Of a stretch of 64,000 nt of DNA, positions 1 to 64,000 are shown in pieces (within the stretch, counting starts at the first letter, position 1; each line of letters starts with the position of its first letter). Source of the stretch: Paraphysomonas bandaiensis (taxonomy: Eukaryota; Protista; Chrysophyceae); contig CBFFRP010000019.1 of assembly GCA_965644295.1 (NCBI GenBank), positions 1 to 64,000 of the forward strand. Direction: 5' to 3'. The translations under genes and the position numbers were made by a program. Below the pieces are notes generated by a model, which did not search any database, was not told the DNA's origin, and worked only from the letters and a program-made list of their open reading frames with translations.

Positions 1-670
1 CCTACAAGAAGCTATAATAATATTCTTTTCAAGATCTATAATAATTCCAAGTCAGTAACTAGTATAAGCTATACGCATTTAAAGTACATGTGTATTTGGT
101 ATTTGCTCACTAGTATGAAGAAAGTGTAGAACTGTGCCATCAGGTCGAACTGTCCCGTTGCCTCATTAACCTTCAAGTATTAGAATATTGCATAGATTTA
201 AGGAATAAGTATATTAATTGTCAAAAAACGAAAAGCAAAGGACGTATGTAGTCTAAAATATATTTACATGTTTGTGTTTCTTTAGTGACCACAATTTGCA
301 ATGACATCATCTTCCACAGCTACCGTCCTACTACATACAAGCAATTGGAAAATGCTATATTTTTGAGGGATAGCTACAGCGGTAATAATTATTCTCAAAG
401 GTCTTATAATGGCAACCAATACGATGTATAGTTAAGACGACACTATATCCTGTGCATTACTTCAGAAGCTATGTACGTATATGAGTGAGACCATAGCTAC
501 TTGCTTCCTCAGGCTTTCGGCATAGTGTATATAAGTAAATTTTCGATCACAGCTCCGTAAGAATGCTATGAGTAGTAACTTCTCACATGATTAATTAAAT
601 AAGAATGCTATGTATTTCAACATAAAAAAGCTTCGTTTCTACTGGGAGACTACCTATATTGCAAAAACAC

Positions 671-1122
671 AAAAATTTACACAAAAATAACTGCATAAAC
701 ACATAAATTAGCGCTAGAGGGTTGATTAGGAGCTTTGGACAAGTCTTCCGAAATCAATGCGAGAGTCCGGGCGATTACCTTCTTTCCGGTAATGACCTCC
801 TCCATGGTGTCAATTACAATGCATTCAGTCGAACTGGGACGCGATATACCTGAGTGAGTCGGAGAATGTGTACTCACTCCTTCACGACACGTGTGGCGCC
901 CTCGACTCTCCGCTCGTGTAGTCCTCGCCCCCTCTACATGCATTGGACACCAAGCAAGTCCATTCAGATCATATTCTAAGACACCATTGAGGAGATCATT
1001 ACCGGAAAGAAGGTAATCGCCCCTGAGGATATTCGCATTGAGCTCGGAAGCAAGTTTTGTCCATATCAAAGCTCCAAATCACCCATTTAGCGCTAATTTA
1101 TGCTATTTTGTGTAGAATTTTT
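671..1122. repeat. Long imperfect inverted repeat/foldback (arms ~671-811 and ~980-1122); MITE-like or hairpin-RNA locus
   Basis: 27-bp perfect core gggcgattaccttctttccggtaatga (769-795) / tcattaccggaaagaaggtaatcgccc (996-1022). Pairing extends with indels to cataaattagcgcta/tagcgctaatttatg and aaaaatttacacaaaa/ttttgtgtagaattttt. Confidence 0.85.
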
Positions 1123-1655
1123 GGGTAGGTCCTAAATATTGGGATATTTATTCAGCGTATAAGTTAAGTTGTTTTTCTGTGAGCAAGTATCCGTTGAGCA
1201 TACTATGACATACACAGTACACAGGGGTGAGGAGATATTCAATGGTGCTAAAAGTTTGAGGTTTTGTTCGAACAGGCGGAAAAAACAGTATATTCTGCAA
1301 ACCTTCTACACTCTTTCGTATAGAGTATATCGACTGCTGTATACACAGGTATATGGTATGATATACACACTGTGACCATACATACATATAGCCTGATGAA
1401 CCACCACAGTGACCATACAGCAGTATATACGTGTACATACCCACACAATCAACACACATACATACTATATACGTCTATATACCATACAGCACACACGTCT
1501 CCATATACATACATCTATATTTCAAAGCATGCAATTATCTCACACAACTCACACTGTGATCATATTCAATTAATATTATATTACATTCATATATTTTCAT
1601 GCAGAAATAAAGAACTTATTAATCTTTATATTCTCAAGCATTCTCTCGTATTATC

Positions 1656-4600
1656 ATGCAAGAATTAAGCGCATTTGATCAGTCTTATATCGCCTTTACG
1701 AGAGTATCAAATTTTATTAAGAATGGTAGAGATTTTGAAGATCCATCTAATCTATTGGATGTACTTGATACTTTATCACCGACTTTAACTCATCCTAGTC
1801 CATTTGCATGGAAATCTCCTGATGCTGCAGCCAGGTACGTCAATAGAAATCTCTGATATGTATATTAACTGCTCTTATATTATATTAGAGAGAGTATCAA
1901 ACCCTCAAGTGGTTCTAATATTGAACGATTCCCGGGGCTTAGATTAACTGAGGATCAGTACAATGCAGTGATTGAATTTTCGGATGAGTTCGAATTAAAT
2001 GAAATTGAATGTGTAGCTGTTTGGGTTGATGCCAGTGATTCATCGAAGCGGCGATTGGTTGAGCAACATACTGGAAAGAGATATGGTTCCCTTGACTTAA
2101 ATATACCAGCAGCAGCGCGGGAAATATTTCATTTACAGAAAGATTTTCAACTTGCAGTTGTAACCGAGCTAATGCGTGCACGTTACGACACAACTCTAAT
2201 TCCAGAGAAGCGCAAAGTTATAATGATGCAAACCAACCGACTCCTCTGTTCTGGCGTCGGCGGTAATTTAATCCGGAGTCTTCTGAATAGTGTTGGAAGG
2301 AATGGAAGTGGTATTGTTGCTTTGTTACGAAAGCATGGGGGTGGTAGGCATGGGAGAGAGCGAAGTGAGACTCAATGGGCACATGTACAGCGACGTCTCT
2401 TGCAGATGGCGGAGTGCATATTGTTCACCTTCTACGAAACCCAGATTGAAGCCGAGGAACTGCGAGATTTGCAGGAGCTTATCCGAGTTCTTTCCGATCT
2501 TGTAGTGAGTGGGTGTGAAGGGGGCGATGCCAGAGAGGAGTGGACAGATGGGCTTCACCAGGTACTTGTGATGTTGCAAGTATGTTACGTATGCGCACTC
2601 GATCAAATCCGCCCGCTTCTATCCAGACATGTGGACTCGGAGCCATATCTTCGTCCGGGAGAAGTTGGGAACAAAATACAACCCGATCCAGCCTCTCGGG
2701 ATGGTATGGAAGATAGTAGTCAACCGTGGCGGAACGGTATGTCAAGAGGGTTTTGTTGTTTAGCTCTTGCTCTTCTTCGTGAGCCCTACGTAGATGATAG
2801 AGATTCTAGATTCAGTGTTGAGGACGTAGTATGGTTTTTGGACAAGGCATCCGAACTACAGGCGTATAGCTATATACGACTCTGTATGGTACCTGTGATA
2901 CAGAGCATGACGGGTGGTCAGACTCAGGCGATTTGTTTGTCGGTTGTATGCGACATGGTTTTCAATCTCCTCACACTGTTTTGTGGAGACTATGGCTTTC
3001 CTTTTCCACTCTCACGCCAGGTACATATAGATACAGTGCTTTGCAACCGTCAACAACAGGAAATGTATCTGACATCTGGCGAAATGGGTGGATCGGAGGC
3101 TGTTGATATTGAACCTGTCGATAGTCTTGCACGAGACTGCCAAGATGACGTATTAGATATGCTCACTGCTCTCCTCACTGCGAGGCCAAACTTTGCATTA
3201 TCATTCTGGGTGTCGCGAAAGCTTCATCCCTTCACGTCTTTAGCAATGGAATGTATCTCCAAAGATCCTACGCTAATCGTACCTTCCCTGCGGTTTCTCG
3301 CTGCTTTGGCTGGGGGGCCTGGGGGCAGCACCTGTGAGTCCACCTACGCATATATTAAAAATAAGCCACAGGGTAGATTCGATCAGACCTCTTTTAGACT
3401 AGACTGGGCGTACCTATTAGACTTGCTTTCTCAGTATGCTCAAAGCCTTTCCAAGTCTGGGGGACCGGGGTATGACAATGAAGGCTATAGAAGTATCAGC
3501 GACGAAGATACCGATGTTCTGGAAGCCATTGTTGATCTTCTCGGAGCTGTTATGCGCAGGGGATCAGTTACGACAGACTTGTATTCCCGCGGCGCCGAAC
3601 CCGTCAAAACTCTTTTCGCTCTTCTTGCTTGTCCTGTGCGTTTCACGCTCAAAGGATCGATACTCCGTGCATTGGCCTCTATTTGCTCAAGCACTTCCTC
3701 TGCTCTGCCTGCTGCTGCATCGGAGGTGGCTCTAGGTACGGTTGACTCAGTGGCGCGGCCTACAGGTGAAGCATCAGGAACGAGTACTATACATGGACTC
3801 GTTTTGGAGGAAATATGGAGTCTAATGGAGGACTATAGATTGCTTCCTCTAACGAGCTCAATGACAGGGGGACATGGAGTAAATGGACCTGCAGTTCAAA
3901 ACTCCGGTCTGCATTGTGAGCTGGAAGATGTTGAGAGTATGTTCGGAATGTATCCTGTTACAGACGGCTTTCTTACACTTCTAGTTGCTCTCTTACAGCA
4001 TGAGAAAGGTCTTCCCGTAAATTTAGGCTTTGGAAGCAGAGTTCCTGGTATTGTGTGCTACATTGACTATGTCGTGAATGAAATTTTGCTGAAAATGCAT
4101 CTGAGAAATTATGCTTTCGAAGGAGAGGGTTTGGGTCAGAGGTGGAAGATAACATCACAAGCTATAATGGTTCTTGTTTCTGTGCTACAGCAGTATACGA
4201 TTAATACATTGAACGTGAGCGATATTTTGCAGAACGGTTTTGATGGAGATAGACAATCTGGGGCTTCGCGGGATAAGGATATTGTTTCCAGTGCTCTCTT
4301 TGAAACACCCCATCAGCGATTTCATAATATGATTGCAGATTTCAGAAATGAAACTGTTGATTATCCATTAGATCTTGAGGGTCAACAGTGGGAGTCGACT
4401 TCATTGCCGGCTGGGCGTTCGTTGATAGGTGGGGCGGGCTACGCACAGAAACGAGGTACTGTGCAGCGTTTCCAGGTTCCCCGTGCGAAATCTGCTGGCT
4501 TCGCTGTGATGTGCCACGTATTGCACCATAGTCGTCGTCTTCTAGATTTTTTGTTGAGTCTACTTCGTGAAAATTCCATGGAAAGCCTGGGAGACTTTCG

Positions 4601-7600
4601 TAATGAAGAGATAACTCGGGCATGCTGGCGCTCTGTCGAAGTAATGAGAATAGCAGAGAAGCAGAAAGCCGCCCCGTCGCAGAATACTGATAACTCGTCG
4701 CAAAATCAACTTGAGAACGCTGATTATCAGCTTCCTGGGTTTGGATGGGATGCATTCCGTTACGATATTGCGTATTGGAAACACCGTACGGTGTCGTCTA
4801 TCATTGGTCTTATATACGAAGTAAGCATTCGGGAAAAGGTGTTCATGGATATGGTAAGATCATCCGAACCTCTGTCAATACTTCGTACAGAGAGACTCGG
4901 TAGTGTGGCCTCACTCGTTCCTGTACAACTCTGCAGTTTAGACACATTGCTCAGCAGCTCTCCTTCCCATTCTCAACCTCCTCTAATCAGTGTAGTTGCG
5001 AGTTTTATAGTGATGGAGCCGGAGCCGGCCGTGTGTTTTCCCTCGGTCCCTGTGCTGGCTGTCAGAGTATTGCACCACATAGCGATGTCCCAGAACTCTA
5101 TGAAAGTTCTGAGTTTAATTGCAGATAGTGCTGCTGGGGACCAATTGGTTTCATCGTGCACAGCAGCATTGATGGATGGCAGTGGTGGTATGGTTCATAG
5201 ACTGTTCAGCTCATCAGAATGTACTGTCAGGCAGGGTGGTGCTATTGGAGATCCATCGAGATGTTTTGGCCTCGTATTTACTCCGTCCGCATCCCTGGCC
5301 TCCGACTCTCTTACCATATCTCTGCGATACTATTTTGAAAGCTCACAATTCGCTCATGCCCAATCACTCCGTGTACCTGAGGGGCGCTTGGAAGAGCGTA
5401 TTGAAGATGATGTGCGTGAGGCTGTAATTGATTTGTTATTACTTTCTCTTCACCCGTCTCGAAAATGTATTAGTCATTACTTACTTGGTTTACTCGACTT
5501 ATCGGACACGAAGTCCGTCACCTCTTATGCAGTTCGTGGTTTCAACATGCGTCCCGGCTTCCCCGCCAATTGTCTTGATGCTGTGTTAGATTTACTCAGT
5601 TTAGATTCACCGGACAATGCAAGTTTGTATGCGCGCAGTCCCATTCAGGCAGCTAAATGTTATGAGCTACTCTACCGACTCCTTGCAAGCCCTGTCACAA
5701 CTTCTTTAATGCGGCAGGTAATGGCACTGCGAAAAGGAACACGTTTCGTCCACTTCTTGCAGCCCCACTTGGCGCTATTCCTAGAACATCAACGCAAACT
5801 CAGGCAACACGGGGATAGTTCTGTTGATGTTCTTCACGATGCCGCTCGAATTAATTGTCGTGCTTGGGTTTTAAAGATTTTTGCACTTGAACTTCACACA
5901 ATGGAGTTATCGTCACGTGTTCCGCGCAGTGCGATACAAGCACTCTTAAGTATACTTTTCAGCACTGATTCTGCAATGAATTTTACTGGATTAGGGAGTA
6001 CGTGGCTGGAAGGAGGAATAGAGAAGACCCCAGCTGAAGGGGGCATGATATTAGTATTACAGTTGCTAAGCACTATGCCCCTGACATCTCCGTTTGATGT
6101 GGAGGGGCATGATTCGCCACTGGTTGTGCAGTGCATGAGAGAGAGTAGTGTTCCATATTGTGCTGCATATGGTCAGCCGCTTTGTCATTCACGCAATGAC
6201 CCACCTGGAAAGTTTACATTCGTAAACATTCACAATATGATGCAAATGATGCATCAAGAGTTTTCCCAGGGTGCAAGTCAGCGTTCAGACATAGATGCGG
6301 TTATTGATCGTGCTGCTGGAGTTGCTGCTAATTACAACAAATACAATGTGCTAATGGCTGCCTTGGCAAACGCTTGCCAGGGATGGAGACAGGTGGTAGA
6401 TGTATCACTCTTTGGATGTGGAAGTCTTCTTTTGGGACGTTATATTGATGAGGATTCTCAACAGGATGCATCGCTGAGAAGCAGCAATATGAGATTGACC
6501 GAGTTGTCTTCACTCCGCAGAGCAGACGATGATTGGGCTGCAGATGCTGCTGTTAGTAAGATTGTTAGGTTTTTGATGCTTCCTACTCTTAGGCTGTTAG
6601 TATCTAATCCGTCTATGGAAATGGTGTTGGCGGAGCAACTAGCGAGGTCGTTTGTGTCAATGACAGCTCTGCTCAGAGAAATTTGCACCGCCCAGACTAA
6701 TGCGCAATCATCGGATTCTGTGCGAGGTATATACTTGATACTATTACATATATATATTAATTGACAAACACATGTAGGTGCGACCTCAATATTATCGGAG
6801 AGTCAACACGATGACTTGATTGCTGGAACTATCCAAACCATCCTTCGGCGTGGAAGTGCTCATGCAGCCAGATCTACCTCCTCCACTTCATTTCGTGGCC
6901 TGCTATATACTTCTCTGGTACAATTGGTGCGGTGTGATACCACCACTGCGGTTGAAACGAACTCGACAGATGACATTTATCTAGAATCTAACCCATCTCA
7001 TTCGGATGAATTTCGCGCGAGGTGTACGGTGCGTATACCTCATTTGTCTGTTATCATTACAAATGTGTAAGTGCTGTACGTTAGGTGTTACTTGAGCCAT
7101 ATGCTTCAGACCTGGTTGATATTATTGGGGGAGACGCATCACTGCCGTCAAAGGATTCTCTCATATGCCGTATGTCGGCCTTTTCTGCTCTCGGATGTCT
7201 CCTGTCCATAATTGGCCCCCAAGAATATGGCAGCACGTATAGTGGTGCCCCATCAGACTCGGTTAGAAGTAAAAGACACAGTCAGTACTACAGGGATACA
7301 TTTCTTAGCTCCTCCCCCTACGTTAATTCGATTACCGTTCTTAGAGATAAAGGACATCTGAAAAGAATTCTTTGTAATGCCAACTTGAGCTCGTCGATGG
7401 GTGAACATAATTCGGGAAACATATCCTTTAGTAGCGATGATATTCTGTTGGAGGCGACTCTTACTTTGTGCTCTCATATAGCATGCTCTAGCGAGGGAGC
7501 TCATTTACTTTACGATCTTGGTGTCATTCAGTTTATCAATACTTGGCCAACGATTCCAGTACCTTCTACTCAGGTTATTGGAAAGCGAGACTCTCATGGG

Positions 7601-8872
7601 GTTCAAAGCAGCAACAGTGGTTATCTGAATGGTAGAAGTAGACATTCGCACCACGAAATTCCTGTATCTGAACAAGAAACTGTGACATTGCTGGCACCGT
7701 TCCTTAGACTCATGCGTGCGATGGCCGCTTCTTCGCCAAGTGAAGATATATTGAGGCAATGCGCCGAGTTTCTTGTGCATAATCATCAAGTAGTTTCATA
7801 CTTTCTTCGACTTCAATTTTCAACTCTTGGAGGACTGCGACTGACACTTGCTATTGTAAGTCTGATGTGCACTATTGCTTCCGCGGGAACAGCTTTATCT
7901 GAGCGTATGGAAGGGCACATTGGAAGGGCATCCAGTGAGAGGTCGATTTCAGCTGTTCATTCACTATGGGAGGTATGTATGGGACCAAAAGGCGACTCTT
8001 ATACTGCTGAACTGTGCAATATGGCGAAAATTATTGGTAAGTTTCTTATTTTTACTTACAGCATTGTTTGAAAGGTGTAAATTGTGATAGGAGCTAACCC
8101 ATTACCAGCATGGCGACGGAACACGTATGGGATGCACAAATGGCAAGGTGCCGAAGACTCGTGGTGGAATTTTGTTGTACCAAATTCACCGAGTGAACAT
8201 GAGATGAAGGGTACCGTCGTAGAGCTACCGTCGTCTATCAAGCGCGGATGGGGGGGCGGCTATCGTAATAATTCTGAAAGTCAGATATGGTCTCAATTTG
8301 ATGCCATTAAATTCACTCTTGGACTAAATATATTGGAGCGCGTCTCGTCGTTTTTGAGAATTCGTTCCAATCTTGATGTCGTGTGCGGAATCAGCTCGTC
8401 GAGAGATGTACATGGGCACTCACAACGAGGTAGAGGAAACCTTCAGTTGTGTGGTATTCTCGCCGTAGACGTTAAAGACTTATGTGAATCCTTTCAATCG
8501 GTGGCATCTTTCTACCTTAGTGTATACAAATCTGGTTCTGCGGGTACGAATGAGAGCTCCTGGCTGACTGAACCAAGTGCCATAGCGAATTCGTATTCTA
8601 GTAGAATGCTTCATTCGGATGATGACTCTAATTCATCGTGTTCATTGAGCGAAGCGGATAAAGAAATTAGAAGGCTTTTGCTACATTCGGTGGAGAGCTT
8701 GATGTGTTCTGTATACGACATCATTGCCATGTCGTCGTCGGCGGAGAGGGCGTCGTGGTCATCTGATATTACCGCCTGCTTGCAGGTGGCAGAAGATTTC
8801 ACTCCCCATTCGTTCGTTAGGCAGCTAGCACGTGATGTTGAAATGATTGGGAATCGACCTAACTTAGAGTGA
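1656..8872 (+). CDS. NUP205: Nuclear pore complex protein Nup205/Nup192-like, 5 exons (1656-1834, 1889-6726, 6778-7028, 7085-8036, 8091-8872)
   Basis: Very large helical protein joined by GT-AG introns of 51-56 nt. Motifs FSDEFELNEIEC and ELEDVESMFGMYPVTDGF..LPVNLGFGSRVPGIVCYIDYV..RNY..QRWKI match the conserved Nup205 segment. Confidence 0.85.
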
Positions 8873-9335
8873 TTTTCAGTAGCAGAACAAGTTAATACAG
8901 TTGTGAAAGAAATTATTCGGTTAAGTTTATGGAGAGGAGGTGCTGATGTATTGATTAGTATTATTGGGGTCAGCTTTGCTTTAGAAACACATTCGTGTGA
9001 TAGCATATGATAATAAGATTTTCTCCTGTAGTGTTTTGTGAGAAGTTTATAGTATTGCATAAACAACCTGGTGGTTGTGTGGTTGTGCAAACTAATGGTA
9101 TAGATGACGTAATTACTGCAAGTGTATATTCCATTTTAGATATAGTAGTGATATATATGCAGGCTGAAATCAATTATATTTGCAACTAATACTCTTGGAC
9201 CAATGAATTGATACTAAACCACGTATTCAAGTAGCTATACATAGGTTATCTGCCAATGCAGCATGCTCAACTGTTTGTATCTTTTCATTCCTGAGCCTTT
9301 AAGTAGCACTAAATGACGAGGAGTCCAGTAGACAG

Positions 9336-11422
9336 TGTTGAGTTTTGCTGTTTGAGCAATTAAAAGCTGTAATTCTAATAAGATATTGGAATTATGACGG
9401 TTACTGGATAATACAGTAGTGGTTAACTGTATTATGAGAAGTGATATCATGACGATGTAAGATCGTACTAGATATATAGCTTATTATATTTATTATAATC
9501 TTCTCTTATCTTAACTTGATTAATGAGTGAATACACGTCCAGTTAACTTAGTAAATCATCCAATTGTGTCATATCTTGACATGGTAGCGGATAGTAGTTA
9601 GAAACAACTGCTGAAGTGTGACCATTGGAATGTAACTGGACAGAGAAGTAGGAGTGATACTGCTGTGTACAGTAGAAACCTACAGTATATAGGATATAAA
9701 ACCAGTATTATATATGAAAATCTGGGTTTTCATACGAACATTACAGAAAAAGTAGACTGGAAAAGATGACTGCTATTGTTATGTACTGTAGCTATGTTGC
9801 AGTGGTTGATGAATGTATGAACCCTCTGAATGAAGAGACCCATATAATTATCAGAATATCTCATGTGCATGAGCACGGTGATTCAGTAATGTGTCTGATT
9901 GTGTGGATGGGGGTGCAATGCTATCGATGGGGGTGCGAGTGATCAGGAGTCGTGTCAGTTATGTTATATAAGATGAGAGCATCTTCTCATGTGATGGAAT
10001 GCTATCGATGATGAGCTTGAGGAGGTTGTGGTCAAGGGTGACCTACAAGCCCGAACTGTTGCAGAGTTCAGCCATCTTACAAGCTCGAATCATGTGGATA
10101 AGGGCTTAATCCTTAGAGCTACTTGAGAAGTGGTTCGGGAAAATGGTGTAATAGTAGAGTAGCCTCGAGGGCACTTGATACTGCCATGTTAGCATGTTGT
10201 GAATGTGACTAACGATTATACACAATGGTGGTACGAAAAATCCTGCGACCCGTGACGATGGGGCAGGTGACTCGCTATCGACGCCGGCTAGGGGTACACG
10301 CCCAGCATACGGCGGATATGATGACAAGGACTGTGTCGTCCTTCAGTACCTGCCCGAGAGTAGTGTATGTACTGCGTCTAGAGAGACCAGTGAAAACAGT
10401 GTATGAGACACATGTGTATGTACTGCATCGACGGCGTCTGGGGAGACCAGTAAGAGTTGTGTTGGTACGGTTCGTATTATATCTAGTGAGATTAGTGTGA
10501 ATCGTGTCTGTGAGACTGTACCTGCTGAGTCTAGGGAGACTTGTGTGGTAAGCGTACGGGTGTTGACTAGTGTGTCCACCCTGGGTGAGGTAAACCTTTA
10601 TGATGAGGAGATTGTCAATCTGTGTGATGACAGTGACTGTTCTAATAACTAACATAATATGTCTAATTATAGAGAGACCAAGGCATAATATATATGAGAA
10701 GTTTGTTAATTGCCTTGATTTGCTTCAGTGTGTAAGTAGCAGGCTGTGTTTGCTGGCATGCAGGAACTGGTGTGGCTTCGGGGGGTGTTGGTCGAACTGG
10801 GACTTCGATTGTACGAATCCACTCCATTCTTCCTGACAGCCAGAGCGCACGTAACTTAGCGTGTTGAATGTTGTGTGATTGATCCGACAAGGAACAGAAA
10901 TCAGACGTGGAGGTTATAAGAGACAGAAGATCATCATATAGATGTGTTGCCTATGGTGAGGCTAGCTGAAACGTCGGAGTCATACGTCCACCGGTTTGTC
11001 CTATGAGGTTTTTTGGTGGTTGCGTATCCGTCAGTTATGTCTTGCGATGTGAAGATTCAATGTACAGCTCATAAGAAGGTCTTGGTGGTTGCGTATCCGT
11101 CAGTTATGACTCGGGGTTTGACAATTCAATGTACAGCTTTGAATTGAGAGGGAGTGCTGAGTTTTGCTGTTTAAGCAATTAAAAGCTGTAATTCTAAGAT
11201 ATTGGAATTATGACGGTTACTGGATAATACAGTAGTGGTTAACTGTATTATGAGAAGTGATATCATGACGATGTGTGAAGTACTAGAAATGAGTGGTAGT
11301 AGAGATAACGTGATATATTGCTTATTATATTTATTATAATCTTCTCTTATCTTAACTTGATTAACGAGTGAATACACGTCCAGTTAACTTAGTAAATCAT
11401 CCAATTGTGTCATATCTTGACA
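9336..11422 (+). mobile_element. Non-autonomous LTR retroelement (TRIM/LARD-like, ~2.1 kb): 5' LTR 9336-9581, 3' LTR 11155-11422
   Basis: Direct repeats with TG...CA ends; GACAG 5-bp TSD (9331-9335, 11423-11427); PBS tggtagcgg directly after the 5' LTR; PPT gagagggag (11146-11154) directly before the 3' LTR; no gag/pol ORF inside. Confidence 0.92.
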
Positions 11423-11427
11423 GACAG

Positions 11428-11600
11428 TAGTAAATGACTTATTATTAGCAATAGGCGTGTAAGCTACGAAAAATCTGGCTGTGGGTCACCGCAAGCACCA
11501 ATACCAATAGGCAACCACTTTCGCACTATCACTCAAAGCAAACGTAGTGAGTAAGCGGCATGTTAATATTTAATATTAATGACGGATGCTTGACTTCAGT
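11428..11600 (-). repeat. Dispersed repeat family R1, copy A
   Basis: Reverse complement contains ctgaagtca..catgccgcttactcactacgtttgctttgagtgatag..ggtgcttgcggtgac..ttcgtagc..cttacacgcctattgctaataa, shared with the other copies. Confidence 0.8.
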
Positions 11601-11913
11601 GGGCAGTCCAATACCCTGGTTACCCTTCAGGTGGGCCCATTCCCGGATGCCTGTTTATTCGTCATGGCCAAAAGACGTCTACACAAATTACGCTTGTATT
11701 TTAGTGTCTCTAGTACCATACAAACATTAGACTATGAGTAGGCAGAACGTTATCTGCTGACTATATACGCGGCCTACACGCTAGTTTCCCGGAGATATAT
11801 GATCTCCACAAAAATGTGTGAGTCCGACTTTGATGAGAGCGAGGTGTTTAAATCAGTCATATAACAATATCTTTAGATCAAAACTGAATAAACTTTATTG
11901 ACTGTGGAATTCA

Positions 11914-12165
11914 TGTTGAGCTTTGCTGTTTGTGAGTAATTAAAAGCTATACTTTTATTTTTGAATTTTGACCGTCAATGAAAGAAAATAGAAGTGTGTT
12001 GTGTTTTGCTTTGAGTATTAGAGTGAAAATAGTTACACTTTGGTGCTTGCGGTTAAGCATTAGGCACAAGCAGCTTTCGTAGAGTAAAATAGTAGGACAT
12101 CAGAGCTAAGCACTAGTTAGTTATATTGTTTTAATCTGACTCTTACACTCCTATTGCTATAATAA
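11914..12165 (+). repeat. Dispersed repeat family R1, copy B; begins with an LTR-like TGTTGAG 5' end
   Basis: First ~85 nt (tgttgagctttgctgtttgtgagtaattaaaagct...) resemble the 9336 LTR start, followed by the core ttggtgcttgcgg..cacaagcagctttcgtag..atcagagctaagcactagtta. Confidence 0.8.
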
Positions 12166-12486
12166 TATGATACTAACTACTAGTTATGAAGTAGATTTGC
12201 CACTACTATAACCTCCGTAGCTTGTCAATAATTAACTGTTCATGCTACGAATCGCAAATATAACGGAAAAAGTAATGATTACTGCTGCCGCTACTATGCA
12301 GCTGGAATATGAAAGTACAACGCACATGGATCACGGAAACGCCACACTACACTTCACACATACGTACAAAGCAATCATCATACAAACATGCAGTGTGCAT
12401 GACGAATGAATAACACCAGGTGATAATGAACCAGTGTGTTAGTTCACGTTTTGCCGGTCTGCGCGAAATATGTGTATTTATTTCTG

Positions 12487-14204
12487 TCAGTACTTCCACC
12501 TAGGGGATGATGCTGACCGCTGAGATGACCTGGCAGAAGAGTAGATCGAATCATACTCGCTGCAGGACGGCGTGCTCATCTGCTTAGCATTCTCTAACTC
12601 TTTCTCGTCTTTTGTAAATCGCTGGCGCTTCAACTGCGAAAATATGAGACATAGCATGACCTAATAACGGGAGTTAATAACCTGCTCTATCCTTTTACGT
12701 TTCCGTTCTCTTTCGGCGTAACACTTCTGACTGAGCAGGTCTTTATACTCTACATACACTTGCTTTTCAATCTTCTTCAGGTCGGACAAACTGCGCCCGT
12801 AGCGTACAGAGAATTGTGGTGTGACATAATATGGTATATGTATGTCTTCCCCCAACAAGGAAGTTTCTTTCGGAACTGCAAACTTCCCGTCTCGTGCTAA
12901 TGAGTAAGGCATGTTTCCCCGCCCACCGTAAGTTTCACCCCCTCCACCGAATCCTCCAAAAGACATCATAAATATCAGCAGAATAGGAAGTAGCTGAAGA
13001 AGTTGCATAAATCCGCCCCCACCTCGTTGTTGCTGCTGGTGTGGTTCTCGTTCTCTTGGCCTGCTCCCTCCAAAGTGAAAGGTGTGTACACCACCGCGCC
13101 CCCCCCTCATACCCGGCATTCCTCCATGGAAAAACATCTCAAACAGCTCCTCAGGCGACACTTCGTGTCTGTTGAAGCCTCCATGACCACCCATGCCTCC
13201 TCCTCCACTTGCTCCCTCCTCAGTACCATACATGTCGTACTGCTCTTTCTTACGGGGGTCGCTCAGACAATCGAAGGCACTGCTAATTGCCTTAAAGGCA
13301 CCCTCAGCACTTGGAGCACTGTTTTTATCTGGATGAAACTTGAGAGCAAGTTTGCGATATTGCTTCTTGATCTCATCTTCGCGTGCACCGCGTGATAAAC
13401 CGAGGGTCTGGACGGTTACATAAGGTTATACTACCTCCAGAACAGAAGGATATGCACCTACCTCGTAGTGGCCTTTCTTCGCCAACTGCAGAATTTTCTT
13501 AGCTCCTTCTTCTTGTTCTTGAGTATACGATCTTCCTCCGGCTGCGGGTGTTTGATCTGAAACAGGGAACGTCGTTGAGAGTGGACACATACCAAAGGTA
13601 GCGTTTACCTGGTGTAGAACGTCCCTGCGAGCTCGTAGGGGAAGGTCGCCCACTCGATGCACTAATAGCAGCAAAAATGCTAAGAACAGTTGAAAACAAG
13701 TTCAAAATCGATTTAACCTGGTATTACTGCCCTTCTGACTACCTGCACCACCTGTTTTACATGTATAAGAACAGATTATAATATATGACGTATATATCGA
13801 ACCTCCTTTCAGACAATTCTCCGCCTTCGCTTTTAATGCATCCACTCCTATAATTAAAGTAACGCATTATATCAATTACATGAATATCTTTTACCTGGAA
13901 GAGGATAGAGTCTCAGTGATTTATCAAAGAATTTGACTGCTTTCTCCAATTGTCCTTTCTTAAAAAATTCCTATAAAAAATTGTTATAGTTAACATATTT
14001 ATATATGTATGTATGTGTAAGTGTTATGATCGTATGAGTTATATGTATGTGTATGTGTGTATGTATGTGTATGTATACCTTAGCAAGATCTCTACACCTC
14101 TCAGCTTCTCCCTTATTGGCGATTCCCTGACAATAATAGTTATATAATGCGGTGATCTATCTAGGTGTGTATGTATATGTATATATGTGTATGTATACCT
14201 CCAT
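12487..14204 (-). CDS. DNAJB12: DnaJ homolog subfamily B member 12/14-like ER-membrane Hsp40 (multi-exon)
   Basis: Spliced N-terminus MEGIANKGEAERCRDLAKEFFKKGQLEKAVKFFDKSLRLYP; J domain with KFHPDKN (~13320-13342); G/F-rich linker, TM (QLLQLLPILLIFMM) and DUF1977-like C-terminus ending ...SPRWKY*. Confidence 0.9.
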
Positions 14205-14675
14205 TGCACTCGATGAAGAAAGACTATATCCTCACGGTGAAACACTTCAATAACAAGTGCTTCCCAAGTAGAGATATAATGAATCAACCTTAATATTTAA
14301 CGCTTTTAATGCGATTTAGTTTATATATGGAGCATATGTCTGCTATCTCCTCTACAAGTTACATATGCGGGATATACATACATACAGTCTATATGGACTA
14401 CTATGTATGGTATATAGGACTGTATATACAACTTTACGTAGAAAAAAAAGAAAGGCTGAGAGAGAAGTAGATCAACACCAATATACAGTGATTATACAGT
14501 GATTATACAGTGTTGTATATATTGTGAAGGACAAAAAAATGACATCACCAGCAGCAGAGTTTAAGAAATGAATCGCAGGTTCCTTATGGTATGGTACCTC
14601 ACATACATCTCGATCATATGACACTCTCTTATATGGGAACTCCACAACATAACAATCAAACCCACACACACATCT

Positions 14676-14708
<33 letters not shown>

Positions 14709-14789
14709 TATAGAGGAGTCATTAATCACATCACAGTGTTTATATATCTACAAGACATATTTTATATTATCAATTTATAATTATTTAAT

Positions 14790-17700
14790 ATGGGTGTACC
14801 TAAATTCTATCGGTAAGTTCATGGATTTTTACCATATATAATAACATAGATTCCTATATCTATACAGATGGATCAGTGAGAGGTATCCTCTTATCAATCA
14901 ACTCATTAGTAACACTTCAATGTTACCTGAAATTGATAATTTTTATTTAGATATGAATGGTATTATTCATGCATGTACTCATCCAAATGATAGTGATACA
15001 TCGATACAATTATCATTAAGAGATATGATTCTAGCGATATTTCGTTATATCGATAGATGTATATCAGGAATAGTCAAACCTAAGAAATTATTATTCTTAG
15101 CTATTGATGGAGTTGCACCCAGGGCAAAACTTAATCAACAGAGGTATAATGGTTGGCATATATAATATTCATTGTAACGTCATCTTCATTGTTTGACAGA
15201 GCTCGAAGGTTCCGGGCTGGACAAGAAAGGTACATCACTGTTATTCTTGAAGTGTGTAGCTTGCTGATAGCAGTGTAGAATGGAAAATATGATGAAGGCA
15301 CGACAGCGAGGAGAGGACGTGGATGCGAGTGGACCTATTTTCGATTCCAATTGTATTACCCCAGGCACGGAGTTCATGGAGATCATCGACAAGCACCTGA
15401 GATGGTATATCCACAAGAAAATGAAGGACGATCCTGTGTGGCGGGATTTGGAAGTTATATATAGTGGACATGATGTCCCTGGCGAAGGAGAGCATAAGAT
15501 TATCCAGTACATTCGTGATGCACGTGCACGCCCAGACTATCAGCCTAATCAACGTCATTGTCTGTATGGCCAAGATGCGGATCTGATCATGCTTGGTCTT
15601 GCAACCCATGAACCACATTTCACTTTACTACGAGAAGTGATTGATTTCGGAGGTAAGAGTAAAGGTGGACGTGGAGGACAGCGTGAGACTGTCATGAAGC
15701 AAACTAAAGACGCTCGATTTCAGTTACTTCATCTATCAGTCCTTCGCGAGTACATCGAAGTGGAGTTTGCGAATCAACACACCGGTCAACCGCTAGATCG
15801 CGAAAGGCTCGTTGACGACTTCATTTTTCTTACTTTTTTAGTTGGTAATGACTTCTTACCTCATCTTCCCACTCTCGATATTGGGGAAAGCGCATTTGAT
15901 GTCATATTTGATTTGTACCGTCAGTTGCAGCAAGAGAGTGTTGGGTATATTGTTTCGAATGGGGAAATTGGTGATTTCGCCCGTCTTGAGAGATTATTCG
16001 CTGGAATAGGACAGCGTGAGGCCGAGATACTAAAAACTCGAGAGGCCGAACAGCGTGAGTTTAATGCCCGTCGTCGCCGCCGACGTGGATCAGTACAGGA
16101 CCTCCCCTCTGTTGAAGAGGAGGAAGAAGAAGAACTGGAGTTACAGAGAGCTCTTGAGGAAGCTATTGCCGAAGCGCAAGAGGAAGCACGGATGAATCCT
16201 GCAGTTAAAGACAATGATAACACAGACTCCAATGGGACCTCGCTGTCACCCTCTGTTCCCACTACACCTCCGGCTACACCTGCTTTGGAAGGGGATGACG
16301 AGGAGCCTGAGACCGACACTTCTCAGAATAAAGTAAAGGATTACCGGAGTAGGTACTACTACGAGAAGTTCAAACTAACTCCTGGTACGGTTCATTCAGA
16401 AAGATTTCTGTCGCAGCTTATGGAAGACTATCTTAAGGGACTCATGTGGTGCCTTGCCTATTATATGAAGGGATGCATTAGCTGGACGTGGTACTATCCT
16501 TATTACTACGGTCCAATGCTGATCGACATGACGGACCTTGCTGCTAAAGTACCGAAAATTCACTTTGACCTCGGTAAGCCGTTTCTTCCCTTTCAGCAGT
16601 TGTTAGGCTGCTTGCCCCCTTCTTCGAAGGATCTCTTGCCTGTCTCGTACCAGTGGATTATGACTAACCCAATGTCTCCTGTACTTGAGTACTACCCTGT
16701 AGACTTCAGCGTCGACATGGATGGAAAGAGAAATCCATGGGAAGCTGTCGTTCTTCTTCCATTTATTGATGCCGATAGATTGCTGGAAGCAGAGGCCGCA
16801 TACTGTCCTGAATCATCCCTGACCACAAAGGAAAGAAACAGAAATTCTGTGGGGCATTTGTATCATTATGTTTTTGATCCACAATGTATGGATACCATTC
16901 CTTCCTGCAACCCCGCGATTGGTCTGCGTGATATAACCCACTGCCAAACATCATGTAGGCGAATTCCGCCTGATTTTACCCCTGGTCAGAGTTTCACTCC
17001 TCGACTCATTCCGGGAACTGTTAAGACTTGTGCGGGCTTTCCTAGCTTAGGCGTAATTCCAATCTCTGCAGTTCGCCTGGAAGCAGTAAAATTGAACGTA
17101 TTTGGATCAGATAGCAGGTACAGAAACACAATTATATCTGTGCTACAGCGTGGAGGATTCTCGGTAGACAACCTTGATTTGAAGCTCTTGTTGGGACGCT
17201 CGGTGTTCGTCAACTACCCTCTCATTCACGAAGCCAAAGTAGTTGGTGTTAGTTGTGAGACCATGACTGTCCGAGCACGAACTCGTCGTATGGGCAGTAT
17301 TGAAGAGACCTCTGTGGAGGAAAAAAAGCATGACGATATGATGAGGCTGCAGTGGAAGAAGGAGGCAGCACAAGAGGAGGTCAAGTACTTACGTGGACGT
17401 GGAGAGCCCGGTACTGGTGGCATTGAGGTCGGGAAGGTTACAATCAGGCTGAGGGTTGTACCCGTTCAAGGAATGCGCACAGACCGGCGCACAGGTGCTC
17501 GGAAGAAGGTGTTCGGTGAGACTGAGGCTGATGTTCCTATCCAGGTATGTAATTGTCTGAATTATATCTCGTTATATTTCTTATGTATAATAGATGGCGC
17601 TGTGGTCTTCACCGGTTGTTGATGTACGCTTCGAAGAACAGCACGAAACAGTTCCTGTTGAGAAAATGTACCCATATGGGTGCCACGTTGTTGCTACTGA

Positions 17701-19648
17701 GGGGTCGTTTATGGGCTGTGCTGGAAAAATTGTTGGTCCACACGGACCGCAACAGAGGACGAGAGCCAAGCCTGTAGCGGACGCTCCTCGAGTGGTGGAT
17801 GTAGAGTTCACAGTTGATCCTCCTGAGCCGCCATTTGGATATGCCCTGAATATTTCTATACGTGACGAGTACTTCTCGAGCAGAGACACCTGTCGCCGAG
17901 TCGGATTAACACCATCTATTCTTGGTATGATATCGGGTGCACTTTTCGTTGACCCTCCGCGGGCTGACATTGGGCTTAACTTGAAGAAAAATGGAGAGTA
18001 TCAATTGCTTGAGTATGTGAGGGCAGTGACCGTCTCGGACAAGGACTCAAAGTCACTCCCTGAGCTTGGTAAAATAGGTGGGCGCGGGACTAACTGCTGG
18101 GGATCGGGAGATACTGTACAAATTGTGGGCTCAGTAGACAGCACATCTGGTGGAGGAGAGGATAGCGAAGTCTTCAGTTCCCCAGCTGGATATACAACGT
18201 GGGAGTATTCGGAGAAAGCAATAGACTTGATAATGGCATACAAGCAAGAATTTCCTAACCTTTTCCAGAAATTGCAGAGTCTTCAAAACCAGAGGAAATA
18301 CTCTGCGAAAGATTTATTCGGTGTCAGTGGTCAAGAAGCTGAAGCCATGTTGGATAAGGTGCAGTTATGGATAAAGAGCCAACCTACACACTCATTGCCG
18401 CGGTCGCCCCTTTCAACAATATCGATGTCGAAGTAAGTGAATTATTTAGTGCCTAACTACGTTAACTCTATTTCAGGGACGCTATCAGAGCTGTTGAAAG
18501 GGCTGTTGATGTTCGTAGGAGTGCGGAGGGGAATCAGGCCGCGAAAATAGTTCTTCGACGAAACGTACCTGTTGAAACCTTATTCAGAGATGGTATATAT
18601 CGTCCATTCGATGCTCCACTGGATATGATTAATGGGAACGCATCGCCTGAGCTTGGGGACCGTGTAATTAACCTGGTGTCAAGTGGTGTACCGTTTGGGC
18701 TGAAGGGTACAGTTATTGCAATTCACTCGTCAAGCTCTTATGTCGAGGTTAGTACTGATTTGATGTGAAACTTGGACTTTGACTCCGCAAATAGGTTCTC
18801 TTTGATGAAGAGTTTGCTGGTGGCAAGAGCTTACAAGGTTCATGCTCCCCTTTCCGTGGTGGGCTTGTTGCTTGGACCTCAGTTCTAAAGGTGTCTAGGA
18901 ACACCCTTGGTGGGAAACTTCCGGTGCCTTCAGGAGGCGCGCGTGCAGCGACTTCCAACAGCAATAAAAAGAAGAAAAGTGTTGCTGAGAGTGAACAAAG
19001 AATACCCATCCCAGGTAATTTGCTATGTGTACGATGAAGTAGCAGTTGATCCGAGATGTTATAGTCGACAAAGACCAGTCTGTCCCTGGTACTAAGAAAA
19101 GTGTGACCGCAATAATGAGAAGGGAATTACAGTTGACGACAGAGACAGGCAGTGACCCTGTAGTTAAAGCAGGAACAACTGGTGCCGTTAAAAAGAAGCC
19201 CTCTAATGAATGTCGTCCTACCCCTGTCGAGCCTCCTGCAAATAACCCGACGAAATCTGGGACGGAGATGAGAAGTGTAACAGCAATTTTGAAGAAAGGT
19301 TTGAAAATATCTTCCAGTAACGGCACAACCACAGCAGCAGAAGTAGAAAACACATCCAAATCCCAACAAGCGACTGCAGAAGATGTACGTGAGGCGGAGG
19401 GTGCAGCACCTACTGACGGGCCCACAAAAAGCGAATCAAGTGTTCATACTCCTCCGCCATCTATTCCATATTCCGCTGGTGATGTTCCAAGTGCGGGAGC
19501 GGTAAGTTTAGATAGGACAAATGCTCCACAATCTGCTGGCAGCCAGAAGACTTCTCCTCCACCGAAGAAAGTATCTACCACCACTTCTCTTGTACCGTCT
19601 CGAGTAATTGCTAGGAAGAATGTGAATAGCAAAAGTATGAAACATTAG
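14790..19648 (+). CDS. XRN1: 5'-3' exoribonuclease 1 (multi-exon)
   Basis: MGVPKFYRWISERYP, DNFYLDMNGIIH, AIDGVAPRAKLNQQR, FDSNCITPGTEFM, PGEGEHKI, GQDADLIMLGL, GNDFLPHLP; C-terminal IGLNLK and ELGDRV..VPFGLKGTV motifs typical of XRN1. Confidence 0.97.
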
Positions 19649-20294
19649 TGTATTAGCACCGCATGATGAGAATGTGTGACTATATTGGCCTATCACTTGT
19701 ATTCACTCTATTAAGTAAATAGTAAGTAGTGGATTACGAATTAGTGTACAAGACATGTCTCCCACGTTTGGAACATATGGGCTAATGGTGTCTTTGTGTC
19801 AGTGAGTCTTTCGTGCTTAAAGAGTTGGGGTACGCACCATTAAATGTGCGTATCGAGTGTCGCGACCTAGACAGTTAGACGTTAGACTACACTGATAATT
19901 TTTAAAATATTAACGTCAGTGAACTCGATTGATTTGACAGTAAACTGTGGTCCAATCATTTAGATATTTCTGTGTTCTCGTACTGTCATCTAAATATCTA
20001 AAACATGATGGATGCGTGTTGAGTGTTATACACTGCTTATTTAAGTCATCTGGCAAGATATTATATATAATACGAGTGATGAAGGGTGAAGGCGCTTGTT
20101 ATTATTTTCAAAATAACCTACTTACGTGTATGTATTTCACTACAATGGCCATATCTACAATCGTAGGTAGCAACCTATTAATTATTGATTATAACTTCAA
20201 TTCTTCATGTTGGAAGTTGCTTGTAGCATAGGGCTAGTAGTTGTAAATGTTCTGTCAAGCGTCCCGGCTCTGTTCACCTTAAAGACTGAAAAAT

Positions 20295-20440
20295 ACTGAA
20301 GTCAGCATATGTCATGCTGCTTGCTCATTGCGTTTAAATTGAGTGATAGAACGGAAGTGGTAGCATCTTGGTGCTTGCGGTAACGCACAATCAGCTTTCG
20401 TAGCGCTAGATAGTAGAATATCAGAGCTAAGCACTAGTTA
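20295..20440 (+). repeat. Dispersed repeat family R1, copy C
   Basis: ctgaagtcagcatatgtcatgctgcttgctcattgcg..ttggtgcttgcggtaacgcacaatcagctttcgtagcgctagatagtagaatatcagagctaagcactagtta. Confidence 0.8.
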
Positions 20441-20582
20441 TGTAAATGTATTTTTTTGTATAAGACACCAAGCAACATATTCAACAGGACCACTAATTTC
20501 AAGACACAACGCACAATATCATCTTCATACATTATAATATACTTCTGCCGATGGCAACTAAATTAACACTATAAAGCCATCA

Positions 20583-21380
20583 TTACCAGCCTGTTTCCTC
20601 TTGTCGAAACTTTCTTTTGCGATTTCGACGATATTTCTTACCAGTCAAGCGCCGTGACTTCAATGCGTTTTGCGGTAATGAAGCAATCGACTCCTCAATT
20701 CGAGCTAGAATAACCTCAAAACAAGCACTACTACACAAATTAAACTCGGCTAGAAATTTGACACATTGATCCTTAGAGGGGTCCCGAAATCCAGAACACA
20801 ATTTATGAATGATGTCTTCTTCTGGAATATCATGTTGCGTTCCGGTTACTCGTAATCGATACGCATACTCAGACACATTTTCGTGTGCAGCTTGTGCAGA
20901 TGTGTAAAAAGCTATCTTTCCACCTGTTGAATCGCCGAAAGGGTCTCGCCTATCAATGTAAGCACAAAGGTTTTTCCATGCAGTATAGCCATCTCCGGGT
21001 GTCACTGGTTCAATATGAGCTGTTCCAGCAAAATTCTCGTCAAAACTTTTAAATAGAATTGTAAAGACAATACTGTTCTTTTCATCATACACACTCTGTC
21101 TCCATTTAATCAACTCTTTCTCTTCCTCTGAAGCATCCTTTGCGGCATCAGGGACTCGTATGGATTTCCCATTTACAATATCTATTAATTTAACTGCTCG
21201 AAGATACTCCATAAAACGACGATGATATTTATAAAAATCTATGTCCTTTTTTGGGTATTGTGGGACATTAATCTGTGTGAGGACATGGAGGGATAAGTTC
21301 ACCAGATATGGGGCCCAATCTTTTATAACCTCAAGTGATAAGGTTTGAATTGGGTTGGTTGAAGGTGCTAATGGGTTCAT
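20583..21380 (-). CDS. Stand-alone Ty1/copia-type gag-like protein (no pol, no flanking LTR pair seen)
   Basis: Intronless ORF from ATG 21380. FYKYHRRFMEYLRAVKLIDIVNG..YDEKNSIVFTILFKS..GDGYTAWKNL..ENVSEYAYRLR..EEDIIHKLCSG resembles the copia gag (UBN2-type) capsid; basic C-terminal tail. Confidence 0.65.
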   Translation of the reverse strand: MNPLAPSTNPIQTLSLEVIKDWAPYLVNLSLHVLTQINVPQYPKKDIDFYKYHRRFMEYLRAVKLIDIVNGKSIRVPDAAKDASEEEKELIKWRQSVYDEKNSIVFTILFKSFDENFAGTAHIEPVTPGDGYTAWKNLCAYIDRRDPFGDSTGGKIAFYTSAQAAHENVSEYAYRLRVTGTQHDIPEEDIIHKLCSGFRDPSKDQCVKFLAEFNLCSSACFEVILARIEESIASLPQNALKSRRLTGKKYRRNRKRKFRQEETGW

Positions 21381-21549
21381 ATGGTATGAAGGATATAGAT
21401 TATATGATGGTAATGAGAGATGTATAAGATAACATGCATATGAGTATGTGAATACTAAGTATATATATACATATACATGTACAGGCAGGAGTGTCACTAT
21501 CTGAAGTCGTATGTGTAAAAGGAGATACGTGCATAACGCACACGTATTG

Positions 21550-21668
21550 GCATCCTTCGTATATTTTTGTTCCAAGATGCCTCTAATATTGAGACAATAA
21601 TTATATGTATTCCAGCCGTAGTTATAGCTCAGTAATCTAGAAGATTTTTGATTCAATTTATTTCCGAA
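21550..21668. repeat. ~120-bp dispersed repeat R2, copy 1
   Basis: Near-identical to 46405-46524 (shared tatttttgttccaagatgcctctaatattgagacaataattat). Confidence 0.9.
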
Positions 21669-22100
21669 AATAAGATATTGACTGCTGATACGACATCTGG
21701 AGTGTGCACATCGTCTGACTATCTTCTGACGATCTGTACTCTATGTATTCTATGTATTCTATGTGTGATTTTCAGGCTTTTACACCTCAAAAAAATAGGA
21801 TTTTCCTGAGTTTTGAAGGTATGTACCGTATACTGTTGTATATATATACAGGTCTGTGTCCCTCTAACAAAAGCAGGCACGACTATATTGTCCCCTTAAG
21901 ATATGCAGCTATAGCTACACCAGATGATACAGTTATGCATCTATAGCTACACCAGTACATGTCATATCTCAATACAAGTAACATACTCCTCCTGGAGCTA
22001 TTCTATCTTTAGTTAGTGTTAAGCAAAGTGCATGTACTCTAATTGTAGAGTAGCATAGGCTAGATCCATAGCTATATAAGACTATCAACACTTATATATG

Positions 22101-22148
22101 GCACCGCATTACCTTTTGGATGCCACACGGCCCATTCAATATCCTCAG
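22101..22148 (-). other. 48-bp exact copy of AAMP exon sequence (26191-26238)
   Basis: gcaccgcattaccttttggatgccacacggcccattcaatatcctcag is identical at both loci. Confidence 0.95.
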
Positions 22149-22899
22149 TATTCCAACATTTTGTCTCAGGTGGTATGACGCACCCAGCTCTGATATTCTT
22201 TACTTCATTGTTTTTATATGCATCACTGAACAATCGCATTGAATTGAGCTTTTCAATGTACATATCTCCCGTGTATTGAGAAGAGTCTCCACATCATGAT
22301 AAATATAATTGTATACTTTTAGGTATAGTCGTTGAGTGTGTATGTGTTAAATGTAGCTCACTATTATAACAACACAGGTTTGTTGAGATATCAAAGTTAT
22401 TGATACCCATACTCTTGATGCTCATTCTTCCAAAAAAATATACTAGCACTACAATGTAGCGATAAAGTTAGTTTCTGAATATTTTCGAAAGGTCGACAAT
22501 TATAATATTAATTGTTGTCTGTACTATCTCTTGTCTACATATAGTTTTGAAGTTCTGACTCCTCCACGCCTGTTGCTAATAACTACTATTGCTATTACAT
22601 TCACAACTGTTCACTTATATGTATAGATTACTCCTCAATATTTTTTGACCATCAAAATTGGAGTATTACATACACATGCATGCGTTTGCTGCAAATTAAC
22701 GACAAATCTTGAGCATATATAAATTTCACCTAATCTTATAGTACATTACAGTACACCATCTAGGTCTCATTATTGCTTGCGCATGTAACAGAAAAGCAAT
22801 AACTGTACCCCAATGAATGAACTGATTATTACTCAACAGCCCAATAGTACTCCAGCTACACACTCTACTACTCTAGTCTCTAGTACCACTACTTATTAC

Positions 22900-24300
22900 C
22901 TGACACTAGCCCGGAGTCTCTGGAGCTTAAAGCCATTTCTGATGCAATTCTCTATTTACCACGACTGAGAGCATTGCTCAGTAAGTCGAGCATATCCACT
23001 ACCTCACCTGCATGGTCTTCTTTTTCCATTTCAAACACGGTTTCATGCTGTAAATCAGCACATGAATCAACGACCTACTCGGACTGAACTTTCACTGCGC
23101 ATTTCAAATGCTTTTCTCCCCTCCAATACTAATAGGCATTCTGCTTGCTTGCGTCATCTTCAATAACCTCGAGACATACACTCTCCGCTTTTCTACAGGT
23201 CACGGGAACCCACTTTTCACGCTCATTTTGTCGATAATGAGGCATAAACCTTCACAATAGCTCTCCCGCATAGTGATGAAGCTTGCAATACGAACTCACA
23301 GTTAATAATGGCACGATTCACAGTGTATTCGCTCTCTCAAATTCCTTCTGTGGGAATAAGTCGATCCAGCAGAATATGTCGATCCAGCAAAAAAATCGAC
23401 CTTTTTTCGTTATTTCTCTGAAATATATTCGTCAAAAAACAACATGCATCAAAAAAGCCTGGATTTTTTTGCTGGATCGACATATTCTGCTGGATCGACT
23501 TATTCCCACACACAGAATTGTTGCCTTATTGGAATTCCAAGACATCACAATCTAAGTGCGTGGCATTCGCTACTATCTAATTGAAGTTGCGGTTTCTGCA
23601 GCACGACATCAAGATTTCAGCTGGATGATGGTATCTTGTTCCCTCAAACCATCCCTATCTGCTCCTTGGAGTTCCAAAACGCTGTTCACATACCAGTGCC
23701 TGCCCATACTTCAATGTTCTGTTCGACGTCACACTTTAGTCAGCCGCATTTGCGATTACTACACAATCACAACTTCACTGCAATCAAGTCAGAGTTATCA
23801 TCACGACTAAGATTCGTGTCCTCACAGTGAGTGTTGCCTGGAGTGACACTTCTTTATTGGCATGCTCCATGACAAGACGATGAAAAACGACGCTTTTGTT
23901 CTCGTTAGCGCGAAGGGCATCCCAGTAGAGCTCATAGAACTCCCATCCATACACTCGTATCCAGAATATACTCCAGAGCGCAAGTAAAATTCCCTTGCCT
24001 GACAATCCTGGAGTTTTACTTGCGCTCTGGAGCTTGAGGAAGATTTTACTCCCTTGCCTGCAGAGTGTTCGATCATGGAAGACCGCAGTCCTGATCCCTT
24101 CTATCAGACATTGCATGCTCTTACTTGTCCAGATACACTGGATGAAATGATTCGTTACTAATATTCGCCGCAAGAGAATGGATACTTTAAACGAGCAGCA
24201 GCATGTGGCAGCTCGAACAGCCGAACTGGAGACATGACCAGCTCACTGAAACCAATTCATTTCCGTCGGCTGACTTAACACTTCTTCCTGCATCGTTTGT
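22900..24300 (-). pseudogene. Possible degenerate coding relic interrupted by a MITE
   Basis: Coding-like GC content and protein-like stretches on the minus strand with many stops; family not recognisable. Confidence 0.3.
23349..23510. mobile_element. MITE (~160 bp) with ~49-bp perfect terminal inverted repeats
   Basis: tgtgggaataagtcgatccagcagaatatgtcgatccagcaaaaaaatc ... gatttttttgctggatcgacatattctgctggatcgacttattcccaca; each TIR has 2x gtcgatccagca; no clear TSD. Confidence 0.88.
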
Positions 24301-24415
24301 TTCTACTTATTTAGTAATATTTTTTGCTATCTGTTCCTTAGTCTTAGTTTGTTTCATTTTTACCAATAACTAACATTCGATACAACGTAACTTTTACTTA
24401 CATAACCTTTCGACA

Positions 24416-24795
24416 CTTAGTAACACTTACTTCTATTCACACTTAGTAACAACTTAGTAACACTATATAGATATATTATGAGTTATATAAATTGAGATAT
24501 AGCTATAATTATTTACTCCTAAGTTATAATTTAGTTCATACCGTCTGAATTAAATTTTAGCTCTCTAGGATAAAATTATTTAATTCCCTTTACATTTCAC
24601 ATGTGTTCCAACCGTTTATTACTTATTAGTCAACGTGAGCACAAACTAGCACTATAAGCAGCAGAGTCTGTCAATTGTTGAATTTCGCTGTTAGTAGTGA
24701 ATGTCTATTGTCATTAACGGTCCTGATAAAAGGTATAATGCTATATAGTGTTACTAAGTTGTTACTAAGTGTGAACAGAAGTAAGTGTTACTAAG
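24416..24795. mobile_element. Mutator-like MITE (~380 bp) with 55-bp TIRs
   Basis: cttagtaacacttacttctattcacacttagtaacaacttagtaacactatatag and its reverse complement (1 mismatch); flanks ctttcgaca / atttcggca form a degenerate 9-bp TSD (7/9). Confidence 0.8.
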
Positions 24796-25117
24796 ATTTC
24801 GGCAGTACCACACAATTTGTATATTTACTTTTATGACGATTCCTTGTGAAAATATCCTTGTAGATTTTATTAGATCACTATATGCTGTCTACAATTTCAT
24901 GAAACTAAACTAGTGCTTACTGAAGAGGCTATATCGGGCACATAAATAATAGTATAAAAAATGGATAATTCCTCAATGTCATATCCCCTCTCATCTTAGT
25001 TTACTGATATACATGTAGAAAATATATTCATTGTGCATGGGGTACCTCAAAACAGAGCTACAATTGATATATCATCACTAACACAAGGAGACGATGGTGA
25101 TAATACACAATTTACTT

Positions 25118-26999
25118 CTACGCCAGCAGTAACGACGACACATCAATGTGGAACACCTTTGCGGTACCATCATCAGATACACTAAGTATGGCATCAACTT
25201 TCTCATTTTCAATCTCCCCATTTTCACTATTCTCTCTAACCATATCGACTCTTTTAAAATCAATGTTTGTGACTAAGTCTCTGTGCCCGGTTAACGACGA
25301 CAGAACAACACCTACATGGTACGTAATTAAAATACGCTAACACTTTCACTATTAAAATCATACCCGATCTGGCATCCCAAACTCTTACAGTAAAATCCAA
25401 ACAGGCAGATACTACGACAGGAAGACTTTCATGCCACTTCAGTGCAACAACAGCATCCTCGTGCCTGTCCATTGATTACATAACGCAATAGGCTTATGCA
25501 GTACCTACCTGCAAATACACCGGCAGCTGCCAGTGCTGATGTCCCATATCTTGAGGTTCTTATCAATCCCGCCCGATGCCAACCACCTTAATTTTTTTGT
25601 GGTTGAGATAAGTAATATACGGACACAATGTGCTTACTTGATGTCTTTATGAGAGAAGCCAACACATTCCACAGACAACACCTCCTCCTGCTCCGTTGGC
25701 GGATCATCTTCTTCATCATTGTCCTCTGTCATTGCGGCAGACTCTTCATCTGGAGGAGAAGGGTGATCTACTTTAACTGGCTCAGAATGTATGAGCTTCT
25801 TGAGTAGGCGCTTTCCAGGAATGTGGTAGAGATGCACTTCCCCATCGAAGCCACCAGATGCAAGCAGATCGCCATCCTCATTGCCATCTAGACATGTAAT
25901 GTTCCCACTATGTCCACCTCCTAAAGCCCCCGTGAAACAATGCTTGCATGCACCAGTCTTGGGGCCCCAGAGACGTACTGTTCCATCCTCACCCCCTGAG
26001 CACACAACTTTGCCGTCTCTTGAAAACATTCCACACGACACACCACCTACATGTCCGGCAAATACCTATGTAGAGTAGTGGAAAATAGTTGTGACTACAA
26101 GGGCTTGAAAACACAATTAGGTGCACACCTGAACACACTGTCCCGTGTGGGCTAGCCACATCCAAACCGTACCATCCTTTGACCCGGCAAGCACCGCATT
26201 ACCTTTTGGATGCCACACGGCCCATTCAATATCCTCAGGGCCCTCTAGAGTGTGTTTCTTTTCCCCGGTCTCAGTAGACCATATGTTGACCAAACCGTCA
26301 TAACCCCCAGTCAACACAAGCGTCCCATCAAAGTTGAAGCCCACAGCAGTTACAGTGTCAGTGTGTCCGTCAAGCTCAATACATGACTTGACACCACGAC
26401 CATTTTCTTCGCCGTCATCAGTAGTAGAACTACCATATGACCAGAGAAATGCAGTATCATCCCCTCCTCCAGACACTGCAAGGCCGGGTCGGGAAGGATG
26501 CAAGGAGGCGCAGTAAACGCTGTCGTTGTGTCTAGCAAACGATGCAAAGGAAACATCAGGAATGTCGACTTCCATCTCAGGGTTTTCTTCTTCCATAACC
26601 TCTTCGGTCTCAGCAATAGTATCATCATCATCATCGGGAGGACATTCCTCATCATCTATATAAACTATTACCAAATGAATATATACACATGCTTCAGTAT
26701 AATACCAGAGAAATCAACCTCAACAAGGGCTCCTTCTTCAATGAACACATCATCACCCTGTGTGTCATATCATGAGAATATATTCAATCCATCTCCTCAT
26801 TTATTACCTCCGTATCATCGATATCTTGTGTGGTATCAGGGAATGTATTGGTATTATCTTCTTTATCCTGAAATACACATATATTAGATACACACCCTGT
26901 ATGTATATGTATATATACACTCGCATATATAAGACATATACACATACTCTCATATATAAAGGACTTAATCGTCATATCAGATAGACAGATACACACCAT
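25118..26999 (-). CDS. AAMP: WD40-repeat protein, AAMP/Sqt1 family (uL16 chaperone), multi-exon
   Basis: Acidic N-terminus, then WD repeats FARHNDSVYCASLHP..SGGGDDTAFLW, GHTDTVTAVGFNFDG, LEGPEDIEWAVWHPKGNAVLAGSKDGTVWMW. Start codon sits on an ATG|GT micro-exon (inferred). Confidence 0.88.
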
Positions 27000-27596
27000 T
27001 TTTAATCCAGACAACAAGTAAATGTAGTAGAATACTCAAGTTGTATGATTGATAATGTGTCTGGTTAATATGAAGGAGTGTGATAGAATGCAGGGCCAAT
27101 AATCTTATAAGGAAACATGTACATATATAGAGCATACTACTGTACACTGCTGTACACCATTCCTGACATTGCATCAAGTCCACCAAAATATAGCCGCAAA
27201 TATCAATGTGTTCCCAAATCCTCTGGTTTCTAGCTCAATATTCCACGTATTTTAGTTCTACATTAGAACTAAAATATTACATTGTAATATTTGGAGGAAA
27301 ATATTGATGTCCACGTAGAAGAAATTCCTATTGTTGTGGTGTGTCTCTGAGTGGACTTTTGAAGAAAACAAAATATAAATATCCGGAATTTTCCGACATG
27401 TACAAAGCTCCTGGTATACTCTGTACCTCCAACAGTCAGAAAAACTGCACAAATTAGGTACTAAAAATACTAGATTTCCATAATTCCGGGAAATTGTGAT
27501 CTGTGGGAGGTATTGTATGTATGAGAGAAGGCAGGTATGCATCACAATCCTCATGATTGCACGTCACCTGCATATAATTCATATCACTGATCTAGA

Positions 27597-29328
27597 ATGG
27601 AAGAATACACTAAAGGGAATGAATTGTTTCGTTCCGGACATATTGAAGATGCTCAAGCGGTGTATGAGAATGCACTACTGCAGTCTACTGATGATCCCTT
27701 GACTATAAAGCTTCTACTCAATACTGCACAGTGTCACCTGATATTAAGGAATTATGATGTACGTGTGACCGTATATATAGTGTATATACACTGTTAATAA
27801 TACATTTGCTACAGGAAGTCATTGACAAATGCACCAGTGTACTGTGCATAGACGACAGCAGTGTGAAAGCTCTTATTCGAAGAGCAATTGCAGAGGAATA
27901 CACGGGCGACTTTAATAGAAGTCTTGCCGACATATCATTAGCAATGAAACTTAATACTGAAAGGCGATGGGATACGGAAATAAGACGAATATATACTAGA
28001 GTTAAAGCCGCCTTATCTGAAGACGAGAAGGCACAAGCTGAACAAATTTGCCCCTCATCATTTGTGACACCTGCACAAACTCTTCGCATGAATTTTGGTG
28101 CCACTGTACCGTCGACTATGATTGTAGGAAAAACATACATTTTTCGTGTTAATATCAGTAACGAATTTGGCCTATGGAATTATGCTTCGATGTGGGGCAA
28201 ACCTGATGGTGACAACCCTACAGTTGTGAATTGCGAGGTTATTAAACTGTTTGGTTCTGCTGTCAATATATATACTGCCTCTCTGCAGGACAGTATCATT
28301 GGAAAACACGGTAGAGTGAGTATCTCGTATGTTGTAACGATTGTCTTATGTATATATAGGCCCTTATGCGATTAAAGATATCTAAAGACAGATCTCAAGA
28401 TGAGGGGTCAACGTATATTGATGAATGGGTGATGCTACGATTTTTTGCTACTGGCAGACTATCAGGAGTGGTACCTGTGTTTTCATTACCTGTACAGCTT
28501 GTACCAGATGCGTCAGTAGTTGATGAGAACCTTTGTGATCGTAATGAAACACCTATGCATCAGATACACCAATTGCTTGGGATTGCCAGAAATTTGTCTG
28601 CTCAATGTATACGTTCCGTCACTCTTCCTTCACACGATGATCCATCAATACCCCTATCGAATTCGATATATGTGCTGGAGTGCCCAGGCTCTCTGGGCAT
28701 CGGAGGAAAGGTATGGGATTCATCATTTGTTCTATTGAAATATTTAGCCACTACGTCACTGCTCCGAGGAAGGCCAGTAATAGAGTTAGGAAGTGGCACA
28801 GGAATTACAGGATTGGCAGCCTCCTTTCTGTCCCCGTCGTCTGTACTATTGACGGATATCGATGAAGTCACTCCTCTATTAGTCGCTAACATCCTCCTGA
28901 ATAAGGTGTTGTATAACTCTCTTTATGACGCCCATTGTAGCGATGTTTTCTCGATATGTGGTGCGAAAACGTATATGTGGGGATCTCCCGCTGAGCTGCC
29001 TAATACATCGAATCCGTACGTTGTAATAGCCTCAGATGTTGTCTATGACCCACGTGGTTATGAATCTTTGGCAACGTCGCTGAAAGAACTCTTGACTTCA
29101 CCTTGTATTCAGCGGAATCAACAGCCTTATGCTGATTTAGTTGTGCTTGCTCATCGGCACCGAAACCCTAGTGATAGCAATTTTTTTGAATTGATATCTA
29201 GTAGTGAGAGTGGGTTAGATATACGAGAAATAGAACCTCATACATGGATGAAAGAGAGGAGTAAACTGGGGGCATTGAGTGATGTGAAAATATTTCACAT
29301 TGCTAGAAGTTCCATGCTCTCACTATAG
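27597..29328 (+). CDS. TPR domain + seven-beta-strand lysine methyltransferase (METTL21/family-16-like) fusion, 3 exons
   Basis: TPR motifs KGNELF / LLNTAQC / VKALIRRA; MTase motifs IGGKVWDSS, VIELGSGTG, LLTD, IASDVVY; introns ~27759-27813 and ~28316-28360. Confidence 0.85.
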
Positions 29329-30109
29329 CTGTTTTCTATTAATTATTAATTTATCTTGTGACTAGACTTTAAAGTGTGTTTTATTGCTATCGCAAGGAGC
29401 ATAGTGTTTAGACTTCTCACGCAATATCTAATGCAACTATAATTTATAAATACATAACAGTGCCAGTTAGTGTATAGTATACAATGAGATACTTAATATA
29501 GGCATGTCGCTAAGGCTGCTTATTCCTTCACAACTGCGTCCTGCCATCTCTCCAGCCGAAGTCACACATATAAAGTATACTTTTTCATTATTATAAGGCA
29601 TCGAAAATTAAACAAAGACCTAAAAATGTGGGCCAAAAAAACATGTGTCGAACATATTCGATCGACTGCTTTAATCCATACAATACTTCTCAAACATGAA
29701 TATTACCTACAATAAAGCTCATACGTACTGATAACCTGTAGTATCTCAATTTTAAGAATATATCTAATAAGGTTTGTGTCATACTCAGAGCACATTAAAA
29801 TTTGAAAGTTTTAGTAGTAGGAGACGACGGAAATACACAAGTTGGGGAAGGAACAGAAGACGGAGATGGAAGGTGTGGACAGTTTTGAAAGCCACTAAGA
29901 GACTTATGAGTAAGAATAGGAGTGGGTGCGACTGTTCTTTCTCCGATAGTTGTGTCTTTCATGACACTGCTCTGTCCCCTCACAATCATAGAATACTTTT
30001 CTTCTGCTTTTGTTATAGCCGATTTCAACTCCATGTGATTAAATATAAGGAAAGAAATTGAATGAAACAATCAAATAAATAAACAAGATTTATATAGTTT
30101 ATATATGTA

Positions 30110-30183
30110 AGAGTGTTGTGTTGTATATAGAGAGTGTTGTGCTGTATATGGAGAGTGTTGTGCTGTATATGGAGAGTGTTGCG
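30110..30183 (+). repeat. Short tandem repeat, ~21-bp unit (gagagtgttgtgctgtatatg), ~3.5 copies
   Basis: Directly visible in the sequence. Confidence 0.85.
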
Positions 30184-30621
30184 TTAAATTCTTACTAGTG
30201 TGAAGTGTTGTCAAAAGAATATGAACACTTTCATCCCTTATTGATCATTTCCGAACTTAATCATTAATAGAGTGAATGTATAATCAAATACTTTAATAAG
30301 AAGCCAAACTGTGGCAGTATGTATATATATATGTATGTATGTATATGTAGATTCTGTCAGGTAAATTTGGTGACCAATTTGGCCGTTTTGAGACATTCTT
30401 CTTGCAGTTAACAAGAGGTTGATATACAGTACAGTACAGTACAGTAGTGTACGTATGTAGATCAGGAATATGTAGAACTTTCCGTAGAATTCTTCTTATT
30501 TCTTTATAGAAAACGATGTACAGTTATAATCTAAGGTTTTATTATTAAAAAACCTAGGATTTTGTTAGAAAATAGGAGTATTTTATATTCACCAGTACTT
30601 GCTTGATCTTCGCTCATTGAA

Positions 30622-30924
30622 AGACGCTGGTATCCATTAAGCAAAAGGGGGAAGAGGCAGTATGAAGACATCAAGTCATCAATCATTCAACCGATCAGTT
30701 GTCTTTTATGAAGTACAAGATACATTACTCAGCTCTGCAAGTAGACATTACTGCTATAACTGGGACTCACGAGCAATAGCCACGTCCATAGAATTAGTTT
30801 CCTCCTTGCAGAGCTGAGTAATGTATCTTTGTACTTCACGGAAGACAACTGATCGGTTGAGAGGTTGATGAATTGTTGTCTTACTACTGTTCTCCTCACC
30901 TTTGCATAATCGATGCCAGCGTCT
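30622..30924. repeat. Long imperfect inverted repeat/hairpin (~120-bp arms, ~63-nt loop)
   Basis: tcaaccgatcagttgtctt..tgaagtacaagatacattactcagctctgcaag (30687-30741) pairs with cttgcagagctgagtaatgtatctttgtacttca..aagacaactgatcggttga (30805-30860); outer pair agacgctgg/ccagcgtct. Confidence 0.85.
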
Positions 30925-32109
30925 ATTGAAGAACTCCTCCATCCATCGGTCATCTTCAGATGATCACTCTCTTCATTGGCCCTAACAATGGTGCAACAAC
31001 AACGGCTTGATAATACTAATTTCACAACAATGAGCAAAATACCAGGTAACCAACCTCATCCAATGCAGATGTGTGCAAAGCCCCACGATCTGGAGAGTTC
31101 AAACTGGCATATCTTTAGTGGCAGCTACAATGACCATTGGACTAGGATCCTATCCATTTCAAGTACACGTCCTCAAACTGGATTATTTCTAACTTTACGC
31201 TTTATTGATTTTGGAATGGGGTTGGTCTGACTACCATTGGTACCTCGATAGGGCAGATAGATAACACCTCCGTTTCCCTTTCAGGAGCAAGGGTGTCAGA
31301 AAGGGCCTCACACATCAGATACTACAAGCTTTTCTGCTTGCTTCAGTGAGATGCTGCCTTGTGAGTGTTCCGCATGATCGACATTTTCCCACAGACAGAT
31401 ATCACATAGTCTTTACAAAGTGCCACATAACTGTTTAGAATTTACAGCCCGCATATATAAACGTAGTGGACATTACCTAAGAGCTGTTTCATGATGGATG
31501 GAGAGAAGATATCTAGCATTCGCTATAGACTCATTGGTTGGCATTTTCGGATATTTTTAACTCGAATAAACCAGTTTTGTGTTATGAATATATGAATATA
31601 TATTATGCAGTATATAATATATATAATATACATATATACAATATATAGTAGATATAGAAATTTATTAAATATATAGACAGAGTCATCGCTTAATATTGTT
31701 TCGACGCTTTACACCATTTAGGTGGCTGGAAGTTACCAAATTACGAAGAGTTGTGTTACATATAAACACATAAGCACCCCGTCAATCACATCTCGAATGA
31801 TATATATAATAATAAAGTTTTTTGTTGGCAGCTGTAGTCCTACAGAATACAATATACATCAAAGTTACCTTCAGGGCATGCGTGGTACTGTTCAGGAGTA
31901 ACCATTATCCGTATGTAGCAACATGTGTCAAAATCTAGAACCTAGCAATGAGATATAGCTAATGCGAAGTGACGAACATCATATATCAAGACGTCTAAAA
32001 TAGGCGTTCAAGATGTGCTGTACGTAAAAATAGAGCACTTATTACACTACACTCGCTATGACAACTATTGAGCTACCGGAACATATATACAAGGAAATTT
32101 AACAAAACG

Positions 32110-35100
32110 TTACACCCTCCCATCTAACTCTTCGGTCCACCCGATAGGAGCACGTGACACAAACTCCGTGCGAAGCCTTACATATTCTGCATACCAGAAC
32201 TTACAAGAAGGTCAATTTCACGTCATTAATATACCTGAAAAGTCCAATTTTCCTTGATCTAAATCCCACGAGTGGAAATCTAGGGCAAAAAAATCGCCAC
32301 CATTTTCCACTGGAATTACAGTTCCTTCGACTAAATTATCACCAGAAAATAACGCAGTACCATTGGCCATTTGAACAGTTCCCAAGTTCACAAAGTCAGC
32401 TTGATCAGCCATAATTATATTGCCTTCTGCCCATTCCGCGTGCCCCAGATTAACTAGCTTTGCCAGAGATCTAGAGGGTAATATATAGACATAAGTAAGC
32501 ATACAGAGTAAACTGATGTAACTTACCGAATGCGTTTTTCACCTCCACCCAAGTAGAGCACACTCTTGGCAACAAAGTCAGCTTTACCGCGCAAGGTGCC
32601 ACCGTCCCATTGCATTATATTCGTCGCTGTAAGGTTTCCACGTGGACTAAGATCCGGTGCATCCAAACTATCATATACACTTGCTTGTGCTGCGGTTCCA
32701 ATCATAGGAAACTGGAGAACGCAATCATCTTTAAAATGCACGACTTTGTCGACAATAATGGTTGTTTCCCATGGCTCAACAAGAAGCATTCCCTTCGAAG
32801 AAATAAGAAGCCCACCATAGAAACGAAGGGTAGACGCATCTCCACGAGAAGCTGGCCATCTCATCGTCCCACCTGCAATAGTGATATGGGCATTGATGGA
32901 GAAAGACAAGTCGTGTGTTCCTGCAGTGCCCAGGAGCTCTCCTTCACCAGTCATAGTGCATGTTGCACCCATGAAAAATCTCCCTCCACTAAGCTCTAAC
33001 ACAGCATCTCTTCCCACTTCCATAAACACTAAGTTACCACATGAGCCACCTGACTGAGCGTTCAAATATCCTTCTTCGCCTAGCTGTAGTCGACTTGACC
33101 CCTCAAGATTTATGGGTGCTACAAAGGTTGCATTACAATTTTCCGATGCCACAATAGTGCCGTTATTTTGCACGGTAATAATTGCTGGGCTCATACATTT
33201 TTCACCACATAGGGGATTAATATACGATCCATCACGCAGGTAGTCAGCGACCTGGTCATCGAAATAAAACACTTCATTAAAAGGAGGTTCTGATTCTAAT
33301 AGTTTTTGATATGGCGCATCGGCAGGCATAGATAGCAGCTCCGCAAATCCAAAGTATTGTCGAATATTGAATACGTTAACCCAAAATGTCCCGTCTACTA
33401 TAACCTGCGCTCCATTATGCAAACTCACGTTACCGGTTTGCCAGTCAAAAACTGCTGTTTCTAAAATGTGAAGAGTGCATGCATACCGAAGTGATTTTCC
33501 AGTACCAGATGCAGTGAGATTGCGTGTAATATACAGTGTGGATCTCCCTCCAATGATACCCCCATCCCAAGTGCCTTGATCCCATGTCAGATTAGATCCA
33601 GGCCCTGCAGTTAGAACACTTCCAATGTCACTAATGCGATAGAAAACGGCGCTCATCGTAAACCCCGGGGCATTATTGAGCTCACTTGCACCGCGGCCCT
33701 TCGTGTTAAACGGAGAAAATATGAGAATGGAACTGTCCCATCCTTCCCAACCTTTCCCAGTGAAGATAAGTGTGCCGCTACCTTGAGCAACTACTCCATT
33801 CCATGTAATTACATCAGCACCAACAGTACCCTTGCCGGTACCAACAGACCCAATAATTAATGGGCTGTCTGCTGGTAGTCGATGTGATCCTGAACTCAGA
33901 ATTAACTCTCCCTCACCAGTCGTTTCAGTGTAATCTAGCGCCGACATACGAGACATAACAATTGTAGGAGGAAGTGCACAAGCAGCTGTGTCAATCATCG
34001 AACTATTGCCGTGTAAATCACAAGCAGTCTGACCTGATGGATCGAAGTAAGACACTTTAGTCTGAGCACAACCACAGTCAAGAATGCCCACACAAAATAA
34101 TTCCATTGTAACTCCTGCTTCAGATAGGAAATGCTCCCCATTCGGTGCATCTAATTCTATTCTGTAGTCATAACCGTAATGAAACCGATCATCTGCTTCC
34201 CCATAGCGCCGTACAGTCACGCCGCCAAGTTCTTGAACTACCGGAAGAGAGTCCAATATTGACCTCACTTCTGAAGCCGAAGCATGATAGGGAATACATG
34301 CAGATATGTCGCCATCACTAACCGTCGATGACGAGTAATATACACCAATCCGGTAAACACCTCTCAGTATAGGATCTTCAGGAGAGTCGTCGTCATATAT
34401 CTCTTCTTGTTGAACACTGTTCAGGTACTCCCCAACGACATCGCCGCTATTTCATCACACATTAGAACACGTATATTATGTGTCATACACTTTTCTTACC
34501 GGTGAGATAACGATAGTTCAAACGCGTCATAAGTTGCCAGTCTCATTGCGTAGCCATCTAGAATAAGTCTTGCCAAGGATTGAACATCGACTTTCGCAGA
34601 CGAAATCAGGCCACCCTGCTGTAAAATTAAGTCCACGCCGTCATCAACATATATAGTCGAGTCTTCAGTATTAAGCTTCGCATTGATGGTTACATTATAG
34701 CTTCTGTCACAAAAACTACATTTCGTGGAAGTGTTTATTGCATATCCCGAAGCAATAAAGACAATTGGCTGCAACCCATGCAGTGAGGTTTCTCCAATAA
34801 ATGTCTCTTCAGTGATATTGATATTAGTATGTAGGTCCAGCTCAGACCCATCACACAGTACAAGATGCTTTATAGTACTGCTCTCTCCAGAAACAGTGAT
34901 ATGAGCGGTTTCTTCGACAAAAAATTCAGACACATCAAATGAGTTTTTAACTACCAGGTGACCACCGCGCAATCCACCGCCATTTAGGTATGACTTGTTT
35001 CTCAGTCGAAGACTATATCGTCTTGGTGTGACGAGCATTTGGCAGACATACGCCTTAGATTCTTCAAAGCAACTCACCTCCTCAAATGAGCCTTGCTCTA

Positions 35101-36410
35101 GAATAAGTGGATCTTCTTGCCAAGGAACAATATGCACACAGTTATCACCATTATCAATAAATGCCCCCGGCTCATCAAGAGCATTTCGGTCCGCCCGATC
35201 AGATCCACGTCGCCAATCTCGGAAAGAAAGATCAAGCATGGAAGCGGGGTCGCGCCAATTGTAATATCCGGTGCCAAATGCGTCCTGAAGACCAATCCAA
35301 CATCCCTCCGTGAAAGCACTAGATCCACTACAAAAGAGAAACGTTATCATTACACATTCTAGAAGGTGTATAAAATGTAAGCAAAAATAGGTTGTTACAA
35401 AAATATAGTGAACAATACATGTCACTGCTACCTTTGCCCTCTACATATACTCTTAACAACGTCCAATTCGTTGTGATCTTCAATCTGTACTAAACTGGTG
35501 CCCAGTGACCCAAAGCCATCACCGAGTCCTCTGCACACGGCATCAGACTCGAGGTACGGCAGTGCATCTTCCATGAGTTTGTAGCATTTTCTGAGAGTAA
35601 ACAATAATTAATAACACAGTATTGATGTGGAAAATACGAATAGAGTCTGCAACAAATCGCTATCGACATAGAATAATCCTCAATCCATGAATTAGCAATG
35701 TCCACCTACCCCAATTTGCTTCCGTCGGGGCTCACAGACCATCCATGAGGACAACCTGTTTCATGTGCAATTAACAATCCTCCATCCATTTCAATTGAAT
35801 TTACTTCTTCATCTGAAGTCAAAACGACAATTCCTGAATGCGGCGGAAAGTAGACATCATCACGAGAAGTTGGCACTGCACCACCTTCCCAGTTTTTAGC
35901 ATCGGACCACAAACCCACGGTTTCAAGAGGTGCACACCCCTCTGACGACACATTTACAGCCAATGATTGCAAAGTTCGCCCAGAGAATCTGAATAAATAA
36001 TGTGTCGTAAAATTACTCTCAATTTTTCCGTTCCCATATCGTTTAACAACTGTATCAATTAATTGATTGAGAGTTGTATTCCCAGAATCATACGTCAATA
36101 AAGCAGATCGTATAATTCGAAGTACTTCCGTTCCACCGGATCCAATCTCAATACAATCTGTTTCACCTTCAAAGAGACCATATTCAAAAGACTGTCCTCT
36201 AATACTCAATTTGAAGTGTCCTCCATCTCCCCGATATATCCGGCGGTTAGAGAATACTGAAACACTTGAATTCCAAGGCCCAATACCGTCTAATTCACTA
36301 GCAACTAGAGAAACTTCAGAATCAAACCATGGGACCCTATCTGCTTGAGTTAAATATAGTCTAGCCCATAAGAGAAGAAGAAACATAAAAGATTTAAAAG
36401 AATTCATCAT
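32110..36410 (-). CDS. Large secreted protein with C-type lectin domain and glycine-rich beta-repeat (autotransporter-passenger-like) region, multi-exon
   Basis: Signal peptide MMNSFKSFMFLLLLWARLYLTQA; WSDAKNWEGGAVPT motif; spliced CTL CPHGW..KCYKL..AVC..LVQIEDHNE..WIGLQD..EPG..NCV..YVCQ; repeated W-x-GG-T / L-x-I-x-G beta motifs; ends ..ELDGRV*. Confidence 0.75.
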
Positions 36411-36884
36411 TCTCTATAGAGTTAAGAGGCTTATACCTTAACTAGCATATAAAGCACATGGTTATCATAATAATGACTGCTATTATAATATCTCATACAT
36501 ATATCACACATATGAACAATATGCATATATATAAATTCACATACTCTTCAGATCACACTTCATGACTGAAACGCTCTTTTGTTTCCGTTGTTACCTATTA
36601 ACACTGCACTAAACTATTTTCAGTTTATAACATATCTGTCTATTAAAGATACGACTCCTTGAAATACATTGTAGTATATCGTTCGGAGAATGAATTCTAT
36701 TCCCCTACGTTGTATAATGACGTACCAACTTCTCTCATATGGTTTGGTGTGTAGAGATCTATACACATATGAACAGCTGGGATCGTATCATATGGGCCGC
36801 TATGCAACAACTTGCAATACATACATAGAGAAGAACATTTCATTAATACACGCACTCTTATTTAAAGTAATTATATCAGTAATT

Positions 36885-37508
36885 ATGTCTTGGAATATGT
36901 CCTTTCCAACAATACCTTTCCGGAAATCTACCTCTGCGACTACACCTGCCGATGAGAATCCAGAAGGAACAGACAATCCACCCGATACAGCGAAGCCAGA
37001 TGATCTCCCACCAGCAAAAGATGCTAGTGATGTACGGAGGAATGAAAGAACTCTTCGAAGGTTTCTCAAATCCGCTCGTAGACTTTATGTTGAAAAACGT
37101 ATTGAAGGCCAGATTAGCATTTCTATGAGTTTTACAATATACAGCCAGTCTTTATCTGTTCAAATAACTAAAGAAAGCTTCGGTGAAATAGACGACCCTG
37201 CGTCTGATACAGATGATCCTGAATCGGAATCCTTGTGGGTCAAATCTGGAGCCAGTGACATGGTAAACAAATTTGGAACGTTATGTCGAACAGCCCTACC
37301 GGGTGTGGAAGGAGCTCTGCAACGTATGATTTGGAGAGCCCATGAATGGAAAGGTGCTGATTTTGCAGATGATGTCCAAATGGGCGAGCAGATATCAATA
37401 TCCGACCCTCTCTTTAAAACGATTGGCCTCTCTATACAGTTGTCAGCAAAGGCGTCATCAGTAATCGAATATATTGAAAGGAAAGAGGCTGCTTCGAAGA
37501 AAGCCTAA
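36885..37508 (+). CDS. Hypothetical protein (~207 aa)
   Basis: Intronless ORF with coding-like composition; likely ATG at 36885 (MSWNMSFPTIPF); no recognised domain. Confidence 0.65.
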   Translation: MSWNMSFPTIPFRKSTSATTPADENPEGTDNPPDTAKPDDLPPAKDASDVRRNERTLRRFLKSARRLYVEKRIEGQISISMSFTIYSQSLSVQITKESFGEIDDPASDTDDPESESLWVKSGASDMVNKFGTLCRTALPGVEGALQRMIWRAHEWKGADFADDVQMGEQISISDPLFKTIGLSIQLSAKASSVIEYIERKEAASKKA

Positions 37509-38447
37509 TTAGAATTGGCGGGAAAGAAGCATATGTTGCAGCATATGTTTTAAGTTAAAGAAGATGTATATTACTGGGAAGACGCTTGAATATTTCTGTG
37601 GAAGTAGAGTCAGTAGCGAAAGTGTATAGGTTAAGAATGTAATTTGTAGAATGCGTGTCCTTGTTAGAGAGTGAAATTATGTGTAATAAAGGGGCAATAT
37701 CCAGCAATATTGAGTTGTATATGATATCATTATTTATGCTTCTAAGCGTTAAGGTACTACGAACATATTAAGTACGAGATCTTATATCAGCAATATAATT
37801 TTACTGTAGTAAGCTACGCTATTGCTCATTAAATATAAACGATTGCAACGTATAATGTGGGTTAATAGTTAGAAACGTTCAAACACGATTTGAGATTCGA
37901 AGTGTCTGAACCTCACCAGGAGTAACAAAAGTAGAAATATTTTTCCCGTCCATATTGTGCACAGTGTATAGACAGTATTGGTTATGAAATAACTAATAAC
38001 TCATATCATTTAATAATCTTCTTAACTCTCTCAACTGTAACATATTACTCATAATAGCCTTAATACTCACACTACTAGCTAACTCTGCCATCATAGTGTA
38101 GCCATAGTGTGGGCTAGTTTATGGTATACCACTTATAGTACCAAGATTCTGCGCTGATTATACGTAGTCACTACCCCTCCCACCCGTTCGCCATCTCGGC
38201 TGACCATATAGGTCATCGCGATCCACCCTGCTCCATCATCCGTGTACTTCACACAAATATTACGCATGATTTCTTATAACTATGCATGACATGTAATTAA
38301 CTATATCATTTTTTCTGCTTCATTTTTCTTAACCTCGTACCATAATGCCTCAATGAACTCAGTTATTGTTTTTTTATCATGTTCATCACCACTAAAATTA
38401 ATTTGTTGGGCTTGATTAAAAATGATACAAGACGAATACATTATATA

Positions 38448-39095
38448 TTACGTTGTTGTATAACTCTGTTGACAGTTGAATTCCGACCCCATTGACAAAA
38501 ATTTATCAGCCCATTCCCCTTCCACCATATTTTTACATATAATGGCAGAAACGGTGTGCATAATTGCATCTTCTATAGTAAATTTACTAGCACATTGTTG
38601 TTGATTAAGCATTACATGAGATGACGGGATAGATAATGGCGTGCTTTTTTTCGTCGCTACTCCAATATTTGAAGACTGCTTTTCCTTATTTTCCCCGTTG
38701 ATCGTCTTACAGCAACTCTGTTTGATGGATGCGAAGTTTCCAGAAAATGATGAATACTGTGGTTTCTCGTCTGTAGACAAGAGCTCATCACCTCGTCCCT
38801 GTAGTTGTCCTCGAATAGGCTCTTCCTCACAGTGTGGCCGTTCTCGAAGAGGCACTTCCTCACAGTGTTCAGTACTGATGGAAGACGAAGTGCATTGCCT
38901 TTTGGCTGTTCCAATTGTCTCATACTGAAGGCAACACTTTCTTTTCACTGGAACATGCAGTGATGTTCTATCATATTCTTGCTTACTGTATGTGTAACCT
39001 ATTTGGTTATGAGAAGAGAACCTCACTCTCCTGTTCCATGAAAACTGTCTAATATATAATTTCGGTTGATCTTCAGTATATATAACTCGTGTCAT
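38448..39095 (-). CDS. Putative protein phosphatase 1 regulatory subunit (neurabin/Phactr/Bni4-type docking motif)
   Basis: RRVRFSSHNQIGYTYSKQEYDRTS parallels spinophilin [24 protein letters not shown]; the rest is low-complexity. Confidence 0.6.
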   Translation of the reverse strand: MTRVIYTEDQPKLYIRQFSWNRRVRFSSHNQIGYTYSKQEYDRTSLHVPVKRKCCLQYETIGTAKRQCTSSSISTEHCEEVPLRERPHCEEEPIRGQLQGRGDELLSTDEKPQYSSFSGNFASIKQSCCKTINGENKEKQSSNIGVATKKSTPLSIPSSHVMLNQQQCASKFTIEDAIMHTVSAIICKNMVEGEWADKFLSMGSEFNCQQSYTTT

Positions 39096-39308
39096 GGGAG
39101 CTACTCCTTGAGAATATGTATATATATATCTTGGCAATAAGAGGTGGATTACGTGTAAGTAAAATGTGAACTAATGCAGTCGGATTGTTTCTGGATATCT
39201 GTGAGGAGATATCTGTGTTGAAATGTCTGTTAAATGGCGGCGAAAACCAAGAAACTACCAACCAATGAGTTACAAGTATTTGTGGATGTTTGGTAGAAAC
39301 GAAAATTT

Positions 39309-39676
39309 CATATACATACCTACATACATACCTACATACATACATACATACATACCTATATACATACATACATACATACATACATACATACATACATACA
39401 TACATACATACATACATACATACATACATACATACATACATACATACATACATACATACATACATACATACATACATACATACATACATACATACATACA
39501 TACATACATACATACATACATACATACATACATACATACATACATACATACATACATACATACATACATACATACATACATACATACATACATACATACA
39601 TACATACATACATACATACATACATACATACATACATACATACATACATACATACATACATACATACATACATACA
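39309..39676 (+). repeat. (TACA)n microsatellite, ~90 units, in a divergent intergenic region
   Basis: Directly visible in the sequence. Confidence 0.98.
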
Positions 39677-39783
39677 CTCATTGATGTTAATGATATGGAG
39701 GTGATGTCTTCTCATTTTATTTCCTCAAAGATATTTTTGAATCATTAATAAACAAATACTTTGTGGAATATCATTATTAATCA

Positions 39784-42700
39784 ATGTCATCTCAGTGGTG
39801 TGGGGAAGAGTACAATACTATTGATGAATACGGTCTCTCTGAATGTTTTTGTTTCTCAGTTATCGTACCTGTGCCTAGTTTAATACTGTTACTTCTCTTA
39901 TGCTATCATTACTCTAGTAATACTGATAAATCTTCTGTTAATACATTTACATGGTCAAGAACTGAGACTATAGTAAGAGTTGTATTAACGGGATGTCTAC
40001 TACAATGTATTCTATTCAGTATTGTATCTTTAATTGATGATACAACACCAGCTAAGATTGTGGGTGTGGTTATTCACGCTTTTGCATGGCTTATGTGTGC
40101 TATTAGTATATATAATGATTTCTATAGTCATATCTCATGGCCATGTAGTGCTATTAAATTATTCTTCCTCATTGAAATTATTGTCTGTTCATTAGTGATT
40201 GTCACAGTGTACTCTCATAATCGAGTTACTGTATCATTTGTATTGGGCATTGTATTATTTTTGGTGACCTTGGGTGTTTTACTTTTATCGCATTTCAAAG
40301 ATTTTTTGTCACGAGTTGGAAGTGATGATAAGTACTTCGACAACAGACCTTCTAATCTTTCAAATGATGATATTACGACTCGTAGTAGTCTTCTTGGCGG
40401 TCTTAAAAAACGCATCCCGTTCAAAATGATGTCATTTGGTGGTGGGAGTAAGGAAGAGAGGTGTGATAGTGATGCACACGATCCATTATTGACTCCCACA
40501 AGGTCTTCTGAGTCGCCTTCATGGATAGGATCCATGGAAGAACGGGATAGTTTGGGTAGTTTGAAATTCCGTGACTCTGGAATGTCATCAACTACACCGT
40601 CTCGGTGGTCTGTGGCTTCAGAAGAGGTGTCATTTATAAAATCGGCTATGGACGTACAGCAGACCCAGGCAGAGAAGGATGCGCGCTCTACCTCAGTGGC
40701 AGGATTCTACACCTCAAATTCAACTATGCACCCCACAGCAGCCGCAAGGTCCCACAGCACAGCCGCAACAGTCACATCAAAAGTGCTCGCAAGGGCCTTG
40801 GAACAACCCCAGTCCGCTCGAGCTGCTCAGGCACTCACCTCGTCCTCTACAGGGTTGCCTGGTGGCCTGGCGCCTCGTGGCAGCATTCGACGACCGGCTA
40901 GGCGGGACTCGGGCAAAGGTGGATTCAGTGCAGCTGCCAGGGGACAACAGGTTGCTCCAGGTAGCCCCGGTAGAGTGGCACCAAGAAATTCCAGCGGAAC
41001 GAATCGTCTCGATAACCTTCACCTTCTTGTAGAAAAGTGGGGTCTTCGTAAGAAGGTACGTTAACAATACCACTGCAACATGTAGTCTGTAACTGTAACA
41101 TGATGCATATAGGGATATGGCCATGATGAGGGCGATGTATCTCTACAAATTGATGACAGCAGGCACAGTGATAGCGATAGTGAGACACAGCACCCTCAGC
41201 GCCTCGTATCCTTCGCTAGACTGGGCAAAAAAGCTGATAAAGAGAGATCGACATATATAGCTAGCCTTGCGACGATGCACAGCCCCACGCACGACAGTGC
41301 TGTCGCGGAGAATGTCAATGTGGAGTCCTCGGATGATATTGATTCGAAGTCATCAATGAAAAAGGCCACTTCCACAGGATCCCTACAGCTGCTGGCTCAT
41401 GGTGATACGCACGTCACAAGCGGAGTTTCTCCTGCACGCTCGAGTGGATCGGATCTGTCACAAATGACCCGCTCCTCGCCCCGCACTGGTCTGTCATCTC
41501 GCATTTCTCTCCTTTCTCCTTCATCGGGTGATAGTAATTCTACCCTGATGGAGGTAGAGTTCGAAGTATCTTTGCGAATTGTGGACAATCCAGAAGATCC
41601 CTTTGCATCAGCATCTGGTGGATGGGGAAAGAAGAGGTCATCCAATGCCAAAGAACCTAATAAATGGACAGTTTGGAGAACCGGGAAAGAGTTGCTGTCT
41701 CTCCACGCTGTTTTGGTAGGCATCATACCTAAAAGCTTTAATTCAATATTTAAAAGCATTCTGTGCTTTCTATTTACAGGTTGGTTTGTTTGGCGATCTC
41801 GCTCCCCGTCGACCTAAACTCCATACTTGTTTCATCGACACCCATCAGTCCACTTCATCCCCTGTCACGGTGAAAGAAAGTACATCAGTCTCACGCGAAG
41901 CAATTCTCAGCGACATGAGACTGATTGCTGGTATGCGTTCTACTTATGTTCACATCGGACTCATTGTGTAATAGGGTACCTACGAGCTCTCATTAATCAA
42001 CCCATTTTCCATTGTTCTGCATTTATATCCTTCTTAGAGATACCTACAACTATACTACCGGTTGTTACTAGCAATGAATTCTCTGTGGATGCAATCGGAT
42101 GTGATATTGAAAGTGGACGTGACAGTATAGTTGGCTTTGACTCGTTCCCTTCTCCTTCCGAAGCTTCTCATGCTCCATCTGGGCAAACTGTTTCTGCATT
42201 AATGTCTCTGACATCCACATCCAACCTGGTTGAGCCCAGAAAGCAAGAGAGAAGTGCATCGGAATCATCCGAAGGAAAAGATCAGTTCCGTAAAGTATTT
42301 ATGAACCTTAGAAAGAATTTGAAGCCTCGTGAGATTGCGGTCCGTTAAATTCTTGTATTTGTTGCCACCATGACTTGTATATTTTTCGTTAGGTCCGTTG
42401 TCGTGTGTTTGATGGGGTAATTAGTGGAGCAGATATCGCAAAGTGGATGATGAGTTCAGTACACAAATATGCCCAGGATGATAATGAGGCTCGGTTAATA
42501 GCTCAAGGATTGGTAGGTGCCGAGCTATTATGCCCAGTTTGTGCGGGATATAGAGATTTAGAGGAGACATCCGACGGTGGTGAAGATTCATCTGAAGCTG
42601 TTGGAGTGTTGAATTTACTTCGCTCTAGTTCGGGGACCGTTGTCCCACCTATACCAGATTATTTGGAAGAGCGCAATCCGGATGTGATATTTACATTTTC

Positions 42701-43751
42701 GTCTGCCCCGGGCTATATTTATCGGTATCCAGGCAAGTCCGCTACTGTTGGGGGAGTTGGAGCGTTCACCTTATTTGGAGCGGGAGTGAGTCTCTCTATC
42801 CCATGGTGGGTGCAGGTGGATGGGGATGGAAATGTGGCTGCAACCAGTGGAGATAATCTGAGAACGATACCAGAGCCTCCAGGTAAAGTATTGATCAAAA
42901 CTTGGTGTATCATCGCCATTCCTCTTGTAGTGTAGCAAATATAGCTGAATATATAAGTACTTGTACTTTTGCGCATTTTCATGGTTATCCAGGAGGGGGA
43001 GCGGGGTATGTGCAGTATGCAATCCAGGTTCAGGTTGGGGATGATAAATGGGAGGTGTTGCGACGGTAAGATCGATGTTATTCACTGAGAATTGCTTGTT
43101 TATTATCGTCTACCTTTTTGTGTTCAAGAGTCTCTATTTTTAAGCCATACTAATATTTTTCTGTATCAGGTACAATGAATTCTCTCAGTTTCACCGAAAC
43201 CTTCAAAAAGAGAAACTTAGAATAGTTGAAAATGTAAGCTTCCGTGTATTACATCGTAACAGTACCTAGTGCGTTGGTTTGCCACGTGGTGTTGCCGCTG
43301 TCAATTATTCGTTGTGTGCAATGATTTATGTATGCGTATTCAGTTTCCTAGCACGAGTTTCAGCCAGTTAGTTATGGGACAAAGCTCTAGTGGTGATAGC
43401 AGGTACGATCAGCGCCGTAAAGATCTGGAGACGTTTTTGAGGTATATCCTGTATTATTGTTTCAATTTGTATATTATTAATACTCTCTGCAGATCTGCGG
43501 TAGAAGCTGTGCTTATAGCAGCAATGGAATTACCAAACACCTCCGACTCTTATTCGGATGGCTCTCGTGTGGTTTCTCCAAGGCAAAGACTACTAACGCT
43601 TCTGGCTGAGTTTTTGGATGACGACCATCATAGATTAAGACTGGTATCGCTTTCGGCAGTTGCTAATACAGAAGCAGCGTCAGAAGCATTGCCGAATAGC
43701 GGCAAGCAAGAAGAATCATTAAATGACATTGCACTTGCTTTAGGTTTGTAG
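39784..43751 (+). CDS. Multi-pass membrane protein with PX, DEP and second PX domains (multi-exon)
   Basis: About 5 N-terminal TM helices; PX1 EVEFEVSLRI..KWTVWRTGKELLSLH..GYLRALI..FISFLE; DEP FDGVISGADIAKWM..EARLIAQGLV; PX2 YVQYAIQVQVGDDKWEVLRRYNEFSQFHRNL..FPS..QRRKDLETFLR. Confidence 0.75.
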
Positions 43752-44359
43752 ATTTTCTGGGTACGTATGTGTCATGTACATCACCAGTGGCGTATTTATG
43801 TAATTGTCGAAAACAAGCATACTGGTAGTATTTCTTGATAATAAAGGTGGACTGAAAATTATAAACATATTAAAATGCGATTTAGCAGTGAAAGAATCAC
43901 GTCTCTGATATTTCGAGTTACAATGTAAAACTAGCACTGACTCATTACAACCAGCACAAAGAATATTAGAATATGGATCTTATTCTAGTATATTCAGTAT
44001 GTTACTTGAAGACAATGTACGAGAATACAGTGAGATATAGTGATGTACAAATGCTGTGATGATATTGAGAAACTGAAATAGTTTGATCTTTCAAGATATG
44101 TTCAGTAACGAGAGGTTCGCTTAAAATGAGCAATTTCTAATAAAGAATACTTTAGAAGTAATATTTCATATGTCTAACGTTCTGAACGATCTGATCTGGA
44201 AATCTTTATTTATACTCTTATTATAGTATTGGCAAAATAACTTGATTGTGGGTTACATTGCATTTACTCATGTATTGACTCAACAGTTTTGAATGTTCAC
44301 TACCGATTTTGTGTATGCCCACCTAATACAACTGTTCAGTTCACCTTATCAGTGGAAAA

Positions 44360-44487
44360 CTTAGTAGTGAAAGTCTTCTTATTAGCAATAGGTGTGTACG
44401 AGTCAGGACTAAACTCTGATCCTACTATTAAACGCTACGTAAGCTGCTTGTGCCTCACCGCAAGCACCTAGGTGCAACCACTTTCGA
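44360..44487 (-). repeat. Dispersed repeat family R1, copy D
   Basis: ttattagcaataggtgtgtacgagtcag..ctctgatcctactatt..gctacgtaagctgcttgtgcctcaccgcaagcacc is the reverse complement of the core. Confidence 0.8.
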
Positions 44488-44858
44488 TCTTGTGGGAGTA
44501 GCTCACGGAGGTATAGTCCTTTGCTGTCAAGGTGCGGTTAATCAGGTGAACGCCCTTTGGGTTAGGGGTCCGCGAAACTTAAGGGAAGGTCGGAGTTATG
44601 TAGATATGTAGATGGGAGGATATTGTTCTGAGGGAGAGTTGGATGGTGCGATGTAGAGGTGTGGAATCTGTTGTAATGAAAACCTTTTAATTACATGCAC
44701 AGGTACCAAATATATATACAAAATTATGCCATAGCCTGAAAGTACTGCAGAACTATTTCAGAATATTCACTTAAGTTCCAACTGAAAGAAAAATAGGCGG
44801 GGTCGGTTCGTCTATTTCTCGTTTATGGGGTATATATACCAGTGGAGGTTCTCTGCCA

Positions 44859-45949
44859 CTAGCATCTAATATTGATATATTTCCATGCTTAGGATGTATC
44901 CAGCGGTTATTGGCTTCACCTGTAAAGAAAATTAATCAGGAGCATAGCCACAAGCCAGGAGGAATATATGCACTTACCCTTACAACGATATGCATAGCAC
45001 CTCCAATATTGCTGTATATTTTTTACTTTGTGTACTACATGTCAATCATTAGTATGTACAGTAACATTTACAGCAATACACACCCCACGTGGTAAAAAAA
45101 TCTGGAGGCCGGTAAAGCTGCCGATATATAGAAATGTTTGTATTCTGAAGAAATGAGATGATTGGGTAGATAGAGTATGCGTACAACTTCTGACATACCC
45201 TTTCGATGTGTCGAATGCACTCAGATAGAACAACATCAGCCGCCCCCGCTTTACCTTTTATCTCGCAAAACTCAGTTGATACAATAGCTCTTACCAGTGG
45301 TATAGAGAGTAGAGTTAATTCACCCTAAAGGCAACTTTAAGAGTAACAACTAATTGCTGAAAAGGAGGCGAAATACCCCGACGTCGCCACTTGAGTAATA
45401 ATTTGGACTCAATGGTTCTGCTGTTATTGACTTTCCGTATTTGCTACCTGGCCTGAAAAGAATTAAATAAAAGTCGTCATGAAGTTAGACATACATTAGC
45501 CGACCAATTGCCATATATTCAGTATAGGTATTAGATTTGTACGCTTGAGAAATTATATTACAAAATCGTGGCCAATAAACGTATGTATCAGAGTCCACAC
45601 GTACAACAAAACTAATATCATGAAATTGTTGAACAGCTATATGTAATGCAACATATTGTTTCATAGCTCTGTAATGATCTCTAACATCTATGAATATAAT
45701 ATCATTATATCGATCATTCTCATAATGTAACATAGAAGTATAATAAGATGATTCTTCTGATATAATATTTGAAGTCTGTTGATTAGAGTATCCAACTATG
45801 AAACGAGGGATCACTAGAACGGGCTGGTTGTTTATATACAGACCATTGAGCTCTTGGAACCATGTTTTACGTATCAAATAGCGTCTTTCAATGTCTATGG
45901 ATCGGATGAATATAAGGGTTAATATTTTACATATAGTTTGATTATTCAT
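44859..45949 (-). CDS. GT31 (beta-1,3-galactosyltransferase/fringe-like) glycosyltransferase, multi-exon; start uncertain
   Basis: ERRYLIRKTW, RFIVG, ENDRYNDIIFIDVRDHY, FVVRVDSDTYV (DxD). Downstream spliced exons give YYSSGDVGGELTLLS..ADVVLSECI..VHKVK..RC*. Confidence 0.75.
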
Positions 45950-46079
45950 TATGTAGAATGATGTATGAGATGGTTGATATATGGGAGTTTGGTATTGTGG
46001 TGTGTGTGGATCGTGTACTGACTCTGTATGTATGTACTGCATGGTTGGTATATTGGGAAAAACGGGCTGTGAGATTATG

Positions 46080-46362
46080 CTACACTGCTATATGATGTAC
46101 TGCTATATATGATGTACTGCTATATCTGATGTACTGCTACACTGCTATATGATGTACTGCTATATATGATGTACTGCTATATCTGATGTATTGCTATATC
46201 TGATGTACTGCTATATCTGATGTACTGCTATATCTGATGTACTGCTATATCTGATGTACTGCTATATCTGATGTACTGCTATATCTGATGTACTGCTATA
46301 TCTGATGTACTGCTATATCTGATGTACTGCTATATCTGATGTACTGCTATATCTGATGTACT
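46080..46362 (+). repeat. Minisatellite, 17-bp unit ctgatgtactgctatat, ~16 copies
   Basis: Directly visible; head-to-tail with no spacers. Confidence 0.95.
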
Positions 46363-46404
46363 GTTGTAGATGAAATCATCTTGTACATACACCATTGCGT
46401 ATCC

Positions 46405-46524
46405 GCATCCTTTGTGTATTTTTGTTCCAAGATGCCTCTAATATTGAGACAATAATTATGTGTATTCCAGTCGTAGTTACAGTTCAGTAATATAGAGGAT
46501 TTTTGATTCAATTTATTCCCGAAA
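46405..46524. repeat. ~120-bp dispersed repeat R2, copy 2
   Basis: Near-identical to 21550-21668. Confidence 0.9.
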
Positions 46525-46771
46525 CGATAAGATGCATACGTGATACAGCCATACATCATTCAATAATGATACATACATGCACCATATCTAGACGATATCT
46601 AGATATGAACACTCCTGCCTCCTTCTGCATGTATGTCTGATCCCTCCATACATATAAACTACTCACTGATCACATGTAGCTATCATCCCATATACCACAC
46701 ACTCTATTAGCTTCATACATGATTCATGTACTCTCTACATCAGATAATTAGGGATCTCAGTGACCTGTGTA

Positions 46772-47324
46772 TTGATCACACATACACTCACGTTACATAC
46801 ATCACTCTAAAGCTCAAACTATAGCTGTATGATACATACAACGGAACTATACCCTCATTTATATATAACTGAATGTGTTATATATAGAAAATGTGTTGTT
46901 TTGTTGTGATTGTTAATATAATAAATCAGATATACGCAGCAATTGTCACACCTACTAAGCTATTTGTACTTATAGTTTACACATATATATACATATATCC
47001 ACTTAATTATTGGCTACAAGTTAGTAATCATCTCTAATTTTTTAATGAGATATCACTTAAACTTCTATTGAAGTCATCAGATGTTTTACATCTGTAGTGA
47101 TGCTAACAATCAATAGATTTCTCTCAATTCCTAAAAATTGTCTGAAAGTATTTAAAATGAACTCGTAAATATGAGATGTTGAGAGTTGAGAATAAGTAAT
47201 TCCCCTATTTGCAATTATTCCACTATTTTTTGATCACATCTACACTCACGTTACATACATCACTCGAAGACTCAAACTATAGCTGTATGATACATACAAC
47301 GGAACTATACTCCCATTTATATAT
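46772..47324 (+). repeat. ~95-bp direct repeat pair (46772-46866 and 47230-47324)
   Basis: tacactcacgttacatacatcactc..ctcaaactatagctgtatgatacatacaacggaactatac occurs twice. Confidence 0.9.
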
Positions 47325-47592
47325 CTACACATAAGAAATTAAAAAAACATAAATTAGAATATTAAAAATTGGCAATTAAGATATTCCACTATACGGTGTA
47401 TCAGCTGCTTTTGAAGTGTGAGGGGGGAGGAATTATTAGTGATTAGTGTTATTACATTCCCTTCCAAACCCCCTAGACCCACCCAGACTTCTGCCAATAT
47501 ATTTCTTATCTCTTACCAACTGTTTAGAATGTTTAAGATTTAATAACAGAAAGTGACAGCATATCAAAACAGTAAATAAGTAGTATAGTACC

Positions 47593-47812
47593 CTGAAGTC
47601 AGCGTATGTCAGGAATATCAACATATCAACATGCTGCTTGCTCACTGCGTTTGCTTAGAGTGAAAGAGCAAAATTGATTGGACCTTGGTGCTTGGGGTGA
47701 CGCACAAGTAGCTTTCGTAGCGCTAAATAGTAGGATATCAAAGTTAAGTACTAGTTAAATAGCAATGCTACATTAGTTCTGACTCTTATAATAAAAAGAC
47801 ATTCACTACTAA
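47593..47812 (+). repeat. Dispersed repeat family R1, copy E
   Basis: ctgaagtcagcgtatgtc..catgctgcttgctcactgcgtttgc..ttggtgcttggggtgacgcacaagtagctttcgtagcgctaaatagtaggatatc..gacattcactactaa. Confidence 0.8.
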
Positions 47813-49447
47813 TTAAGTAGTACTTCAAAAGAACTATTCATATTGAACTACAAAAGAATCTACAAGTTATTGCTATTTTTTATTATCTAGAACCCCATTA
47901 CAGCAAGCTTAAACAATAAAAGTCTCCAGCCGACCAAAATGGCCTCAGAGCAACAAGTGATATTATATTGTGTACATACGTACATACATATATATACATC
48001 ATATCATAGCACATATGCGTGCAGGGAGTGCTTGTGACAAGATATTATCAAATAATAAGCAAAAAGTTCCAATGGCGGACATGAATGGTAAGATAAGAAT
48101 TAGAACAAGTGCAGCGCATAGTATGTATAGTATGTATAGTATGTATATCTTATTTAGAGTATAATGATGAATATGGCGTGTCATGTATATAATGACGGTA
48201 GTACATACATAGCACTAATGTGATATATGACTGACATGATGATAAGCATGATAATAATGTAATAGAATGCATGCACAAGCATATAAGAAATTAAAACACA
48301 TCTACACATTATTTCACACTATATATCACCACCCATAAGTGCGCAACACGCTCTCGACCATAGATAGCCGTTATCAGGAGGATTTCCTTTTAGGTCTAGG
48401 TTGAATACTACGATGACACCACAAACACCCAGGATATATTATATTTCCATAGTATAATATATTATACAACTTATTCGCACAACTATATAACACTATGCTG
48501 GAATAATACGTAATGCACTGCATACTCATATATGTGCTGTTGGTGTTGTTGGTGTGTCCTATAGGACCTAAATATTAATAAAAATTATTATTAACACTAT
48601 ACTATTGCATTCAAGCACTTTTAGAACCATTCTACAACAATTCTTAAAAGTCTAGTAAAATCTACTAGAATTTCCCAAATTTCTGAAAATTTCCCACGTT
48701 TGCATGCTGTTTACTTATTTTAATAAGTTAAAATGCGCGAAAATATATAAATTATAAATTAGAGTATTCAAAACTGGCATTTAAGATTGTTAAACGGATT
48801 ATTCTATTAGTCAACTAATAGAAATTACGATAAACATATCTCTCATAATTCATTTTCTAAATTTATACCGTGTCTACTAATACCAACCAATATTATCACT
48901 ACTTAGATAGGCACAATTTTATACAGTCAAAATATTATAGTTTCACTGGTATAGCTCCTGTCATTTCATTTTAAATTAAATTATTGTAATACTGTTTTAA
49001 ATTACTGTATTTATTTATTATAATTTAACAGCTTGAAAACTGAAAACTACAGCTCTTACAAAGATGCTTGCAAAGATGCAAAATTCAACATAGAATATCA
49101 TAAATTAGAAACAAAATTGAAAGAAAAGAAAAATGTATATATCTGGACAATTGGCCACTGCTAAATGTAAAAAACACAGGAAAACGACAAGTTAACCATA
49201 TAGAGAGTCATAGCAAGTGTACAAACGCTTGCATGATCTCCGAAACTTAGAAATCATATCAATGTATACACACTACGGTTATAGAGTATACGTTACTAAA
49301 GAAAGCCGTACATGAAAGTGTGTATTTGATTTATTTATTGGTAGCATATAATATCTATTCCCTTTTATAACTAGTACTCAATCAAAGTATTCTATTCTAG
49401 TGGCACGCACATTATCTGTATAGTTCTAAACACTTAGAGAACAACGT

Positions 49448-52400
49448 CTACGCATCATGTTCATTAGTAAACATAGGATTGACTGCCGCAGAATCGGAAT
49501 TAGAATTCGTCATGTCATCATTCGGACTCCGATATTCTGGTGCGTTGTGCTCCAACACACTACTCGATCCGATAGAAGAATTGTCTTTTGTAACAGCTGT
49601 TGACCTGCAATCACCTTTCTCAATATCAGCATCCGACGGATCTGGTTTACTACCGGGGGTGAATTGATAGTCCTCGGGTCTATCATATGAGTAGTAGGAA
49701 GCAAACACACTAGATCCATCACGATAAAAAAATTCAAATGCATCGTCCGCTTTGGGGTCTGCAGGAGAGCCGTCCATGTTCTCCTTAGGGTCACTCACAA
49801 TTGCTGTGAGGTTAACAGAGCACTGTGACCCATCTATAGAGCTTTGCCGTGAGTTCGAAACTTCAGGGTTTTGTTTGACAGCCTTCTTGCTATGGTCCCT
49901 GACTACTGCCAAAGGACGTGGCCTGCATCGCTGTAGCATTCCTGTAACATATAATCAAACACGTGCATGATATATATATATACTTTTTAACTAGGTGCAT
50001 GACAAGGTTATTACTATACCGTGATTGGGAGGTACGTTTGGAAGATACCACAACAGGCACTTCAGGCGACCATGTACAGCGCACATTATTAGAAAAAAAT
50101 TGAAGAATGGACTCAGAAGGACTGTCTCGAAGTTGACCTGCCAAAAAAGTCTCACATGAAGCCAGATTTAAAAAATAAGTAAAACCTGCAGGTCAGGGTT
50201 TCCCCTCCAACAGAAATAGTTGATATATATATTTCGAAGTAAGGGCCATATAAAAAGCATAAACTTTAAGAGAAAAAACTCGGCGTAGTACCCACGTGAG
50301 AGTATAATGACACAAAAAGGTATATACATCACTTGAACATAAATGATCTTGTACTCTCGAAGTCGATACATGCGGAATGCGATATTCGATAAAACTCCTC
50401 CTCTGGTGTTGTAGGTAAAAAAAGAGTACAAACTCTTTCCTAATAACAGAAATTTAGATAGCGACATCTTGTAGACATGTATATGCGTTGGTTATATTAC
50501 CTGTTATCCGGAGAGCAGACACGGTCCACCTATGTGCTCTCTGCTTCCACAGTGAAGAAGCACCATATCCCTGGACCCGCCCACCAGTTCCACAGTTCAC
50601 AAGAATCGGAGGTGCAAATGTGGTCACCATACAACGTGTTTCTGCCCGAATAGCATAACCCTACGACATGTTTATCAGAGAGTATTGTACGAGTGCTAGA
50701 AATAAAATATACACCTTGTTGAGAAGAGTGAAACCTCCAAATATATCCTCTCCAAATGGTAGGGCTGGGTGAGCACCAAATACCTCTATAAACCGGTCTC
50801 TTCTCCATATGCCTGTAACCAGAGAGTCATTCATATTCGATATAACACACATATGCAAATATCCATAAGCAGGCTGCTCGCACCTGCGGGGCCAGGAACG
50901 AACGCACGAGTAGCAATCTTGCCTTGTGTCGCGTGAAAATGATCGGTAATTTTATACCAAAAGTCGGTAAAATTTGTAACCCTGTTAATTCTGTGGGAAC
51001 AGCGGAGAAACGCCACAGCTGCAACGTGTTCACCGTCGTCAGTTTTGAAGTGCCGCTCGTCAAAGACCATATGATCAGATAGCAAAGTATCATCATCCAA
51101 ATGAATGATGTATTCGCACTGCCGAGGTAATCTGTGACAGCCTGTCCAGAGTGCCCTAGTTTTGTGTCCTTGGGATATGAAGCAATACTGAATATTTTTA
51201 TGTGCCTCTTTAACCACTTCGTATGTGTTGTCAGCAGGCCAGTTGAAGTTGCCGTTGTCACACACTACAATGTTCTCTGGTGGGATATACTTCAAGACTT
51301 GCTTCAGAACCCCCCCAATTTCTTGTGCACTTTTGTGACACGGAATGACAACACCTATTCGGCGAAGGAAGTCAGGGTTGTTTCTATAGCTCCTCCCCTC
51401 CTCTAAATTGTGAGGCATAAGGGCCAGTGGGAGGAAAAATATACCTGCACAAATATCACACAATAACTACGATACAGACAACAATAAGTGATTTACCAAT
51501 ATACGTGAAAGTTGCACACATTAGAGCCACCACGTCATAAGGCTCCCAGTCGTCGATAGTTTTCCATCGCAGAAGTCCATCTTCCCCACTAACCGGGTTG
51601 CCGTACAGTAGCATGGAAAAAAAGAACATGCTAGTAACTAAACCATAACCGAAAATATACCAGAAAGCTTTGCGTGTAGGAGATGCCTGCCAAGGATCCG
51701 TCCACACGAATCTACGAACAATGAAATTAAAAATCATTACACACTGAAAGTGGAGCTACCTGGAGGAGTGAACAAAATCCTCCTCTTCTGCCCAGACAAA
51801 TGTGTCTCGCATAGCAGTGAGACTCTTTCTCGATACGTTAACAAGAGAAGATCTGCTAAGACTATGTCGAAACGACTGATACCATGACCCCCTGCCGTCT
51901 ATGCTGTTCTCTCTGCTGCCATTGTGGCGCCCACCACTAAAACTGGCAGCTCCCGCCGCACTCGCAGCGGAGGGGCGCATGTTTGTCAACATATCCGCAT
52001 CCCCGTACTCATGTGCATATCCGGTCAATATCAAGTCTTGTTGATGCTTTTCTCTCACCGCGATGTGTGCAAAGTAGAACAGGCACATGCAAAGGGCAAT
52101 GCTGGCCACAGGTATAGTGCTAATGAGGAGTACAGCTAGCAGATTCACTTCGTCATCATCATTATCGTCATCGTTTGGAGTAGAGCAGTACACTCCACAG
52201 GAAGCACCGCTACCTAGACGAAATGTTAATCCTTCCAATTACTCTTTCTCATACATACCGGTATAAACTTCCTCATAACTAGAGTTAGCATCACCTGAAC
52301 CAATCAATATGATGTATCAGAAAAAGAGCTCAGTATTCTCATAGAAACTACCTATTCGAAACCGGCTGACGTAGAGGCCCGTCCACTGAGTTAGAGTATC

Positions 52401-53261
52401 CACACCCGACTTCCAAGGTATGTCATAAGATCCCATTTTCACGTACGGTGGGTTGATATCATTAAATGCCGTGAGGATGTTAGATACGTCCACCATCAGC
52501 TCGTTATTTCGCCATACTTTAATGTAACCAGTGGGTGTTCCCCACTGCGCTCACGGAAACATAATAATCAAACACAAATTTCAGCAAACACGATTCATCC
52601 CACCTGCAACTTAACATTTATTACCCAGTCCGTCCATACACCTGGAGCTGGGATGCCCAAGCTATAATAGGAGCATACTTGAGTCGGGGAATCGAATTCC
52701 TTGTTTCCACAAACATTGAGAGTCATTTCGTTGCCTACAAAATAAAAGTGCTGTAAAATTATATACAGCTGTTCTTATGCTATAACCTATGTTCCTTAAA
52801 CCAAACACAGGTGCTTGCCCATTGTTGTCCCCACCATGTAACTGGAAATTATAAATAACTTCCGAATATCCGCCAAAAGTTTGACCACCCCAACTCCAAT
52901 CAGCAGGTATATAATTACTCAATCCAAACCAATATACACCTATTTCACATATGAGATTACTAATCTCTTCAGATTACTATATGAGACCTGTCGTATTAGC
53001 GATCATATCTGTACGATTCTGTTCTTTACATGCAATCTCAGCACGATAACACTCATCACCACCACAGTATGATATATTAGTACGTAACATTGAAGTTGTT
53101 CCATTAAATGATGATGGAACTAATTCAACTATAGCAGTGTATCCCTTAATATCAGGATTCCATAAGTTTAGTGTGGTAAAGTCCTCATCAATGATAAGAG
53201 TACAGTGGATAGTGTAAAGTGAGAGGAAGAGGAAGATGAAAGGTAGAAAGTATTTAATCAT
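49448..53261 (-). CDS. Fusion: signal peptide + polysaccharide-lyase-like jelly-roll domain + TMs + processive GT2 glycan synthase (~13 exons)
   Basis: Lyase-like motifs YRAEI, YWFGLSNYIPADW, FQLHG, WTDWVINVK, GYIKVWRN, PYVKMGSY. GT2 motifs VVIPCH, VCDNG, KTRAL, LDDD, GPAGIWRR, GED, KQRAHRW. Junctions checked are in phase across GT-AG introns. Confidence 0.82.
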
Positions 53262-53456
53262 TGTGTTCTGAGAGGTATTTAATCATGTAAATGGTTGTAT
53301 GTCATGTGGATGATATGTTTGGATGGGTTGGTTAATGCATGCTCTCAACCTCATTCTAACTGCGTATATCCATATAGAACTCTACGTATCCAACACAGCA
53401 TACACCCATAGCCATATACAAATACACTGCTGTATATGCATACCTACCTACCTATG

Positions 53457-53598
53457 CATACATACATACATACATACATACATACATACATACATACATA
53501 CATACATACATACATACATACATACATACATACATACATACATACATACATACATACATACATACATACATACATACATACATACATACATACATACA

Positions 53599-53629
<31 letters not shown>

Positions 53630-53882
53630 CTACATACATACATACATACATACATACATACATACATACATACATACATACATACATACATACATACATA
53701 CATACATACATACATACATACATACATACATACATACATACATACATACATACATACATACATACATACATACATACATACATACATACATACATACATA
53801 CATACATACATACATACATACATACATACATACATACATACATACATACATACATACATACATACATACATACATACATACA

Positions 53883-53911
<29 letters not shown>
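53457..53911 (+). repeat. (TACA)n microsatellite, ~110 units, in a divergent intergenic region
   Basis: Directly visible in the sequence. Confidence 0.98.
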
Positions 53912-53913
<2 letters not shown>

Positions 53914-53973
53914 CTGCTCTGATATATCTAGCTGTCAATATCCTTCCACTCATCCATTCATACTTTACACACC

Positions 53974-55787
53974 ATGCAGCGAATTCTAAAACTCGTTAAC
54001 CATCCAACTGACTGCGTGTCAGAAGCCGTTGAAGGCATGCTTCTAAGCACATCTCATCTCTGTGCTCTTCACAGTCAAGACAGTGTTATTGGAGTGGTAC
54101 ACAGAGACATCACCTCTATACGAGATAAACAAGTTACAATAATCTCTGGAGGAGGATCAGGTCATGAACCTGCTCATGCGGGATACATTGGCGATGGGAT
54201 GTTGTCTGGTGCGGTGCTGGGTAAGGTGTTCGCATCTCCTAGTGTCAGTGCCATCCTATCGGCTATTAGATTATGTGCAGGCTCTAGAGGGGTCCTATTG
54301 ATTATCAAGAACTACACTGGCGATCGTCTTAATTTTGGTATGGCAGCTGAGCGGGCTAAATCAGAGGGAATTGATGTGGAAATGGTGGTAGTTGATGATG
54401 ATTGTGCACTTCCTGAGGGTAAAGGAATTACTGGAGGTAGAGGGGTGGCTGGAACTGTGTTTGTGCATAAGGTTGCTGGGGCTACTGCTAAATGCGGGGG
54501 GTCTCTAGCTGAGGTTCGGGATGCTGCCGAGCGCACAGCCCGACAAGTCAAATCTCTGGGAGCCGCACTCACAGTATGCACTGTTCCAGGATGCCCTCCG
54601 TCCAATCGATTGGATGAACGCTCCATTGAAATGTGTATTGGAATACATGCTGAACCGGGCCAGGTGGAGGAAGTTGGTGAAGACGCACCGTTATCGAGTT
54701 ACGTGAGTAGGACATTGCTAAATAATCTTCTAGGGCATGGTGATACCCCTGGTCGATTGAAAGTTTTACCCGAAGCAGAATTAGCGGTAATGGTGAACAA
54801 CCTTGGAGGTACTTCAGAGCTAGAGATGCTGGTATTTACACGGGATATAATGAATATATTGAATTCTAGGGGGTTCAAACCAGTACGCTGCTATGTGGGT
54901 ACTTTTATGAGCAGTCTCGAGATGGCAGGAGTATCAGTCTCTCTTTTGCCAACAGATAGTTATCTTTTGGAATTGCTTGATGCTCCGACTACTGCAACCG
55001 GTTGGAGACGTTCCGCTATTATGGGACAGACTGGTCCAACTGAAGATCGTATTATTTTATCTGCCCCAATTAGTCGCCAGACAGAAGACATTCGTGGGGG
55101 TGGAGTATGCAAAGGGGCTGAAGCCATTCTCCGTGGCATCTGCGCTTCCTTGATCGAGAATGAAGCCATACTAACGGAATATGATTCTAAGTGTGGTGAT
55201 GGAGACTGCGGTCAAACAGTTCGACGGGCCGCGGAGCATCTTCTTACTTTGGCACATGAACAGCAACTATGCTGGGAAGACTCCGCAAGACTCTGTGCTC
55301 AATTGGCTGACGGTGTGAGTGAAGCGATGGGTGGAACATCTGGAGCCATCATGGAAATTATGTTTAGAGCAATGGCAGCGAAGTTCAGGGGGTCGTCTAC
55401 TGGTCCAGAACAGGAGTCATCATTGCAGGTTTGTCACTGGTATAAGTGTTGTGGTATGTAATACTGAGACAGGACTGGGCGGTAGCTTTCACTGCCGGAA
55501 CAGAAGCGATAATCAAGTATGGTGGAGCAGAAGAAGGGATGCGTACACTGCTGGATGCGCTTTGTCCCGCAGTTCGTTGTCTGTGTGAGGGTTCTCGTGG
55601 AGATTTGGCTGCAGATACTCTTATTAAGGCCAGAGATGCAGCCCAGGTGGGCATGGAGCGCACAAAAGACATGACTAGTTCAGCGGGAAGGGCAAATTAT
55701 GTATCGATTGAGTCCCTTAGGGGCACTCCCGATCCTGGTGCTTATGCTGTATACTTAGCTTTTGCTTCTGCATGCTCGGCTAAATAA
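53974..55787 (+). CDS. TKFC: Dihydroxyacetone kinase / triokinase-FMN cyclase (DAK1+DAK2 domains), one intron ~55429-55472
   Basis: ISGGGSGHEPAHAGYIG, KNYTGDRLNFG, GIHAEPG, GDGDCG, MGGTSGA, RTLLDAL, AGRANY, PDPGA. Confidence 0.95.
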
Positions 55788-56264
55788 ACTTATAATTATT
55801 ATTTTTTGGATGGAGTGTGTTCTAATTGCATTGCACAATATCTTCTGATATGTTCAATCCTTATAATTAGTTTGAACTGGAAACTTATTTGGGAATGGTT
55901 GTTTCTTGTTTATCAAAGATAAGCTCTTGCAAACATAACTTATGTCTTATCTGTGTAAGTTTAGAAACTTCAGGCAGTTTGTAAATTATCAATGCATTAC
56001 TTATGAATACAATGTACGACGAATACAAGCCCAAGCATATTGCGGTATTGAGTTTATCTACATTTGAAATTTATGTTTCTAACTAGTGTATACCCTGATG
56101 AGAATTTCTTCAAATAATATGTCGCTACACTACGACTACCTTGCGCGTTCAATCTATTCCTCGAGTAATATGTAATATGACGTTGAGAAAGAGAAAAATA
56201 TGGCTAATTGGATGTTTATTCAAGTAATTACACAAACATCTTGGGACACCATCATACGACCACG

Positions 56265-57886
56265 TTATTCCTCAAACTGAACATGCAAATTAACAGCTTC
56301 GGCATACTTCACAATATCAGCGACTTTCACAGCTTTCTCCGCTGCGTCTGCAAAGTCATCGGACACGATCATTTTCAATTCAGAGTTCTGATCGTGTAGT
56401 TAGCTAAGTAACCATCAATAAAGTAGATTCTAACCTGAATTAGCTTCTTGGCGGCTTCCACATTAGTTCCCTTCAAGCGGATAATCACTGGCTTCTTGAG
56501 ACCGATATTTCTCGCCGCGTTAAGGACTCCCTGGGCAATAATATCACACCTGCACAACCAATGCGTAAATACAACAAAATTAATGCTTCAGTTTAACACA
56601 CGCACTTCATGATTCCTCCGAAAATGTTCACAAATATGGCTTTCACGCTTTTGTCTGCATTGAGTAACTCGAATGCTTTCTGGACCTGCTCTTCCGTAGC
56701 ACCCCCACCCACGTCTAAGAAGTTGGCAGGATCTCCACCCTTAAGCTTGATAATATCCATAGTCGACATAGCCAATCCAGCTCCATTAACCATACAGCCA
56801 ATATTACCAGTGAGACCAATGTAATTAAGGTCATATTTGGCGGCCTATGACATGAAATTATACAAAACGATTGGATAGTTGCATCACACTCACCTCCACT
56901 TCTCTAAAATCTTCCTGGCTTCTGTCGCGGTAGGAAAACACATCCTTCTGTCTAAATTCGGCATTGTCATCGAAATTTATTTTGGCATCACATACTAGGA
57001 CGCGTCCATCAGGCGTCTCCGCGAGAGGGTTAATCTCTAGCAATGTGCAGTCCTTCTCGCGAAAGAGCTGGTACAGCTTGGACACCACCTCTTGGCATTG
57101 TGTGAAGCCTGGGGTTCCTTTCTTAAATCCGAGGGAGCTGGCGATGAACTCCGTCTGCTCGCTCGATATTCCAGCAGCTATGTCCACAGGCTGCTTGAAT
57201 ATGAGTTCAGGAGTGGCCTCCGCAACATCCTCTATAGAGGTTCCACCCGCAGGAGATACCACAAAAATAGGTCCACCAGCAGCGCGATCCAACATGATTG
57301 AAAGGTACATTTCACGGCGCAAGTACATACGCTCAGCGAGCATTACCTTGTTGCAGGGCAGACCAGCTGCAGTAGTTTGTTTCGTAATCAAGTTGCTACC
57401 AAGCATTTTCTTAGAATAGTCAACAACTTCTTCTGGCGAACTGCACAAATGAACACCACCCTTGAGTCCAGAATCGAAATGTCCCAATCCTCTTCCACCA
57501 GTTAGAACCATTGCTTTAATTACACAGTCGTTTCCTTCACCAATGACATGACGGTATACTTCCCTCGCTTCATCAGGTGAATGCGCCACTTTACTCTTAG
57601 GGACTGGTATATCAAACCCTCTCATTATTTCCATACTGGCATACTCATGCACATTAAGGAATCTCCGACTACCAGATGATGCAACCTAATAAAACAAAAA
57701 CAATAAAATTAATAATAAAAAAGCATATAAAATAATTTAATAATACATACACATACATACACATACATACATATACATACATATATATATACATATATAT
57801 GCACATGCATACATACATACATACATACATACCGCTTTATTTAAAGAGGCATAACGATGAATAAAATTTCTTGCAATTAAGCTCAT
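56265..57886 (-). CDS. Succinate-CoA ligase beta subunit, mitochondrial (multi-exon)
   Basis: [70 protein letters not shown]; mitochondrial-type presequence [18 protein letters not shown]- versus GDP-forming type not resolved. Confidence 0.97.
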
Positions 57887-58294
57887 ATTGCTGTACTATT
57901 TGTTTCAAATACAAGGGATTGATAGAAGTTGCTTGATCAGATATGTTGTTATTGGATATGTATATGCTAACTAGCGACTAGCAATTGTGTGTGTGTTTCC
58001 TCTATGCGTGTGATTGTAATGTATGGAACTGCTGTACACATACAGTATATACAATACCGCAGTGTGCATAGTACTATAGCGATATATACATGCACCAAAG
58101 ATGCCAATGATACTTTGGGTGACGTAATCCTGTATATGGCATACATGGATATACAGTGTATACACAACTGTATAAAATACAGTGTAAGTATTGTTGTGGT
58201 ATGTACCTATATACCTGAGTACCTATGTATCTGTGTACCTGTATGGACATGAGTACCTGTGTACCTATATACCTGTATGGACTTGTGTACCACC

Positions 58295-58481
58295 GAGACG
58301 TTTTTTGACAAAGTGGACCCGCCCTCCACTTGTCGGACTGTATTTGGTCCCACTCGAAATAAAAAAATTGTGGTCATTTTGACCACAATTTCAAAGCTCT
58401 ACACACATATTCCATACGAAAAAACACAATACAAAAAAATAAAGTGGGACCAGACTGGTCCGCTTTGTCGAAAAAAGTCTC
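58295..58481. mobile_element. MITE (187 bp) with GAG...CTC termini and 4-bp TSD (Sola-like)
   Basis: gagacgttttttgacaaagtggacc ... ggtccgctttgtcgaaaaaagtctc; CACC on both sides (58291-58294, 58482-58485). Confidence 0.8.
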
Positions 58482-58609
58482 CACCATGACTTTGTGTACC
58501 AGTGTACTGACTCATATCATATCTCACAATACATTTACATTAACAATGAACATGTTATCGCAATACAACCTATAGCAGCATAGTTTCTGAAAGTTTCTAC
58601 TACTTCCCT

Positions 58610-59756
58610 ATGGCATGTAGCTCATCAATCAACCGAGAGAAATACAGATATCAGCATACAGTCTCTCTCCCTAGATTATCACTTTCTACTAGAGATTCAC
58701 ACATATCACTCAAATATATTAATACAGGGGCTGGAACAACAGGAACTAGATCAATTCATTCTCTTTTTTGCAATTATTTACAACTTAAAGCTCTTCATTT
58801 CTCTGATTCATGTAACTCTGATGCTAGCAATCGAAATAAGCTACTGACGTGGTACAATCATCTGACTAAATGTGCAGTCAATAAGAAGAATCAATGCACT
58901 TGCGATCAAGCCTTAAATTCACTGACACCACGTCTTGATTCTATTTTAACTACATTTGAGGCTATTTCCGATACTCCTGTTGACATGCTATTTCCTGAAA
59001 TTTACTCCTCTGCCAACACGGTGCTATTTCGTGACTGCAGTAACTAGATGAGAAATCATAATTTTATGCAATTTTAGGTATCAGTCGTTGCCACTCTGAG
59101 AGACCCAATTGCTTGGGCTCGGCGCCGGCTGGAACAACACCCAAACACTCTTATATGTCGCCCTGAGCTGTGGCAGGCCTCGGTGCTTCACCCTTTTGAT
59201 GTCGTTGGGTGCTTGCAGGCAAAAGAACAAGTAGAGGTGATTGTGGAAGTTATGCAATGATATTAATTACGCTATAATTTTGGGATAGGATGCTCTGATG
59301 ACAGTGTTTGAGCTGGTGTATAGACGCCCGTGGCTATCTTCTTATGATCAAAGTAATGTCTTCGCCAGATATGGACTACCAGACCCTGACAAATTATCTG
59401 TCCTTGGCGACGCTTTTGTGTGGATGAATTCTGTACATGCCGACATTGTTGAGAATAGGGGAGGAACTATATTTTGGATATGTTTGTGGGATAATCACGA
59501 CAACAATTTGAAAGATGTTAGTGTAGGCATACAACGACACGGTGCCAATCGAATGCGTCCGCAGTGGCGCACTCTTTCACTTTCGATGAACAGTAGTTTT
59601 CTAGTAGATACACCAGGCGAATTGAGGTTTCATCTGGTTGACTCTTCGTTTAGTGAACCTTTTACTAAATTTCTTCATCAGGATATAGAAATTATGTACA
59701 TATTGCTTCTAGTGGTTATTACTGTAAGTATATTCCTAGCCAGGAAATATTCTTAG
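58610..59756 (+). CDS. Sulfotransferase-like protein (P-loop type) with C-terminal TM, 3 exons
   Basis: KYINTGAGTTGTRSI (5'-PSB-like), AISDTP, spliced VVATLRDPIAWARRR (3'-PB-like); hydrophobic tail IMYILLLVVITVSIFLARK. Confidence 0.7.
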
Positions 59757-60882
59757 TAATAAAATTATGTTATAAAACATTTTACAGCTGACGGTTAGTT
59801 ACAATGAGGAGTAAGTGTGCAGTATGTATGCTAGATTTGATTTTGGTTAGGCGGTGTCATACTTGATGTATTTGCACTTGTCAACATAAACATACCATCA
59901 TTGGGTTAGCTACCTAGGTACTAGTTAGTATCTATAGATTTTTTAATAGGACCACGTATAGGAAACAAGACCAGTTGTAGATTGGTCTTATTTTTGGGTA
60001 CCTAATAACCTCTTCAGAGGCTTGTAATTGGTAGCAGTAGTATGATGTTATGGTACATATGTACCTATAGGTGGTGAGACGACATCTACCTATTGGCATT
60101 TTGGAAGTGTCACACGTGATCCAGTCAATTAGTGTTAATTTCCTTGTCACACCAAAATGAGTGTAAAAGTTTAGTAACTACTTAATAATTCATATATTCA
60201 GTGCGCAATGGTTAGTAGCTAGCAGTGTTATATGGTATTCGCCTGGTCAAGAATACATGCAATATATAATATACCACATTTCATTTTCGCATTCAGTTTT
60301 TTGTGACCAAGTCTTTTCCACAGCCGCCGTCATTTCATGGTAGGTACTAGGTACCTTTCACTACTCTTAGAACAGGCATCAGAGAACCGACACTGCCGTC
60401 GAATAACTTTTACTCTTGTAATTCGGCACTTCGCTGTAGCCCACGCTCTGTAATTCAGGTACTGGTGGTAAACGATGAGTTCTTCCAGTTTCCAGGCCTG
60501 AGAGCCATGACATAGATATGCTAATTTATATCGCTTTTTCTGTTCTCTAACTTTGGGCGTTGGTTTTTCTTCACATGCTGCGTGACTTCACTGTTTTTCA
60601 ATGCGTAGATATATGTGAGTACAATCTGTGACTATAGGTTTATAACTAAAGAGCACAAGGTTTTTCACTTTGACTACGTTTTCACACCAGCATTAGTATG
60701 ACTAATATGACTAGGTTGAATAATATTATCCATTGGCCATTAGTTGTAATGCCAAAATATATGAACAAAACGAATCTCTCACCATGACTCATGTAGTGAA
60801 GACAATAGCGCTTCCATTATAATAAGGTCACTTTTAATGGCCTAAATCTCTATGTCCCTAAATCCTCTACAAATTCACTGCG

Positions 60883-62327
60883 CTAACCCAAGTTAGCATT
60901 TTGATGAAAAAAATGAGTTACCAAATAACTCTTAAGAGCCTCATGGTCATGAGGGCAACATGCCACGAAATCTCGGCCACGTTGCATTGCATGAGTAGGT
61001 ATATCTCCACAGCGGGACGCTGATACAGAATAGTCTTCACCTAAGTCCTCTACTTCTGTGTCGGCTTCCTCATCGTTTTCTTCGTTTTCTAAGGCGGGGT
61101 TAATGCTCTCCCATTCGAGAATATCATCCCCACTATAAGAGATGAGCATGTTATGAAAAATACATGAGCATTTCCAAGCCGCATCTATGGTGTCCAACTT
61201 GTGGTGCTGGATAGGATTGAGAAAATATCGAAACCTGTTTTTGAGCATCCAAAATGTACACTCAGCGTTCTTTCGTACATTCTCCAAACATTCCGACCAA
61301 ACCCGCTCATCGTGCCGGAAAGGGGTTTGTAATGGATCTATGAGGTAAGGGTACTTATTGTAGCCACCATCTACAAGGAAGTAACCCCCTTTACAAAGTC
61401 GCGGAACGTTGTTGGCATCGTATACTACACCCCTTACATCTTTTAGAAGGCCTCTATGTATTCTTTGTAGCAAATCATCATTGGCGGTACCTGTCTTGTC
61501 ATTATTTGATCCGAAGAAGTAATCACTACTATAGAAGATTCGTTTAGTCGGACCCACTACACATTGGTAAGCCAAGGACGGATATCCTTTCTTGTCTGTG
61601 CACATTTCGGTCAACTCAACAGGGCATTTTCCAAGCCGAACATGTATGCAGTCCAAAGAACCACAACACATGGGAAATCCCATTCGAGCATACGTCCTGA
61701 CGATTGCACATAGCTCATCCCCACTTGGAAAGTAAACGAATTCGTCGAAATAGGCCTACAGTATTATGCAAAGAAACGTATAAGAACTAAGTGGCACATA
61801 AACTTTGAAGTTAATACCTCAGCAAAATTCATAACAAATTGCTTGCAATAAAAATTGCAGGAGTTCTCCGGAATTGAAGAAGACTCTTCAATATCGCTAG
61901 CGCAATTTCCTGTTGCAAGAATCCGTAGAGCGATTAATATTTTAAACTCTATAGGGGTTTTCATGACAGTAGAAGGACCAAATATTTTACCATCTCGGCA
62001 TAATGGTACTAAAAATAGGTCAAATACTGAAAATGGTAAACGAAATCTACGCCGAAATTTCTTTGCCACTGATGAGGATGGATCATTTATTCTCCTGTGG
62101 GTGATCATCTTACCCCATTCAGTTTTCCAAATGTCCACAACTTCATTCTCTCCTGATTCAGTGTCGTTTGTATGTGTCCTTCTCTGTCTCTTTAATGGTG
62201 ATTGAAGGGATGCAGAGGATGCAGAGGATGTAGAGGATTCTGTATCTCTTGTAATGAAATCAACAACTATCTGTATAGCCAACTCACGAACATCAAGATT
62301 TCGTAATCCTTTACAAGTATATATCAT
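60883..62327 (-). mobile_element. PIF/Harbinger-type DDE transposase/nuclease gene, with an in-phase intron at 61756-61817
   Basis: KKFRRRFRL, KILIALRILATG, GFP..GSLDCIH, NNDKT, FLVDGGY, RKNAECTF..LKNRF, CIFHNML. Splicing gtatta..ctgtag joins FAE|AYFDEF and removes the apparent frameshift. Confidence 0.88.
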
Positions 62328-64000
62328 ATTGCTAATATCGTATATATTAATATGTATGATACACTATATATACACACTATATATGTATCATTCCACATAT
62401 ATATGCTACATGCATGTACATCTTCATATTCTTATAGCGGCTGTGAGAAGGAAGTGTGTGGAAGTATAGATTTTGGGATTTAAGGATTTAGGGATTTATC
62501 CTACCACACAAGTCCAGAAAAATGATTCTGTTTTTTTGTATGGGAGTGTGTGTAGGAGGGGGTTGAAGTGGAGATGGTCTGCAGAATTCAGCGTTTATGT
62601 AGGTGATTCAGCGTTAATGTAGGTCCCTCTTAACGACCATATCGAGCGTATGGCTGCATAAAGGTACTTATATATATTATATTCTTGTAGAGGACTCTTA
62701 TTACTACTACGTGCCTTACTGACAATATCTACCGTGTGTAATCAGATCAGTATTCCCAGTGAATAAGCGAACGTCATGAAATAACAAATATGTTCCAGTG
62801 GCCACCATAAGGCGCGATGACAACACCTAAGAACTGTTTAAGTCTCGATATTAGGCAGTCTAATATCCCCTACCTCTCATTGGGTGGCTTCATACTCCAC
62901 TACGTTTGCCACAAAGGTGTCTGGTATTACACTTACCAGGGTCAGTCAGAGCAGTGTAAATTGATTGATGATAATTAGAATTGTTGTAGTTTCATAGAGA
63001 TATGCACAAACAGGTGATGGGGGAGTGCTTAATGCCTGTCAGTTGTTGTTTTTGCGATCCGAGCCAGGAAATGCATTGACTGTGGCCAAACATTACTGCC
63101 TTCGAATTGATTGGCAATCGAAGCAAGCCTTTGTAGTGCTACAGTTGAGAGACGTGCTGATGCGTATGCCGAACGGCAATGTCAGTGATACCGTCAAATT
63201 ATTTTTTAATGTTTGCATGTGTTGAAACGTTAAATATCGGGATGTACCAAAACCTTCATAAGATCAATTAGAAGCATATCGAGAGGACAAAACAAGAGTT
63301 ATTATTGATAGTGATCCAAGTCAAGAACTATCCAGTATCAAGAATTATAGTCCAAAGCTTCATGGAATGTACAACTTGTGAAAGGTTTAAACTTGGCACA
63401 AAGGTGTACATGAATTTCTAAATGAGAAAGCAAAGAAATTAATTTCGATTAGTTTGGATATATATATTTTTAGTAAGCCAATCTTGCCTATGATTATTAT
63501 TTCCGTAATTAAGTGTTTGAATCATCGCTTGGGGGTGTTGAAGTGCTGTCCGAGATAGTTTCCGGTAGTTTTAATATTTATAGATTTTGTAGTGCGTATG
63601 TATTGTGTTATATCCACACATTAAACTACAACCAACTCCATATTGGGGTAATAATATAATAAAAGCATACCGGGGTACTGGGGGGAGGTTGTAAGGCAGT
63701 GAGGTAGCATACATGGGTGCCTTGGCTAGTGGCTATACCTAGGCAGTACGGAGAATTAGGAGAGAGAAGTGCATAATATTCAATTGTTATAAAACATATA
63801 TATATATAATTTCAAGATTATGAAAGCATTATAGACATAGCATAGAGTGTACATTAATGCTTTGGTTTCCTCTGGGGGTGATATGGGGCCTGATGGGGTG
63901 GTGCATGTAAGTGCTTGTGACTGGGGTAAAATGTATAATTAGTAGTTGGTGGGATAAGAGTTTCCATATGTGTCAACATGTGTATAAAACCAAAATATAG

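Follow-up and report, generated by a model that had tools for sequence, protein, structure and literature searches.

Membrane GT2 synthases operate together with exoplasmic enzymes that cut their product in several systems: Alg8-Alg44 with AlgL (PL5), BcsA with BcsZ (GH8) and plant CesA with KORRIGAN (GH9). The alginate machinery is a described example of such a pairing (PMC4436075). In all of these the partners are separate proteins, the bacterial ones encoded in operons, whereas in the gene analysed here the two activities would be covalently linked; moreover, AlgL is an alpha/alpha barrel and not a jelly-roll. Fusions of a synthase to a cleaving domain do have precedent. Tunicate CesA carries, within one eukaryotic polypeptide, a processive GT2 and a cellulase-like domain of GH6, a family whose members cut polymer of the kind that the synthase makes (PMC7464555), and clusters of GH16-GT2 proteins exist in bacteria. 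The present protein differs from tunicate CesA in having an N-terminal lyase fold with candidate catalytic residues kept; the tunicate GH6 domain is a hydrolase fold at the C-terminus and has lost its catalytic Asp. It resembles the GH16-GT2 proteins (P0049 and P0200 of the pelagophyte Chrysophaeum taylorii; clusters from Myxococcota and Armatimonadota) in overall design and in the three TM helices that separate ectodomain from GT2 in PL20-like and GH16 fusions alike; the bacterial GH16-GT2 clusters are also its nearest ESM-Atlas clusters by features (scores 0.90-0.91). The GH16-GT2 proteins, likewise uncharacterised, differ in that the ectodomain belongs to a hydrolase/transglycosylase family and the GT2 to another branch of the tree. 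No published description of a lyase-GT2 fusion was found in the literature searched, in agreement with an earlier note on this DNA, which had not recognised the architecture as a characterised one.

A single spliced gene on the minus strand

The fusion gene occupies 53261..49448 on the minus strand of the window (the whole stretch of DNA analysed, 64,000 nucleotides). Its 13 exons (exons 1-7: 53261-52988, 52939-52787, 52734-52604, 52544-52352, 52294-52259, 52213-51760 and 51711-51497; exons 8-13: 51444-50884, 50812-50715, 50660-50501, 50439-50186, 50137-50020 and 49941-49448) encode 1046 aa with 0 internal stops, and the 12 introns, 45-78 nt long, are all in phase and of the GT..AG type. The proposal in the earlier note that the small minus-strand ORFs are spliced in phase into one protein is confirmed by RNA data. 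A single spliced contig of 3271 nt from run X2 spans the transcribed unit (5' UTR, 13 exons, 12 introns, 3' UTR; 49360..53303, minus strand) and has all 12 introns removed exactly as modelled, including those at the 52258/52214 and 51759/51712 junctions, which the note had marked for checking. Contigs from an RNA run that lack all the introns cannot have originated in genomic DNA. RNA-derived contigs from run X1 show 11 of the 12 modelled junctions, and three are seen in a polyA marine metatranscriptome (X5). Finally, a 'complete' MMETSP ORF from Paraphysomonas (P0173; MMETSP1103) is letter-for-letter identical to the 1046-aa gene model. Since the spliced X2 contig and this ORF both cover the two halves, transcripts run on past the lyase exons into the GT2 half.

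The RNA support consists of assembled contigs and not of single molecules, and the genome does hold stand-alone genes with a lyase-TM-tail organization. One might thus imagine that two neighbouring genes, one for a type-I membrane lyase-like protein and the other for a GT2 synthase, were artificially joined through read-through or overlapping-transcript assembly. This is extremely improbable. The reading frame is unbroken, with no stop or gap, across exon 6 (end of the lyase domain, TM1 and linker) and exon 7 (TM2 and TM3), independent assemblies (the X2 contig and P0173) yield the same full-length ORF, and more than 15 homologues, some of them intron-free, have the same colinear order. Furthermore, without the extra TM the topology would not work (see below). 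The fusion is genuine: one nuclear gene of the heterotrophic chrysophyte Paraphysomonas encodes it, and the product is a multi-pass membrane protein.

Membrane topology and synthase core

The protein comprises, in order, a signal peptide, a PF14099 jelly-roll, a TM, a disordered linker and a GT2 core with TM helices (all coordinates below are on the minus strand). The signal peptide (aa 1-21, MIKYFLPFIFLFLSLYTIHCT; 53199..53261) was identified in a hydropathy scan and is modelled as a helix ahead of the jelly-roll; a hydrophobic N-terminal leader is also present in homologues. The exoplasmic PF14099 / PL20-like beta-jelly-roll lyase domain (aa 22-265; 52205..53198), delimited by Pfam, profile and AF2 structure matches, is spread over exons 1-6 with four short introns inside. 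A stalk of only ~20 residues separates it from TM1 (aa 287-305; 52086..52142; hydropathy 2.46), which begins a long AF2 helix (287-332) and brings the chain back to the cytosol. The ensuing cytosolic linker (aa 306-424, with intron 6 inside; 51681..52085) is largely disordered and Ser/Thr-rich (22 S+T per 119 residues), with AF2 pLDDT values below 50 at residues 328-378, and is the counterpart of the cytosolic tail in stand-alone paralogues. TM2 (aa 425-450) and TM3 (aa 471-494), encoded with intron 7 inside (51419..51680), are AF2 helices that constitute the synthase's N-terminal TM pair; in the structural alignment, residues 436-494 of the model fall on the N-terminal TM helices of hyaluronan synthases. 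The cytosolic GT2 (GT-A) catalytic domain (aa 495-740; 50556..51418), defined by Pfam (PF00535, PF13641), conserved motif columns and pLDDT values above 90, is followed by interface helices and C-terminal TM helices (aa 742-880; 50027..50552; AF2 helices 742-756, 758-767, 774-795, 797-806, 810-835 and 846-877, pLDDT 85-97). The segment Q745-R-A-H-R-W750 (50526..50543) marks the start of the interface helix; conservation of Q745, R746 and W750 in alignment A2 is 90% or higher. With four more TMs after GT-A, the interface and C-terminal TM helices would form a translocation channel. The last exon (49448..49941) adds a C-terminal tail (aa 883-1046) and the stop codon. The tail is disordered, acidic and Ser-rich; it has no Pfam match and its length is not kept among homologues.

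As modelled, the topology makes sense as a whole: after signal peptide and ectodomain come a single TM, the cytosolic linker, a TM pair and the cytosolic GT2, which amounts to the layout of a hyaluronan synthase plus one TM. Hydropathy, the AF2 model and the alignment with hyaluronan synthases all uphold the domain order suggested earlier, with the jelly-roll outside or lumenal and the synthase cytosolic, and every element then listed occurs at the coordinates given, including all the motifs (RAEI, YWFG, YIPADW, QLHG, WTDW, GYIKVW, YVKMGSY, DNG, DDD, GED and QRAHRW).

Residues 515-709 match two GT2 HMMs (PF13641, 32.5 bits, cut-off 27; PF00535, 29.0 bits, cut-off 23.3). The motif residues H522, D548-N-G, D602-D-D604, G670 and G-E-D695 fall in columns that are near-invariant across 90 family members, D548, D602-D-D604 and G-E-D695 being at least 90% conserved. 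The core is modelled with high confidence (AF2 pLDDT above 90 for residues 500-880), and its best structural matches are hyaluronan synthases. Residues 462-877 align with residues 38-451 of the Chlorella virus enzyme (Z 24.6, rmsd 3.2 A, 366 residues); lower scores are obtained with XlHAS1 (nascent-HA-bound entry 8smn; Z 22.3), BcsA (20.4) and Chs1 (19.0). However, the archaeal PcManGT, a non-polymerising mannosyltransferase with a 'minimal cellulose-synthase-like fold', ties with the hyaluronan synthases (Z 24.5). As in class I hyaluronan synthases (Chlorella virus HAS, Xenopus HAS1), whose product contains uronic acid, there are two N-terminal TMs, a cytosolic GT-A, interface helices and C-terminal TMs, and the DxD, acidic G(E/D)D base motif and xRW helix are present in the fusion core too. 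Unlike them, the fusion has an added N-terminal ectodomain, TM and linker, and a long C-terminal tail; identity is 13-14%, and KQRAHRW replaces QQxRW. Searches of PDB sequences, with the single sequence or a 90-sequence profile, gave no significant match between the GT2 core and any solved synthase, and the HAS gating-loop motif WGTxGR(K/R) was not found in the core. Thus, the protein is HAS-like in fold and not a member of the HAS family; assignment to the class I hyaluronan synthases was rejected on these grounds. Assignment to the chitin synthases (PF03142 / PF01644, QRRRW, EDR) was rejected as well, as P0173 has no such Pfam match and its GED is followed by I and not R. The D,D,D,QxxRW signature of processive synthases invoked in the earlier note is present as far as D548, DDD and GED are concerned. 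Its last element, QRAHRW, is QxxxRW and not QxxRW; counted from Q745 the spacing is non-canonical, and the accepted (Q/R)xxRW variant is obtained only when R746 is taken as the first residue.

The lyase-like ectodomain and its relatives

Pfam places PF14099 (Polysacc_lyase) at residues 44-228 of P0173 (E 3.1e-16, 60.3 bits; cut-off 29.9), with exon 4 alone scoring 24.5 bits. The structure nearest to the AF2 model of the jelly-roll (pLDDT 79) by VIA is 2ZZJ, a PL20 glucuronan lyase of the same Pfam family, which is far ahead of any other fold (Z 24.4, rmsd 2.3 A, 218/238 residues; next fold, 18.0). Foldseek matches the model to the same entry (2zzj; E 9.4e-13, TM 0.75), and a profile of the lyase-domain family hits it as well (E 4.5e-8). 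These data bear out the earlier assignment to a PF14099, PL13/PL20-like jelly-roll. The same fold also occurs in hydrolases (GH131, GH16) and in non-enzymes (Cip1, lectin-like domains), so that fold alone does not prove a lyase.

In an alignment of 12 sequences (A1), R73 (53043..53045; CYRAEI motif) and E75, two codons downstream, are invariant; besides E75, D178 is the one other acidic residue that never varies. The counterpart of Q-x-H in PL7/PL13-type lyases is Q124-L-H126 (52836..52844), where Q124 is invariant and H126 present in 11/12 sequences, and the PL7 YFKAGxY segment has its counterpart in Y220-V-K-M-G-S-Y226 (52425..52445), where Y220, G224 and Y226 are invariant. Among 19 fused domain copies, R73 is kept in all, E75 in 18, and the full set (R73, E75, Q124, H126, Y220, Y226) in 17; Q-x-H is missing from the fused Ochromonas orthologue (P0234) and from one member of a tandem pair (P0006). 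Of the five stand-alone paralogues encoded in the same genome, four no longer have the set but retain their structural Cys and Trp (R73 is lost in three of the five and E75 in four), and two of these four have inserted C-type lectin domains. In the fifth, a membrane-anchored copy (C39), the set is intact. Retention in the fusions, combined with loss in stand-alone paralogues whose Cys and Trp residues are preserved, suggests selection on chemistry and not only on fold. By analogy with PL7/PL13-type enzymes, R73, Q124, H126, Y220 and Y226 constitute a candidate set of Arg/Gln neutraliser, His base and Tyr acid. Thus, both a lyase fold and lyase-type residues, the possible lack of which the earlier note had contemplated, are found in the N-terminal domain.

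The active-site residues of PL20 are reportedly H53, Q91 and Y200 (Konno and co-workers, 2009; numbering matched to the 2ZZJ sequence). By alignment Q124 corresponds to Q91 and Y226 to Y200 (within the FRVGLY segment of 2ZZJ), whereas the H53 position holds R73, suggesting that the PL20 site is not copied. 2ZZJ is a secreted fungal enzyme without Q-x-H, as opposed to a membrane-tethered, synthase-fused domain. With identity to 2ZZJ, the sole PL20 structure, at 17%, and the His supplied from Q124-x-H126 instead, the ectodomain may well represent a new PL family or subfamily. As for PL7, the R(S/T)ELR, QIH and YFKAGxYxQ logic of alginate lyases is recognizable here as YRAEI, FQLHG and YVKMGSY. 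A weak profile match to the PL7 lyase AlyQ covers the Q-x-H strand, Q124-L-H126 aligning with QIH of AlyQ and with QLH of the true PL7 domain that P0030, a GT2 protein of the sister branch, carries in the equivalent place. On the other hand, Pfam does not assign PF08787 to the ectodomain, and the structural Z score against PL7 is only about 16.5.

The fusion forms an old chrysophyte clade, with two copies in Paraphysomonas and one in Ochromonas. The second Paraphysomonas paralogue is expressed and lies on contig C9 of the same genome. Colinear homologues are 45-63% identical and include intron-free single ORFs on metagenome contigs; relatives in which one uninterrupted ORF encodes the fusion include P0003, P0153, P0166 and P0230. 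In the GT2 tree the PL20-like fusions make up one clade (support 100), its sister branch holding the PL7-alginate-lyase-GT2 protein P0030, with RIELR, QLH and YYKVGNY motifs intact. GH16-GT2 and transporter-GT2-sulfotransferase proteins fall on separate branches of the family. Hence, different exoplasmic glycan-modifying domains are associated with well-separated branches. A UDP-glucose-dehydrogenase-type gene is also present in the Paraphysomonas genome; this enzyme serves other pathways as well.

A putative build-and-cut enzyme

Taken as a whole, the data are best explained by supposing that the fusion builds a uronate-type polymer and that its tethered lyase cuts the emerging chain, a reading to which we assign a probability of about one half. 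The core would polymerise one or two nucleotide sugars in the cytosol and export the polymer through a channel of its own; as the chain emerges, the ectodomain would cut it by beta-elimination. Hyaluronan synthases extrude their chains reducing end first. If the same applied here, a cut would free the older part of the chain, leaving a 4,5-unsaturated uronate at the new non-reducing end of the released part, while synthesis went on; in that case the fusion would serve to release chains or to set their length. Because beta-elimination requires a uronic acid at the cut site, the product would most likely be a polyuronate or uronate-containing polymer, of the glucuronan-like, mannuronan-like or hyaluronan-like type. 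We infer that the lyase acts on the nascent product of its own enzyme and that this product is a polyuronate, as we do the cellular location of the protein.

The jelly-roll might instead be a non-catalytic module that binds or guides the carbohydrate and cuts nothing. The fold is common to lectin-like and non-enzymatic proteins (Cip1, neurotoxin binding domains), the four stand-alone paralogues without the polar set, two of them with C-type lectin inserts, imply that the scaffold is used for binding, the Ochromonas protein P0234 has no Q-x-H, and tunicate CesA-GH6 has lost its catalytic Asp (PMC7464555). Yet R, E, Q-x-H, Y and Y persist in 17 of the 19 fused copies over 36-63% identity and are lost in the binding-type paralogues, and the PL7 domain on the sister GT2 keeps all three PL7 catalytic motifs; a mere binding role therefore seems less than likely, while retaining some weight. 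It is unlikely, too, that the lyase works in trans, be it on deposited polymer (matrix remodelling, scale-case turnover) or on polyuronates from prey and algal exudates, with the fusion only co-localising the two activities. Paraphysomonas is indeed a phagotroph from a polysaccharide-rich habitat, the intact set in the stand-alone, membrane-anchored C39 indicates that the domain can do without a synthase, and bacterial AlgL is generally regarded as clearing stray polymer and not as trimming the nascent chain. What argues otherwise is the stalk of just ~20 residues between jelly-roll and TM1, together with the occurrence of PL20-like, PL7 and GH16 domains on separate, well-supported GT2 branches in the same position and topology: different cleaving domains at one position in one GT2 family are hard to explain unless the substrates of the two halves match.

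There is little to recommend the view that the ectodomain is a hydrolase or transglycosylase (GH131-, GH16- or Cip1-like) acting on a neutral beta-glycan and that the GT2 product is itself neutral, e.g. beta-glucan or chitin-like. Some chrysophytes do build loricae of chitin or cellulose, GH131, GH16 and Cip1 are structural neighbours (Z 16-17), and GH16-GT2 fusions exist both in the same GT2 family and in bacteria. However, PL20 is far ahead structurally (Z 24.4 vs about 16-17), Pfam gives PF14099 and not GH16, and the conserved set is of the lyase type (R/Q/H/Y), with no conserved ExDxxE-type Glu/Asp pair as in GH16, E75 and D178 being the sole invariant acidic residues.

The enzymes behind the acidic exopolysaccharides of marine protists are largely unknown; even the brown-algal mannuronan synthase is still only 'putatively a GT2' (PMC11468063). 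If the build-and-cut reading is extended to relatives, the PL-fused branch (the chrysophyte PL20-like fusions and the PL7 fusion on the sister branch) could comprise the first identified eukaryotic polyuronate synthases, of glucuronan or mannuronan type, with the lyase as a processive length setter that cuts while the chain is extruded; the wider family (GH16-GT2, transporter-GT2-sulfotransferase, GT2-sulfotransferase) could then be viewed as single-polypeptide factories for acidic or sulfated exopolysaccharides of marine protists. We regard this extension as tentative and somewhat doubtful. In such orphan synthases the partner domain hints at the product (lyase, uronate; GH16, neutral beta-glycan; sulfotransferase, sulfated polymer), so that a handful of substrates would be enough to test the family. 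A covalently joined synthase and lyase would represent a compact natural system in which to study the control of polymer length and release, and possibly a tool for obtaining size-defined uronan oligomers. Finally, since the fusion gene is expressed in open-ocean polyA metatranscriptomes, its product may add to marine dissolved or particulate carbon.

One gene, one mRNA, one open reading frame

The small minus-strand ORFs, which the earlier note had taken to splice in phase into a single protein, are joined by a 13-exon model running from position 53261 to 49448. The resulting CDS (3141 nt) encodes 1046 amino acids with no internal stop; each of the 12 introns starts with GT, ends with AG, measures 45-78 nt and keeps the frame. 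Public sequencing runs were aligned to positions 49300-53400, the evidence consisting of assembled contigs rather than single molecules. A transcript check across the junctions, as proposed in the note, found all 12 in one contig of run X2 (3271 nt), which extends from 49360 to 53303 and skips exactly the modelled introns, allowing for cut-site ambiguity. As this contig lacks any intron, its source must be spliced RNA. Run X1 contributed 11 junctions, spread over four contigs, and run X5, a polyA marine metatranscriptome, three. The predicted protein is identical end to end to P0173, a 1046-aa MMETSP ORF labelled "complete"; the databases also contain P0172, a 750-aa protein from the genus Paraphysomonas (EukProt/MMETSP1103, taxid 36769). 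The fusion is one gene with one mRNA and one ORF; at the contig level of the run evidence, an additional internal start site may exist. At the last intron (49942-50022), X2 and X5 display a 79-letter skip with one inserted A, and X1 a 78-letter skip; X2 and X5 also differ from the gene at 13 single letters. Both the odd junction and these differences resemble variation between strains or alleles rather than alternative splicing.

Ordinary nuclear genes flank the fusion gene (Nup192, XRN1, a lysine methyltransferase, dihydroxyacetone kinase and succinyl-CoA ligase beta). Bacterial contamination was ruled out by the spliceosomal introns, the polyA transcripts and ordinary nuclear neighbours (Nup192, XRN1 and the dihydroxyacetone kinase). 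The latter gene, with Dak1 and Dak2 domains, lies divergently on the plus strand at 53974-55461. A long (ACAT)n microsatellite at 53400-53920, which every frame translates into TYIH or MYVC repeats, takes up most of the ~700-bp gap between its start and that of the fusion gene. A Harbinger/PIF-type transposase ORF with Plant_tran / DDE_Tnp_4 domains is found on the minus strand at 60883-61683.

Domains and predicted topology

Pfam searches with single exons yielded weak or partial matches only; full-length P0172 and P0173 resolved the domains. In P0173, residues 44-228 match PF14099 (Polysacc_lyase) at 60.3 bits, above a cut-off of 29.9, and residues 515-709 match GT2 families. An NCBIfam search with both halves returned nothing useful. 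Hydropathy and AlphaFold2 models predict the remaining order: a signal peptide (1-21), a beta-jelly-roll (22-265) followed by a ~20-residue stalk, TM1 (287-305), a linker rich in Ser and Thr and for the most part disordered (306-424), TM2 (425-450) and TM3 (471-494), a GT-A domain (495-740), interface helices with four further membrane helices (742-877) and an acidic disordered tail (883-1046). Cleavage of the signal peptide would leave the jelly-roll exoplasmic, TM1 would return the chain to the cytosol, and TM2 and TM3 are predicted to place the GT domain there, as in hyaluronan synthases (HAS). The arrangement deduced in the earlier note is thus reproduced by these predictions and by Pfam. 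The jelly-roll has two Cys pairs (C66/C71 and C151/C163) that are invariant in a 12-sequence alignment, in keeping with an oxidising compartment.

Single-sequence PDB searches with each half were uninformative. A 12-sequence profile of the lyase-like domain matched the PL20 glucuronan lyase 2ZZJ among solved structures (E 4.5e-8); a weak match to AlyQ, a PL7 lyase, covers the Q-x-H strand. The AlphaFold2 jelly-roll model (pLDDT 79) places 2ZZJ far ahead (Foldseek E 9e-13; VIA Z 24.4, rmsd 2.3 A over 218 of 238 residues), followed by heparinase I (18.0), Cip1 (17.3), GH131 (16.9), and PL7 and GH16 (~16). Because hydrolases and lectin-like proteins adopt this fold too, residues weigh more than fold. 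Conserved residues form three motifs: C-Y-R73-A-E75, F-Q124-L-H126-G-G and P-Y220-V-K-M-G-S-Y226. They mirror the PL7 hallmarks R-x-E-L-R, Q-I-H and Y-F-K-A-G-x-Y. In PL7 and PL13 enzymes, Arg and Gln neutralise the carboxylate, His acts as base and Tyr as acid. Alignment pairs Q91 and Y200 of 2ZZJ with Q124 and Y226, whereas the position of its H53 is taken by R73; the candidate site looks more PL7/PL13-like and the scaffold PL20-like. The R, E, Q, H, Y, Y set is kept in 17 of 19 fused domain copies, the exceptions being the Ochromonas protein P0234 and, of the tandem pair in P0006, the first copy. Domain score, fold match and residue set all agree with the beta-jelly-roll lyase domain that the note had recognised, and the domain is a predicted lyase.

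In a 90-sequence alignment of GT2 cores, H522, D548-N549, K580, D602-D-D604, G670, D695 (in F-G-E-D) and Q745-R746...W750 are nearly invariant. The processive-type motifs reported earlier are therefore present, but the spacing given as QxxRW is not: K-Q-R-A-H-R-W reads QxxxRW, and the accepted variant (Q/R)xxRW is obtained only by counting from R746. Neither the single sequence nor the 90-sequence profile found a significant relative of the core among solved structures. The core is modelled with confidence (pLDDT above 90), and the structures that match it best are those of the Chlorella virus and Xenopus HAS. Residues 462-877 superpose on residues 38-451 of the Chlorella virus enzyme with Z 24.6 and rmsd 3.2 A over 366 residues; the minimal PcManGT from an archaeon draws level at 24.5, and BcsA (~20), Chs1 (~19) and plant CesA (18) follow. 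From the model we infer a HAS-type synthase-translocase. At the sequence level the core is outside the HAS, chitin-synthase and cellulose-synthase families; motifs and Pfam ruled out a chitin- or cellulose-synthase identity. Basic residues R582, R590, R633, R665, R784, K789 and R827 are specific to the lyase-fused clade, in which the conserved E648 is lost. An anion-conducting channel lined by such residues was considered and set aside, the Lys/Arg excess over background being small.

Fused relatives

Used as the query of an exhaustive HMMER search, exon 8 retrieved only 297 relatives. The closest (P0169, P0177, P0175, P0181, P0167, P0003/P0153, P0166, P0168 and P0156) are colinear over the whole architecture at 38-63% identity. 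The fusion, which the note proposed to look for in protist proteomes, also occurs in Ochromonas (P0234, MMETSP1105), and P0006 carries two lyase domains in tandem. Several colinear relatives are single uninterrupted ORFs on metagenome contigs; no splicing is needed for the fusion in those organisms. The same genome contains a second, expressed fusion gene (G000:C9:115086-118543, locus L011), equivalent to P0177, an MMETSP complete ORF of 1071 aa that its exons match at 98-99% in two N-terminal exon matches. Its product is ~85% identical to the window protein in the GT2 core and only 40-50% in the lyase half. P0230 (NCBI RYH27474.1, 1051 aa), a member of this clade, was deposited as "MAG: glycosyltransferase [archaeon]"; EukProt gene models fall in the same 90%-identity cluster as this protein, so its contig is probably mis-binned eukaryotic DNA.

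A maximum-likelihood tree built from GT2 cores unites the PL20-like fusions in a single clade (support 100). The sister branch of this clade comprises P0030 and a protein with GT2 alone from Chrysophaeum, a pelagophyte. P0030 is encoded on ENA metagenome contigs in a record cut at both ends and has a true PL7 alginate-lyase domain, a TM, several more TMs and then GT2. The PL7 motifs of P0030 are intact (RIELR, QLH, YYKVGNY); aligning our lyase profile to this domain with hhalign matched the QLHG strand alone with negligible probability, and no homology is claimed from it. GH16-GT2 proteins (Chrysophaeum P0049, P0200 and others) form a separate clade; PL20-like and GH16 fusions have equally many TM helices separating the ectodomain from GT2. 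The presence of different exoplasmic polymer-modifying domains on well-separated branches of one synthase family argues that both halves act on the same polymer. As a lyase requires uronic acid at the cut site, an acidic product is predicted; a UDP-glucose-dehydrogenase-type gene on contig C64 is compatible with this, though not specific. Another clade joins a nucleotide-sugar/PAPS-type transporter, GT2 and sulfotransferase: P0015 has a TPT/EamA transporter, GT2 and a C-terminal sulfotransferase, and the incomplete record P0061 has GT2 with the transporter alone. P0211, which lies outside the tree, joins GT2 to a sulfotransferase. P0194 combines the same GT2 family with a Na+/H+ exchanger domain. 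All four proteins are candidates for making sulfated polysaccharides as one-chain factories.

Proposed mechanism and alternatives

Membrane GT2 synthases are familiarly paired with product-cutting enzymes, as in Alg8/AlgL, BcsA/BcsZ and CesA/KORRIGAN. One documented eukaryotic fusion is tunicate CesA, whose GH6 domain has lost the catalytic Asp (PMC7464555). Bacterial GH16-GT2 proteins, uncharacterised, were seen in Atlas clusters. Literature searches yielded no description of a polysaccharide-lyase-GT2 fusion or of this GT2 family, and the names in databases are "hypothetical protein" or "glycosyltransferase". These searches bear out the note's view of the architecture as uncharacterised.

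By topology and analogy with HAS and BcsA, the polymer would be made in the cytosol and translocated through the protein's own channel; the tethered ectodomain, given its residues, would then cleave it by beta-elimination. HAS-type enzymes extrude their product reducing end first. Should this protein do the same, each cut would free the segment made earlier, which would bear an unsaturated non-reducing end; elongation would go on, and the fusion would serve as a release or length-setting device. We put the probability of this whole build-and-cut reading at about 0.5.

The jelly-roll might instead be a non-catalytic guide or binding module, which we consider doubtful. Lectin-like proteins share the fold, and the Paraphysomonas genome contains five intron-poor stand-alone genes (L007, L009, L010, L016 and L017, on contigs C39, C412, C577, C168 and C173, respectively) for a signal peptide, a PF14099-like domain, a TM and a disordered tail. 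The R/E/Q-x-H/Y/Y set is kept in the C39 copy only; the other four have lost it but still have the Cys pairs and the Trp residues of the core. C-type lectin domains (PF00059) are inserted before the last sandwich strands in two of these, three in L016:48-2711 (minus strand) and two in L017:778-2997 (minus strand). Neither protein has the catalytic-type residues, which suggests lectin-like receptors. Against a binding role, the set persists in nearly all fused copies, a contrast that is the best available evidence that these were selected for chemistry and not merely for fold.

Action of the lyase in trans, on deposited or foreign polymer, is unlikely in view of the different polymer-modifying domains carried by separate branches of one GT2 family. 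That the ectodomain is a hydrolase or transglycosylase and the glycan neutral seems improbable: GH131 and GH16 do have the same fold, but they score well below 2ZZJ, and the conserved motifs are of lyase type. A transcript artefact is scarcely credible with all junctions in a single contig, an identical P0173 and colinear intron-free relatives. The stand-alone genes appear to be of the kind that donated the fusion's N-terminal half. Directly adjoining the C412 copy is a polysaccharide deacetylase (PF01522) ORF (L009:2720-3853, minus strand); the two have in common an unusual N-terminal segment (MLHP.EFA...EC.. L..AK) and a Pro/Thr/Ser-rich stalk.
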